64,000 nt of DNA from Callorhinchus milii. Its lineage: Eukaryota. The stretch lies in the NCBI RefSeq assembly GCF_018977255.1, contig NW_024704742.1:67582001-67646000 (forward strand), read 5' to 3'. Below, piece after piece: positions 1 through 64,000 of this stretch. Below the pieces are notes generated by a model. That model was not told the DNA's origin and did not search any database. It saw only the letters and a list, made by a program, of their open reading frames with translations. Position 1 is the stretch's first letter. Every line of letters starts with the position of its first letter. The position numbers and the translations under genes were made by a program.

Positions 1-1580
1 ATTAGACTTGTAGAGTAATTCACTCCTGTGTGTCTCTTTCTCTTTGTCATTCTCTCTCTCTGAGCAATTATTCCCTATACACACATATATTTATAAGTGT
101 ATTAGACTTGCAGAGTAATTCATTAAACTCTCTCTCTCTCTCTCTCTCTCCAGTTAAGCTTTCATTCTGATTTTCTGACAATGGGCGCTTTTAAACTCTG
201 TCTGAACTTCCTTCACATTCTTTTATATTTCAAGCCCTGATGGTGTGCAATAAATCAGGGCTTGTGATCTTGCCCCCGTGTTGTTTTGGGCTGAGGGTGG
301 GGGGGGGAGGGGGGGGGGTTGTGGTGCGTGTGTGGGGGTGGGGGTGAGTGTTGGGATAGGAGAGGGGAGAGGCAGAGGGAGAGAGGGAGAGAGTGAATGA
401 ATGGAGGATGGTTAGAGGAGGCTCTGGTATTTGTTCAGTCCCAGACTCCAGATGTTCAGCTGCTGGTGTGGGAAGCGTTGCTGGCGCCACTCGGGGCAGA
501 GGGCAAGGCAGAGGCACGCGATTTGGGGGAAGAAATATTCAGTCACACGAAACATTTGGCACATTCCCCAGCACTCGGCTGGACATCTGTTCCAAAAAAA
601 CTTTTTTAATAGCTGCTTTCTGAGCGGGATACACTGACTGCAGCTGTTTCATGTGAAGGAGAGAGAATTAGAGGGAGGGGGAGAGAGAGAGAGAGAAAGA
701 AGGGAAACTTATACAGCCACAGTATAACTCTACGTGAATAGAGTTGTTACAGTCTTTATAACGCAGTAAAATAAATCTCTCAAAAAAAATGTTTATCATT
801 AGCACAGAAAAAGGAAAGTCTTTAACTTTTTTTTGGAGCCCTCGGATTTGTTGGTAAAAGAAAAGTTTGCCTTTTTTTTACACACCAGTTTTAGTTGGTT
901 TGTTTTAATTTGACCCAAGGTTAGTTACAGAGAGAGAAAAAAAATCAGGAGTTTATTTAAAGAGGTGGCGAGGGAATTTTAACACAAGCCAATTCCAACC
1001 AGGGTCAAGAAAGTAGCATTTTCAGAATTCAGCAAAATGTTGAATTCAGTCTTAACTTCAAAGTTTTTAACTTTTTCCCTCTGTAATTCACAAGAGTGTT
1101 TCGATTGAAGAAAACCCCTTCGGCTTATTTGATTTGTTCCTTTCAGAATACCTTGCACTACACCCCCCCACCTCCCACTCCATCGCAGTGTTAAGCTGGT
1201 TTTTAAAATGATCCTTAAGAGAAAGGTTCAGAGAAAATCAGTTTCAAAATTAAAGGCCGTTGCTTAAGAGTCTGACACAAAAATACACAGTCACTTAAGT
1301 TTACAATATATCCTGTGAAGCGCTTTGAGACATCTCAACGATGTGATAAGGCGCTATATCAAATGTAAGGATTATTATTATTTATTATTATGGCCATCCT
1401 AAAATGCTACATAAACAGAGTGAATCTAGAGTGTTTCGTGCTATTGTGATAATAGCACACCCACCCAGTGGTGCAATGTAAAGTGACACAATTGTCACTT
1501 TAATTTTCCTGAATTAAGATACCCACTCCCACACAAAGTCACTGATTCACATTGGGGGTAAGGTTCTGTCAGGGCCAGTT

Positions 1581-1927
1581 TAATAATAACAATCCTTGCA
1601 TTTGATACGGCTCCTTATCACGTCGTTGAGACGTCTCAAAGAACTTCACAGAATATATTGTAAAGTGGATTTACTGCATATTTTGTGGGCGAAACGTGGC
1701 AGTTAATTGCACACAGCAGTGTCCCACAAACAGTCGTGGATTGAGTGATCAGTCANTTTTTTTGAGGGATTATTAGTCCCTGAAAGCTATCTGCCAATTA
1801 ATTAACAAGTGGGTTGCTAGGTAAACAGAGGTGTGCAAAGTAAAGAAACTTGCCTAAGGTATCAAACTCGGGCTAGGGCCTCTTGCGTGTGAGGCAAGCG
1901 CGCTAACCACTATGCTACAGGACTCCA
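1581..1927 (-). mobile_element. tRNA-derived SINE family A, full length
   Basis: Head gtggagtcctgtagc..tggttag (A box) and ggttcga-like B box, conserved body, (att)n tail. Confidence 0.92.
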
Positions 1928-2074
1928 CAGTCATCAGGAAGAACAGGATTCCATGGTTGATTTTCTATCCCTTCCTAGCCCAGGGACACTGAGTACAATT
2001 GTGGTGCCTTCAATTAGATAACGCAGCACAGACTGGGAATTGAACCCACAAACCTCTGATCCATATGGGTCAAG

Positions 2075-2382
2075 CTGCAGAGTATTCAGAACTCTGCAGC
2101 TGATGTCCTCTCCCGCACCAAGCTCCATGAGCCTGTCACCTCCACACTCACCCGGCTTCACTGGTTCCCCATCTCCCGGTCAATAGAGTTTAAGATTCTG
2201 GTCCTCACCTTTAAAGCCCATCATGGATCTACCCCTCCTTACCTCTGCAACCTGCTAAAACCTTACCAGCTCGACAGGCACTGCCCATCTTGCCAATACC
2301 ACCATTGGGAGTCAGGCCTTGAGCTCTCTGGAAATCCATCCTGGAGCCCCTCTGCATCGCTCCTTCCCTTGCCTCCTTCATG
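2075..2382 (+). mobile_element. L2 (LINE2) 3' fragment
   Basis: Matches the post-RT region (KLQ.IQNSAA...LHWLP...FK) of the longer L2 copies in this window. Confidence 0.85.
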
Positions 2383-2664
2383 ATGGTCATGGTAGTGGGG
2401 AAACCATAGGAGATTTTACAGTCAAATTAAAAATCAACATGTCTGCCTAAGAAAGAGAGGTTCTGCCAGTTAAACAGCAGTGGTACGCTTCCATCTGTAA
2501 GGCTCATGCTTGAAAGTCATACGCAGACCGAATTAATCATTTATTGATCAATTTCAAACACACAAAATCAATTGTGTGAGAATGCTACTCGGGGCATTGA
2601 CAGAGAGACACAGCACTCCTGACCAATTTTACATGCTAATTCCACAAATTCCATCTTTGCACTT

Positions 2665-3027
2665 GTGGAATCCTGTAGCGTATTGATTAGAGCACTCACC
2701 TCGCAAGCGAGAGGACCTGGTTTCGATTCCTGGAAGGGGGATACCTTAGACAAGTTTCCTTACTCCACACGCCTCTATTTACCTAGCAGTAAGTAAGAAC
2801 CTAGTTGTTAGTCGATTGGCAGATCACTTTCTGGGGATAATAATAACAAATAATTTGGTCACTCAATCGATGACTGTTTGTGGGACACTGCTGTGTGCAA
2901 TTGGCTTCTGCATTTTGCCCACAAAATATACAGTAAATTCACTTTACAGTATATTCTGTGAAGCACTTAGAGACGTCTCAAAGACATGATAAGGCGCTAA
3001 ATGAAATGCCAGGATTATTACTATTAT
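2665..3027 (+). mobile_element. SINE family A, full length
   Basis: Same consensus, with A and B boxes. Confidence 0.93.
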
Positions 3028-3513
3028 TGATTTTATGTGCAAATTCCTCAATTTCCACCTTTCCATTGAATTCCCACTGAGATAAACAGAGCGGTTCATT
3101 GTCATGTCTTGCAGATTTAAATCCCACGTTGAGAAACTATCCATGTTCCAATATACTGTGTATAAAAAAAACTCTGACTGGAATGATAGCAAAAATGGAA
3201 AGGCTAATTCCGTACTAAGCAAAATGTTCGTGTGGGACTGCCTGTGACGATCAACTTCCATTATCCTTAGGCGTCTGAATGAATTTAATGAGTCCGGTCA
3301 GCCCAGCGATTGTACTGTGAACCTTTTCATGAGCCAAAATTGCCTGGGTGGAGGTTTGTGGCCAGGTTCAGCGACTGCCAGGCAAGGGGCTAGCAATAAA
3401 ATGAGCAGGAACATTGCCTATCTGAGCAGGAGCTGATTTTAGTTGATTTACTTTGATCATCCTCCTACCCCCTTGCCCTCCACCCCTCTTGATTCCATAC
3501 TCTATCTTAGGTG

Positions 3514-4040
3514 CTTAGGTGTCGGCCTCCCCAACTCTTCCTTTCACAAGCTGCAGATCAGCCAGAACTCTGCAGCTCATGTCTTCTCCCGCACCAAGCT
3601 CCGTGACTCCAGTAATCCCACCCTCAACCGGCTCCACTGGCTCCCCATCCCTCAGAGGACAGAATTCAGAATCCTCGTCCTCACTTTCAAGGCCCCCCAT
3701 GGTCTTGCCCCCTCCTGCATCTCTGACCTGCTGAACCCCAATCAACCTGTCCACTCCCTCCGCTCAGCAGGCTCCGGCCCGACCGACCTGCCCTACGATT
3801 GCAGCCGGGCTTTCAACCTGTCTGGCCCCACTCTTTGGAACTCCATCCCACAATCCCTTTGCCTTGCTCCCTCTCTTGCCTCCTTGAAGGCACGACTCAA
3901 AATTCTCCTTTTTGACCTGCCTTCAAGCGTCCTCCTACCCCCTTTGCCCTCCCTCATACCAACCCTGCTCCCCCCACGCTCGAGTCCAGATCCCTGACTA
4001 TCCAGCGCCTTGGGACATCGTCCCTACGTGAAAGGCACTA
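3514..4040 (+). mobile_element. L2 3' fragment
   Basis: ORF 3443-3997: GLPNSSFHKLQISQNSAAHV...LHWLPIPQRTEFRIL, followed by the L2 3' tail. Confidence 0.92.
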
Positions 4041-4041
4041 T

Positions 4042-4412
4042 GTGGAGTCCTGTAGTGTAGTGGTTGGAGCTCTCGTCTCACAAGCGAGAGGACTTGGGTT
4101 CATTTCCCAAACAGGGTGAAACATTAGGCAACTTTCCTTATTCCACATGCTTCTGTTGACCTAGCAATAAGTAGGAACCCGGTTGTTAGTCGATTGGCAC
4201 ATCTCTTTTACGGAGGTAATAGTCCCTTCAAATATAAAATTTAAAAAAAATTTGATCACTCAATTCATGATTGTTTGTGGGACATTACTGAGCACAATTG
4301 GCTACCACATTTCTGCCAAACAATATACAGTCAATTCAGTTTACACTATATTCTGTGAAGTACTCTCGAAGACATGATAAGGCTTTATATCAAATGTAAG
4401 GATTATTATTAT
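4042..4412 (+). mobile_element. SINE family A, inserted in an L2 tail
   Basis: Same consensus; the L2 tail resumes after 4412 (aaatgtaatttgttgtt). Confidence 0.92.
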
Positions 4413-5185
4413 ATAAATGTAATTTGTTGTTAGTGGAGGGTATGCATATTCAGTAATAACGGAGAAGGAGGATACTTTCTATCAGGCGTCACTGTATTGT
4501 CATCAGGAGGAACATTGCACTGCTTGGGTGAGCCCACTGTGTGGTATTTGTCTTGGGATACTGATTTCCTTTACCCCCCCACCCTCTTGCCCTCCCATAC
4601 ACTTACAGACACACAGTGTTTAAATGAACTCCTGCTTTAAACGTTTCAAGGTCAGGCGGCTGTGATCCTGCCGCAGTTGGATATTTCTTGTTAAAGTGCC
4701 ACTGTTTAAGCTTGGCTGGCAAGCTGGTCCGTCAGCATAGAGCAGCCACAGTAATAATAGAAATAACAACGATAACAATACTTGTATTTGTATAGCGCCT
4801 TATCATGTTGTCGAGATTTCACAAAGCGCCTCACAAGATTTCTACCTTGAATAAAAATAATAATAATAATCCTTGCATTTGATGTCACTACTTCTCACGG
4901 TATTGAGACGTTTCAAAGCGCTTTGCAGAATATACTCTATAGTGGAGTGACTGTATTTTGTGGACAAATCGAGGCAACCAAATACACAAAGCAGCGTCCC
5001 ACAAACACCCATGGATTGAGTGATTTTTTTCAGAGCAAAGGATTATTACTCCCAGAAATAATTAAGTGCAGTGACTGTATATTTGTAGGCAAACGTGGTA
5101 GTCAATTTGCATGCAGCAATCTCCCACAAACAGCCGTGAAGTAAATGCCCAATTCTTTCTGTTATTATACCCAGAAGAGGGTGGG

Positions 5186-6650
5186 TCAAAAAACCCACCC
5201 TCGATCCCTGTAATCTCTCACATTACCGTCCCATCTCCAACCTACCCTTCCTTACCAAAGTCCTGGAACGCATTTTGCAGGTAAACTTTGGTCACACTTC
5301 TCCCTCCTCGAGCCCCTGCAGTCTGGAGTTCACCTGCTCACAGCACAGAGACAGCGCTTGTCAAAGTCACAAACGACATTCTCTCTATCTGTGACCAGGG
5401 CTCCCTCTGCCTCCTCGTCCTCCTGGATCTTTCTGCCACGTTCAACACAGTCCACCACACCATCCTCCTCCATTGCCTCTCCTCCCTTACCTTAGTGGAC
5501 CCGCACTCACATGGTTTGAGTCTTACTTAACCAACTGCCTCCATTTCATCTCAGCAAATTGTTTCTCCTCCCAGCCACACCCGGTCACCTGCAAGGCACC
5601 CCAGGGCTCCATCCTTGGCCCTCTTCTTTTCCTCATCTATATGCTCCCTCTGGGCAATGTCATCCGCAGACACAGGGTAAACTTCCACATGTTTGCAGAT
5701 GACACACAAATCTACGTTGCCTCCTCCAGTACCAACTCCAGGTCCACCGAGGTTCTATCAGCTTGTCTGACAGACATCAGGGCCTGGATGAGTGTAAACT
5801 TCCTGCAATGAATATGGACAAGACGGAAGCCATACTCCTTGGTTCCCGTCAATCTTCATTCTTGCAGATCTAAACTCCTCAACCTCCCTGGGCTTTCCCT
5901 CAGACTCACTGAACCAGTGAGCAATCTAAGCGTCCGGTTCAACCCCAGCTGTCCTTCCTCCCCCACATCTGGTCCCTGACCAGAACCGTCTTCCTCCACC
6001 TCCGCCACATTGCCCGCTTCCGACCGTACCTTACCCCAAATGCAGCTGAAACCCTTGTGCATGCGTTTGTCACCTCCCACCTGGATTACTCAAGCGCACT
6101 TCTCACCGGTCTTCCCAACTCCACCATTCACAAGATGCAGCTCATTCAGAACTCTGCTGCCCGCATACTGACCCGGACCAAAATCTGTACTCATATCTCA
6201 CCAGTTCTGGCCAGGCTGCACTGGCTTCCCATCACCGAACGGATCGACTTCAAGATCCTCACACTCGAGTTCAAATCCCTTCACTCTCTGGCACCTCCCT
6301 ACCTGTCCGACCTCCTCACTCCCCAATTCACCTCCCAGCACCTCCGTTCGACTGGCAATGGCTTCCTGCTCGTCCCTCGCACCCTCCACTCCACCATCAG
6401 AGATCGCACTTTCAGCCACTACACCCCGAAACTCTGGAACGCAATCCCTCAATCCCTCCGTCTTGCCCCGTGTCTCCCCTTTTTCAAGTCCCGTTTGAAA
6501 ACCTTCCTCTTCGACCGTGCTTATGGCCATCTCCCCACTCCCCCCACCAGCTCGGAGTCAGGCTGCGCCACAGATGCAATACTAGGGCCCCGCATCTGAG
6601 ATGCTACCCTACGTGGAGGGCGCAATATAAGTGCAAGTTGTTGCTGTTGT
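5186..6650 (+). mobile_element. L2 element, 5'-truncated with frameshifted reverse transcriptase
   Basis: HSTETALVKVTND, LLDLSA.F, PQGSILGPLLF, FADDTQ motifs; ends in a (gtt)n tail. Confidence 0.96.
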
Positions 6651-7240
6651 CGTTGTTTCTGTGGGGTGGTGGGGGAGGGTGATTGTTCGCCAGGACACCG
6701 GGAGAAATGCCCTTCTTTTTTCAAGTAGCTCCAAGAGACCTTTAACAACCGCCTGAACAGGCAAACGGGACCTCAGTTTAACATAGGACAGCACCTCCGA
6801 CAATGCAGCGGACACCCAGCACAGCATTGAAGTGTCAGTTAAGACTGTGAGTTCAAAGTTCAGCCTTCTGACCCAGAAACAAGAGTACTACTGACTGAGT
6901 TAGGCTGAGCATTCATGTTGCCCTTCACAATGTCCACAGTTGCCCTTTCCTTCTCTGGGGTATTGCGGGGCCCCGTTATTCAAGGTTTCAGGGGATGGAA
7001 ATTGCAGTGCATTTTACAGTGCTGTCGTAATCCAAATGATTTTTCTTAGGAGAAGAAAAGTGAGATAGTCCATTTATCACTTGCTTTATGTTGTCTGCTG
7101 CTCACTCTCTGTGATGATATAAAAGTAAAACTCTTTCCCTTTCTGCTTTTGATTGTCCAGTGCTCTGGTCAGGCCCACAACTAGAGATTGCATACAGTTC
7201 TGCTCCCTGCAACATAATGGGCCACCTGGCGCTCAAGGCA

Positions 7241-7525
7241 ACAACAACAACTTACATGTGTATAGGGTCTTTCACATCGGGAGGACGATCCAAAGCGCTG
7301 GACAGTCAAGGATATGCACCCTTGCTGGGGGTTGGGATCAGGAGAGGTGGAGGGCAGGGATAGGAGGGTGACCGAAGACACAGTCGAAGAAGTGGGTCTT
7401 GAGACAGGCTTTGAAGGAGGAAAGGGAGGCGGTGAGGCAAAGTGACTGTGGAATGGAGTTCCAAAAGGTGGGGACAGAAAGGCTGAAGGCCCGACTGCAG
7501 ATGATGGGTTGGGCACGATGGGGAG
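7241..7525 (-). mobile_element. L2 3' end
   Basis: (caa)n tail; reverse translation RAFSLSVPTFWNSIPQSL. Confidence 0.85.
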
Positions 7526-7544
7526 GCAGTGCAGAGTAAAGCAA

Positions 7545-7885
7545 CAGGATGATCCCCAGTGTTGGAAGAATGAGCTGTGAGCAACGATTAGATAAGATGG
7601 GATTCTTCTTGAGACAACACGTACCAGAAGATTGTATCAAGGTGTCTACATTTTTAAATAGGATTGGAAAAGTAACCCCAGATCAATCCTTTAGGATGCA
7701 CCAAAACAGTAAAACAAGAGGATATAGGGCAATAAAGGCAATAAAGTTGTAAAAGGCAATTTCAGGAGAGACACCAGGACGTCTTTCTTTATCCAGAGTG
7801 TAATCAATGACTGGACCAGATTACCAGGAAGAGTGGTTGAGACCAGGACATTGGACTCACTTAAAAAGCAGTTTGATCCCATGAT
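7545..7885 (+). mobile_element. CR1 3' fragment
   Basis: MIPSVGRMSCEQRLDKMG...KTRGY, a degenerate CR1 ORF2 C-terminus. Confidence 0.75.
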
Positions 7886-9529
7886 GGGAATTCTGGCTGT
7901 TTGTGGGACATTGCTGTGCACAACTGTGCTGCCACATATACATACAAATACACAGTCACTTCATTTCACAGTAATTCCTGTGAAGCGCTTTGAGACGTCC
8001 TTCCAAGGTGATAAGTGCTATATCAAATCAATATTATGATTATTATTATCATTAGCATGGCTAAGGTGGTAGCACTCTTGCTTCTGAATCAGAGATTGGG
8101 TATTTGAGCCACTTTGTCCCTCTCTATGGAATTTTATTCAAAATCTCTTTGACTTGTGCCTTCTTTTCCTTCCTTCAAAGCTTTTTAGGATGTTTACCGT
8201 CCACCTGAACAAGCAGATAAGACCTTGATTTAATGTCTCATCCAGACGACAGTATCTCCAACAATGCAGCGCTCCCCCAGCTATTTGCAAAGACAGGAGT
8301 GCTACAACTGAGCCAGACTGACACTAAATGTAGGCATGTAGAGGAGTAATATAAGCAAACACCTCATCTAATTTGCATCAGCAATGTCCCCATCAACAGC
8401 AATTAATTGAAAGCAAACGAATGAATTTTCTTTGGTGGTTTTTAGATGCTTTGAAGAGCATTGTCAAGAGAATTTTATTGCTTTTCAAGATATTGCCATG
8501 CAATCTTTATTGGATCTTTAATTTGAACAGTCAGATGAAAAACGCTTCACAGAACATACTGTCAAGTGAATTGACTGTGCATTTTGGGGCGAAATGTGGC
8601 AACCAATTGCACGCATTAGTGTCCCACAAACAGTCATGGTTTGAGTGACCAAATTAATATTGTTTTTTTTGAGGGTTTATTATCCCTGGAAAAGTGATAC
8701 GTCAATCGACGAACAACCGGGTTCCTACTTATTGCGAGGTAAACAGAGGCGTGTGGAGTAAGGAAACATGCCTAAAAGTTTCCCAGCCCTGCACTGTAGA
8801 GTTATCCCAGATTACGAGCTGGGATGCTGATAGTGGGAAGCTCAGACCCACTACGCGCTGACCCAGAGGCGAGCTTGCTAACCCAGGCCAAGCATTCAGT
8901 CTGAAAAGGATCTGTGAGGTTTTGTTTTGCTTTTAATTGCAAGGAAACAGCCAGAGCCATGCCATTATTTCAGAGTATTAGATGACAACTGTCATAGCTT
9001 GTTAGAAAGGAATTACATGTTTAGTCTACCCAAAAATACCTTATCAGCTATTAAGTGAAAGATTCAATTGTTGAGAGTCGAAGGTGCACAGATTTCATTT
9101 CTGATGGTTTGGAAACACAACCTAATTGGATCAGACATTGATACCATCACAGTATGAAAATAATCAGCCAAAATGTTGAAAATGTTGACTTTAAAATGTT
9201 CCTATTTCTCAGATTAGGTTTGACATAAGAAATGCGTTACTCTTCATTGTTGGAAGACACGTGGGATTAATATATTTTTCTTTTTGTGATGAACTTCCAA
9301 GACACCTTTGGTGCCCAATTAAATGAAGTCACAAGATCATAATAATAATCTTGTTATTATTAACAAGATTTGATGTAGTGTTATTTGATTTAGTGCCTCA
9401 TTACATCGTTGACAAGTCTCAAAGCGCTTCACAGAATATGTCCTCCCGACATGAAAGGCACTATACCAATGTAATTTGCTCTTGTTGTTGAATATATTGT
9501 GCAGTTCAAATTTGGGTTGTATTTTGTGG

Positions 9530-9865
9530 GTGAAAGATTGGTTCAGTTTAAGAAGGGCCTAAAGTCCATTTGATCTCATCCTATCATCTTCCCATCACAG
9601 CTTCAAGCTGCTTTTCAAATGAGTCCCAGTGTCCTGGCCTCAACCACCCTCCCTGGCGACCTATTTGTGTCATTGATGACCTCCCTGGGTAAAGAAAAAC
9701 TTCCTGCTATCTGTCTTGAAATTGCTCGTTGCAAATCTACTGGTGCAACCTAATGTATTATTCTGGGTTCGCTTTTTCAATCCCATTTAGAGTTTTTTTG
9801 CACCACAAGGTCCCCTCTACAAGGTTCTCTCGGAGTGGTCTTATCTCAGGACTGAAGCTCCCTAG
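9530..9865 (-). mobile_element. CR1 3' fragment
   Basis: Reverse translation RLDKLG.FS...LRENLVE...GIEK. Same family as 23215-23395 and 57535-57700. Confidence 0.7.
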
Positions 9866-10125
9866 CTTGTCAGCAGGGCGAAACCTTGGGCAAGTTTCCT
9901 TACTCCACACGCCTAATAATAATCCCTCCAAAACCCAAAACAATAATAAATTGGTCATTTTCAATCTACGACTGTTTGTGGGACATTGCTGTGCGCAATT
10001 GGCTGCCACGTTCGCCCACAAATATACAGTCAATTCACTTTACAGTGTGTTCTGTGAAGCGCTTTGGGACGTCCTCCCGACGTGAAAAGCGCTATATCAA
10101 ATGCAAGGATTATTATTATTATTAT

Positions 10126-10392
10126 AAAGTGGTCCAACTGACAGCCCATGGCCCATATCCAGCTCAGGGATTGATTTCATCCGGCCCGCCAACCATTTCC
10201 AACTTCATTGACCAACAAGCAAATACAGGCGACACACAGGCCCCAAGCCGATCAGGGGACTGTCACCACGGACTTGGGCTCTGCCGGCAACGTGACTGGC
10301 CGATCAGGATAAAATATTGCTGATGTGGCCCACAGACCTTTCTCAATTTTAGCTTTTAACCCTCAGCAGCCAAGAGGTTGGACCCTCACTGG
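10126..10392. mobile_element. hAT/Charlie-like MITE remnant
   Basis: Ends agtggtccaac / gttggaccctcactg with internal ggccc and cggcccgc subterminal repeats. Confidence 0.6.
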
Positions 10393-10699
10393 CCTAGAAT
10401 ATATGAGTTCAATGTCCCAATGTGGAGCATGAACCCACAACCTTCTGAACTTGATGCTTCAAATTTCTCTTAGTCATAACCTTAAGCCCATTATTTTGTC
10501 TTAAATTTTAAGATAGATGCAGAATTTTGGAAAACTTGAGTCTTAATTTGGAAACTTTTTTTTAACAACCACATCTTTAAACTTGAACTTTTAGATTATT
10601 TCCCCCCAAATTATGTGCCATCTTAAATTTGGAGAGAATAATAGTAATAATTCTTGCATTTGATATAACGCCTTATCACTCAGGGACCTAGGGGTTTTT

Positions 10700-11760
10700 G
10701 AAACCTGTTTTTGATTCATGCATCTGAGTTCATTAATGGCCTTGAGAATAGCTGCTTGTATATTTGTTGTTTATCCCTCGATCCAGCGAAACTGGTCATC
10801 TATTATGGACTTTACAGGGGATTTATGGTTGATTCAAACTCTCTTTTATGTCTATCCATAATGTAAAGCAGAGTCAGCTGCTAAACAGCTCAGGAGCAAA
10901 CTTGGCGCTTGATGGGTTAATTAATCTTATGCTATTCTGGCCTGGTTTTAACGAGAGATCCCGGTGATAAATCGCATTCTGTCATTTCAGGAATGATCGA
11001 GCAAGAGGAAGTGACATTTCACAGAAACCATCACCCAGGGCGAGCAAGCACTGACCAGCCAAAACCGACAAGGGAAACAGACTCGCACAAGAAACTGAAG
11101 GCCAGCTATAAAAGAAGACTTTTTTTTTGCAGGTTTTATCTGCGGCCAAATGAAACCGCGTTGACGGTAAAGCCATCCCTTGCAGTAGCGGGGAAAACAA
11201 TATTGTTCTGTACGCACAGCGATTTTGTGGGGACGAAACCTGTTCAGCACTTTCCTCTTTGTGTTCAACTGGAGGGTAATGTTGACTTTCACCCATCCAT
11301 CACTTTAATAGCACAGATAACAGGATAATGAAGAATTAATTAACAATTTTATGTTGATAGTTTTGTTTGACAGAGTTAAGGTCAGGTCCTCTGAGACTGA
11401 GTTTGCAAAGGGACCTACATTATGGTACGTGCCCCTCCCCCCATACCATCCAACCATTAATCGTTGCTTCTTACTGCAGACTGGCACTTAGTGGCTTCAG
11501 TATTGACTAGCCGCCTTCCTGTGGTAAAAACCCTCCGAAGTCTGGTTCATCAGGTGGTCGCTACTATCACTTCCGATGGTCACTTCCTGTGTGCTGCATG
11601 TGCTTGTTACACACAGGAAGCATCTCTGATCTTACTTCCTGAATTTGTTCATGCCATTCTCAGGAAGCGCCTCTGACATTACTTCACAAAGCGGGCAACA
11701 GCACAACGTGCCGGAAGTGACATCAGTAGTGGCCTGACAAGCAGGAAGTCAGTCATCTTT
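10700..11760. promoter_or_regulatory. Candidate enhancer: repeat-free island with a dense ETS cluster plus GATA and RUNX motifs
   Basis: Eight (A/C)GGAAG sites in 11515-11749, TGTGGT at 11520, GAGGAAGTG near 11006, WGATAA motifs near 10966, 11136 and 11314. Confidence 0.5.
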
Positions 11761-13373
11761 TAACGCTTTGCTTATAACACAGACTGTGAGCCATTGAACG
11801 CAGAGAATCACAAGATAATGAGGTTCCCCTGTATGTGCTGGCCCAATGTTGTGCAGTAGGCATGACATTATATCTAGTTTAAGCCAGTAAGACCATTTTG
11901 TCTTAAAATGAAGGTTTGCACAGAATTGTAGACAATCTGTCAGTTCAGCCTTAATTTTGAAGTCGTTCTTAAAAAAAAGCCATCTTCCAAATTAAGAGCA
12001 AATTGGCGAATTTTCCACAATTTCACACAATGTTAAATCTTAAGGGAAAATGGTGTAACAGGCTAACACAAGGTGGGATTTCAGGTTTATCATTTTTTTT
12101 AAAGACTGGGTAAAAAATTTTTTGTGTGTGTATGAAGGTTTGGAGGATATTTGTTAATAATCTTCCGTATGTCACGATTAATATCTATATTAACAATAAC
12201 ATGTCGTAAATCTGAATAACTTGTAGTAAATGCGTCTATTCGCCAACTCTAGAAATTCCTGAAACGCCATCTAGTCTGCACCTGGAAGATCATTTTCACA
12301 TTTGATCAGATAAAGAAGACGTTTTGTCCTATCGATCTCATCCTTCTAGAATACCCACGCTATTGTCATCAAATCTCAATGTCCAGGCCTCAACCACCGT
12401 CATTGTCCAGTCATTAAAGAAGAGATGTTCTGGTTTCAGTCCTGAAAATTGCTCTTTGCATCTAATCCTATGCCCTCCTGCTCCACTGTTTTGGTGCATT
12501 GTTTCCATATTTTAGATCACGCAGAATTGGGGGAAATTCTTCACTACCCTCTTAATTTCTTTTCACAAACTGCTGAATAGTGGCTTCCAAACTAAGACTG
12601 AGGAATTCTCCACAAGTCCACGCCGTCCTTAAATTACAAGACAAAATTGGTCTCACAGGCGAAGTCTAGGTGGAATTGCGAGTTGATACAATAAAACACA
12701 ATTTATTTTTATACAGTGCCTTTCATGTCAGGAAGACTTCTCAAAGCGCTTGATGATGCTGGTTGGGCTCCCGAGCTGGGGGTGACGTATCGGAGTCCCA
12801 GATAATGTTACCAATGCAATACGATTTCAAACTGAATACGTTAGGTCTGCCATGATGTGCTTTAAAAAGATTGATAACCCCACTTGTGATGTCTTAGATG
12901 TGCGTAAGCTTGTTTTCAGATAGTCTTGTGGGATTTCCATGCAAGAGACAAAACAGAGAGATACTTGGGAAGCAAGGATATTAAAGGGACATGGAGAAAA
13001 GGTACAGAAATGGGATTCTAACATGTTCATGTTATATTCTGGAGGAACAAGCTCAAGACAATGAACAACCTCTCTGTGTTCCTTTCTGTTCTTTCTGTTA
13101 GGTCAGAAAATCTACTGTTAAGCACTGTGTATTTTATCATTGAGTCACTCTGTAATACTCACTCAGGCATAAAGCAAGTGCATGTATCTAGATTGGACCC
13201 AAACATTGAAGCAAGATGTTACACCTAATCTTACAGGGACTTTTGTGCATTGGACATGCTAATACTTTGGGAATCATGTTAAGTGCTACATTGCAAGGCT
13301 GCATTGATTTGATGTGAGAAACACAGAGTGATATTTGAGTTGGGGCCCAGGATGCAGTGCTGTTGAACAAGTT

Positions 13374-13735
13374 GGAGTCCTGTAGCACATTAGTTAGAGC
13401 ATTCGCCTCACAAGTGGGAATACCCAGGTTTATTCCTGGGCAAGGCAAACCCTAGGTAAGTTTCCTTACTCCACTTGCCTCTTTTTGCCAAGCAGCAAGT
13501 AGGAACCCAGTTGTTAGCTGATTGGCAGATAGCTTTCCAGGATAATATCCCCCACAAAAAAAATTGTTTACTCAATCCACGACTGTTTGTGGATCACAGC
13601 TGTGTGCAATTAGCTGCTACATTTCACCCACAAAATACACAGTCAATCTATTTTACAGTATATTCTGTGAAGTGCTTTGAGACGTCGCAATGATGTGGTA
13701 AGGCGCAATATCAAATGCAAGTATTATTATTATTA
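13374..13735 (+). mobile_element. SINE family A with 31-bp flanking direct repeats
   Basis: Flanks at 13343-13373 and 13736-13766. Confidence 0.93.
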
Positions 13736-14350
13736 GAGCCCAGGATACAGTGCTGTTTAACAAGTTACTGTCTGGACCAAATTGAAAATTGAGATGAAAA
13801 TTGGCCTTGGCTACAACAATGTGAGTGAAGTGGAAACCTCTTCCTGCGGTGGATGAAAGCATCTCCCAGTGGAACATTTGCTGCACTTTCCTAGGGATGA
13901 TGCCAGTCTAAATATTTCCTCACAATCTTCTGCAGGATCGAAAATAACACACGGCACATGGAGAAGAGGGAAAATATTAGTTGAAGTACGTGATTGCACA
14001 AGAAAGCCTCCTTAACAGTCGGTATGACAATCTGTTCTTTGCTGTAAATTGTATTTTTTTTAATTGAGAAGACGTGTGTTTAGCCAAAGGAAACAGATTT
14101 TCTTTTAGTGTTGGTGCAGAGGAAAGCTGAGGGGAAGTTGTGAAGAGTGATTTATCTGATTGTGGATTTGTCTGATGACCCAGCAGTGAATGGGCTGGAG
14201 GTGGATTTTACAGGGAAGTGTCATAGAGGGAATATAGACCAAATCAAGCATTCTTCACCAGGTGTTCTGCCGATAATTCACACGTTAACTAACATTAAAT
14301 GACAAATGCTTCTTTTGAAATGAGAACTAAATTGATGCCCAGTGATTGTA

Positions 14351-14654
14351 CAGGGTGTCCACAAAGTCATGTTACCTCTGTTTCAAAACAGTGTTGAAAC
14401 AAGCTGTCAAGAGACTTATTTCACCTCCTAACTCCATCATGTTAAAAATATCTGAACATGATCATTATTTGTCATGAAAATGATGGCGCACCCTCACACC
14501 GATCCTCTGGCCGTGTAAATACAGTTAAACACTTGTGCAGAATACAATGAAGTACTTTTAAATACAGTTATTATCATTCTTCCACAAGTTTTAGTTGTTG
14601 GTTAGTGTACTGCAGAAAAAAACATGGGGGTAACAAGACTTTGTGAACACCTCG
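14351..14654. mobile_element. Tc1/mariner-type MITE
   Basis: TIR cagggtgtccacaaagtc / gactttgtgaacacctcg with TA on both sides; internal sequence shared with 35946-36239. Confidence 0.88.
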
Positions 14655-15989
14655 TAGATTAAGAGACAGACCGGAAGGAAGGATTTTATGTCAAAACTTC
14701 TAAGCATTTATTTTCTGGATGAAACAATGTCACATGTTCTACCTCTATCACTAGAGGGTTTAACAAATTGTTCCAGGGAGTAGCAGAGTCTATAGGTTTC
14801 AACACCAAAAATTTGTCCCCAAGTTATCAGGATAAGGGGGAGGAAAACCAACCAGGCTTCTGATCACTGAATCTTGCAGGAAACTATGTGGGGGAGGATT
14901 GCAGGTTGTTGGGGTGTATAAGGATTCCAGAACTGCAAGACGCGGAGACACATCAAGTCCATTCCTGGGATAACGTCTCCTCCCCCTCTCATTCCACCTC
15001 ATTCCTTGCCCAGCTCTTTAAAGAAGTTGAGCAAGCTCCAATAGACGTCTGATTCACCAACAACAAGTGAGGCACATTGGCTTATTTCCAAGGTCCCTAG
15101 GATGTAATGATAATTAAAGTATATCCAGTGATGCGGGTGGGGGATGGGGAGGAGGAGGCAGAAGAGGTGACTACTCTTGACCATATGATTTGGCTCATTC
15201 TCCACCCCCCCATCTCCCCCGCCACACACGCACATGCCTCACCTCATTGATGCCATCACCTGAACCCATTGCAAAGAGGGTGATCTGGTAAACATAACAG
15301 ATACGAAGACACGGGCTGTCACTGGGAGCCTGATGTACGTTGCTATCCAATTCCATTCTCAGACCCCAAGAGATTGTCAGACTATCAATAAGTGATCATC
15401 GGTGCTTCTGAGCTCCCCAAGTTCTTCAACATAATGTCCGTCTGTGAACGGTTCACTTTAACAAGACCAGACCAGGAATGTAAGTGAGGAAAATCTTGCG
15501 CAAAGTCTGAATGCACTTATTCAGCTTGAGTAGAGCTGCCACCAACCTAATGTGCTTCTTATTAAATGCAATAGAACACCTCAATGTTAATTGTCAGCTA
15601 CCTGCTTTAACCAAAGTCGTTTGTTACCTTTCTCTGTGACGCACAATTGTAAATAAAGATACTGTAATTTCTACGTAGAATGGAAGCCATACTGACCTAT
15701 TGAGTGAGTTTGTTTGTTTGCTTGTATCGCATGCACCACCATCTCAAACCCTCTTTACTACATGCATTTTGAGTGAGGATGAATCCAGTGTGAGATGGAT
15801 AGTAAACTCCAGTGTATAGGTTTACTCCTCCGCACGACTTTTGCATGAAATACAATAATCCTCGCATTTGACATGCACCCTTTTATGTTGTTGAGGTGTC
15901 TCAAAGCATTTGACAGGATTTTAAACTCTCTGTGATGCTACCTATGTGAAGGGCGTTGTATAAAACAACACGCTGTTGTTTACTGTAAT

Positions 15990-16346
15990 GTGCTGTAGCT
16001 GTGTATTTTGTTGGTGAATGCAGCAGCCAATTTGTGCACAGCAATGTCCCACAAACAGACATGAAGTGAGTGACGAATTTTATCTGGGGGAATGTTGGCC
16101 AGGACACTGGGAGAAACTCCCTTCTTTTTTCGAATAGTGTCATGGGATCTTTACTGTCCACCTGAATAGGCAGACGGGACATTGGTTTAACATCTCATTC
16201 GAAGGACAGCACCTCCAACAATGGCCCACCATCCCACTGCTACATTGGAGTATCATCCTGGACTATACGAGTTCAAAGTCCAGACAAGGGACTTGAACCC
16301 ACAACCTTCTGACTCAGAAGTGAGAGTGCTGCCAAATGAGTCAGGC
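15990..16346 (-). mobile_element. Deu-domain SINE (family B)
   Basis: Core gccgtccttcgaatgagatgttaaacc...caggtggacagtaaagatcccatgacactattcg (approximate, minus strand). Other minus copies at about 6680-6908, 8180-8325, 18650-18912, 25470-25735 and 48390-48588. Confidence 0.85.
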
Positions 16347-16954
16347 TTTTACCTGTCAGTCACCTTGAGTGAGGAAGCCAGGAACAGTGGAGCCTGTACC
16401 CCAGGTTCAGTCAGTGCCTTGAGGAGTGGAGGGGTGGGGACATTTTCCTTCCTTCATTAAACAAAATTGTCTCCAGACTTACAGTACAATACAATTTGCA
16501 TTCACACAGCGCCTTTCACGTTGGGGCTTGATACTGCTGGCTAGGCACCGGGAGGGGGCGGGAGGGTGGGTGGGGGTGGAGGGGTTGATATGGATGGGGG
16601 AAGGTGGGGGGGGAAGAAGAAAGCGCTGTCATAGAGGCTACGTCTTTAGGCCAATTTGTATGGCAGGAAGTGTGATTGGGAGAATGTGGATGGCTGGTGA
16701 TATGGGAGGCATTCTTACTACTACTGTACGTGACAACAACCCATCACGCGTATTGTCCCTAAACTGTTGCGCACAGGTGTGTTTCGGACTGTCCAATCTC
16801 AAGCTGTGGTACGTCAAGACCGAGAGCCCAGTCAGCAGGCTAGCGATCATTCATCCATTCAGCACTCATCAAATAAGCCAGTCTGAGCCAACACTACATC
16901 ACTCGTGACACAGTTGAACCATATGTGGAACTATTGAAGCGCATCCAAGTCTCA

Positions 16955-17272
16955 ACAACAACAACAAAATTACATTTTAAAGCCCCTTTCACATCAGGAG
17001 GACGTCCCAAGGCGCTGGACAGAGAGAGTTACAGACCCGAGCTGGGGGTTGGGGTCGTGGTCGGGGAGGTTGGAGGGCAAGGGGGAAAGCAGGGAGATCA
17101 AAAGCATGGTAGAAAAGGAGGGTCTTGAAGGTGGCGAGGGAGGGGGTCAGGCGGAGGGACTGTGGGATAGAGCAAGGCGGGGGACGTGAAGCAGGCCAGA
17201 GCCCGCTAAGCGGAGGGACTGAACAGGATGGTAGGGGGTTAGGAGGTCGCAGAGGTAGGGGAGAGCAAGTTT
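16955..17272 (-). mobile_element. L2 3' end
   Basis: (caa)n tail and cctttcacatcaggaggacgtcccaaggcgctg terminal motif. Confidence 0.85.
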
Positions 17273-17354
17273 ACTGCTCCTCATCTTACTGTGGTCCACT
17301 GCTCAGCTTACTGTGGACTGGACGTCTACAGAAGCATTGCCACAGCGAGCTCTG

Positions 17355-17488
17355 ATCATAGAATCATCATAGAATTATACAGCACAGAAGGAGGCCAATC
17401 GCCCATTATATCTGTGCCGGCTCTTTGAAAAGAGCTATCCAATCCCACTCCCCCGCTCTCTCCCCACAGCCCTGCAAACTTGTCCTCC
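17355..17488 (-). mobile_element. CR1 3' terminal fragment
   Basis: (atcataga)n tail with cagcacagaaggaggcca. The same terminus appears on + at about 30010-30258. Confidence 0.8.
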
Positions 17489-18382
17489 CCAACCTACTAG
17501 TGTGATGAACCAGCTTGATAGGGTCTGCAGGCAGCGATGCTACAAAGCTACACATTTAGACTGCTTGCATGATGCTTTGCTTCTATGCAGCTCCCAATAA
17601 ACACTATGTGTCCTTGCTGTACCCACTGAGGTAACATTTGAGACAAGTCATAATGTGTTGCTTGTGAAACACTGCAAATTCACTGAAGAGTGAGAAATTT
17701 CACTCTATATCTTTCAGCATTAAGAGGAACAGAGCATCCATTTAGAATAAAATAAATATGATATACCCATAATTCTTACCTTAGAAATATTGCCTGGAAC
17801 ATCAGAATGTCTCAAAGCTCTTCCCAAGACATTGCTGTGAGATTTAGTGACCATGTATTTTGTATGCAAACACAATTTACACACAAGAAAATAGCCCATA
17901 AACAACCATGAAATGAATGGCCAGATTATCTAGAGAATTGTTGGCTATGTCAGCGGGATAAAGTCCTTTCATCTGTAATGTGTGCCATCGGATAATGAAT
18001 GATGGGAGATATTTTTCACAGCTATAAGACAGTTCATGGAGTTCAGCGTCTGTGTGTTGTGCAGTAACACATGTAATAACTCCTGGCCATGTCTCACATC
18101 TAGCCTTTCTTCAGTGTGACAATAAAAATACAACCCCCCCCCCCACCCCGTGTCTGTTGTTTTAAAGCACCTTTCACATCAGAAGGATGTCCCAAAGCGC
18201 TTCACAGGATGCAATGTTTTGTGGGCACACGCAGCAGCCAATTGGCACACAACAATGTCCCACAACAAGCAATTAAGTGAATATAAATAATAATAAAATA
18301 ATAATAATTCTTGCATTTGATATAGTGGTTTTCATGTCTTTGAGATGTCTCAAAGCGCTTCACAGAATATACTGTAAAGTGA

Positions 18383-18504
18383 AACAAAACCACAAGTCGC
18401 TGGGAACACTCAGCAAGTCAGGCAGCATCTATGGAGAAAGGAAAGTGAGTCAAAGTTTCGGGTCCACCACCCTTCGTCAGAACTGGGACAATCCAATAGA
18501 CTCG
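18383..18504 (-). mobile_element. Penelope-type terminal-repeat fragment carrying a degenerate minimal hammerhead motif
   Basis: Minus strand AGTT-CTGACGA-A-GGGT-ggtgg-ACCC-GAAAC-TTT-GACT followed by ctccatagatgctgcctgacttgctgag; interrupts a SINE. Confidence 0.7.
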
Positions 18505-19117
18505 GACTGTATATTTGGGGGCAAAATGTGACAGCCAATTGTGCACAGCAGTGTCCCACAAATAGTCGTGGATTGAAGTAACCAATATTTTTCTTATTGT
18601 TTTTTTTCCTTGCGAGATTATTATCAGGGAACAACCAGTTTTATTTGGAGGATTGCGGCCAGGACACTGGGAGAACCTCCCTTCTCTTTTCCAATGGAGC
18701 CATGGGATCTTTAACATCCACCCAAATAGGCAGATGCAACCTCAGTTTAATGTCTCATCCAAGAACGGCACTTCTAATGATAGAGAACAACCCCAGCACT
18801 GCATTGGAGTGTCAGCCTGGACTAGACGTGAGCTCCAAGTCCCGATGTGGGGTTTAAACCCACAACCTTCTGACTCAGAAGCAAGATTGCTATCAACTGA
18901 GCCAGGCTGACACATCTGAGGTATGAAGAGGTGTGAGTATGAATTGCCTGCAATCGTGATCCTTGTTGCAATCTCCAGAGACTCACACAATAAATGCTAT
19001 TACAAACATTTCTTAAGAAAAAAACTTCAATCCAAGATTCGTCCTTCACGTTTCCGTAAATGTGAGATGTTTTTGGTTGACCATGCAGTGAGAGAGAGCT
19101 TCATGAGATATACAATA

Positions 19118-19484
19118 ATATAATAATAATCCTTGCATTTGATATAGCACCTTATCACGTCATTGAAATGTCTCAAAGCGTTTCACAGACTATATTGTAA
19201 AAGGAATGACTGTATTTTGTTGGCGAAACAAGGCAGCCAATTACACACAGCAGTATCCCACAAACAATTCTGAATTGAGTGAGCAAAAACATTTTTTTTG
19301 AGGGATTATTACCCCCGGAAAGCAATCCACCAATCGACTAACAACCAGTTTCCTACTTAGTGCTAGGTAAATAGAAGCGAGTGGAGTAAAGAAACTTACC
19401 TGAGATTTTGTCTTGACTGGGAATCAAAACTAGGTCCTCTCGCTTGCAACACGAGTGCTCTAACTAATACGTTACAGGACTCCA
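19118..19484 (-). mobile_element. SINE family A, full length
   Basis: Same consensus. Confidence 0.92.
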
Positions 19485-19639
19485 CAGACATCTCAAGGTG
19501 TCAAACCGGCTCTGGTAGCACTCGCAGCTCTGAGTCAGAAGATTGTGTGTTCAAACCCCATGTTGGGACTTTGTACTCAAAGCTTGACATTCAAAATCAT
19601 TTACTTCATGGCTGTGTGTGTGCATTGCTGTAAGCCCTG

Positions 19640-21076
19640 CACCTCCTTTTTCTTTCCAAGCTCCTTGAAAGAGTCATTGCTTCCCAGCTTCGCTTATTCC
19701 TACCAATCCCCTCATGAGCCCTTCCAATTGGGTTTCCGTGCTACTCACAGCACAGAAACTGCTCTGGTCAAGGTGACAAATGACATCCTGTCCATCTGTG
19801 ACCAGGCATCCCTCTGCCTCCTCATCCTTCTTGACCTCTTTGCTGCCTTCAATACCGTGAAACACTCAATCCTCCTCCACTGTGTCTCCTTTCACCTCCA
19901 CCTTTAAGGTTTTGTCCTTGAAAGGTTCACGTCTTATCTCTCACATCACCTCCAATTTGTCTCCGCCAACGATTTCTCTTCCAGCCCCGCACAGTGTCAT
20001 GTGGTGCTCCTCAGGGCTTTGTCCTTGGTTCCCCCCGTCTTCAACCTCTACATGCTCCTCCGTGGTGACATCATCTACAAACATTGGCTCAACTTCCACA
20101 TGTACCTGATGACACCCAACTCTATTTCTCTGTTTCTACCCTCGACACCAGGACCACTGCTGTGCTGACAGACTGATCAGACATCAAGTCATGGATGAGA
20201 GCCAACTTTCTTCAGTTGAACGTCAACAAGACCAAGGCTCTTCTAATTGGCTTGCACAAATGCCTCCGCACCTCAGGCACCGGCAGCATCAGCATTCGTG
20301 GATGCACACTCCACCTCACCAAGCCAGTCAGGAACCTGAGTGTCTTGTTCGACCCTCAACTGTCCTTTCTCCCCCATATTCGTGCCATGACCAGCTCTGC
20401 CTTCCCCCACCTCCACAACATTGCCCGACTCCGCCATAGCCTCATCCCTCAGGCCACCAAAAACCTCATACACGCATTCGTCACCTCAAGACTAGACTAT
20501 AGAAACTCCCTCCTTGTCAGCCTCCCCAACTCTTCCCTCCACAAGCTGCAGATCATCCAGAACTCTACAGCTCATGTCCTCTCCCACGCCAGGCTTCATG
20601 ACTCCATCACCTCACCCTCGTCCAGCTCCATTGGCTCCCCATCCCTCAGAGGATAGAATTCAAAATCCTCGTCCTCACTTTCAAGGCCCTCCATGGCCTT
20701 GCCCTTTCCTACATCTCTAACCTGCTGACCCCCTATCACCCTGTCCACTCCCTCTACTCAGCAGGCTCCGGCCTGCTCCACGTCTCCCGGCCAATCCACC
20801 CTACCATCAGTGGCCGGGCTTTCAGCCTCTCTGCCTCCACTCTCTGGAACTCCATCCCACAATCCCTTTGCCTTGCTCCGTCCCTTGTCTTCTTCAAGGC
20901 ATAACTCGAGATCCTCCTTTTCGACCGTGCCTTCAGCCGCCCTCCTAACCCCTCTGCCCTACCTCATCCCAACCCTGCCCTACCCCACGTTCAGGTCCCG
21001 AACCCCAACTGTTCAGCGCCTTGGGACATCCTCCCGATGTGAAAGGCCCTTTACAAATGTAATTTTGTTGTTGTTG
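19640..21076 (+). mobile_element. L2 element, 5'-truncated and degenerate
   Basis: GFRATHSTETALVKVTND, WMRANFLQLNVNKT, AFVTSRLDY motifs; (ttg)n tail. Confidence 0.95.
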
Positions 21077-21433
21077 TATGCAAATTAGCGGCCACATTCG
21101 CCTACAAAATACATGGTCACTACAGTGGACAGCAAATTCTGTGAAACTCGTTGAGATGTTTTGGCAACACGAGAACCATTTCATCAAATGGAAGGATTAA
21201 TGATTATTATTATTGCTGCTGCCATTCCGAGAGCAGTGACCATGAAAATAATGTATTGGCTTTGACCCTCCGGCTCCATCACACCACTTACCCAATGTCG
21301 GACACTCACCCATGTGGGAAAAGTGACTTACTTTGCCACATTACCCTCCCCACAATCTTCCCTGCTTACCCCCATTACCAGAGCTCAGAGTGAATGCAGT
21401 GCTCACTCTGCTATGGGACTCCTCGAATACACT

Positions 21434-21747
21434 TGGAGTCCCTTAGCGAGAGGACCTGGGTTTGATTCCCGGGCAGAGCAAGTTTCCTTACTCCGTCTGT
21501 TTACCTAGCATTAAGTAGGAACCTGTTTGTTAATTGATTGGTGGATCGCTTTCCAGGGGTAATAATCCCTCCAAAAAAATATTTGTGTCACTCAGTCCAC
21601 AACTTTTTGTGGGACTCTGCTGTGCACAATCGGCTGCCACGTTTTGTCCATAAAATACACAGTCAATCCACTTTACAGTATATTCTGTGAAGCGCTTTGA
21701 GATGTCTCAATGATGTGATCAGACGCAATACCAAATACAAGGATTAT
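21434..21747 (+). mobile_element. SINE family A with deletions in the head
   Basis: Same consensus. Confidence 0.9.
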
Positions 21748-22894
21748 ATTGGAGCTCAGGGTGAATTCAGTGTGCAGTGGATGTAAGTGTGAACTAACAG
21801 CCCCCAGTTTTTACACCGCTAGAGGCTGCTCTGCATTAGAACAAAACTCATTAAACATAGGAAACAGATACAAAGGTGACAAACAGATAGAAGTGAAACA
21901 GCAGGGAATTGGGATTAGAGTCAATCAATAGCTGTGGTGGGGGGGCCTAACACCAGCATAGGTTCAATGGGCGATTGGCCTCCAGCTAGGATATAAATTT
22001 CTATGATTCTGTTTCATGAATAGCCAATAGTTTGGCTACTTCCTCAGTCAGTCCCTGTGGATCTGTGAGTCATAACGGATAGTTTATAAATCCATGCTGA
22101 CTGTTTCTTATAACGTCTGTGCTTTTTTGGGAGAGCATTGACAGCATCCTGTACAATGCTCTGGGCAGGTTCCACCCCCCCTCACCCACACACACACCAC
22201 CAGCACAGCTGTCAGCTGAGTTGGTTTATGATTCCCAGGCTTAACATCTCACATCTCTCCTGAATAAGCAGATTAACTACTGCTGCTCACATGTGCTAGT
22301 GCACACAGCTGAACAGATTGTGCGAAGGAGGAAGCATTGAATAACAAAGTGCACATGACATGACACTCCAGGATTTGCGTCTTGCCCTCCTCTCCTCTCA
22401 ACTTCCCTCCCCTCACCTACATGAGTGCATTAAAAATATAATAATAATCCTTGCATTTCATATAGAGCCTTGATCATATCAACGAGACGTCTTAAAGCGC
22501 TTCACAGAATATACTGTGAAGTGAATTGACTGTATTTTGTGGGCGAAACGCAGCAGCCAATTGTGTACAGCAGTGTCCCACAAACAGTCGTGGATTGAGT
22601 GACCAATTTTCTTTAAGGGAGTATTACCAATGGAAAGCGATCTGCCAATCAACTATTTGGCTCATCATGTCAATGAGCCAAAAGTGTTACTGGCTCTTCA
22701 CATTGATTCATTATACTTTGATTTATCACTAGGCAACAGGCTCCATTCAGCTTTATTTCTGACATTGAATGTTCTCTGCAAGTACTGGAGACTTGGACTA
22801 CCACCCCACCCCCTCTCCACTCACTCCCATGCCACCTCTTCCCACCTACCAAACACTGTTGTCAATGCCAATCACAAGATCACAGGATTACCAA

Positions 22895-23190
22895 TACAAT
22901 GCAAATTGAGTTATATGGCGCCTTTCACATTGGGAGGATACCCCAAGTCACTGGATAGTCCAAGGTTTGCACCCGAGCTGGGGTAGGAGGTCGAGGGTGT
23001 GGGGGGAGGGGTGGAGAGTAAAATGGCCAAAAGCATGGTTAAAGAGGAAGGTCCTGAGATGGACTTGAAAGGGGTGAGGGAAGGCACGAGTTGAAGGGAC
23101 TCCTGGATGGAATTCCAGAGAGTGGGTAGCAGATACACTGAAAGCTTGACCACCGATGTGAAGGGGATGTGAAGCAGAGTGAGCAGTGGG
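22895..23190 (-). mobile_element. L2 3' end
   Basis: Same terminal motif as other L2 copies; reverse translation TLWNSI.ESL. Confidence 0.8.
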
Positions 23191-24017
23191 GTTAGTAGGG
23201 TTTGAGGATTGGTTTGGATGAAAAAGACCTGCAGCCCATCTGATCTCATCCTTCCAGTGCACCCACCCTACCCTCTGCCTATTATAACATCAAGCTGATT
23301 TTTAAATGAGTCCCAGTGTCCTGGCTTCAACCACCCTTCCTGGTAACCTGTTCCAGCCACTAATTAACCTCTGAGAAAAGAAAAACTTCCTGTACAGCAG
23401 TGTCACAGCATTGTCCCACAAGTGTCCTGCCATGGAGTGAGTGGGGGATTGTTGAAAGGTCACTGGGAGAAATTCCCTTCTCATTTGGACTAGGGCCATG
23501 GGAACTTTAACATCCACCTGAACAGACAGACGAGACTTCGGCTTAACATCTCATCCGATGGACGCTACCACTGAGCCAGGCTGGTCTGAGACAGACATTG
23601 AACGATGTGAGGGATTTATCACTGGGGGAGAGGAGGGCAGGAGGAAGGGGTAGATTTCAGTGTGATGTCCAGTGTGATTAATGTAAATTCTAACAACATT
23701 TTATGTCAGTGCGATTTGGCTCAGATGTTTCCAGCTTTAAATCAATGGATTTTCTCAGATCAACATGAGATCACTCGTGTTCACTCACGCTCGCACTCAC
23801 ACTGCACACAAACTCACTCATTCTGTGTGCTCCACGTGGGGAGGGAGGGGTGGGCTGTCACATGGTAGCCATTCAAAGCACTGAGGTTTCCTCTAATCGG
23901 ACAATAGGAATTTTAAAGCGCTCATTGTTTTCATGCTTTATGAGAGGTATTACAGTTAATAAAAGAAAATGCTTCTTATTCACACTTTGCTTCACAAGCG
24001 ATTTCTGCATTCATATT

Positions 24018-24222
24018 TACAAACACACTCACGCACTCACAAACACACTCATACACTCACAAACACATTCACACACATACACTCACACACACATACTCAC
24101 ACACATACAGCTACACTCACATACTCAGAAACACACACACATACATTCACACTCACATACAAACACACTCAAACAAACACACCCTCACAAACACTCACAC
24201 CCTCACAAACACACTCACGCAC
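24018..24222. repeat. Degenerate (CA)n/(CACT)n microsatellite
   Basis: Seen directly. Confidence 0.9.
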
Positions 24223-24511
24223 TGACTTTCCAAGCCACATACAAAACTCTTCATCATGTGAATGAAGGAATCTCCAACACACACTATGAGTAGTGCAGAA
24301 TTATCAGCCTCTCGGAGAGAATGATAGTGTGGGTACCATCACGACTCACTCTCCATCATACAACTTGTGGATTATAAAGACTCCACCTCCAACACATCCA
24401 GGGACCAGTCAACATGTTAAACCTCATCATGTTGCTAACCCAACGTATGTAGTATTTAGCATTATTGCACATCACGCAGTGTGACTTTTCATCCCACAGA
24501 AAACAGTAAGA

Positions 24512-24962
24512 TGTCAGCCTGGCTCAGATGGTAGCACTCTGGCCTCTGAGTCAGAAGATTGTGGGTTCAAGCCCCATGTCGGGACTTTGAACTCCAGCTG
24601 ACACTCCAGTACCGTGCCGGGGGTGTGCTGCATTGCCAGATGAAATTTTAAACTGAGGTCCTTCTGTCTGGATGTTAAATATCCCACCGCATATTCAAAA
24701 AGAGAAGGGAGTTTCTCCCAGTGTCCTGGCCAACAAATCCCACAGATAAACGTCATTCACTTTGTGATTGATTGCAGGACATTGTGGTGTGCAAAATTGA
24801 CTACTGCATTTGCCTACAAAATACACTGTTGCAGGATTTGGTTGTAATTGGCCCACAAAATACACAGTCAAACTACTTTACAGTATATCCTGTGAAGCAT
24901 TTTGAGAGGTCTCGATGACTTGATAAGGCGCTATATCAAATATAAGAATTATTATTATTATT
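24512..24962 (+). mobile_element. Deu-domain SINE (family B)
   Basis: tRNA-like head tgtcagcctggctcag...gggttcaagcccc; Deu-like core ttaaactgaggtcc...ggatgttaaa.atccc...ccagtgtcctggccaa; tail shared with family A. Confidence 0.85.
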
Positions 24963-26079
24963 AATTTGTTCTGAGGTGCTTTGAGGTTTATATGCTCAAT
25001 ATCACCTGCACAGTTTGTTATAGATGCTAGTTAATACTCTACCACGTAGAGCAGCTGGATAGCTCTTACCTGCAGTTCAAGATATATTCCACAAGTCAGC
25101 TTTGCTTTAAAATTAAACAAAGGCAATGATCAATCATATCGCTTAATAATGAAATCCTGTTAAGAAATCCCTTCCCCTCGTCTTCCATAATAATATAATA
25201 ATAATCCTTGAATTTGATATATCACCCTATCACATCATTCAGATATCTCAAAGTGCTTCATAAGATATACTGTAAAATGGCTGTGTATTTTGTGGGAAGA
25301 ATGTGGCATGTCCCACAAATAGCCATGGAGTGAGTGGCCAATTTTATTTCGCCCACAAATATATATATGGTCAATTCACTTTACAGCAAATTCTGTGAAG
25401 AGCTCTGAGACGTCTAGAAGACATGAAAAGCGCTATATCAAATGCAAGGATTATTATTATTATTATTATTTGGGGGAATGTTGGCCAGGATACCAGTAAA
25501 AACCCTTTCTCTTTTCAAATAGTGCCATATAGATCTTTAGCATCCACCTGAACAGGCAGATGGGACCTCAGTTTAACGTCTCATCTGAAGGACGGGACCT
25601 CTGATAATGCAACCTCCCTCCCAGCACTGCATTGGAGTGTCAGCTCAGACCATGTGATTCCAAGTCCCGAAAAGGAGCTTGAACCCACAACCTTCTGAGC
25701 CAGAGGTGAAAGTGGTACCACTGCGTCAGGCTGACATAATAATAACACTGGCAAAACCGTGTTTGTGAGCAGCTCTTGGCAGTAGCTCGGCTAACAATGT
25801 TAAATATTACAGCGCGAGGGAGCCAGGATGTAAATGGCTTTGTGAACACTTTAACTTAGTCAGTCAACAGTGAAGCTTAATTATATTGGATCCTGGAGAA
25901 GACAACTTACTGATCTGCATCATTGCACTGAGGTACCAAGGGGCATTCAATTGAATACTCCAATGGTTTATCATTTACCTTATTGTACAGTGCTTCTTCC
26001 CCAACAACAATAGCAACAACAATTGTCCAGTGCTTTTCATAAGGGCTGAACATCACACAGGGCTTCAAACTGCTGATGA

Positions 26080-26458
26080 GAATAATAATAATAATCCCTA
26101 TATTTGTTAAACTGTAGTACCTTATCACATTGTCGAGATGTCTCAAAGCAATTCACAGAATATATTTTAAGGTGATTTTTCTGTGTATTTTGTGGCCAAA
26201 CGTGGTAGCCAGTTGTCCACTGCAGTGTCCCACAAAGTTGTGGATTGATTGACCAAATGATTATGTTTTTTTGAGGGATTATTACCCCACAGAAACCAAT
26301 CCACCAATTGACTAACAACCCAGTTCCTACTTACTGCTCAGTAAACAGAGGCGAGTGGAGTAAGGAAACATGCCTAAGGTTTCGCCCTGCCGGGAATCGA
26401 ACCTGGGTCCTCTCGCTTGTGAAGCGAGTGCTCTAACCAATACGCTACAAGAATCCAC
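26080..26458 (-). mobile_element. SINE family A, full length
   Basis: Same consensus; intact B box (ggttcgattccc on minus). Confidence 0.92.
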
Positions 26459-26734
26459 ACGTTTCACAAGGATTTACAAACAAGGAGCAGACTTTAACAG
26501 AGTTGTTCGAAGGCGTGGCCAAAATGATATTTATTTTTAAGGAGCTCAGACGCACAGATTCACTTTCTCATACAAACTTACTCTCTCTCACACATACACA
26601 AACTCTAATCTTATCTCTTATCTCTCTCACACAGAGTACAGGAAACACGTAGGTCAGGTTTACAGACAGAATCATAGAACTATACAGTACAGAAGGAGGC
26701 CATTCGGCCCATTGTGTCTGTGCTGGCCTGACAG

Positions 26735-28725
26735 TTCACCACCAACTGTGGCTCGAGCATCTCCACAGCTTCCGTCGTTCTTTGATGCATGCGAAAACAG
26801 TTTCTACTCCAACATCATCTTAGAGGCAAAAAACAATCCCAAAGTCCTTCTTTCCACCGCCCACTACCTCTTCTATGCACCCGCTCAGGCCTCCTCAATC
26901 TTCACATCTAATGCCAAGTGCAAGGAGGTCATGGACTTCTTTTCAACCAAAATATATAATATCGCCAGGCAGCCTCAACCTCCTGTCATTTGTCACCCAA
27001 CACCACCACCTCTCCGTCCACCTCACCCTCCCCATCATCAGCTCCTACCACAACCCCCATCCTATATTCCTTCCTCCCCATCTCTTCTTCTTCCCTCTCA
27101 CCCACCATCACTTCAATGAAACCCACCATCTGCTGTCTTGACCCCCTCCCCACCAACTTGCTGGTCACCCAGCTCCCCCTCCTCTGCCTACTACTGGCTG
27201 ATGTCATCAACCAGTCTCTCTCCTCTGGAGCAGTCCCTGCCCCCCTCAAAACTGCTGTCATCACCCCCTCCTCAAAAAACCTTCCCTAGATTCCTCAAAC
27301 TCCAGCCACTACCGCCCTATTTCAAACTTGCCCTTCCTCACCAAGATCCTTGAATGTGTTGTTGCTAATCAACTCTGTGCACACCTCTCCTCCCACTTCG
27401 AACCCCTCCAGTCCGGTTTCCGCTCTGCCCACAGTACAGAGACTGCACTTGTGAAAGTCACAAATGACATCCTCTCTATCTGTGACCAGGGCTCCCTCTG
27501 CCTCCTTGTCCTCCTGGACCTCTCCACCAATTTCGACACAGTCGATCACGCCATCCTCCTCCACCGCCTTTCCTCCGTCTTCCACCTCAATGGGACCACA
27601 CTCGCCTGGTTCAAGTCCTACCTCACGAACCGCCAACAGTACATCTGCACAAACAGCTTTTCCTCCCGCTCTCACCCGGTTACCTGTGGGGTACCCCAGG
27701 GATCCATCCTTGGCCTCCTCCTCTTTCTGACCTATATGCTCCCTCTTGGGGATGTCATCCGCAGACATGGGATACACTTCCACATGTATGCGGACGACAC
27801 CCACTCTATTTTTCCACCTTTCTTTGCGACCCCCAGGACCCTGATGTTCTGTCATCCTGCCTGTCAGATCTCAGGGGATGGATGAGCGCGAATTTCCTTC
27901 AGCTAAATGTTGACAAGACGGAAGCCATACTCTTTGGCTCTCGTCAAAGTCTTAAATGGTTCTCACCTCCTCCACCTACCCGACCTCCCCCTAAAACTCT
28001 CAGAACCTGTACGCAACCTAAGCATCAGGTTCGACCCCCAATTATCCTTTCTCCCCCACATCCAGCCCCCACCAGCACCGCTTTCTTCCACCTCCGACAC
28101 ATCACCCGTCTTCGCCAATACATCACTCCAAAAGCCGCTGAAACCCTGGTCCATGCCTTTGTCACCTCTCGGCTGGACTATTCAAATGCCCTCCTCACCG
28201 GTCTCCCCTCCACTACCATTCATAAAATCCAGATTATTCAAAACTCTGCCGCCCGCATTCTCACCCGCACCAAACTCCACTGCCCGATCACCCCAGTCCT
28301 TGCCAGACTGCACTGGCTGCCTGATCCAGAGAGGATCCACTTCAAGATCCTCACCCTTGTCTTCAAATCCCTCCATTCCTCTGCACCCCCTCTACCTCTC
28401 TGACCTCCTCTCTTTTCACAACAGTGCCCGTTGCCTTTGCTCCACTGGGTCTGGCCTTCTCCTTGTCCCCCGAATCCTTCGCTCCACCATCGGCGGCCGT
28501 GCCTTCAGCCATTACGTCCCAAGGCTCTGGAATTCCCTTCCTCACTCCCTTCACCTCGTCCCCTCTCTTCCTATTTTCAGGTCTCGGCTGAAGACTTTCT
28601 TTTCGACCGCGCCTTTGGTCACCGTGTTCCCCCTCCCCCTGGCTCGGCCCCGGGATCCATTACTGTGAAGCGCTCTGAGACGCCATCTGGCGTGGAGGGC
28701 GCTATATAAATCCAAGTTGTTGTTG
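26735..28725 (+). mobile_element. L2 element, longest copy (about 2 kb), degenerate ORF2 with RT domain
   Basis: LDPLPT, QSGFRSAHSTETAL, GVPQGSILG, YADDT, AFVTSRLDYSN motifs across frameshifted ORFs. Confidence 0.97.
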
Positions 28726-29504
28726 TCGGGTAGGATGTTGATTCCGAGATTCAAAGCGGAGACATGTCGAGTAAATCTCTCAAAGCAAAACGAGCTTCCG
28801 CTGTGTGAGTGAAGATGGGGTTGACGCTGAGGCTGCCTGTGGAGAGGCTGACTCCACGCTAATAGCTTCTGGCACTTGCTGTACGCCTGGAGACCTGCTG
28901 TAACAACACAGCCTGATAATTGGATTCTTCCTGAACAAATTCACCAGGAAACCAAGCATCAAAAGCTGCTGAAAGTGTTTGTGGCCGTGCCACAAACAGG
29001 CAACCATTCTTCGAATGAGACGTTAAACCGAGGTCCCTTCTGCCTGTTCAGGTGGATGTTAAAGATCATGGCACTATTCGAAAAGAGAAGGGAGTTTTCC
29101 CAGTGTCCTGACCATCAATTGCCCCCTATTAAAAATTGGGTCTTTTTTTATGATTGTTTATGGAACTTCACTTTATGCGAAATCTTCGGCAAGTTTACTT
29201 ATTCCACACGCCTAACAATAATCAGTCCAAAAAAACAAAAAAAAATTGGTCATTTTCAATCCACGACTGTTTGTGGGACACTGCTGTGCATAATTGGCTG
29301 CCACGTTTCGCCCACAAATATAAGTCAATTCACTTTACAGTATAATTTGTGAAGCACTTTGAGATGTCTAGAAGATGTGAAAAGCGCTATATCAAATGCA
29401 AGGGTTATTATTATTGTTATTTTATTATATTATTGTTATTAGGCAAATTGGCTGCCATGTTTGCCCAAATGAATGATCAACTTTTAAAATTATAATAATC
29501 CTAA

Positions 29505-29863
29505 ATAATAATCCTTGCATTTGATATAGTGCCTTATTACATCTTCAAGACATCTGACATCTGACAGAACATACTGTAAAGTGAATTGCCTGTATGTTAT
29601 GTGGGCAAAACGCAGCAGCCATTTGCACACAGCAGCTCGCAGATAGTTGTGGAGTGAGTGACCAAATAATTTTTTTTGAAGGGATTATTGCCCACGGAAA
29701 AGCAATCCAACAATTAATTAACAACCTGGTTCCTACCTACTGCTAGGTAAACAGGTGTGTGGAGTAAGGAAACTTGTCTAACATTTCTCCCCGCCCGGGA
29801 ATCAAACTTAGATCATTTAGCTTGCGAGGCGAGTGCTCTAACTAACACGCTATATGACGCCAC
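29505..29863 (-). mobile_element. SINE family A, full length
   Basis: Same consensus. Confidence 0.9.
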
Positions 29864-30781
29864 AATGAATGGAGAGCTAATAAGATTGTACATGGGATTG
29901 AGAAATTAAATCCAAAAAAATACTATTTGGATAATAATAATAATAACCCTTGCATTTGATGTAGCACCTTATCACATCATTGAAACTTCTCAAAGCATTT
30001 CACAGAAAACCAGTGGGGAGGTGAGGAGAAATATTTTTATGCAGCGAGTTGCTACAATCTACCTGAAAGAGTGGTCAAAGCAGATTCAATAATAAACATT
30101 TAAAAGCTAACTGGATATTTACTTGAAAAGTAAAACATTGCAATAATCTGGGGAAAAAGAAGGGAAGTGGGACTAGTTGGTAGCTCTTTCAAAGAGTCGC
30201 CATAGCACGATGGCCCGAATGGCCTCCTTCTGTGCTGTAAGATTCTATGATTCTATGATATTGTAATGTGGATTGACTGTGTATTTTGTGGGTGAAACGC
30301 AGCAGCCAATGCATCAATACAGCAAAGAAAAGGTCACAACTTTGAACTTTTGGAAAAGAGCAATTTCAGGACAGAGACCAGGAAGTATTTCTTCAACCAG
30401 AGGGTTAACAATTGGAACAAGGTTATCAGGAAGGGTGGCTGAGGTCAAGGCAGAAGTCAGAAACAGCTGAGTTTGGTTCAAGGTGGAGCTTCAACCTTCA
30501 ACCTTCTTACTCAGACAGTAGTGCTACAACTGAGCCAGGCTGATATGCACTTACCTGTATCACTGTTTGTATATGAGCAATGAGTCTTGCAGTACATGTC
30601 TTAATTTGTGGTCTCTTTCTCTATTCAGAGAAATAGAGGTCAATTTCTCTATTCAGCCCTCGGGTGAGATATTAAACCGAGGTCCTGTTTGCCTGTTCAG
30701 GTGGACGTTAAAGATCCCATGACGCTATTTAAAAAGAGAAGGGAGTTTCTCCTGGTGTTCTGGCCAACAGTCCCCTAAATA

Positions 30782-32118
30782 AACAACAACAAATTACATT
30801 TGTATAGCACCTTTCACATCGGGAGTTCATCCCAAGGCACTGGACAGTCAGGTGGTTGGGATCAGGGAGGGTGTAGGGCAGGGAGGGTAGGGGTAGGAGG
30901 GTGACTGAAGGAACAGTTGAAAAGAAGGGTCTTGAGACATGCCTTGAAGTAGGCAGGGAAGGGAGCAAGGCAACAATAACAAAATTACATTTGTAAAGCG
31001 CCTTTCATATCAGGAGGACGTCCCAAGGCGCTGAACAGACAGAGCTATGGACCCAAGCAGAGGGTTGGGATGGGGGACGGGGGAGGGCAGGGGGGGAAGT
31101 AGGGAGTTTGAAAGCACAGTCGAAGAGGAGGATCTTGAGATGGGTCCTGAAGGTGGCGAGGGACTGCGCGATGGAGTTCCAGACGGTGGGTGCAGAGTGG
31201 CGGAAGGCCCACATAATGGGGCAAGCAAGGCAGGGGACGTGAAGCAGGCTGGAGCCTGCTGAGCGGAGGGAGGGAACAGGGTGTTAGGGGATTAAGAGGT
31301 TGGAGAGGTACAGGGGAGCAAGACCGTGGAGGGATTTGAAGGTGAGGACCAGGATCATGAACTGTATCCTCTGTGTGATGGGAAGCCAGTGGAGTCAGGT
31401 GAGGATGGGGGTGATAGGGTCGCGGAGCCAAGTGTGAGAGAGGATATGGGCTGCAGAGTTCTGGATGATCTGCAGCCTGTGAAGGGAGGAGTTGGGGAGG
31501 CCGACAAGCAGTGAGTTTGCATAGTCGAGCCTTGATGTAATGAAGGCGTGTATGTGGGTTTTGGTGATCTGCGGTGTGAGACAGTGGCGGAGCCGGGCGA
31601 TGTTGCGGAGGTGGGGGAAGGCAGAGCGGGTCATGGCACAGATGTGGGGTAGAAAGGATAGTTGAGGGTTAAACAAGATCCCAAGGTTCTGGGCTGGCTT
31701 AGTAAGGTGGAGTGTGCAACCATGGTGGTGATGCTGTCAGCGTCTGAGGTGAGGAGGCGCTGACGGAAGTCAATCAGGAGAGCCTCGGTCTTGTTGACGT
31801 TCAACTGTAGAAAGTTTGCTCTCATCCAGGACTTGATGTCTGACAGACATTCTGTCAGCACAGCAGTGGTCCTGGAGTCAAGGGTGGAGGCAGAGAGATA
31901 GAGTTGGGTGTCATCCACATACATGTGGAAGTTGACCCCATGTCTGTGGATGATGTCACCAAGAGGGAGCATGTAGATGTTGAAGAGGAGAGGACCAGAG
32001 CCCTGAGAAATGCCACACGAGATGGTGCGGGGGCTGGAGGAGAAACAATACGTGGAGACAAAGTGGAGGCAGTGTGAAAGGTAGGATTTGAATCAGTCAA
32101 CGACAGAACCATGAAGGT
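30782..32118 (-). mobile_element. Two abutting L2 pieces (3' end 30782-30970; longer copy 30972-32118)
   Basis: YVDDTQLY and WMRANFLQLNVNKTE motifs; two separate (caa)n tails. Confidence 0.93.
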
Positions 32119-34777
32119 TGATCACTCATTCCTTGGCTGCTTATGATTGTTCCGCTCAGCTGGCTCCGGCCTCCTGCTTGTCCCTTGACCCTTCCACTCC
32201 ACCATCGGCGGCCATGCTTTCAGCCACTACCACTTGAAACTTTAGAACTCTCTCCCTCAATCCCTCCACTGTGCCCGCTCTTTTAGATCACAACTGAAGA
32301 CCTTCCTCTTCAACTGGGCTCATAGTCACATCCTCCCATCCCTCAGCTTGGTGTCAAGCTCCGCCACTGTTAAGCGTTCCAAGATGCTACCCCATGTGAA
32401 GGGATCTAAATGCAAGTTGTTGTTAAAATACCCACATACAACTTTTGCAGGGGTATAAGGTGCAGGGTTAGAATCAAGCAACTGGGTAAGAACAAAGAGT
32501 CAAACCTAAATGTAAACCCAGTGAACATTATGTGCTAAGAAGATTAGATTTTCCACCAGTTGGTATGTGCGGCTTGGTTTACAGCCTGACTGATTGTCTA
32601 AATGTCTAGCGAGCGGCTATCACATGCCAAGTCCTCTGGGGCTCTGCTGCTTGTTTTTCCTTTTGTGCCTGTGTTCTGGAAGTCTGCCATTCCCTCTCCT
32701 CTGGGAACGCCAGTATCTGACAGCAGCAGCTGTCCCCAGGCACCAGTTCAAAAACTCTCAAATCGACTGCACATGACCAGTCCTTTAGCAGTATAATCAA
32801 GGACATGTGTTGAGAGATACAGTAAACTACAGACAGACTGCTGGCGACTGGCGGGGCTTTAAAGAAGCCCTCGCTCACTGAACAGCTGCAAAAGAAGCCA
32901 AGTTTCTCTGGCCCTGTTTCCTCCGCTTTCCTTCGGAAGAGGCGTTAAACTCCTCTATCTTAACTCCAAATATTGCAAAAGGGGGAGATGGAGTGAGGCA
33001 GCACAGAGATGATTAGAACATACTCAGAAAAAAAATAATAATTTGTTCACTCAATCCACTGTTTGTGGGACACTGCTGTGCGCAATTGGCTGCTGCGTTT
33101 TGCCCACAAATATAGTGTATTCTGGGAAGCACTTTGAGACGTCTAGAAGACGTGAAAAGTGCTCCGGCTCCAGCCTTCTGCATATCCCATCCACTCCACT
33201 ATCAGCGACTATGCTTTCAGCCCCGAAACTCAGGAACTCCCTGCCTCAATCCTTGCCCCCTCTTGCCTGTCTTTGGATCGCACTTAAATCTGATCGACCT
33301 TCCTCTTTGACTGTTCCTAGTCACCTTCCCTTTCTCCCTGGCTTGGCGTCAACCTCCACCCTTGTTAAACATGCTGAGACGCTATCCCATGTGGCTAAAA
33401 ATCCCATGGTTCTATTCAAAAGGAGAAGGAAGTTTCTCCCAATGTTATGCAGAGGGAGGTGAGAATGTGGAACTCACTGGGAGAAACTGAAATCGTGAAG
33501 CTAAAAAACGTCAATGCATTTAAGAGTGTCCCAGGCAACAACTACCCACCCCCCAACCCAGTAAAAAAAAACTCACTTCATGGCTGTTTGTGGGATGTGG
33601 TTGTGCACAAAGTGGCTGCTGTGTTCGCCCACAAAATGCAGTCACTGCATTTTACAAAGAAATTCCATGAAGCACTTTGAGACATGACACAGCACCATAT
33701 CAAATGCAAGGGTGGTTATTATTTATGTATGTAATATATTTCAGCATTGTCTAATTTTACCAAATCCTGTATTGTTCCTTACCATTCTCTGGCTGTGCTC
33801 TCCGCACTAAAAAGAGCTTTTGTATCCATAGCACTTCATCATGTCAACATCTCAAAGGGCTTTACTTTAATCACTGTCAAGTTCAGTGACGATTTATTTG
33901 GTAGGGAAACACAGCAGCCAATGTTCCCACAGCTACATCCCACAAACAACCATGAGGTGAATGATTAATATAACAGGGTTTGTTGGTCAGATCACCGGGG
34001 GAAGATTCCCTTCTCTTTCAGATCTTTAGCTAAAGATCCCCTGATGAAACTACCCTGAACTGTTATACACCTACAAAATACATAGTCACTGCACTTTACA
34101 GTAAATTCCTGTGAAGCACTTTGAGACTTTGAAAGCTTTGAGACTTTATCCTGCCGAGACTATAGGGAGATTCACCAGTAACACAGCACTCCTTCAGGCA
34201 ACATTCTGTATTTCAATAAGCGTGGACGAATTAAAGGGACCATGCAGATTTCTTGTGATGTTACATAATAATAATCCTTACATTTGATGGAGTACCTTTC
34301 ACATTGGGAGGACGTCTCAAAGCACTTCAAAGAATATGTTGTAAAGTGCAGTGTTTTATGGTGAACGGGGCAGCCAATTTGCACCAAGGCAATTTCCCAC
34401 AAACCGTCATGGAGTTAATTACCAATTTTATTTGGGAGATTTTGTTGGCAGGGACATTGGGAGATGTTTCGACACCAAATGTTACAGTTTCCCCATCAAG
34501 CTGCTGTTTTAGTGAGTCTTGATTAACCTACCTGGTAACTTGTTCCAGTCATTAAATACCCTCTGAGTAACATAAAACTTCCCGGTGTCCGTTCTAAAAT
34601 TGTCCAAGTCTAAACCTCTTGTTCTACCGTCTTGATGCACCCAATGAAGTATGCCTATGGGTTTTACTTTTTCAATCCCATTAAAAATGTTATACACCTC
34701 TATGAGGTCCTCTCTGAGTCACCTTCTCTCAAGACTGAAGAGCCGAGAATGAAATCTGGCATGATTCCCACTCTATG

Positions 34778-34895
34778 CATGTTTGTGTGCGAGTATATGT
34801 GGGTGTATATATCTATGTACATGATTGTGTGTAATATGTGTCTGTACGTGTATGTGTACATGTTTGTATGTATGTGTACACAACCATGTGTACAT
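34778..34895. repeat. Degenerate (TG)n/(TATG)n microsatellite
   Basis: Seen directly. Confidence 0.8.
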
Positions 34896-35945
34896 AGCCA
34901 CTGGGCTGACTGTGATAAACACCCCTCCACAACCTTACGGTTGAATACCACACCGACACGCACCATTTAGACTCAGTCATGAAAAATGGGACACTTGAAT
35001 ATGTTATTCCCCCACCATAGCTCAGCAAGATCCAGTGGCTCTGGTTGATGTGCTGGGTTCTGGTCTGTCACTCAGGTGAGTGAGCTCCTCAGGCTCAGTC
35101 TCCCCCTGCCATCTGACTCAACATTGGCTGTGGTCCACAAGCTGCATAATATTGATGGGGTGGAACACACAGCTGGAGGCTGACAGCAGATCTGTCAGTT
35201 TCAAGAGACAGACCTCGATTATTCTGTGGAAAGAAAGTGTAACCTCTTCCTATGCACATGCTGTAAATGTTAAGGGAAAAAAAGTATTAATACGTTTACA
35301 ATCCACCATATCCAACAAATTGATTTTGACAAGTGTAACAGATAGGTTAGTTTCAGCGAGGTTTATGAATTTATTAAAAAAAGTTTCCCTGTGCGTTCCC
35401 GGATCTCTTCGGTTTGGCATGACTGGTTCTGTCGAGGATTGCAAACACTTTCAAACTCTTTAGCAACTTGACTGCCCCCTCAAGGGGAGATTTCCCAGTA
35501 ACTGGCACTGAGAACCTCAAGGTTAGGAAGTTAAAAAAACAACGAATAATCCTTCACTTTGGATATAGCACTATGTCGAAACATCTCAGGGCAAACGTGG
35601 CAGCCAATTTCCACAGCAATGTCCCACAGCCAGACAGCCATGAAGCGAATGATCAATTTATTTGCAGGATTGCTGGCCAGGATAACAAGAGAAATTCTGT
35701 TTGTGTGTGTTTAGCACGACTCTCAAATTCTGTAGAGAGCAATTTGCAATAGGAATAGCTGAAAACAGGAACAGAAGGAGGCCATTCAGCCCACTGAGCC
35801 TGTTCCATCAATTTACTGGATCGCAGCAGATGTTTATCCCAAAGCCACTTTTTATCGTTTTCAGCACACCCCTTTACACCTCTATCACCCAAGTCTTTAT
35901 CTCTCTTTTAAACATTCCCATTAATTCCATCTCTACAACTTTCTT

Positions 35946-36239
35946 CAGGGTGTCCACAAAGTCCCCTTTGGAGGAGCTGACAGATTTCTCCTCGTCACTC
36001 CATCATGTTACAGAAGATGTCGCACCAGACATAGTAACGGATAATTATCTGCCATGAAAACGATGGCGCTCACACACACCGATCCTCTGGACGTTTGGAC
36101 ATCTAAATAGTTAGCAACACTTGTATCAAATACAATTAAGTACTTCTAAATACAATTATCATCATTCTTCCACGTTTCAGTTGTTGGTCAGTGCATAATT
36201 TTAAAAAAAATTGGGTAACAGGACTTTGTGGACACCCTG
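35946..36239. mobile_element. Tc1/mariner-type MITE, second copy, inserted in a CR1 3' fragment
   Basis: Perfect 18-bp TIR cagggtgtccacaaagtc / gactttgtggacaccctg followed by TA. Confidence 0.9.
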
Positions 36240-37828
36240 TAGAGTAGAACATTCCACATATCCCCAAGCCCCCCACCCTGCCGTGTGAAGAAATTCTTCC
36301 TGACCACATTTCAAAGATTTTGACTCTGATTCTAAGACTCTGCCCCCACCCCCACCCCCCTTGTAATGGATACATCTACGAAGGAGAAGAGTCGTCAACT
36401 ATCCAGTCAATTTCTTTTGTTACTTTAAATACTTCAAATAAAATTATCCCTTACACCCCCATGCTCCATGGAATATAACCCCAGCCTCTCATTATAGCTG
36501 AGGCTCTTCGGTACAGGTACTGATCTTACAGATAAGCTTTATCTTTATGTATCCAAATACATTCTGACTGGTTAATTAAATTAACATATTTGATTCCAAT
36601 TGTTAGGGGACTGCAAAGCATTTCATCAGTTCAAACATAGTAGTAGTTTATATGAATCTGAAACTGGGCCAATTTCTTTTAAAAAATGACCACCATGTGG
36701 AGCTGCAGTCTTTACAGAGGAGCAGTAAATAATCAACACCATACTACCCAAAAACTTTCTAAAGGAAGCAACCAAGCTTTGAACACTAAACTCAGATACC
36801 TTTCCATTGCCACAATAATCATAATAATAATCCTTGTATTTGATATTGCGTCTTATCACGTCTTCGAGTCGTCTCAAAGCGCTTCACAGAATATACTGTA
36901 AAGACTGTATATTTGGTGGGCAAAATTAGTCATCTCTAAGCTGGGAGAGAATCACTGTGTAGCTTGTGATCAGTTATAAAACTGAAGATATCACTGTATA
37001 GATTGTGGTATCAGATATTCACACACCTCATCGCTAGCTGAGGGCTCTCCCCATTCACACAATTGACCACACTTTCAGTCATCTTTCTCCTCCCCATCCC
37101 CTCTGCTCCCACCCCAGTTCAAGTGCCAAGCCAGGTCTATCAAGCGCCTTGGGATGTCCTCCCGCCTTGAAAAAATATATAAATGTAAATTTGTATCGTA
37201 TTTCTTCACGCAAAGGGTTGTGAAAATGTGATAACATATACAAAGTGGAAAAAGCCCACACAGATATGATCAACTGGAAATTTTTGAAAGGCGACAGATA
37301 ATATTCTTATTCCCCAAAAGGCAGGGATTAAAATATCTGCCACAACCTAATAAACTGGCTGAATGGACTCTTCTGTTTCTATATTAAGTTATGTACTGTA
37401 CATCATAGTCTGGCTGCACATTCAAAAGTCCTCAATTCAATTCTAATTTGGAAGGCAATTTTAATCCTAAAATAATCCTTGCATTTGATATATCGTCTTT
37501 CACATAGGGAGGATGTCTCAAAACACCCCACAGGATTTACTAGAAAGCGCACTGACTCCGTATTTTGTGGACAAATGTGCACCCAATTTGTGGACAGCAA
37601 CGTCCCACAGAGTTTTCCACTTTTAAAAATAGTTGGTTTGCAAATTATAACAACTTGCATTTATTTAGCACCCAACACACAGGATAGTGTCTCAGAGCAC
37701 TACACAGTGATAGTGTTGGATGCCAAATAGGCTGTCGAATACAATTCCCACCATTGTTCATGGCTGTTAACCTTTTTTTCACACCTATCTGCATCACCAA
37801 AAGTAACCATGAATATTTTGTAAGTAAC

Positions 37829-40800
37829 TTTATTGTGCAAGCAAGTAAATATTATCTCACATTACAATGCAGAAGGGAGATTACAATAACATTTTTAAGT
37901 TCATCAGTTTTGGAAAACATCAGTAAATAAAATCCACATTAGCATCAGTCTGAAATGAATGTTAACTGCATGCCTGTAGTTTTATTTTTCAGCAAAGCCA
38001 CAAATGTGCATTACAGAGGTACAAATGTTTAAGATCCTTGGAATCACAATTATTTCTGTGGAGCTGACTTCTGCTCAAGTCACTGGCCCAGTTAATAGGT
38101 TTCCACATTTAACAAGTATGGACGGCGCTTTGGCTCAGTACAACAGAGGAGCCAGCCAGCATCTGGAATAACAATTATATTAACACCTACTTATTTACTA
38201 ACTCATGGCTCCAATCAATGAAACGCTATGGAGTGGAAATGATCATGTAACAAAAAATCTTACAATTGCAAAACTCTGAAGCAGTGTCTGGCTCGCAAGC
38301 TCCAGATCCCTCCCCCAATAATGAACCATTCTTTGTTAAAGGCACACCAGTTGCATACATCATATTCTTTACATTGAGGAATGTCAATTTTTCTACGGCT
38401 CATATAAAAATCAGTAGACAGCCACATATTGCACAAATTCACAGAAATACTAGTCACTTTCTTATTATGGGTAAGATTGCATTAGGTGTAATTGGAATTT
38501 GAAAGGATGCAAATTCTTAAACATAAGAATTTTGCAACGGTAATTGAGAGATCTTAATAGTTGGTCAACAGTGAATGAATAAAGATGAACTAGAAAGATC
38601 TGGCACCAGTCGATTAGATTGCATTATACTATACATAGAGAGTTACGTGTCACTTTTATATTGAAACTGCTCAATCCTAAAGAAAATCTGAATTGTAAAG
38701 TAACATTGTACGGTACATTAAAGCACCAGAACTCAGCAAGAGTACATCAATGGAATTTCATCCTTGCATCTTGAATACATAGAGAATGCAACTTTAAGAG
38801 CACATCCAAAATCTTTAGACCAGATCATAAATTTGACTGCCAAAATGGTTCACTTGTGTACCAGAACGTTCAACATGTCAATTTGGAGACATTTGACTGA
38901 CTGACTCCTGGCCAGTCTCTAAGAATCATTCAATAAAAAAAAATCATGAATGTATTTACAACAGTTCTTTGCAAAAAAATATTTGCGAGTCAGTACAAAT
39001 AATAAATACTTATACATAGCTAAATAAAGATGCTGTTAATTTCCAGAAGAAATAGTTGACAGACAACGAAAAAAAACAATTGCAATAGAATGCCAAATAC
39101 TTCAAACAATTTGAAATGTTGCAGGTTACAGTTTTCCTCCCAAGATACTGTACATTTGCATATATTTTTTCCATCGCTGTTGAGCTTTGCTGTCTGAACA
39201 CGTTTCTCTACTGAGCACACTCAGATTGTTCCAGATTGAAGAACTCTGAGCTTTGTAGTTTACGACATTTTTGAGAAATCGGAAAAGTGACTAACTCAGG
39301 GCACAATAACCAGCTAAGTAGTAACCCGAAATTCCACTATATTTCACCTTAGAATCTAAAATCACACAGAAATGTGGGAAATTTAAAAATGCATCTTGAA
39401 TTTCGAAGAAAAATCCACCCCCGCACACCCTATTCTTAAACAGAAAGCATTTTCCAGTGAATTCTGGTAAATTTTAAGACAAAACGTTATCAGAGGCTAA
39501 GGAATTGATGAAACTTCAGGCCTTCAATTTTTACTGAGGTACGATTAAGAATTATTTTGCAAAATAACAAAATTTGGAATGCTTTTAAAGCTCAACAGAA
39601 GGAAACTAAACAATCAGGACATTGAAATAAAGATACAATTCACCATTGACCTGGCTACGTTCATGTTCTTTAAAATACCTTAATGTCCACCAGGGAACAA
39701 GTTTATCTTAATCCATCATTGTTGCATTAAATATTCATTACTCAAAGTTCATTATAAATTCAAAAGCCAGTGAACTAATTTTAGAAAAAAAAGGGCAAGT
39801 TTTGAAAAAAAAAGGCAGAACAGTTTTTGTTTTGCATCAAATGTTACGGCTGTGAAGTCAAAACCCGAAAGATCACATTATCTGAATCTCAAACACACAA
39901 TTGATTCTGTTTAAAAAGATACAAATCTGTGAATGAACACACTTCATGAATAACACAAGGAAAATAGACAAATCAGAAAGAAATTATTTTATTAAAGAAA
40001 TTAAATTATTTCGCCCAATAGATTCCATCTAGTCTTACTCCATAAGACCATTTTTCTTAAAATTTAAGAACAAGCAGAATTGCAGCAAAATAAATATTTA
40101 TTTACTTGTATTTTGGAAGCCTGATCTTTTAATGAACAGCAAAAAAAAAGGTTTCCAAATTAAGTGTGAATTTAAGAATTTTCCAACCTTCTGCAGCATC
40201 TTAAATTTTAAGACAAATGAGGATTTCAGTGGGAGAGAAGATCACTGCTGCTCCTCCCCACCCCCCAGGCATGTGCAGTAACACCAGCAACACGGAAGTG
40301 CTTAACTGCTGATCATGTCCTGTTATAAGGTTGATTGGGTTTTAGGGACCCTGACTGCCACATTATGACAGGGCTCTACTGTATGTTGGTTGATAAGTAC
40401 AGGATTCGTCATTTGTTGATGTAGAAAATCTCAATGAAATTTTATTATGCTACCAGTGAACTGAAAAGGGTAACTTGAACGGAAGGAGGGAGGTGCAAAT
40501 TTCCCATCCATTACTTCACGCTAACTAAATGCCGTTTATTTTCCCAACACGTGCTGATCAAAATAAAGTTAGTTAAAAACTCCTGAGGCACCAATAACAT
40601 TGCTTGCCAGTTAACTGGCTGTACGTCACACCGAACATTTGGAACTCTGCTCTGGGTGATAGAGAATGGGTTGCGGTGGACCTAGAGTGGGGTTCCCACA
40701 TCAGTGTGATTCTCTTCTATCTACTATTTGCAACTTGAAGTTTTTAAGAATAGAAATCAGACCCCATTATTAATTTTAACATTTGGAAAATCAATTAGAA

Positions 40801-42843
40801 AATAAGACGTTCGTCTGAAGGTCTCAACATTTTGTTTGCAATTCAACAAACAAGATGTTCCTGATGATATTATTTTCTCTTAAATTTACAATACGCAAAA
40901 CCCAACCAACATATCATTTCCCTACAAAAATAATGCTGCCACTCACCAAACCTGGGATCAATGCAGAAACAAGTTTTTAAAAAATATATATCAATAAGAT
41001 TTAAGAGTGCAACATCAGTCAACTATTGAATAATAGCAATGTTGGTAGGTAACAGCATACATTCACAAAGCTTTCACCTTCAGAATTAGATTTTGAATGT
41101 GCATATAGTTGTTAATAGTAATCCTTGCATTTGATATAGCGCCTTACACTGTGAAGTGAATTGACTGTATATTTTGTGGGCGAATAAATATACTCAATAC
41201 TAAATTGGTTAGTTCTGAGGGATGCACTGTCCTGATGCATAAGAAAAATGACCAAGAACATTTTTTGGAGGCAAAACCTCCCAGAAGATCAGGTATTTAA
41301 AGTTTGATGTAATACTCATTAATTATCACTCGACATCTCTAAGAATTTAACACTTCTCTGCAGGAGGGGGGGAGGTAAGCAGGGTTTCCTTGTTGCTAAA
41401 CTGGCTCCAAGGTGACATGCTTGGCAACAGAATGTCAGAATTGAGCCAGACATCTTTGGCAATCTTGGTAGTCCGGTTCGTGAGTCAGGCAGGTCCACAG
41501 TACTCCAGGCTCCAGAGCACTGCTAATGACAGCACAGCCGGTCTAGCTCATTGGCAGGACTTGGAAGGGCAGACTAGTCCTGGGGGCAGGGATTCCTTCC
41601 CACTCAGTTCCCATTAACCCTGCAAGCGAAAGCCCTAACAGATAGGGCGGTCCTATCTGGACAAGCAGTGGGAATGCTTTCCAGACAGCAAAATCAATGG
41701 CAAGTTTTGCCCACAAATATACAGTCAATTCACTTTACAGTATATTCTGTGAAGTGCTTTGAGATGTCTAAAAGACGTGAAAAGTGCTATATCAAATGTA
41801 AGAATTACTATTATTATTATAATAAGTTATGGGGGTTTAGTTAGTTAAGATTCCAGCAGTACCCCAATGCACACTCTGGGGTCCCCAAGCCTTGGCTGTG
41901 TCCAACCTGCATCTAATATTTTCCAGAATTAAGTGAGCAGGATGCACATTCCATTCCAATGATCTATCTCTGGGATTTCAGTTTTGTTTGGATACTCTTA
42001 AGCATGATGATGGCTTTCCACATGTGTTAAGACACCTGGCTGACCAAAAGACCAAAAAAAACATTCCTCTAGGGTCCTGATTTCAATCACATGCACATGC
42101 GTACCACAAGCCAGCATCTCGCTGAAAAACACTTTATATTTGTAGAGACCACTTTGTGAAACACTACTTCAATATTAAATTCAATGCAACAATAAATTGT
42201 TCAGCGCCCTTCTATTTAACGCTGTTGCAATAAAGCAATATAATGGAGTGCTGTTGGCTAAAAAGCCACATATTCCCTAGCCCTGTGCAAGCAGCAAACA
42301 AGATTTCTGTGTATGTGTAAATAAACCCAGGGCCAAACCTCCAGCACCAAACTTTTTTTAAAAAAAGCTATTAAAGAGATGAGCATGTGACCTTATTTTG
42401 TGTACACTCCTAAGGTTTGCTGTCCTAGGTTCTTATTAAAAATTGGGCTATTAGTGAACTGGAGACACCTGGAGGGGTTTAAAAAAAAAGTATTTTGTTA
42501 CAAATTTAAAAAATTGCACATAGAAAGCTTCGAGAATGTTAGACAGCAAAGATTGTCTCAGGAATGTTAGAACAAAGCAATGTAACATTATCACAATTTC
42601 AGGCTCAAAAAATATGCTAGCAAAAACTTAATTAACATAACTAACTCCAATTCAACACTCAATAAGAACAGATCATGGGGTTGGCGGGAGAGAATTATTT
42701 TTTGTTACATTTTTCAGCAGCAATACCACATGTAGTTCTGCAAAAAACACAAAACTTTCCTCTATGGCAATAAACACTGAAATGGCCTTAGCTAGCAGAC
42801 CTGAAAAGACTTAGTTTTGCTAAGTCATTTTCGGAAGCTCCTG
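37829..42843 (-). other. Probable long 3' UTR of the sialyltransferase gene with several candidate poly(A) signals
   Basis: AT-rich and LINE-free stretch downstream of the stop codon. Minus-strand AATAAA at 40540-40535, 40446-40441, 39993-39988, 37986-37981 and 37834-37829, the last followed by GT/T-rich sequence. The true end cannot be determined from sequence alone. Confidence 0.5.
40046..40219. mobile_element. ~165-bp palindromic element, best-preserved copy of at least five
   Basis: Terminal inverted repeat catttttcttaaaatttaaga / tcttaaattttaagacaaatg (20 of 21 paired). Confidence 0.75.
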
Positions 42844-43107
42844 CTAGCTCTTGGACTTGCAAAATTTGCAGTGAATCCCTCCACTGAGGTCTGTCACAAC
42901 ACCTTTTTCAACCAGACCTGCCAGAAATTTCCTCTCCGTCTCCACGTTGTGCATAGTTTGAGCTTTCATAGCTTCCATCCGGACATTCTCATAGTAGTGC
43001 AAGGGGGTATCTGGTTCACCCAGGTTGTATCCAAATCCCGCCAAACTGACCTCATCACACAAGTGCGTAGCCAGAACAACAGCGCTGACTCCTAAGGTAG
43101 GAATATT
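42844..43107 (-). CDS. st3gal7: Sialyltransferase last coding exon with sialylmotifs S, III and VS ([27 protein letters not shown]...HYYE...HNVETE...[12 protein letters not shown])
   Basis: 264 nt including TAG at 42846-42844. Acceptor tgtttttag. Catalytic His of sialylmotif VS (HxxxxE) is present. Confidence 0.96.
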
Positions 43108-44159
43108 CTAAAAACACAAAGAAGCATTCAGGTTTCCAAATTCAGAGCATTAACATTTTAAAAAAGAGAAGTCTAACAAGTCAATTCCATTTTGAAATTA
43201 TAAAAAAAACTTGCAACACAAATGGGTCATTAAGCTCATCCCTTCCACAAAATATGAACAATGTACCCTGTCATGGTCTCTAATGCACTTAATGTTTTAT
43301 TTAAAATTGGCAATTTTTTTGTGAACTTAAAACTACAAGGCACAACTCAATACCCTCCTTTTCGACCGTGCCTTCAACCGCCCTCCTACCTCTCTGCCCT
43401 CCCTCATCTCAACTCTGCCCCCCCACGCTCGGGTCCTGATCCCCTACTGTTCAGCGCCTTGGGACGTCTTCCCGACGTTAATCTTGGCGTCTTGTTAGCC
43501 CCTCAACTATCTCTTAACTATCCACATCACAGCATTAAAAAAATAAACTGGATATAAGGAAGCAATTCAAATTCTCACCAGTGGGTGGCACCAAATATCC
43601 AATTATAGGATCCAATATTTTGAAGTGATTCCCCAAGTATTGAGGAGCTCAGTTGTACAGCAGTAGACAATTGAATGCAAGTGAGCAAAACAATGATTTT
43701 TTTTTTAAAATGACACTCGAGACATAATGCATTTCTTTGTTTTGACAACAAGTTGCATTTATATAGCACCCTTCACGTGGAGTAGCATCTGAGCGCTTCA
43801 CACACAAATGTTATGCAGTAACCATTTAGAAATGTGTCATAGGCTGGACCAATAAAAAAAGTGTGGAAATATTTGCCAAGAATTGCAGGAAGATTTGCCC
43901 ATTTTGCAGAAAAGTGCGCAGGGGGAGATTAGCAAATTTTACAGAAAATTACCGTGAATTGATTGGTGCTATTGAGGTACATTTTACTGCCAACCTTTTT
44001 TTATTTTATTGATAAACACTAAACATCAGGAAATAACATATTAGATTGTTGCCNAAAAAATATTAATTGCTTGTTTAACAAAAGCTGTGTAGACCATATT
44101 TTTGGGGGGGTGGGGGGGAAACACTAGTGAGGCTACAGGAGCTCTCAAGGCCTGGCACC

Positions 44160-46730
44160 GCACACAGACACAGAGACCCAGAGACAGACAGACAGACACA
44201 CACAGACACCCTCACATAGAGACATTCACAAACACAGAGACACACAACACAGACACTGAAACACAGAGACACATACACTCACACAGACACACACTCACAC
44301 TCAAACACAGAGACACACACCCACACACACTCACACAGACACTCAAACAGACACACTCACACACAGACACTCACTCACACACAGACACTCACTCACACAC
44401 AGACACTCACTCACACTCGCACACAGACAGACACTCACTCACACGCACACAGACAGACACTCACTCACACACACACAGACAGACACTCACACACACAGAC
44501 AGACACTCACTCACACCCACACAGACAGACACTCACTCACACCCACACACAGACAGACAAACAGACTCACTCACTCACACACAGACACTCACTCACACCC
44601 ACACAGACACACACTCACTCACTCACATACAGACAGACACTCACTCACACACAGACAGACACTCACTCACACACAGACAGACACTCACTCACACACAGAC
44701 AGACACTCACTCACACCCACACACAGACACTCACTCACTCCCACACACAGACACTCACTCACTCACACACAGACAGACACTCACTCACACACACAGACAG
44801 ACACTCACTCACACACACAGACAGACACTCACTCACACCCACACACAGACACTCACTCACTCCCACACACAGACACTCACTCACTCACACCCAGACAGAC
44901 ACTCACTCACACCCAGACAGACACTCACTCACACCCACACACAGACAGACACTCACTCACACCCAGACAGACACTCACTCAATCACACCCAGACAGACAC
45001 TCACTCACACCCAGACAGACACTCACTCACTCACTCCCAGACAGACACTCACTCACACCCACACACAGACAGACACTCACTCACACACACTCAGACACTC
45101 ACTCACACACAGACAGACACTCACTCACACCCACACACAGACAGACACTCACTCACACCCACACACAGACAGACACTCACTCACACATAGACAGACACTC
45201 ACTCACTCACTCACACACAGACACTCACTCACACCCACACACAGACAGACACTCACTCACACACAGACACTCACTCACACCCAGACAGACACTCACACCC
45301 AGACAGACACTCACACACAGACACTCACACTCAGACACTCACACACAGACACTCACACTCACACACAGACACTCACACACAGACACTCACACTCACACAC
45401 AGACTCACTCACTCACTCTCACTCACTCACACCCACACAGACAGACAGACACTCACTCACACAGACAGACAGACACTCACTCACTCAGACAGACACTCAC
45501 TCACACACAGACAGACACTCACTCACACACAGACACTCACTCACACACAGACACTCACTCACACACAGACACTCACTCACACACAGACACTCACTCACAC
45601 ACAGACACTCACTCACTCACACTCACACAGACACTCACACTCAGACACAGACACTCACACACAGACACTCAGACACACACTCACTCACACACAGACAGAC
45701 ACTCACTCACACCCACTCAGACAGACATACACGCACTCACACAGACACAGACACTCACACCCATAGACACACAGACACTCACTCACACAGACAGACACAG
45801 ACACTCACTCACACAGACAGACACTCACACCCACAGACAGACAGACACTCACTCACACAGACAGACACACAGACACTCACTCACTCAGACAGACACTCAC
45901 ACCCACAGACAGACAGACACTCACAGACAGACACAGACACTCACCGACAGACACAGACACTCACCGACACAGACAGACACACAGACACTCACACACAGAC
46001 ACAGACACTCACTCACTCAGACAGACACTCACACCCACAGACAGACAGACACTCACTCACACAGACAGACAGACACTCACACCCACCCACACAGACAGAC
46101 ACTCACACAGACAGACACACAGACACTCACTCACACAGACAGACACAGACACTCACTCACACAGACAGACACAGACACTCACTCACACAGACAGACACAC
46201 AGACACTCACACAGACAGACACACAGACACTCACTCACTCAGACAGACACTCACACCCACAGACAGACAGACACTCACTCACACAGACAGACACAGACAC
46301 TCACTCACACAGACAGACACAGACACTCACTCACACAGACAGACACACAGACACTCACTCACACAGACAGACACACAGACACTCACTCACTCAGACAGAC
46401 ACTCACACCCACAGACAGACAGACACTCACTCACACAGACAGACAGACACTCACACCCACAGACAGACAGACACTCACTCACACAGACAGACACTCACAC
46501 CCACAGACAGACAGACACTCACTCACACAGACAGACACTCACACCCACAGACAGACAGACACTCACTCACCCACACAGACAGACACTCACTCACCCACAC
46601 AGACACTCACTCACACAGACAGACACACAGACACTCACTCACTCACACAGACAGACAGACAGACACTCACACCCACAGACACACAGACACTCACTCACTC
46701 ACTCACACAGACAGACAGACAGACACTCAC
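44160..46730. repeat. Compound (CA)n/(CAGA)n/(CACT)n microsatellite, about 2.6 kb
   Basis: Continuous permutations of acac/agac/tcac units. Source of the spurious 362-aa T/H/D/Q-rich ORF. Confidence 0.98.
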
Positions 46731-46739
46731 AGCCCCACT

Positions 46740-47000
46740 CGGGTTCTCGGCTGTTTAACAATCACAGCGGCAGTGGCTCAGAGTGAAGCCCATTGGCCGC
46801 TCGCGCCCCAGCGCCCCGCCCCGCCCAGTGACGTCAGGAGGCAGCCGGGGAGCCGCGGACCAACGAGGTGTACAGCGGCTCTGGCGCTGATGGGCGTTTG
46901 TGGCGGATGGCGGAGGACGTGCGGCTGCACTTTTGTGTTGGCTCTGGTAATCGGCCACACAGCTGTCCACAACTCCAGCAGTGCAGAGGCCCTCACCATA
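46740..47000. promoter_or_regulatory. CpG-rich promoter-like element (CCAAT, tandem GC boxes, full CRE) inside the last intron of the gene
   Basis: ATTGG at 46792-46796, GCCCCGCCCCGCCC at 46813-46826, TGACGTCA at 46829-46836. Densest CpG stretch seen in the window. Confidence 0.65.
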
Positions 47001-47001
47001 C

Positions 47002-47160
47002 CTGGTCCCATCGCCACAGCTTCCATCGAGGTTCAGGTAACTGCAACAGATCTATCGCCGTCTCTCTGATGATCTCTGGGTTCAAGATTCGAAACTGTTC
47101 TGGTTCGATTGGGAGTTTCCTTGGGACTGCTTTCCAGAACCAGAGACTGTCAAAAAATGG
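47002..47160 (-). CDS. st3gal7: Sialyltransferase exon (PFFDSLWFWKAVPRKLPIEPEQFRILNPEIIRETAIDLLQLPEPRWKLWRWDQ)
   Basis: 159 nt, absent from the ORF track and found by manual translation. Acceptor gtgcttttag, donor CAG|gtatgg. FW..V...P...FRILNP.II.ETA matches ST3GAL5-group proteins. Confidence 0.95.
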
Positions 47161-47702
47161 CTAAAAGCACAACAGGTATAAGATTAACAAATTACAAACA
47201 CCTTCATTGATAGGGAGTTTCGATTGTGAAGACGATAAAGATCCAAATTTATACCTCTGATGCAACAAAAGATATAAAAATCAATTGCTTATTGTTCATC
47301 ATAGCAAAAGTTCTGTGCCCTCCAGTCTCCAGTTAATAATGGTCATTTACCCCACAACTCATGGGTCAACAAATTGCATTTATATAGCACCACTCATGTC
47401 AGGGGGACATCCCAAGGTGCTGACCAGTGGAGCGTTTGCACCCAAGTTTGGCGGTTTGATTTGGGAGGGGTGGGAACCAAGGGGGTGGGAAGAAGACCAA
47501 AGGCAGTCAAAGAGGAAGGTCAAGATGGACATTGAAGGAGGCGAGGGAAGGGTTGGGACAAAGGGATTCCAGGATGGAGCAGCATCAGATTATCAGTGGT
47601 AAAGAAGAACTTAAGTTTTAGATCACCTGATCATGTTGAAGGGTCACAAAATGCTTCATTTTATTTGCAGTGACTAGTTTTGTAGAAAAAAAGCAAACAG
47701 CC

Positions 47703-48056
47703 ATAATAATAATCCCTGCATTTGATATGGTGCATTATGTCTTCAAGGCACCTCAAAGCACTTCACAGAATATACTGTAAAGTGAAACGCAGCAGCCAAT
47801 TGCGCACAGCAATGTCCAACGAACTGTCATGGATTGAGTGACCAAATTATTTTTATTATTATTTTTTAAGTGATTATTACCCCCGGAAATCGATCCAGCA
47901 ATTGACTAACAACCGGGTTCCTACTTACTGCTCCTAGGTAAACAGAGGCGTGTGGAGTCCGGAAACTTGCCTAACGTTTCGCCCTGCCCCGGGAATCAAA
48001 CCCAGTCCTCTCACTTGCGAGGCGAGTGCTATAACCCATACTTTTTACAACTCCAC
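47703..48056 (-). mobile_element. SINE family A, intronic
   Basis: Same consensus. Confidence 0.9.
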
Positions 48057-49514
48057 ATAGGTGAATGGCCAGTAATATCTAGAGGACTGGCGAGCAGGAC
48101 ACAAATTACTTCCTCTATGATAAACAAAGGTAACAGATTTGTTATTATATCTGATTTAGCACCAACCCTAAATTGGAATCATTATAGTCTTCATAATTTG
48201 AGCTCCCAGTGTAGAATGAAAACATTTCAGTTAAAAGAGACAACTTCAGAATAGCCGTCGGGTGTCCAAGATTATTACTCAATAGAAAGATACTCTTGCT
48301 TCATGATTATTTGGTCTCAGATGACGAGAAATTCCATCTCGTCTAGATTTACTCTATGAAACTTCCTTCTCTTGTCAAATCATGTCATGATATTTTTGAC
48401 ATCCATCTGAACAAGTAGACATGGGTCTCAATTTAGTAACTCATCCAAAAAACAGCACCTCTGACAACACAAGTAGTGCAATGGAGTGTCAACCTAGACT
48501 ATGAGTTCAAAGTCCCAATGTGGGACTTGATCCCACCACCTTTTGACAAGATTGATCAGAGGCAAGAGTGCTACCAACTTAGCCAGGCGGTCGATAAAAT
48601 GTTGAAGTAGTGTAGTAAACAAGTTGAAACATCTCTCTTTAAATGTGTGTTATCCTAACTCAATTGTTAGTACTCTCACCTCTGAGTTAGAAGATTGTGG
48701 GTTCAAGTCCTACGTTGTGACTTGGAGCACTTATCGTCTATGCTGACACTCCAATGCAGTGGGAATGTGCTGCACTATCATCCTTTGGATGAGATGTTAA
48801 ACGATGGTACTGTCTAGATTGCCATTAAAGGTCCAATGGCAGTATTTGAAAAGAGAAGTTTCTCTTAGTTGTCTGGCCAACGATCCCACAAAGTAAAATT
48901 GATCATTCACTTCTTGGTTGTTTGCTGTATATAAATTGGCTAGGCCACAAAATACACGCAGTTGCACCACAAAACAGTGTATGCCATGAAGCACTTTTGA
49001 GATGCCTCAATGGTCTGATAAGGTGTATATCAATTATAAGGACTTGTAGATTAATAAGGCTGTAAAGAAAATCGCAGGCTGTACACTGCAACTTTTTTTT
49101 AAAGTTGCCACAATTTTTAATGACTATATTGAGTATGTGCTCCCATTGGAGCTGTTGGTAGGATGGTCCAATGGGAGCATGAAGCAGGTTGATGCACAGG
49201 TGGATAGTCCAATGGAAACATGTACTCACTTTAGGTACTTGAACTTACCTCACAAAATCACAACTTTACAAACTGTGACCACAATGTCTGGATCAAAACA
49301 TCACGACTTCCTAACAGTCTTATATATTAATCAAACAGCAAAAAATTGCATTTATGTAGTGCCTTTCACATCGGCAGGGGTGCCCCAATGCACTGGGCAG
49401 TCAAGAGTTTGTGTCAAGAGGGGTGGATGACGGGGGAAGGGGTTGGGGGTGGTAGGTTGATCAAAGGCATGGTTAAGTAGGAAGGTGGAGTCCTGTAGCT
49501 CAGTTGTTAGAGCT

Positions 49515-51330
49515 CTATCTATCATGCCCTTTGATGATCTTATAGTTTTCTATAAGATCCCCTCTAATCCTTCTATATTCTAGAGAATATAGGCTCAAAT
49601 TGCTCAGCCTATCCTCGTAACTCATCCCCTTCATCCCTGATACTAACCTAGTAAATCTACGCTGCATCCCCTCCAAGGCAAGTACATCCTTCCTTAAATA
49701 AGGAGACCAAAAATGCACACAATATTCCAGGTGTGGTCTCACCAGGGCCCTACACAGTTGCAGCAAAACTTCCCTACTCTTATACTCTAATCCTTTCATA
49801 ATGAATGCTAACATACCGTTCGCCTTCCTAATTGCTGCTGCACCTGCAGACTAACTTTCTGTGATTGGTGTACAAGGACACCCAAGTCCCTCTGGACGCT
49901 AACACATTCCTCGGAGTCCTGTAGCTCAGTGCTTAGAGCACTCGCTTTGTAAGCGAGAGACCTGAGTTCAATTCCAGGCAGAGGGCGAAACCTTGGGCAA
50001 GTTTCCTTACTCCACACAGAGCCTAATAATAATCCCTCCAAAACCAAAAACAATAATAAATTGGTCATTTTCAATCTACGACTGTTTGTGGGACATTGCT
50101 GTGTGCAATTGGCTGCCGCGTTACGTCCACAAATATACAGTCAATTCACTTTACAGTATATTCTGTGAAGCGCTTTGAGACGTTTCGATGACGTGAAAAG
50201 CGCTACATCAAATGCAAGTATTATTATTCCAATCTCTCTCCTAAAAAATAACCTGCTCTACTGTTTTTGCTACCTTGGTGGATGACTTCGCACTTCCCTA
50301 CATTATACTTCATCTGCCACCAGCTGCCCAATCACCTAACCTATCTATGACTCACTGCATTTTTTAAATGTCATCCTCTGTGTTGACACTACCTCCTAGT
50401 ATTGTGTCATCCGCGAATTTAGATATATTAACTTCGATGTCCTCATCTAGATCATTGATGTAGATGGTAAATAGCTGAGGCCCAAGGACTGATCCTTGTG
50501 GCACTCCAGTAGTCACATCCCGCCAATCTGAAAAGGACCCGTTTATCCCTACTCTTTGTTTCCTACCCGCTAACCATTCCCCACGTTAATATGCTCCCCC
50601 CAATTTCATGGGCCCTTATCTTTTGGACTAACCTTTTATGCGGCACCTTACTGAATGCCTTCTGGAAGTCCAAATAGACCACATCCACTGATTCACCCTT
50701 ATCTAGTTTACTCGAAATATCCTCAAAAAACTCTATGAGATTTGTCAAACATGACTTCCCTTTTGTAAAGCCATGTTGACTTGGCCTAATTATATTGTGC
50801 TCCCCTAAACACCGCACTATCACATCCTTAATCAATGATTCTAAATTTTTTCCTATCATTGATGTGAGACTAACTGGCCTATAATTCCCCATCTTTTCCT
50901 TTCCGCCTTTTTTAAATAGTGGTGTGACATTTGCGATCTTCCAATCCATGGGGACTGTTCCAGAATCCAAGGAATTTTGGAAGATCAGACACAAGGACTC
51001 CACTATCTCATAAGCTACCTCTTTTAAAACCCTGGGATGCAAGCCATCCTGACCAGGGGATTTGTCACTTTTTAGTGCTAACAGTTTCCGTAGCACCAAT
51101 TCTCTACCAACGAAAATTTCCCTAAGTTGCTCACTGTCCTTATATCCTTGGTGCATCTCTATTGTTGGCAGACTTGGTGTGTCTTTTAGGGTGAAGACAG
51201 ATGCAAAGTACCCATTTAGGGACTCTGCCATGTCCTTATTACAACTTCTCCCGTCTCTGACTGAAGTGGACCTACATTTATCCTCACTAGCCTATTCCTC
51301 TTAATGTATTTGTAAAACTTTTACAATCAG
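49515..51330 (-). mobile_element. CR1 LINE ORF2 fragment interrupted by a SINE at 49913-50228 (part repeated at 52029-53115)
   Basis: KSPGQDGLHPRVLKE, NYRPVSLTS, QHGFTKGKSCLTNL, YLDFQKAF, LVRPHLEYC motifs. Confidence 0.97.
49913..50228 (+). mobile_element. SINE family A, short subfamily with internal deletion, inserted into CR1
   Basis: Shares the deletion ctccacac..ctaataataatccctccaaaacc with copies at about 9872-10124 and 29180-29410; short attcc repeat at both flanks. Confidence 0.92.
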
Positions 51331-51712
51331 GGATGGGAAGCCAGTGGAGTCGAATGAGAATAGGGTTTGAGAGTCACGGAGCCTGGTGCAGGAGAGGACA
51401 TGAGTTCTGGATGATCTGCAGCCTACAGAGGGAGGAGTTGGGGAGGCCAACAAGCAAGCAGTTTGTAATAGTCAAGCCTCAAAGTAATGAATGCATGTAT
51501 GAGGGTTTCGGCAGCCTGAAGTGTGAGCCAGTGGCGGAGCCGGGAGATGTTGCAGAAGTGGGTCATGATACGGATGTAGTGTAGAAAGGATAGTTATGAG
51601 TCAAACAAGACACCAAGATTCCGGACTGGCTTAGTAAGGTGGAGTGTGCATCCATGTATGGTGATCCTATCAGCGCCTGAGGTGTGGAGGTGCTGCCGGG
51701 AGCCAATCAGCA
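51331..51712 (-). mobile_element. L2 internal fragment (repeated at 53116-53497)
   Basis: Similar to the L2 at 31380-31790. Confidence 0.85.
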
Positions 51713-51789
51713 TGATGGGCTTGGAAGGACAGAGTTTAAAACTCACAACTGTAGAACACAGCATGGTACATATGAATGAATATACTCAC

Positions 51790-51928
51790 CACTTCCTCTT
51801 TTTTGACCATAGCCTTTAACCAACTGAAATCAACACCCTTATACATAACTGCAACAAAGAGCATGTGAGGATCATAGTCATGTAAAGATTTGGGTGTTCC
51901 CTCTGGGTAGCTCATTCGTATAGTTGTT
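51790..51928 (-). other. Partial second copy of exon 53575-53761 ending at the N-gap (probable assembly artefact)
   Basis: Matches 53575-53713 at offset 1785 and runs directly into 30 Ns. Confidence 0.85.
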
Positions 51929-53574
51929 NNNNNNNNNNNNNNNNNNNNNNNNNNNNNNATCACAGATCTAACCAGAATTTATAACGGCTAAATCAGCTAA
52001 TCTGCTTAGCGCAAGGCGGGATGGTGTTAAAAATAACCTGCTCTACTGTTTTTGCTACCTTGGTGGATGACTTCGCACTTCCCTACATTATACTTCATCT
52101 GCCACCAGCTGCCCAATCACCTAACCTATCTATGACTCACTGTATTTTTTAAATGTCATCCTCTGTGTTGACACTACCTCCTAGTATTGTGTCATCCGCG
52201 AATTTAGATATATTAACTTCGATGTCCTCATCTGGATCATTGATGTAGATGGTAAATAGCTGAGGCCCAAGGACTGATCCTTGTGGCACTCCAGTAGTCA
52301 CATCCCGCCAATCTGAAAAGGACCCGTTTATCCCTACTCTTTGTTTCCTACCCGCTAACCATTCCCCACGTTAATATGCTCCCCCCAATTTCATGGGCCC
52401 TTATCTTTTGGACTAACCTTTTATGCGGCACCTTACTGAATGCCTTCTGGAAGTCCAAATAGACCACATCCACTGATTCACCCTTATCTAGTTTACTCGA
52501 AATATCCTCAAAAAACTCTATGAGATTTGTCAAACATGACTTCCCTTTTGTAAAGCCATGTTGACTTGGCCTAATTATATTGTGCTCCCCTAAACACCGC
52601 ACTATCACATCCTTAATCAATGATTCTAAATTTTTTCCTATCATTGATGTGAGACTAACTGGCCTATAATTCCCCATCTTTTCCTTTCCGCCTTTTTTAA
52701 ATAGTGGTGTGACATTTGCGATCTTCCAATCCATGGGGACTGTTCCAGAATCCAAGGAATTTTGGAAGATCAGACACAAGGACTCCACTATCTCATAAGC
52801 TACCTCTTTTAAAACCCTGGGATGCAAGCCATCCTGACCAGGGGATTTGTCACTTTTTAGTGCTAACAGTTTCCGTAGCACCAATTCTCTACCAACGAAA
52901 ATTTCCCTAAGTTGCTCACTGTCCTTATATCCTTGGTGCATCTCTATTGTTGGCAGACTTGGTGTGTCTTTTAGGGTGAAGACAGATGCAAAGTACCCAT
53001 TTAGGGACTCTGCCATGTCCTTATTACAACTTCTCCCGTCTCTGACTGAAGTGGACCTACATTTATCCTCACTAGCCTATTCCTCTTAATGTATTTGTAA
53101 AACTTTTACAATCAGGGATGGGAAGCCAGTGGAGTCGAATGAGAATAGGGTTTGAGAGTCACGGAGCCTGGTGCAGGAGAGGACATGAGTTCTGGATGAT
53201 CTGCAGCCTACAGAGGGAGGAGTTGGGGAGGCCAACAAGCAAGCAGTTTGTAATAGTCAAGCCTCAAAGTAATGAATGCATGTATGAGGGTTTCGGCAGC
53301 CTGAAGTGTGAGCCAGTGGCGGAGCCGGGAGATGTTGCAGAAGTGGGTCATGATACGGATGTAGTGTAGAAAGGATAGTTATGAGTCAAACAAGACACCA
53401 AGATTCCGGACTGGCTTAGTAAGGTGGAGTGTGCATCCATGTATGGTGATCCTATCAGCGCCTGAGGTGTGGAGGTGCTGCCGGGAGCCAATCAGCATGA
53501 TGGGCTTGGAAGGACAGAGTTTAAAACTCACAACTGTAGAACACAGCATGGTACATATGAATGAATATACTCAC

Positions 53575-53761
53575 CACTTCCTCTTTTTTGACCATAGCCT
53601 TTAACCAACTGAAATCAACACCCTTATACATAACTGCAACAAAGAGCATGTGAGGATCATAGTCATGTAAAGATTTGGGTGTTCCCTCTGGGTAGCTCAT
53701 TCGTATAGTTGTTTTGTTGCCAACATCCTGAGTAAATCCATGAATTGGTGCACTGTTCAAC
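53575..53761 (-). CDS. st3gal7: Sialyltransferase exon with second half of sialylmotif L ([28 protein letters not shown]...[11 protein letters not shown])
   Basis: 187 nt, acceptor ttcacttag, donor GTG|gtgagt. Lies in ORF 53521-53760. Phase 2 in, phase 0 out. Confidence 0.96.
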
Positions 53762-54855
53762 CTAAGTGAAAAGATGTAATCAGTTGGACAAATAAAAGCA
53801 ATACAATCAGCAAGGCAGAGGTTTCTTTGTCATGTTTATACATGTGAGTCCATGTCTGACTCGAATTGAGGTGGGAAAGAATTATAACTGCAGAGTTTGG
53901 GAAAGCCATTACATTTATCACCACATCCCAATCAGTCCTGAAGCCACTAGCTGCAGAGGAGTTACGGGTTTGAAGAACGCTCCTTGTGCATAACAGAGAA
54001 TAGAAAGATGAGAATGAAATGTGTGCGAGCTTAGCCGTTTTATGGGCTAGTCTTGTGGGCTTTAAGGTTTGCTGAGCATCTTCTATATTCTGAATCACAA
54101 TGTTGTTTTCTGGACCTGCACATTCCTAGGCTTCTGAAATAACAGTGATTAGCCTTGAACAAATCCTTTTCCAAGTATGCATCCATCAAATACCACAGAA
54201 TCATTCAAAACATTTTCCCTACAAACAATGTCAGACTTAGCCCTAGTAAATCCAGATCCATTTTGTGATCCTTTTTATATAAGCCCTATCAACCTTCAGA
54301 CATATCCTTTAAAGTTAGTGAATTTACATCTCTGAAACCTATATACATTTTAGTCTCATCTTCCATAAAATATGTTACACTTAGTTACACTACAGTTATT
54401 TTGGTCTATTTTAAGAGCACTTAACCTTTTCATAACCATGTCCTGTTTTATCACACTATCCAGCTCATTCTGCAAAGATCTTGAAATCTAATCCCCAACT
54501 TTCCCTCCTCTTCCTTACTACAGATGAACGGTGAAGAAACCATGAGATTTGGGGGAAGAAATTCCAAACAGGATGAGCCTTGCACAGTTAAGTGAGCAGA
54601 GGTTGAGGATAGCAGATGGTGGACATTTGTGTTCTAGTCTGCAATGCACACACTTGATCCAGTTAAGAGGCAAAAGGAGTCGGCATCTCTATCTCTGCAG
54701 CAGTTGCACTAAAATGGTTTTAATTAATCTTGAAACTTTGCACTTTTAGTGACAAAACTGCACCTATGCCACATCAACGCAGGTGGAAAATTATTTCAAT
54801 CAGTTGCCTCTTGCAGACGTTTGACTGTTACATAAAAATACATAAATTTCTGTAC

Positions 54856-55199
54856 CTGATGACAACATCAAATGTATTCAAATATGGTCCAAGGCCCAAT
54901 CCCCGTAGTATTCCACCACTTCCGAGGATAACACAGCGCTTGCAGGGTTTTCTTTCTAGTTCTTCTGACAATGACACTTTAGGCAGGAGGCCAATGAGTT
55001 CAGAAAACGTAAGATTATGTTTTTTGAAACCAAACGGGGGGTGGTATTTGAACACATTGCCAGTTAACCCAGAATTTCTCTTCAGGAAAGGAGATAGGTT
55101 CAAGTCATATTTGTGAGGAAACAAAATGGCCATTTTTTGATGAGCAAATGACAGGCGGCATTTTTCTCCCAACACTTTTTCAGCATATTCCTGGGCGTC
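54856..55199 (-). CDS. st3gal7: Sialyltransferase exon with first half of sialylmotif L (DAQEYA...KYHPPFGF...CKRCVILGSGGILRGLGLGPYLNTFDVVIR)
   Basis: 344 nt, acceptor gtcttgctcag, donor AG|gtacag. Lies in ORF 54828-55214. Clear GT29 sialylmotif L and the PPFGF motif of the ST3GAL3/5/7 group. Confidence 0.96.
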
Positions 55200-56776
55200 C
55201 TGAGCAAGACACAAACAGACGTATCAGTACCTGTATACAAACTGCCTTGTCTAAAGATTCTGTTACATCATGATTGCGTGAAGCTGACTGCGCAAATCAT
55301 CTCCCCTCATAATCTCCACAACAACACAGGTTAACCAGGTGGAACAGGTTAACCATCTCCTTTCATAAACCCTGCCAGTCCATTACTGAAGCTGCTACTT
55401 AATTTAAAAATCAACTATCATTCTTACATTCCTCAGGCAGTTAATTCCATTTTCTTGCTGAAAACTATCTGAAAATATCTAAATTCTCATTTTCTCCACA
55501 CTTTGATCCTAATGGGTCAAGTTGCTAGCTCTTCCCTTTGGTTCAATTTTGATGACTATGATAAGAAACCTTCCTCCATCGCTCCACTCTGTTCCATCAC
55601 TATGACTGATATGTCTGACCCTACACTGCCTGGACTGAAAAAACGCTTCTGGTGCAAAGACTATTCTCTTCAAGAGATGTGCATTCTTTTCTATTTCACT
55701 TTTAACATAACATACTATTGGCTGTAAAGTCATGGAAGTTGCGATCGACCTTCAAATTATTCATTAATGACCGTGTAGATTTGGCGTGGCTGATTCAGTT
55801 CCTGCCTAGTTTACTCTATAACTCTGTTCAGCTGATTGGTTGATGAACAGTCAGAACAAATAACATGGTGGACTGGGTCCAAAGAAGTTAGATCCTGCAT
55901 TGTAATGGAGCAGGTCAGAAAAATGGACACTGATCTGCATTTCTGGGTCATTAGGTCACCCCTGATATCACTTCCCATTGACTGAGCATGTGCACAGCAC
56001 AGAAGAAGCCAGTAACCACTTTGGCAAGTTTCCACTGGTTGGTGAGGCATTGCTGGATGTAGGAGGCCTTCTGTGGCTCTGTTCTTTCTGCAGGAAAACT
56101 GCTAAATTCTGGCCATTGTGTGATCTTCTACCAAACGATTAACAGTAGATTCCTATTAAAATGCTCCATCTTCACGATAGTTGATTGCTCGTGTTTGTGT
56201 TCTCCTTCCTCCTCAATGCACACAACTTCACTTTTCATAGCCCAATAACTGAATTATGCCCTTCAATGAGGTGAAAATTAGGCTTCTTTCCATCCCTCAG
56301 GCACTTTCTCCATCTTTCAAGTCTCAATAGCATTTATCAATTATTAGCATTGATCCTGGTCTTGACATTGTCACCCTCACTTTCTCATATCTGAAAAGGA
56401 ATTCACAACTCTCTTCGATTGTTAAAATAGTCTCCTAGAAGTTTTTCTCTTTTGTGCCAAAAAAAGTATTCTCTCTTCAACAGTTCTTAATTTTTAAAAC
56501 TTTGAATACTGCACTCATATCTGGAGAGGCTCTTGTAACACCTCACTGTCTCCTGAACAGGATGCAATAGGCTTGCCATCTGAATGATGACTCCTCACCC
56601 ACTGTCAACACTTCAGTCACCAAGGAATTCAATCCATTCCTTCCAGAAATGCTACAAAGGCTAGACTATCAGATATCTTTATTCTGTTCATCCGATCTCC
56701 TGAGGGATAGCTCTTCTTACACAGCTCCCTGAAACCGTAAAGCAATCAAGCTAACATTCATTCAGGTGTCAGGTCT

Positions 56777-57370
56777 CAGCCTGGCTCAGTCGTTAACACT
56801 CTCGCTTCTGAGTTAGAAAGATGCGAGTTCAAGTCCCATATCACGACTTTGAATTTATATAGTCCAGGCCCAGAGGTCTCCATCACAGCTAGATGGCGCT
56901 CTCGAGCATGATCAAAAAGGCAAGAGGAAGAATCGATAGAACTGTATCATCATAGAGTCCAATAACGATACTCCTGCCTCTTGTTTTTATTGAGCATGCG
57001 CAAGACACCACCTCGTGGCAATCGACCGGTTGGAGACCCCCCCCCATCTGGCTGACACTCCCAATGCTGAGGCTGCGCAGCACTGAAGGTGCCGTCCTTT
57101 GGATTAAATGATAAGTCAAAGCCCCATCTGCCTGGTCAGGTGGACATTAAAGATTCCATAGCACTATTTGAAGAGAAGGGGTCCTGGCCAACAACATTCC
57201 AAACAACAAAATTGGTCATTCACTTCATGCCTGTTTGTGGAACATTAACAATGTCAAATTGACTGCCACATTGTGTACAAAAAAGTCATCACACTTCACA
57301 GAAAATCCTGTGAAGCGCATTGAGATATCCTCCTGTTGTGAAAGGTGCTGTATCAAATGCAAGTATTATG
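56777..57370 (+). mobile_element. Deu-domain SINE (family B) split by a hAT-type MITE
   Basis: Head at 56777-56869, resumes at about 57051 (gctgacactcc); Deu core at 57088-57190. Confidence 0.85.
56871..57042. mobile_element. hAT-type MITE (about 170 bp)
   Basis: Ends cagaggtctcca / tggagacccc; internal sequence matches 60695-60780 and 62700-62781. Confidence 0.8.
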
Positions 57371-58024
57371 ATCAGTAGTAGCATTATTCAGCCCAACCAT
57401 TCAATCACCTTTGAACAGTTACTTGTGGTCCCTATACCCCCAATACTGTTTTGAAGCAATTGTTTATGCAATTCTTTTTGAAGCAATTGGGATAAATCAA
57501 TTGCTTTACACAAGATCACAAAAATCCAAAACCAGTTTGAAGAAAACCCTTCAGCCCATTAGATCTCATTCTTCCAGAACATGCACCCTACCATCCCCCC
57601 CATCAAGCTGTTTTTTTAAATGCGTGCAGTGTCCTGGCCTCAACCACCCTTCCTGACAATCTTCCCAGTTGCTGATTATCCTCTGACTAAAGAGATTACC
57701 CTCTGTTGAACCACCAATTCACAACTTTGGGGAAAAACTGCTTCTCATTTCCCACACTCCTTTGAAGCTGGTTAAAATTTGAAACCTATGTTCGAGTTCA
57801 CTGCTTGTTGTTTGTTTAAAATGTCATACTTGCATCTAAGTTTCTCAGCATAATAAATCTGATTCAGGCTTCTCCTACTCAATGAAATCCAGTTGAGCAC
57901 TGGTACTCTCTGAGCTCTAATGCCAAAAATATTTATCATCTCAAAATCCTCTCCAATGGTTCAATGTCCTATTGAAGTCAAAATTAAAAATGGTCCACAT
58001 AAGCATCCTTAACAATAATATACA

Positions 58025-59567
58025 GGTTAGTATATTATTATCTACTCCAAGACAATCTTGGAGGCCGAGAACAACCCCAGACTCCTCTTCTCCATCACCA
58101 ACCGGCTCCTCCGCCCACCCTCTCACGCCTTGCCCATCCTCACCTCCAATGCCAACTGCGAGGCGATGCTGGACTTCCTCAAATCCAAAGTCAAGGGGAT
58201 CCACTCAGCTGCTTCTGCCCTTCCATCTACTACACTCTCCCCATCTCCCCCTCTCACCCCATTCCTCCCTCCACACCTTCGAACCTGTCTCCCACTCCTC
58301 TCTCATCACCACTAAAACCCGCATGAAACCAATCATCTGCTCCCTCAACTCTATCCCTACCCCTCTCCTTACCTTCCAGCTCCACTTCCTTGCCCCTCAA
58401 CTCACAGACAATATAAACTTCTCCCTGTCCACTGGCACTGATCCCACGCATTTAAAAACAGCCACTGTCATCACTCCTATCCTTAAAAAACCCTTCATGG
58501 ACCCATCACTACTCTAAAACTACCGCCCCATCTCCAACCTCTCTTTCCTCTCCAAGTTGTTGCTTCCCAGCTTCGCTCCTTCCTCTCCTGCCACTCCTTT
58601 CTCAAACCCCTCCAATCACAGTGGCACAGAAACAGCCCTGGTCAAAGTGACAAATAATATTCTGTCCATCTGCGACCAAGGCTCCATCTGCCTCCTCATC
58701 CTCCTTGACCTCTCGGCTGCCTTCGACACTGTTGACCACTCTACCTCATCCACAGCCTCTTCTCTCACCTCAATCTTCATGGCTCTGTCCTTGAGTTGTT
58801 CAGATCGTACCTCTCACACTGCCTCCACTTCATCTCCACAAAAGATTTCTCCTCTAGCACCCACACCGCCTAATGCGGCGTTCCTCAGGGCTGTCCTTGG
58901 TCCCCTCTTCTTCAATCTCTATATGCTCCCTCTTGGTGACATCATCCGCAGACATGGGGTCAACTTCCACATGTATGCGGATGACTTCCAACTGTACCTC
59001 TTGCCTCCACCCTTAACTCCAGGGCCACTGCTGTCCTGACAGAATGTCTGTCAGACATCAAGTCAAGTCCTGGATGAGAGCTAACTTTCTTCCTCTCCCG
59101 CACCAGGTTCCGTGACCCAATCACCCCCATCCCCGCCGATTCCACTAGCTTCCCATCACACAGAGGATACAGCTCAAGATCCTGGTCCTCACCTTCAAAG
59201 CCCTCCATGGTCTTGCTCTCCCCTACCTCTGGACCTCCTAACTCCCTACAATCCTGCCCACTCCCTCCATTCAATGGGCTCCGGCCTGCTTCATGTCCCC
59301 CGCCTCTCCCACCCCACCACTGGCAGGCGGGATTTCTACTACTCTGCCCACCCTCTGGAACTCCATCATGCAGTCCCTCCACTTCACCCATGCCTCCTTC
59401 AAGACTCATGTCAAGACCCTCCTTTTAGACTGTGCTTTTCATCACCCTGCTACCCCCCTACCCTCCACCCTCCCCGATCCCGACCGCCAGCTCGGGTCCA
59501 AAACTTTGGACTGTCCAGCACCTTGGGACGTCCTCCCAACTACACAAATGTAATTTTGTTGTTGTTG
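58025..59567 (+). mobile_element. L2 element with internal deletion
   Basis: TETALVKVTNN, LLDLSAAFDTVDH and YADD motifs; jumps from the ANFL region directly to the LHWLP region near 59090. Confidence 0.95.
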
Positions 59568-60026
59568 TAGTAGACCCAAAAAAATTACAGCATGGAAAAA
59601 GGCAAATTCAAATTTGGTAACAGCAGTGGGGAAGATGCTATCAGCACAGAATTGATATTTTGAATAGTCTTTCTGTGCTATAAATTCTGATTCTATGTGT
59701 CTTTTTTGAACACTGAATATATACGCTGCCTTAGAACAGAAGCTATTTGTAACAACTTAGAGCAAAGTGCGAGGTCATGTTGAACAAATGTTTGTGCAGA
59801 CCTGTATAAAGCAGGTTACGGAATGGTTGTGGTTTGCCCTTTCTAGGCTTATGGGTATGATGTATGTAATGTATACACATTTGCAATTGAAGACAAGTTA
59901 GCAATTTGTATTTATATAGTGCCCTTCACATAGGATGTTGTCAGTGGCTTCATACATAACGTCAAATTCAAATAAATTAAAAACATACAAATAAGAGACA
60001 ATTGTAAAATAAATAAAAGCTCAAAC

Positions 60027-60147
60027 CTTTATTTTCTCAGGATCCACCACATACGAATTCCATATATCATCTTTCGGATTGTGCTGGTTTAAAAAGCGAT
60101 GGAAAATTGCAAGGACACCTAAACACACCATCATCAGGCCCACAAGC
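60027..60147 (-). CDS. st3gal7: Sialyltransferase exon: type II transmembrane anchor and stem (LVGLMMVCLGVLAIFHRFLNQHNPKDDIWNSYVVDPEKIK)
   Basis: 121 nt. Acceptor gtttcccttttag, donor AAG|gtttga. Hydrophobic stretch followed by YVVDPEKIK, which aligns with YVDPDHVK of human ST3GAL5. Phase 0 joins the next exon. Confidence 0.88.
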
Positions 60148-60694
60148 CTAAAAGGGAAACCATAATGATTTAACAATAGTTATGTACAAAGTCCTAAGTG
60201 ATTTCAATTCTCACCAATGCAGAATTTCTTTAGTACAAAAATGATACAGAATAGAATCAGAATTTACTGCACAGGAAAGCAATTCAGATCATCAAGCCCA
60301 TGCTGGTACCATTTTTCCATTGCTCCAATCCCAATTTCCCCATTCCCTCTGTATACCCTTTGTATATTATTTCTCTTCAAATGTTCATTTAATTCTCTCT
60401 CAACTTTTACGGTTTGCTTGTGGTAAATCAATCCTCGTTCTAACTACCTACCCTCCATGTGAGAAACTGATTTCTAACCTCCTCATTGCTTCCAGTGACA
60501 ATCTTAAAGTTATGACAATTACTCTTTTACCAATTTACTAACCGATGGAAACATTATTTCACTGTTATCCTCTTGAAAAAAATTCAGATAAAGAAATTGC
60601 TCCTTTCAGCAATCAGAGCAAAATAGAATCCTTAACTCACAAATCAATTGAATTCAGATCCCGAGAAATCATGCTCAAAGTGCTCTATTTAGAG

Positions 60695-62781
60695 CCGGGA
60701 TCTCCAACCAGTCAATTATGGCGAGATGGTGCTCTCGCTCATGATCAAAGTGACAGAATGGTGGACCGATATAACTACATCGTTATCAAGTCAAATTGAA
60801 ACCAAACCCAAATGCACCAAGTATTTCTTGCATCTCAAACTAAAAATAGAAACTGTAATATTAAATACGTTTTTTTGCCTCAGTTTTTAGTAAAGAGATG
60901 GGAAATTTATTGGATCTGGAAAGAGAACTCAGTGATGTTGCAAAGGCAAGTTGTGACACTGTACATATCACTACCAGCATGGTTGCCAAACATTTTTGCA
61001 AACTTAAAGTAAACAAATCCCAAGGGCTGGATAAATTGCATCCAAGGATCCTTAAGGAACTGAGGGAGGAAATTGCAGGACCTCTGGCACAAAACTTTCA
61101 GAAATCACTGGATACTGAAGAGGTGCCTAGGGACTGGAGAAAAGCAGACATTACTCTTATTTTTAAAAAAGGTAGCAAGGGTGACTCAGGAAACTACAGA
61201 CCAGTGAGTTTGATGTACATTGTGGGTAAAGTTATGAAGACTTTTGTTAAAAATAAGATCATGGAGCATCTGGACAGTAATAAAATGATAAAAGATAGCC
61301 AATATGGGTTTATGAAAGGGAGATCCTGCCAAACTAATTTACTGTTTTTCTTTGACTGTGTGACAAAGGAGCTTGACAAGGGTAAGGCAGTGGATGTTGT
61401 ATATCTGGATTTCAGTAAGGCCTTTGAACGTTCCTCATGAAAGGTTGGTAATGAATATACAGTCAATTAACTTTACAGTATATTCTGCAAAGCGCTTTGA
61501 GACGTCTTGAAGACGTGATAAGGTGCTACATCAAATGATTATTATATTATTACTCAAAATAAAGAAATCGGGAATCAGTGGACATATCTTGCAATGGATT
61601 CATAATTGACTGACCGATAGAATCCAGAGGTGGTGGGTGGTACAGGGAATGTCATCAGGCTGGGAGAATGTTACCAGTGGAGTTCCACAGGGGTGTGTTT
61701 TGGGACCTCCTTTATTTAACACCTTCATGAACAACCTGGAGCCTAGAGTCACAAGCACAGTGGCTAAATTTGTAGATGACACAAAGCTAGTGAAAGTGGT
61801 AAACTGCAAGATGAACAGGGTAGGTTATCGGAGGCCTTGAACATTCTTGGGAATTGGGCAGATTGAAGGCAGATGAAATTTAATGTAGAAAAATGCAAAC
61901 TGCCTTATATAGGAACAAAAGTTCCAGGAAGGGACTATTATTTAAATGTTAAGAAATAATAAGTACGGAAAATGAAAAGGACCTGGGGATCCTGATTAAT
62001 AATAAAATGAAGCTATCCCAACAGTGCTCGGTAGCAGTGAGTAAGAAAAAACAGAATGCTAGGCTGTATTAAAAGGGCAACATTGAGCCGAAATAGTGGG
62101 GTAACCTGCCACTTTACAAATTACTGGTACAACCTCACTTGGAATATTGTGTGCAGTTCTGATCACCGCAATATAAAAAGGATATTACAGCAATTGAATG
62201 AGAGGATACAGAGGAGGGCAACCAAAATGATTGAGGGGATGGAGGGATTGGATATATCACTACCAGCATGGTTGCCGAAGCGATTAGATAAACTGGGCAT
62301 GTTCACACTGGAGAATAGAAGGTTGAGGGGCAATATGATTGCGGTCCTTAGGATTCTGAAGGCAATAGATGATGTAGACCATGATAAGCTGTTTGATCTT
62401 GTACTGAACACTAGAACCAGAGGACATGGCCTATGACTGAAGGGGGGTAAATTCAGAACAAATCTGCGGAAACACTATTTCAGTGAGCGAGTAGTAAACT
62501 TATGGGAGACCGTGGAAACAGAAAATATCATTTGTTTCAAGAACAAATTAAGATAGATTTCTGCTAGAAAATAATATCTCAGGATACATTATATAGTTTG
62601 GGACATGACATGTCAAGCGACTGCCAAGATGGTGGAAGGCGAACTGGATCGACCTTGGTCTTCTTGCACCTAGCAAATTCTTATGTTCTTATAAACTGCA
62701 GTAAATATCACTCCTTCCTCTTGTTTTTATTGAGCATGCGCAAGATGTCACCGAGCGTGATCGACCAGTTGGAGACTCCTG
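60695..62781. mobile_element. hAT-type MITE split in two (about 60695-60785 and 62700-62781) by a CR1 insertion
   Basis: Ends ccgggatctccaacc / gttggagactcctg; 8-bp target duplication atttagag (60687-60694) / gtttagag (62782-62789). Confidence 0.8.
60790..62690 (+). mobile_element. CR1 LINE, 5'-truncated, with a SINE tail inserted at about 61455-61552
   Basis: KSQGLDKLHPRILKE, NYRPVSL, YLDFSKAF, SGVPQGCVLGPPLF, FVDDTKL, TRTRGH motifs; ends with ttcttatgttctta. Confidence 0.96.
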
Positions 62782-62966
62782 GTTTAGAGTATTGCATATT
62801 GTTCTGGTTGCCATGACATAAAGAGACCACTCAGGCACTAGAGGTTGTGAAGACCAATAAGTATGACCCTCCACAAAAAGACGAATTGAGCTATGAGGGA
62901 TGATTGATGCATTTCATCTCTAGATTCAAACTAAATTAATTGTATTGGAGTCATTTATTTACTTAC

Positions 62967-63022
62967 GACATGTGTACATCTAACCTCAGAATGCCTTTTA
63001 CGATGAATCCAGCTTTCGCCAT
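62967..63022 (-). CDS. st3gal7: Sialyltransferase first coding exon, CDS part (MAKAGFIVKGILRLDVHM+S, cytoplasmic tail); whole exon about 62967-63106
   Basis: Minus strand: polypyrimidine acceptor ctctttctttccag before 63106. ATG at 63022 in strong Kozak context (AGAATGG) with an in-frame TAA two codons upstream. Donor GTAAGT after 62967. Phase 2 matches the next exon. Weakest-supported exon because there is no recognisable homology here. Confidence 0.7.
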
Positions 63023-63197
63023 TCTTTACCGTCACGGCCAGTTTTGAATTTCCAGAAATTTAGAGAGAAACTTCTGTACTACAGTAAATCCTCTGAACCT
63101 GCACAGCTGGAAAGAAAGAGAGATTACTTAAGAGACTGTGGTTAGAACTATACTTTTTATCTACAACTTGTCTGCAAACAGAATCTAGACTATGTTG

Positions 63198-63575
63198 TCT
63201 TCAAAGCCCTCCTTGGGCTTGCTCACCCCTCCGTCTGCAACTTCCTAACCCCCTACCAACCTGCCCACTCCCTCCGCTCAGCGGGCTCAGGCCTGCTTCA
63301 CGTTTTCCGCCTTGTCTGCCCCACCATTGACGGGAGGGTCTTCTGCACTCTGCCCCATCCTCTGGAACTCCATCCTAAAGACCCTCCCCCTCCCCACCTT
63401 CCTTGCCTCCTTCAAGACCCTCCTCTTTAACCATACATTCGGTCACCCTCCTTCGCCCCTGCCCCCACACTCCCCGATCCTGATCCCCAGCTTGGGTACA
63501 AAACACTGACTGCCCAGCACCTTGGGATGTCCTCCTTACGTGAAAGGCGCTATACAAATGTAATTTTGTTGTTGT
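63198..63575 (+). mobile_element. L2 3' end (followed by a CR1 fragment at about 63610-63860)
   Basis: LWNSI.KTL motif and (ttg)n tail. Confidence 0.88.
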
Positions 63576-64000
63576 TAAATAATTTAATTTCGTACTCAAG
63601 CTATATATTCTGATGTTCATGCTGAAAAAGAGAAGATTGAGAGGCAACATGATTGCCATCTTTAAGATTCTAAAGGGGTTAGACAATATAGATCATGACA
63701 TGTCCAGAATAGTAAAATTAGAGGACACGGCCTGCGATTGAAGGGGGGTAAATTCAGAACGAATCTACGCAAATACTATTTCAGGGAACGAATAGGCTCC
63801 CTAGGGAGATGGTTGAAGCAGGAAGTGTTGATTCTTTCAAACATAGATTAGATAACAAACAATAATAAGTTGGTCACTTTCAATCCACGACTGCTTTGTG
63901 CAATTCTACTGTGTTTCGCCTACAAATATACAGTCAGTTCACTTTACAGCATATTGTGTGATGCACTTTGAGACGTCTAGAAGATGTGAAAAGCGCTATA

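Follow-up and report, generated by a model that had tools for sequence, protein, structure and literature searches.

Alternative or antisense promoters derived from transposons occur inside host genes. In sequence, a CpG island is recognized by a GC content above 50%, an observed-to-expected CpG ratio (O/E) above 0.6, and a length of at least 200 bp; the CCAAT box, the GC box, and the CRE are assigned to NF-Y, Sp/KLF, and CREB, respectively. Where GC-biased gene conversion acts, A/T-to-G/C changes are expected to be fixed in local excess. The hAT DNA transposons have ends of 10–25 bp and 8-bp duplications (PMC3942097), and a CGGBP-type domain has been tied mainly to the hAT-19 elements (PMC8097297). 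The main text of the latter paper makes no mention of sharks or Callorhinchus; its supplements list the species with hAT-19 and may hold a name for the family described here. In dogs and passerines, which are without PRDM9, recombination hotspots lie at CpG-island promoters; without PRDM9, hotspots are found at hypomethylated CpG islands, where they cause GC bias, and in mice nearly all newly hypomethylated regions become PRDM9-independent hotspots (PMC13186367). Elephant shark PRDM9 is reported to be KRAB-SET only, without SSXRD and without fast zinc-finger evolution, and was not detected as expressed; that recombination in the elephant shark is not under its direction is the paper's own inference (PMC5519329).

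The patch studied here lies in the window, the whole 64-kb stretch of Callorhinchus milii DNA that was analysed, and had been proposed to be a housekeeping-style promoter of the host. It is almost certainly the left arm of a hAT DNA transposon, a non-autonomous one that extends from 46946 to 43844 in the last intron of ST3GAL5, and may be regarded as a fossil element that shows a hint, open to testing, of having awakened.

The host gene and the inserted element

The host gene, on the minus strand, is ST3GAL5: its six coding exons translate exactly to P0001, and the 344-bp exon is 100% identical to the lactosylceramide alpha-2,3-sialyltransferase of C. milii. The exact translation places the patch within the last intron, at a distance of 16 kb from the ATG, as had been proposed. 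The joints on both sides of the penultimate coding exon are bridged by RNA-like contigs (runs X1, X6, and X3, from two studies), the lower joint running from 47002 to the normal acceptor at 43107; the RNA status of the runs was guessed. The retention of CpGs had also been thought to reach into this exon. It contains 6 CpGs, whereas the remaining exons predict about 3 (p=0.10), and has a GC3 of 55% versus 45% (p=0.18), or versus 42% in the upstream exons (p=0.09), values that do not go significantly beyond chance; nor is the GC shift described below significant there.

Some other features of the locus were observed. Run X1 includes a low-depth contig that passes from the exon into the upstream intron (window 47132–47425) and represents unspliced RNA or DNA. 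A 1685-bp block that includes most of the 187-bp exon occurs twice, at 50244–51928 and 52029–53713, with two mismatches and on either side of a 30-N gap; the duplicate is very likely an assembly artefact. The "isoform X2" P0012 (182 residues) starts from the earliest Met in the copy cut by the gap, from which it may have arisen. A perfect family end motif is present at G000:C1:67653434, 7.4 kb past the end of the window and upstream of the ST3GAL5 coding exons. An Rfam scan of 38000–64000 gave a single match, to tRNA (40 bits), at 49919–49981 inside an abundant interspersed repeat, which is probably the head of a SINE, and none at the promoter-like patch.

A search of the genome with 46731–47200 returned the site itself and seven other places at 69–83% identity, all within the promoter-like part. 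At all seven this part is followed by a TG/TC microsatellite and, at most of them, then by a tail that matches window 44165–43844. When a sibling head was used as the query, the best 40 of 429 candidates were scored, and with the tail the best 40 of 1016. A 14-mer of the head has 172 exact matches in the genome versus none for a control, and the 16-base end motif has 1594 at no more than one mismatch versus 4 for its control. Because an element has two ends and copies decay, this last count suggests a family of about a thousand copies.

The set of elements comprised 68 loci, 11 of which repeat others; both ends were found in 27 of the remaining 57, and the window copy brings the complete elements to 28. 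Their flanks are 76% identical in the 8-bp register versus 9–28% at lengths of 2–7 and 9–12. The two copies of the target duplication agree at six or more of the eight positions in 22 of the 28 elements, the window copy (6/8) included, and at five or fewer in 6; the mean agreement is 6.1/8 within elements versus 4.0 between them, a value reached in none of 20,000 permutations. The target is biased, with AT in the center, a pyrimidine at position 2, and a purine at position 7. The terminal inverted repeats are about 22 bp long in family copies, and those of the window copy match the end motif at 13/17 and 14/17 positions. The window copy is 3103 bp long, lies 55 bp into the last intron, and has the same direction as ST3GAL5; its head, microsatellite, and tail stand in the family order with a matching target duplication. 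The other 27 complete copies measure 0.5–1.6 kb. The interior can grow to 2.5–3.5 kb of TG/TC microsatellite, and kilobase-long tandem arrays whose unit differs by copy were seen in L038, L041, L066, L150, and the window copy; in L150, a copy of 3.9 kb, the interior is microsatellite only. The features of the locus are collected in Table 1.

Table 1. Positions of ST3GAL5 exons, transposon parts, and promoter-like motifs in the window
Feature	Position	Strand	Remark
ST3GAL5 coding exons	63022-62985, 60147-60027, 55199-54856, 53761-53575, 47160-47002, 43107-42844	-	
ST3GAL5 penultimate coding exon	47002..47160	-	element begins 55 bp past its donor
ST3GAL5 last exon, coding part	42844..43107	-	
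Left 8-bp target-site duplication	46947..46954	-	6/8 matches to right copy
Left terminal inverted repeat	46925..46946	-	decayed; 13/17 matches to family end motif
Head (left arm)	46758..46946	-	homologous to 5' leader of transposase-bearing relatives; privately GC-shifted
CRE TGACGTCA	46829..46836	.	family-consensus feature; intact in 29/122 other heads
Overlapping GC boxes	46813..46826	-	one in family consensus; run lengthened in window copy
CCAAT box	46792..46796	-	one A-to-C change from family state; in one other family copy
Short segment	46736..46759	+	putative inverted copy of head's middle
Internal TG/TC-rich microsatellite	44161..46731	-	grown to 2.57 kb in window copy
Tail (right arm)	43844..44165	-	ends in right terminal inverted repeat 43844-43865; ordinary substitution pattern
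Right 8-bp target-site duplication	43836..43843	-	

Of three longer stretches examined, L151 and L153 have the family end motif on both sides of a broken transposase, and L152 retains the right end. At least 40 places match the interior of L151 at 80–100%. P0023 is a relative of a piece of L151 at 77% identity, and P0026, named "CGG triplet repeat-binding," is similar to P0023 (E 5e-21) and has as its top Atlas match a CGGBP1-like cluster (score 0.96), with zf-BED/hAT clusters next. A match of the transposase pieces to DUF659 (E 3e-5) is below the curated cut-off. Pfam gave nothing significant in five L151 pieces, including the 51-residue C-terminal piece, in which PF05699 was sought, and none of the 20 PF05699 places examined (of 70) had a family end within 1.2 kb downstream; the PF05699 remnant L149, by a family end on C1, was discarded as a link to the family, the remnant lying outside the element. 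The short C. milii database "proteins" P0022–P0027 look like pieces of the family's dead transposase, not host genes. Short inverted ends, an 8-bp duplication, and a transposase between the same ends together indicate membership of the hAT superfamily, and the family, by the features described for such elements, appears CGGBP/hAT-19-like. The element is thus apparently a further member of an already known kind of transposon; a search of the literature by title and start of abstract found nothing on this hAT family.

Origin of the promoter-like motifs

The motifs on which the original prediction was founded are all present. The CCAAT box reads ATTGG, the GC boxes include CCCCGCCCC at 46814 and CCGCCC at 46816 and 46821, and the CRE is the sole perfect one in the window. 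The patch is likewise the densest CpG stretch of the window, with 21 CpGs per 200 bp at 46731–46930 versus 16 for the next best. For 46731–46950 (220 bp) the GC content is 66% and the O/E is 0.87 versus 0.37 for the window, and over 500 bp the values are 56% and 0.75, so that both lengths have the sequence properties of a CpG island.

The CRE, the GC box, and most of the CpGs (about 20) come with the transposon family, to judge from the majority sequence of 32 sibling heads, which includes a CRE, a GC box, and 20 CpGs in 211 bp. From 133 control heads examined, 11 with fewer than 140 aligned bases were dropped; of the 122 kept, 32 had been chosen because they resembled a sibling head or the tail, 89 because they held an exact short word, and 1 for its CCAAT variant, and a few are possibly duplicates of one another. 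Among these 122, the CRE is intact in 29, the GC-box hexamer in 35, and both in 12, whereas an internal CCAAT is present in 1 and all three motifs in none. Throughout the genome the family-state word has 103 matches. The CCAAT variant has 5, two of them in family copies: besides the window copy, three of its four other matches are due to chance, and the fourth (L154) is an ordinary copy. The short segment at 46736–46759 is nearer to the family consensus than to the head of the window copy; it keeps family-state letters that the head has lost and is absent from 60 copies examined.

The reading of the patch as a housekeeping promoter of the host is unsupported because the segment is a multi-copy repeat (the seven other places, with 172 and 1594 matches to its words) rather than unique sequence, a result that the original prediction had itself listed as refuting it, and because the CRE, the GC box, and most CpGs are family-borne. 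The splice donors proposed with it have other origins. On the minus strand, the donor at 46731/46730 is supplied by the opening unit of the microsatellite, a tract that contains 119 GTGAGT words. On the plus strand, the donor at 46946/46947 is the exact boundary between the transposon end and the target duplication, which supplies GTAATC, and the donor at 47037 consists of exon codons read in antisense. Across the family, splice-donor look-alikes arise at the ends of elements where the CAG of the end motif adjoins a preferred target (often GTNAT), 46946/46947 being one example. An open reading frame of 110 codons, stop to stop (46832–47161, plus strand), was rejected as a gene; it passes over the end of the transposon and continues, in antisense, into the exon.

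A profile of the head matches the leader of L151 (positions 1–191, E 3e-25) and that of L153 (E 3e-12). The CRE/GC-box half alone scores above 300 of 300 shuffles in both, but not above all of them in L152, whose left end is missing. The leader in L151 and L153 ends at a donor-like site before the coding region, at the position of an Inr-like word from which a minus-strand transcript had been proposed to start. Through this homology the head can be recognized as a remnant of the transposase 5' leader, and the ancestral leader would have acted as a promoter. The CRE is not established as a part of that promoter because it is absent from the leader of both transposase-bearing copies, L151 and L153.

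Among 14 rows of sequencing runs, none is recorded as RNA and 8 are RNA by guess, containing 0.13–0.37 of the query words; contigs could be aligned to 46706–47425 from three of these 8 RNA-like runs and from one of the 4 others (X9, DNA). The three RNA-like contig sets have no cover at 46706–46993, which is covered by run X9, and no loose ends at 46731, 46947, or 47037. Because these sets are from undefined tissue and rare forms are dropped by contigs, the gap carries no weight as evidence, and contigs cannot show starts. Transcription from the head is neither shown nor excluded. A literature search for an alternative or antisense promoter in an ST3GAL5 intron found nothing.

A GC shift private to the window copy

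In the head of the window copy, A/T has been replaced by G/C at 21 of 72 non-CpG sites versus 7.7% in the 122 controls (s.d. 3.7, highest 22.7%; binomial p 7e-8), and G/C by A/T at 5 of 83 versus 11.5%. Its GC content is 0.68 versus 0.54 ± 0.03 in the controls (highest 0.62), and its CpG density is 10.1 per 100 bp versus 5.2, a density found in 1 of the 122. Transition has removed 2 of 16 ancestral CpGs versus 43% in the controls (p=0.019; 3 of 122 as low), and 5 of the 16 have been lost from all causes. The changes are scattered along the whole head, which is the most GC-shifted of the 123, a rank on which the choice of this copy for its CpG richness bears.

The tail of the same insertion is ordinary (A/T to G/C at 13 of 180 sites, G/C to A/T at 24 of 126; identity 0.86 versus 0.88 ± 0.02). 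With an ordinary tail 2.6 kb away, the shift is not regional; the A/T-to-G/C excess is local, as at a recombination hotspot. After insertion, such changes were fixed in the head, and not in the tail, at about four times the family rate, and they account for the CCAAT box, the longer run of GC boxes, and additional CpGs. Their direction is fixed by the transposase-bearing relatives, which carry A/T at 10 of 11 comparable sites in L151 and 8 of 9 in L153. No more than 5 of the 33 changes are common to any one control copy, and the head is therefore not a member of a subfamily; its total divergence is not unique. Even with three mismatches allowed, a 23-mer taken from the shifted part has no second match in the genome. 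One change, at 46937, may still be polymorphic because DNA run X9 has the family-state letter there (one contig).

Weaker private shifts are present in L171 (G000:C18:3258012-3258292; A/T to G/C 17/75, G/C to A/T 5/81) and L185 (G000:C3:36487329-36487609; 14/81 and 6/88), which are candidates for other awakened copies. Because the family has this tail of GC-shifted copies, the window copy is the extreme of a skewed distribution. An apparent shift in L180 was a product of poor alignment. L167 (G000:C12:7935633-7935913) and L031 are near the family majority and keep 16/19 and 12/19 ancestral CpGs, respectively; they are candidate younger or unmethylated copies.

Interpretation and comparison with known systems

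We propose a history that leads from a hAT left arm, through GC-biased gene conversion at a hotspot, to an unmethylated germ-line island, a chain that as a whole seems to us about evenly balanced between right and wrong. The 5' leader of a CGGBP1-like transposase gene gave rise to the arm that brought a CRE, a GC box, and CpG richness into the ST3GAL5 intron. The GC excess would then result from GC-biased gene conversion at a narrow recombination hotspot and, more tentatively, the hotspot would have formed there, in a species with a seemingly partial PRDM9, through the escape of the CRE/GC-box head from germ-line methylation. The patch would be, or have been, a small open island with transcription that is at most weak or unstable and with no host function, and biased conversion could have completed the set of motifs with selection not needed. 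The private A/T-to-G/C shift and the few CpG transitions lend some indirect support to germ-line hypomethylation; the low CpG decay does not stand apart from the GC bias because gene conversion alone would also slow it. It counts against the open-island chain that the PRDM9-independent hotspots of the mouse are depleted in transposons (PMC13186367) and that in elephant shark liver transposons are mostly methylated, whereas expressed starts are unmethylated (PMC5437953).

The hypermethylation of transposons in liver (PMC5437953) would instead fit a silent fossil, a possibility that we consider rather improbable but the most serious of the alternatives. The head would be methylated and its motifs inert, and the shift would be due to a past hotspot set by a cause other than open chromatin, sequence-directed or microsatellite-driven, or would be the tail of regional variation. 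A microsatellite of 2.57 kb does adjoin the head, but it adjoins the tail likewise, and there without a shift. Regional variation is opposed by the ordinary tail 2.6 kb off. In favor of a silent fossil, the shift has no significant spread into the exon, and L171 and L185 have GC shifts too, but a p value of 7e-8 is too small for plain sampling among about a thousand copies. The loss of 5 of 16 ancestral CpGs agrees with a methylated head, whereas the seemingly partial PRDM9 of the elephant shark (PMC5519329) speaks against this account.

It is unlikely that the head is an exapted promoter for a stable RNA, probably in the germ line, whether a minus-strand form made of the last exon and 3' UTR or an antisense across ST3GAL5. 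It is the sole head of 123 with a CRE, a GC box, and a CCAAT box together, but such gains of motifs are expected from biased conversion without selection. The ancestral transposase leader points inward, in the direction of the minus-strand option, and the GC shift suggests long-lived open chromatin; however, the first exon of such a transcript has no ATG, after splicing it could encode no more than a C-terminal peptide of 44 residues, and the proposed donors are by-products of the repeat. Furthermore, the ST3GAL5 cluster comprises 11 proteins, not one of which starts at the last exon, and RNA-like contigs of two studies are unbroken across the normal last joint. Doubtful, too, is an extension of the open-island chain in which about a thousand CRE/GC-box cassettes are scattered through the genome and a few of them (the window copy, and perhaps L171 and L185) have escaped methylation to become germ-line promoters and default hotspots, built up by GC-biased conversion, with the window copy driving a nested or antisense ST3GAL5 RNA. 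We consider it very improbable that the head represents a GC-rich subfamily or that the assembly was mis-joined at the microsatellite: the head is just 78–79% identical to the consensus at non-CpG sites and an assembly artefact lies 3–5 kb away, but the shifted 23-mer is unique, at most 5 of 33 changes are shared, the parts stand in family order with a matching target duplication, and exon, intron, and head are joined, as far as 46736, in a single DNA contig of run X9.

The locus is a warning that clusters of promoter motifs in the elephant shark genome can be repeat-borne. Because the ancestral sequence is known from hundreds of siblings, every copy records its local germ-line history. If the shifted copies prove to be unmethylated, they would allow awakened transposons to be found from sequence alone, would be direct evidence that chimaera recombination takes place at open islands and not at PRDM9 sites, and would exemplify how gene conversion can build promoter motifs with no selection. 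If the cassettes have indeed awakened, the family would be a natural replicated experiment on the birth of CpG islands and hotspots in cartilaginous fish.

The patch resembles the PRDM9-independent hotspots of dogs, passerines, and PRDM9-null mice in being narrow and CpG-rich, in its A/T-to-G/C excess, and in the partial PRDM9 of its host (PMC13186367, PMC5519329). It differs in that those of the mouse are depleted in transposons, whereas the patch, known from sequence alone, is the arm of one (PMC13186367). As in transposon-derived intragenic promoters, motifs were brought into an intron by a mobile element and bettered by point changes; such promoters have transcript starts, whereas the elephant shark head is known from its motifs alone. 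With the hAT-19 elements that have a CGGBP-type N terminus (hAT-19_Crp and hAT-13_LCh), the family shares, in the features described for them, the 8-bp duplication, short inverted ends, a CGG/CGC-rich subterminal sequence, and remnants of a transposase with a CGGBP1-like zinc finger and a Hermes-type DNA-binding region, but the window copy is non-autonomous, a microsatellite replacing the gene (PMC8097297). Like the BuT2 MITEs, which are hAT deletion derivatives, the elements are non-coding and numerous, with conserved ends and a duplication of their own for each copy, and the 27 complete elephant shark copies of 0.5–1.6 kb are also short (PMC3942097). MITEs are short with an AT-rich interior; at 3103 bp, with an interior of about 50% GC, the window copy is, by its sequence, MITE-like only. 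The elephant shark elements differ from BuT2 in an interior of TG/TC microsatellite, not AT-rich DNA, and in a head that carries a CRE and a GC box (PMC3942097).
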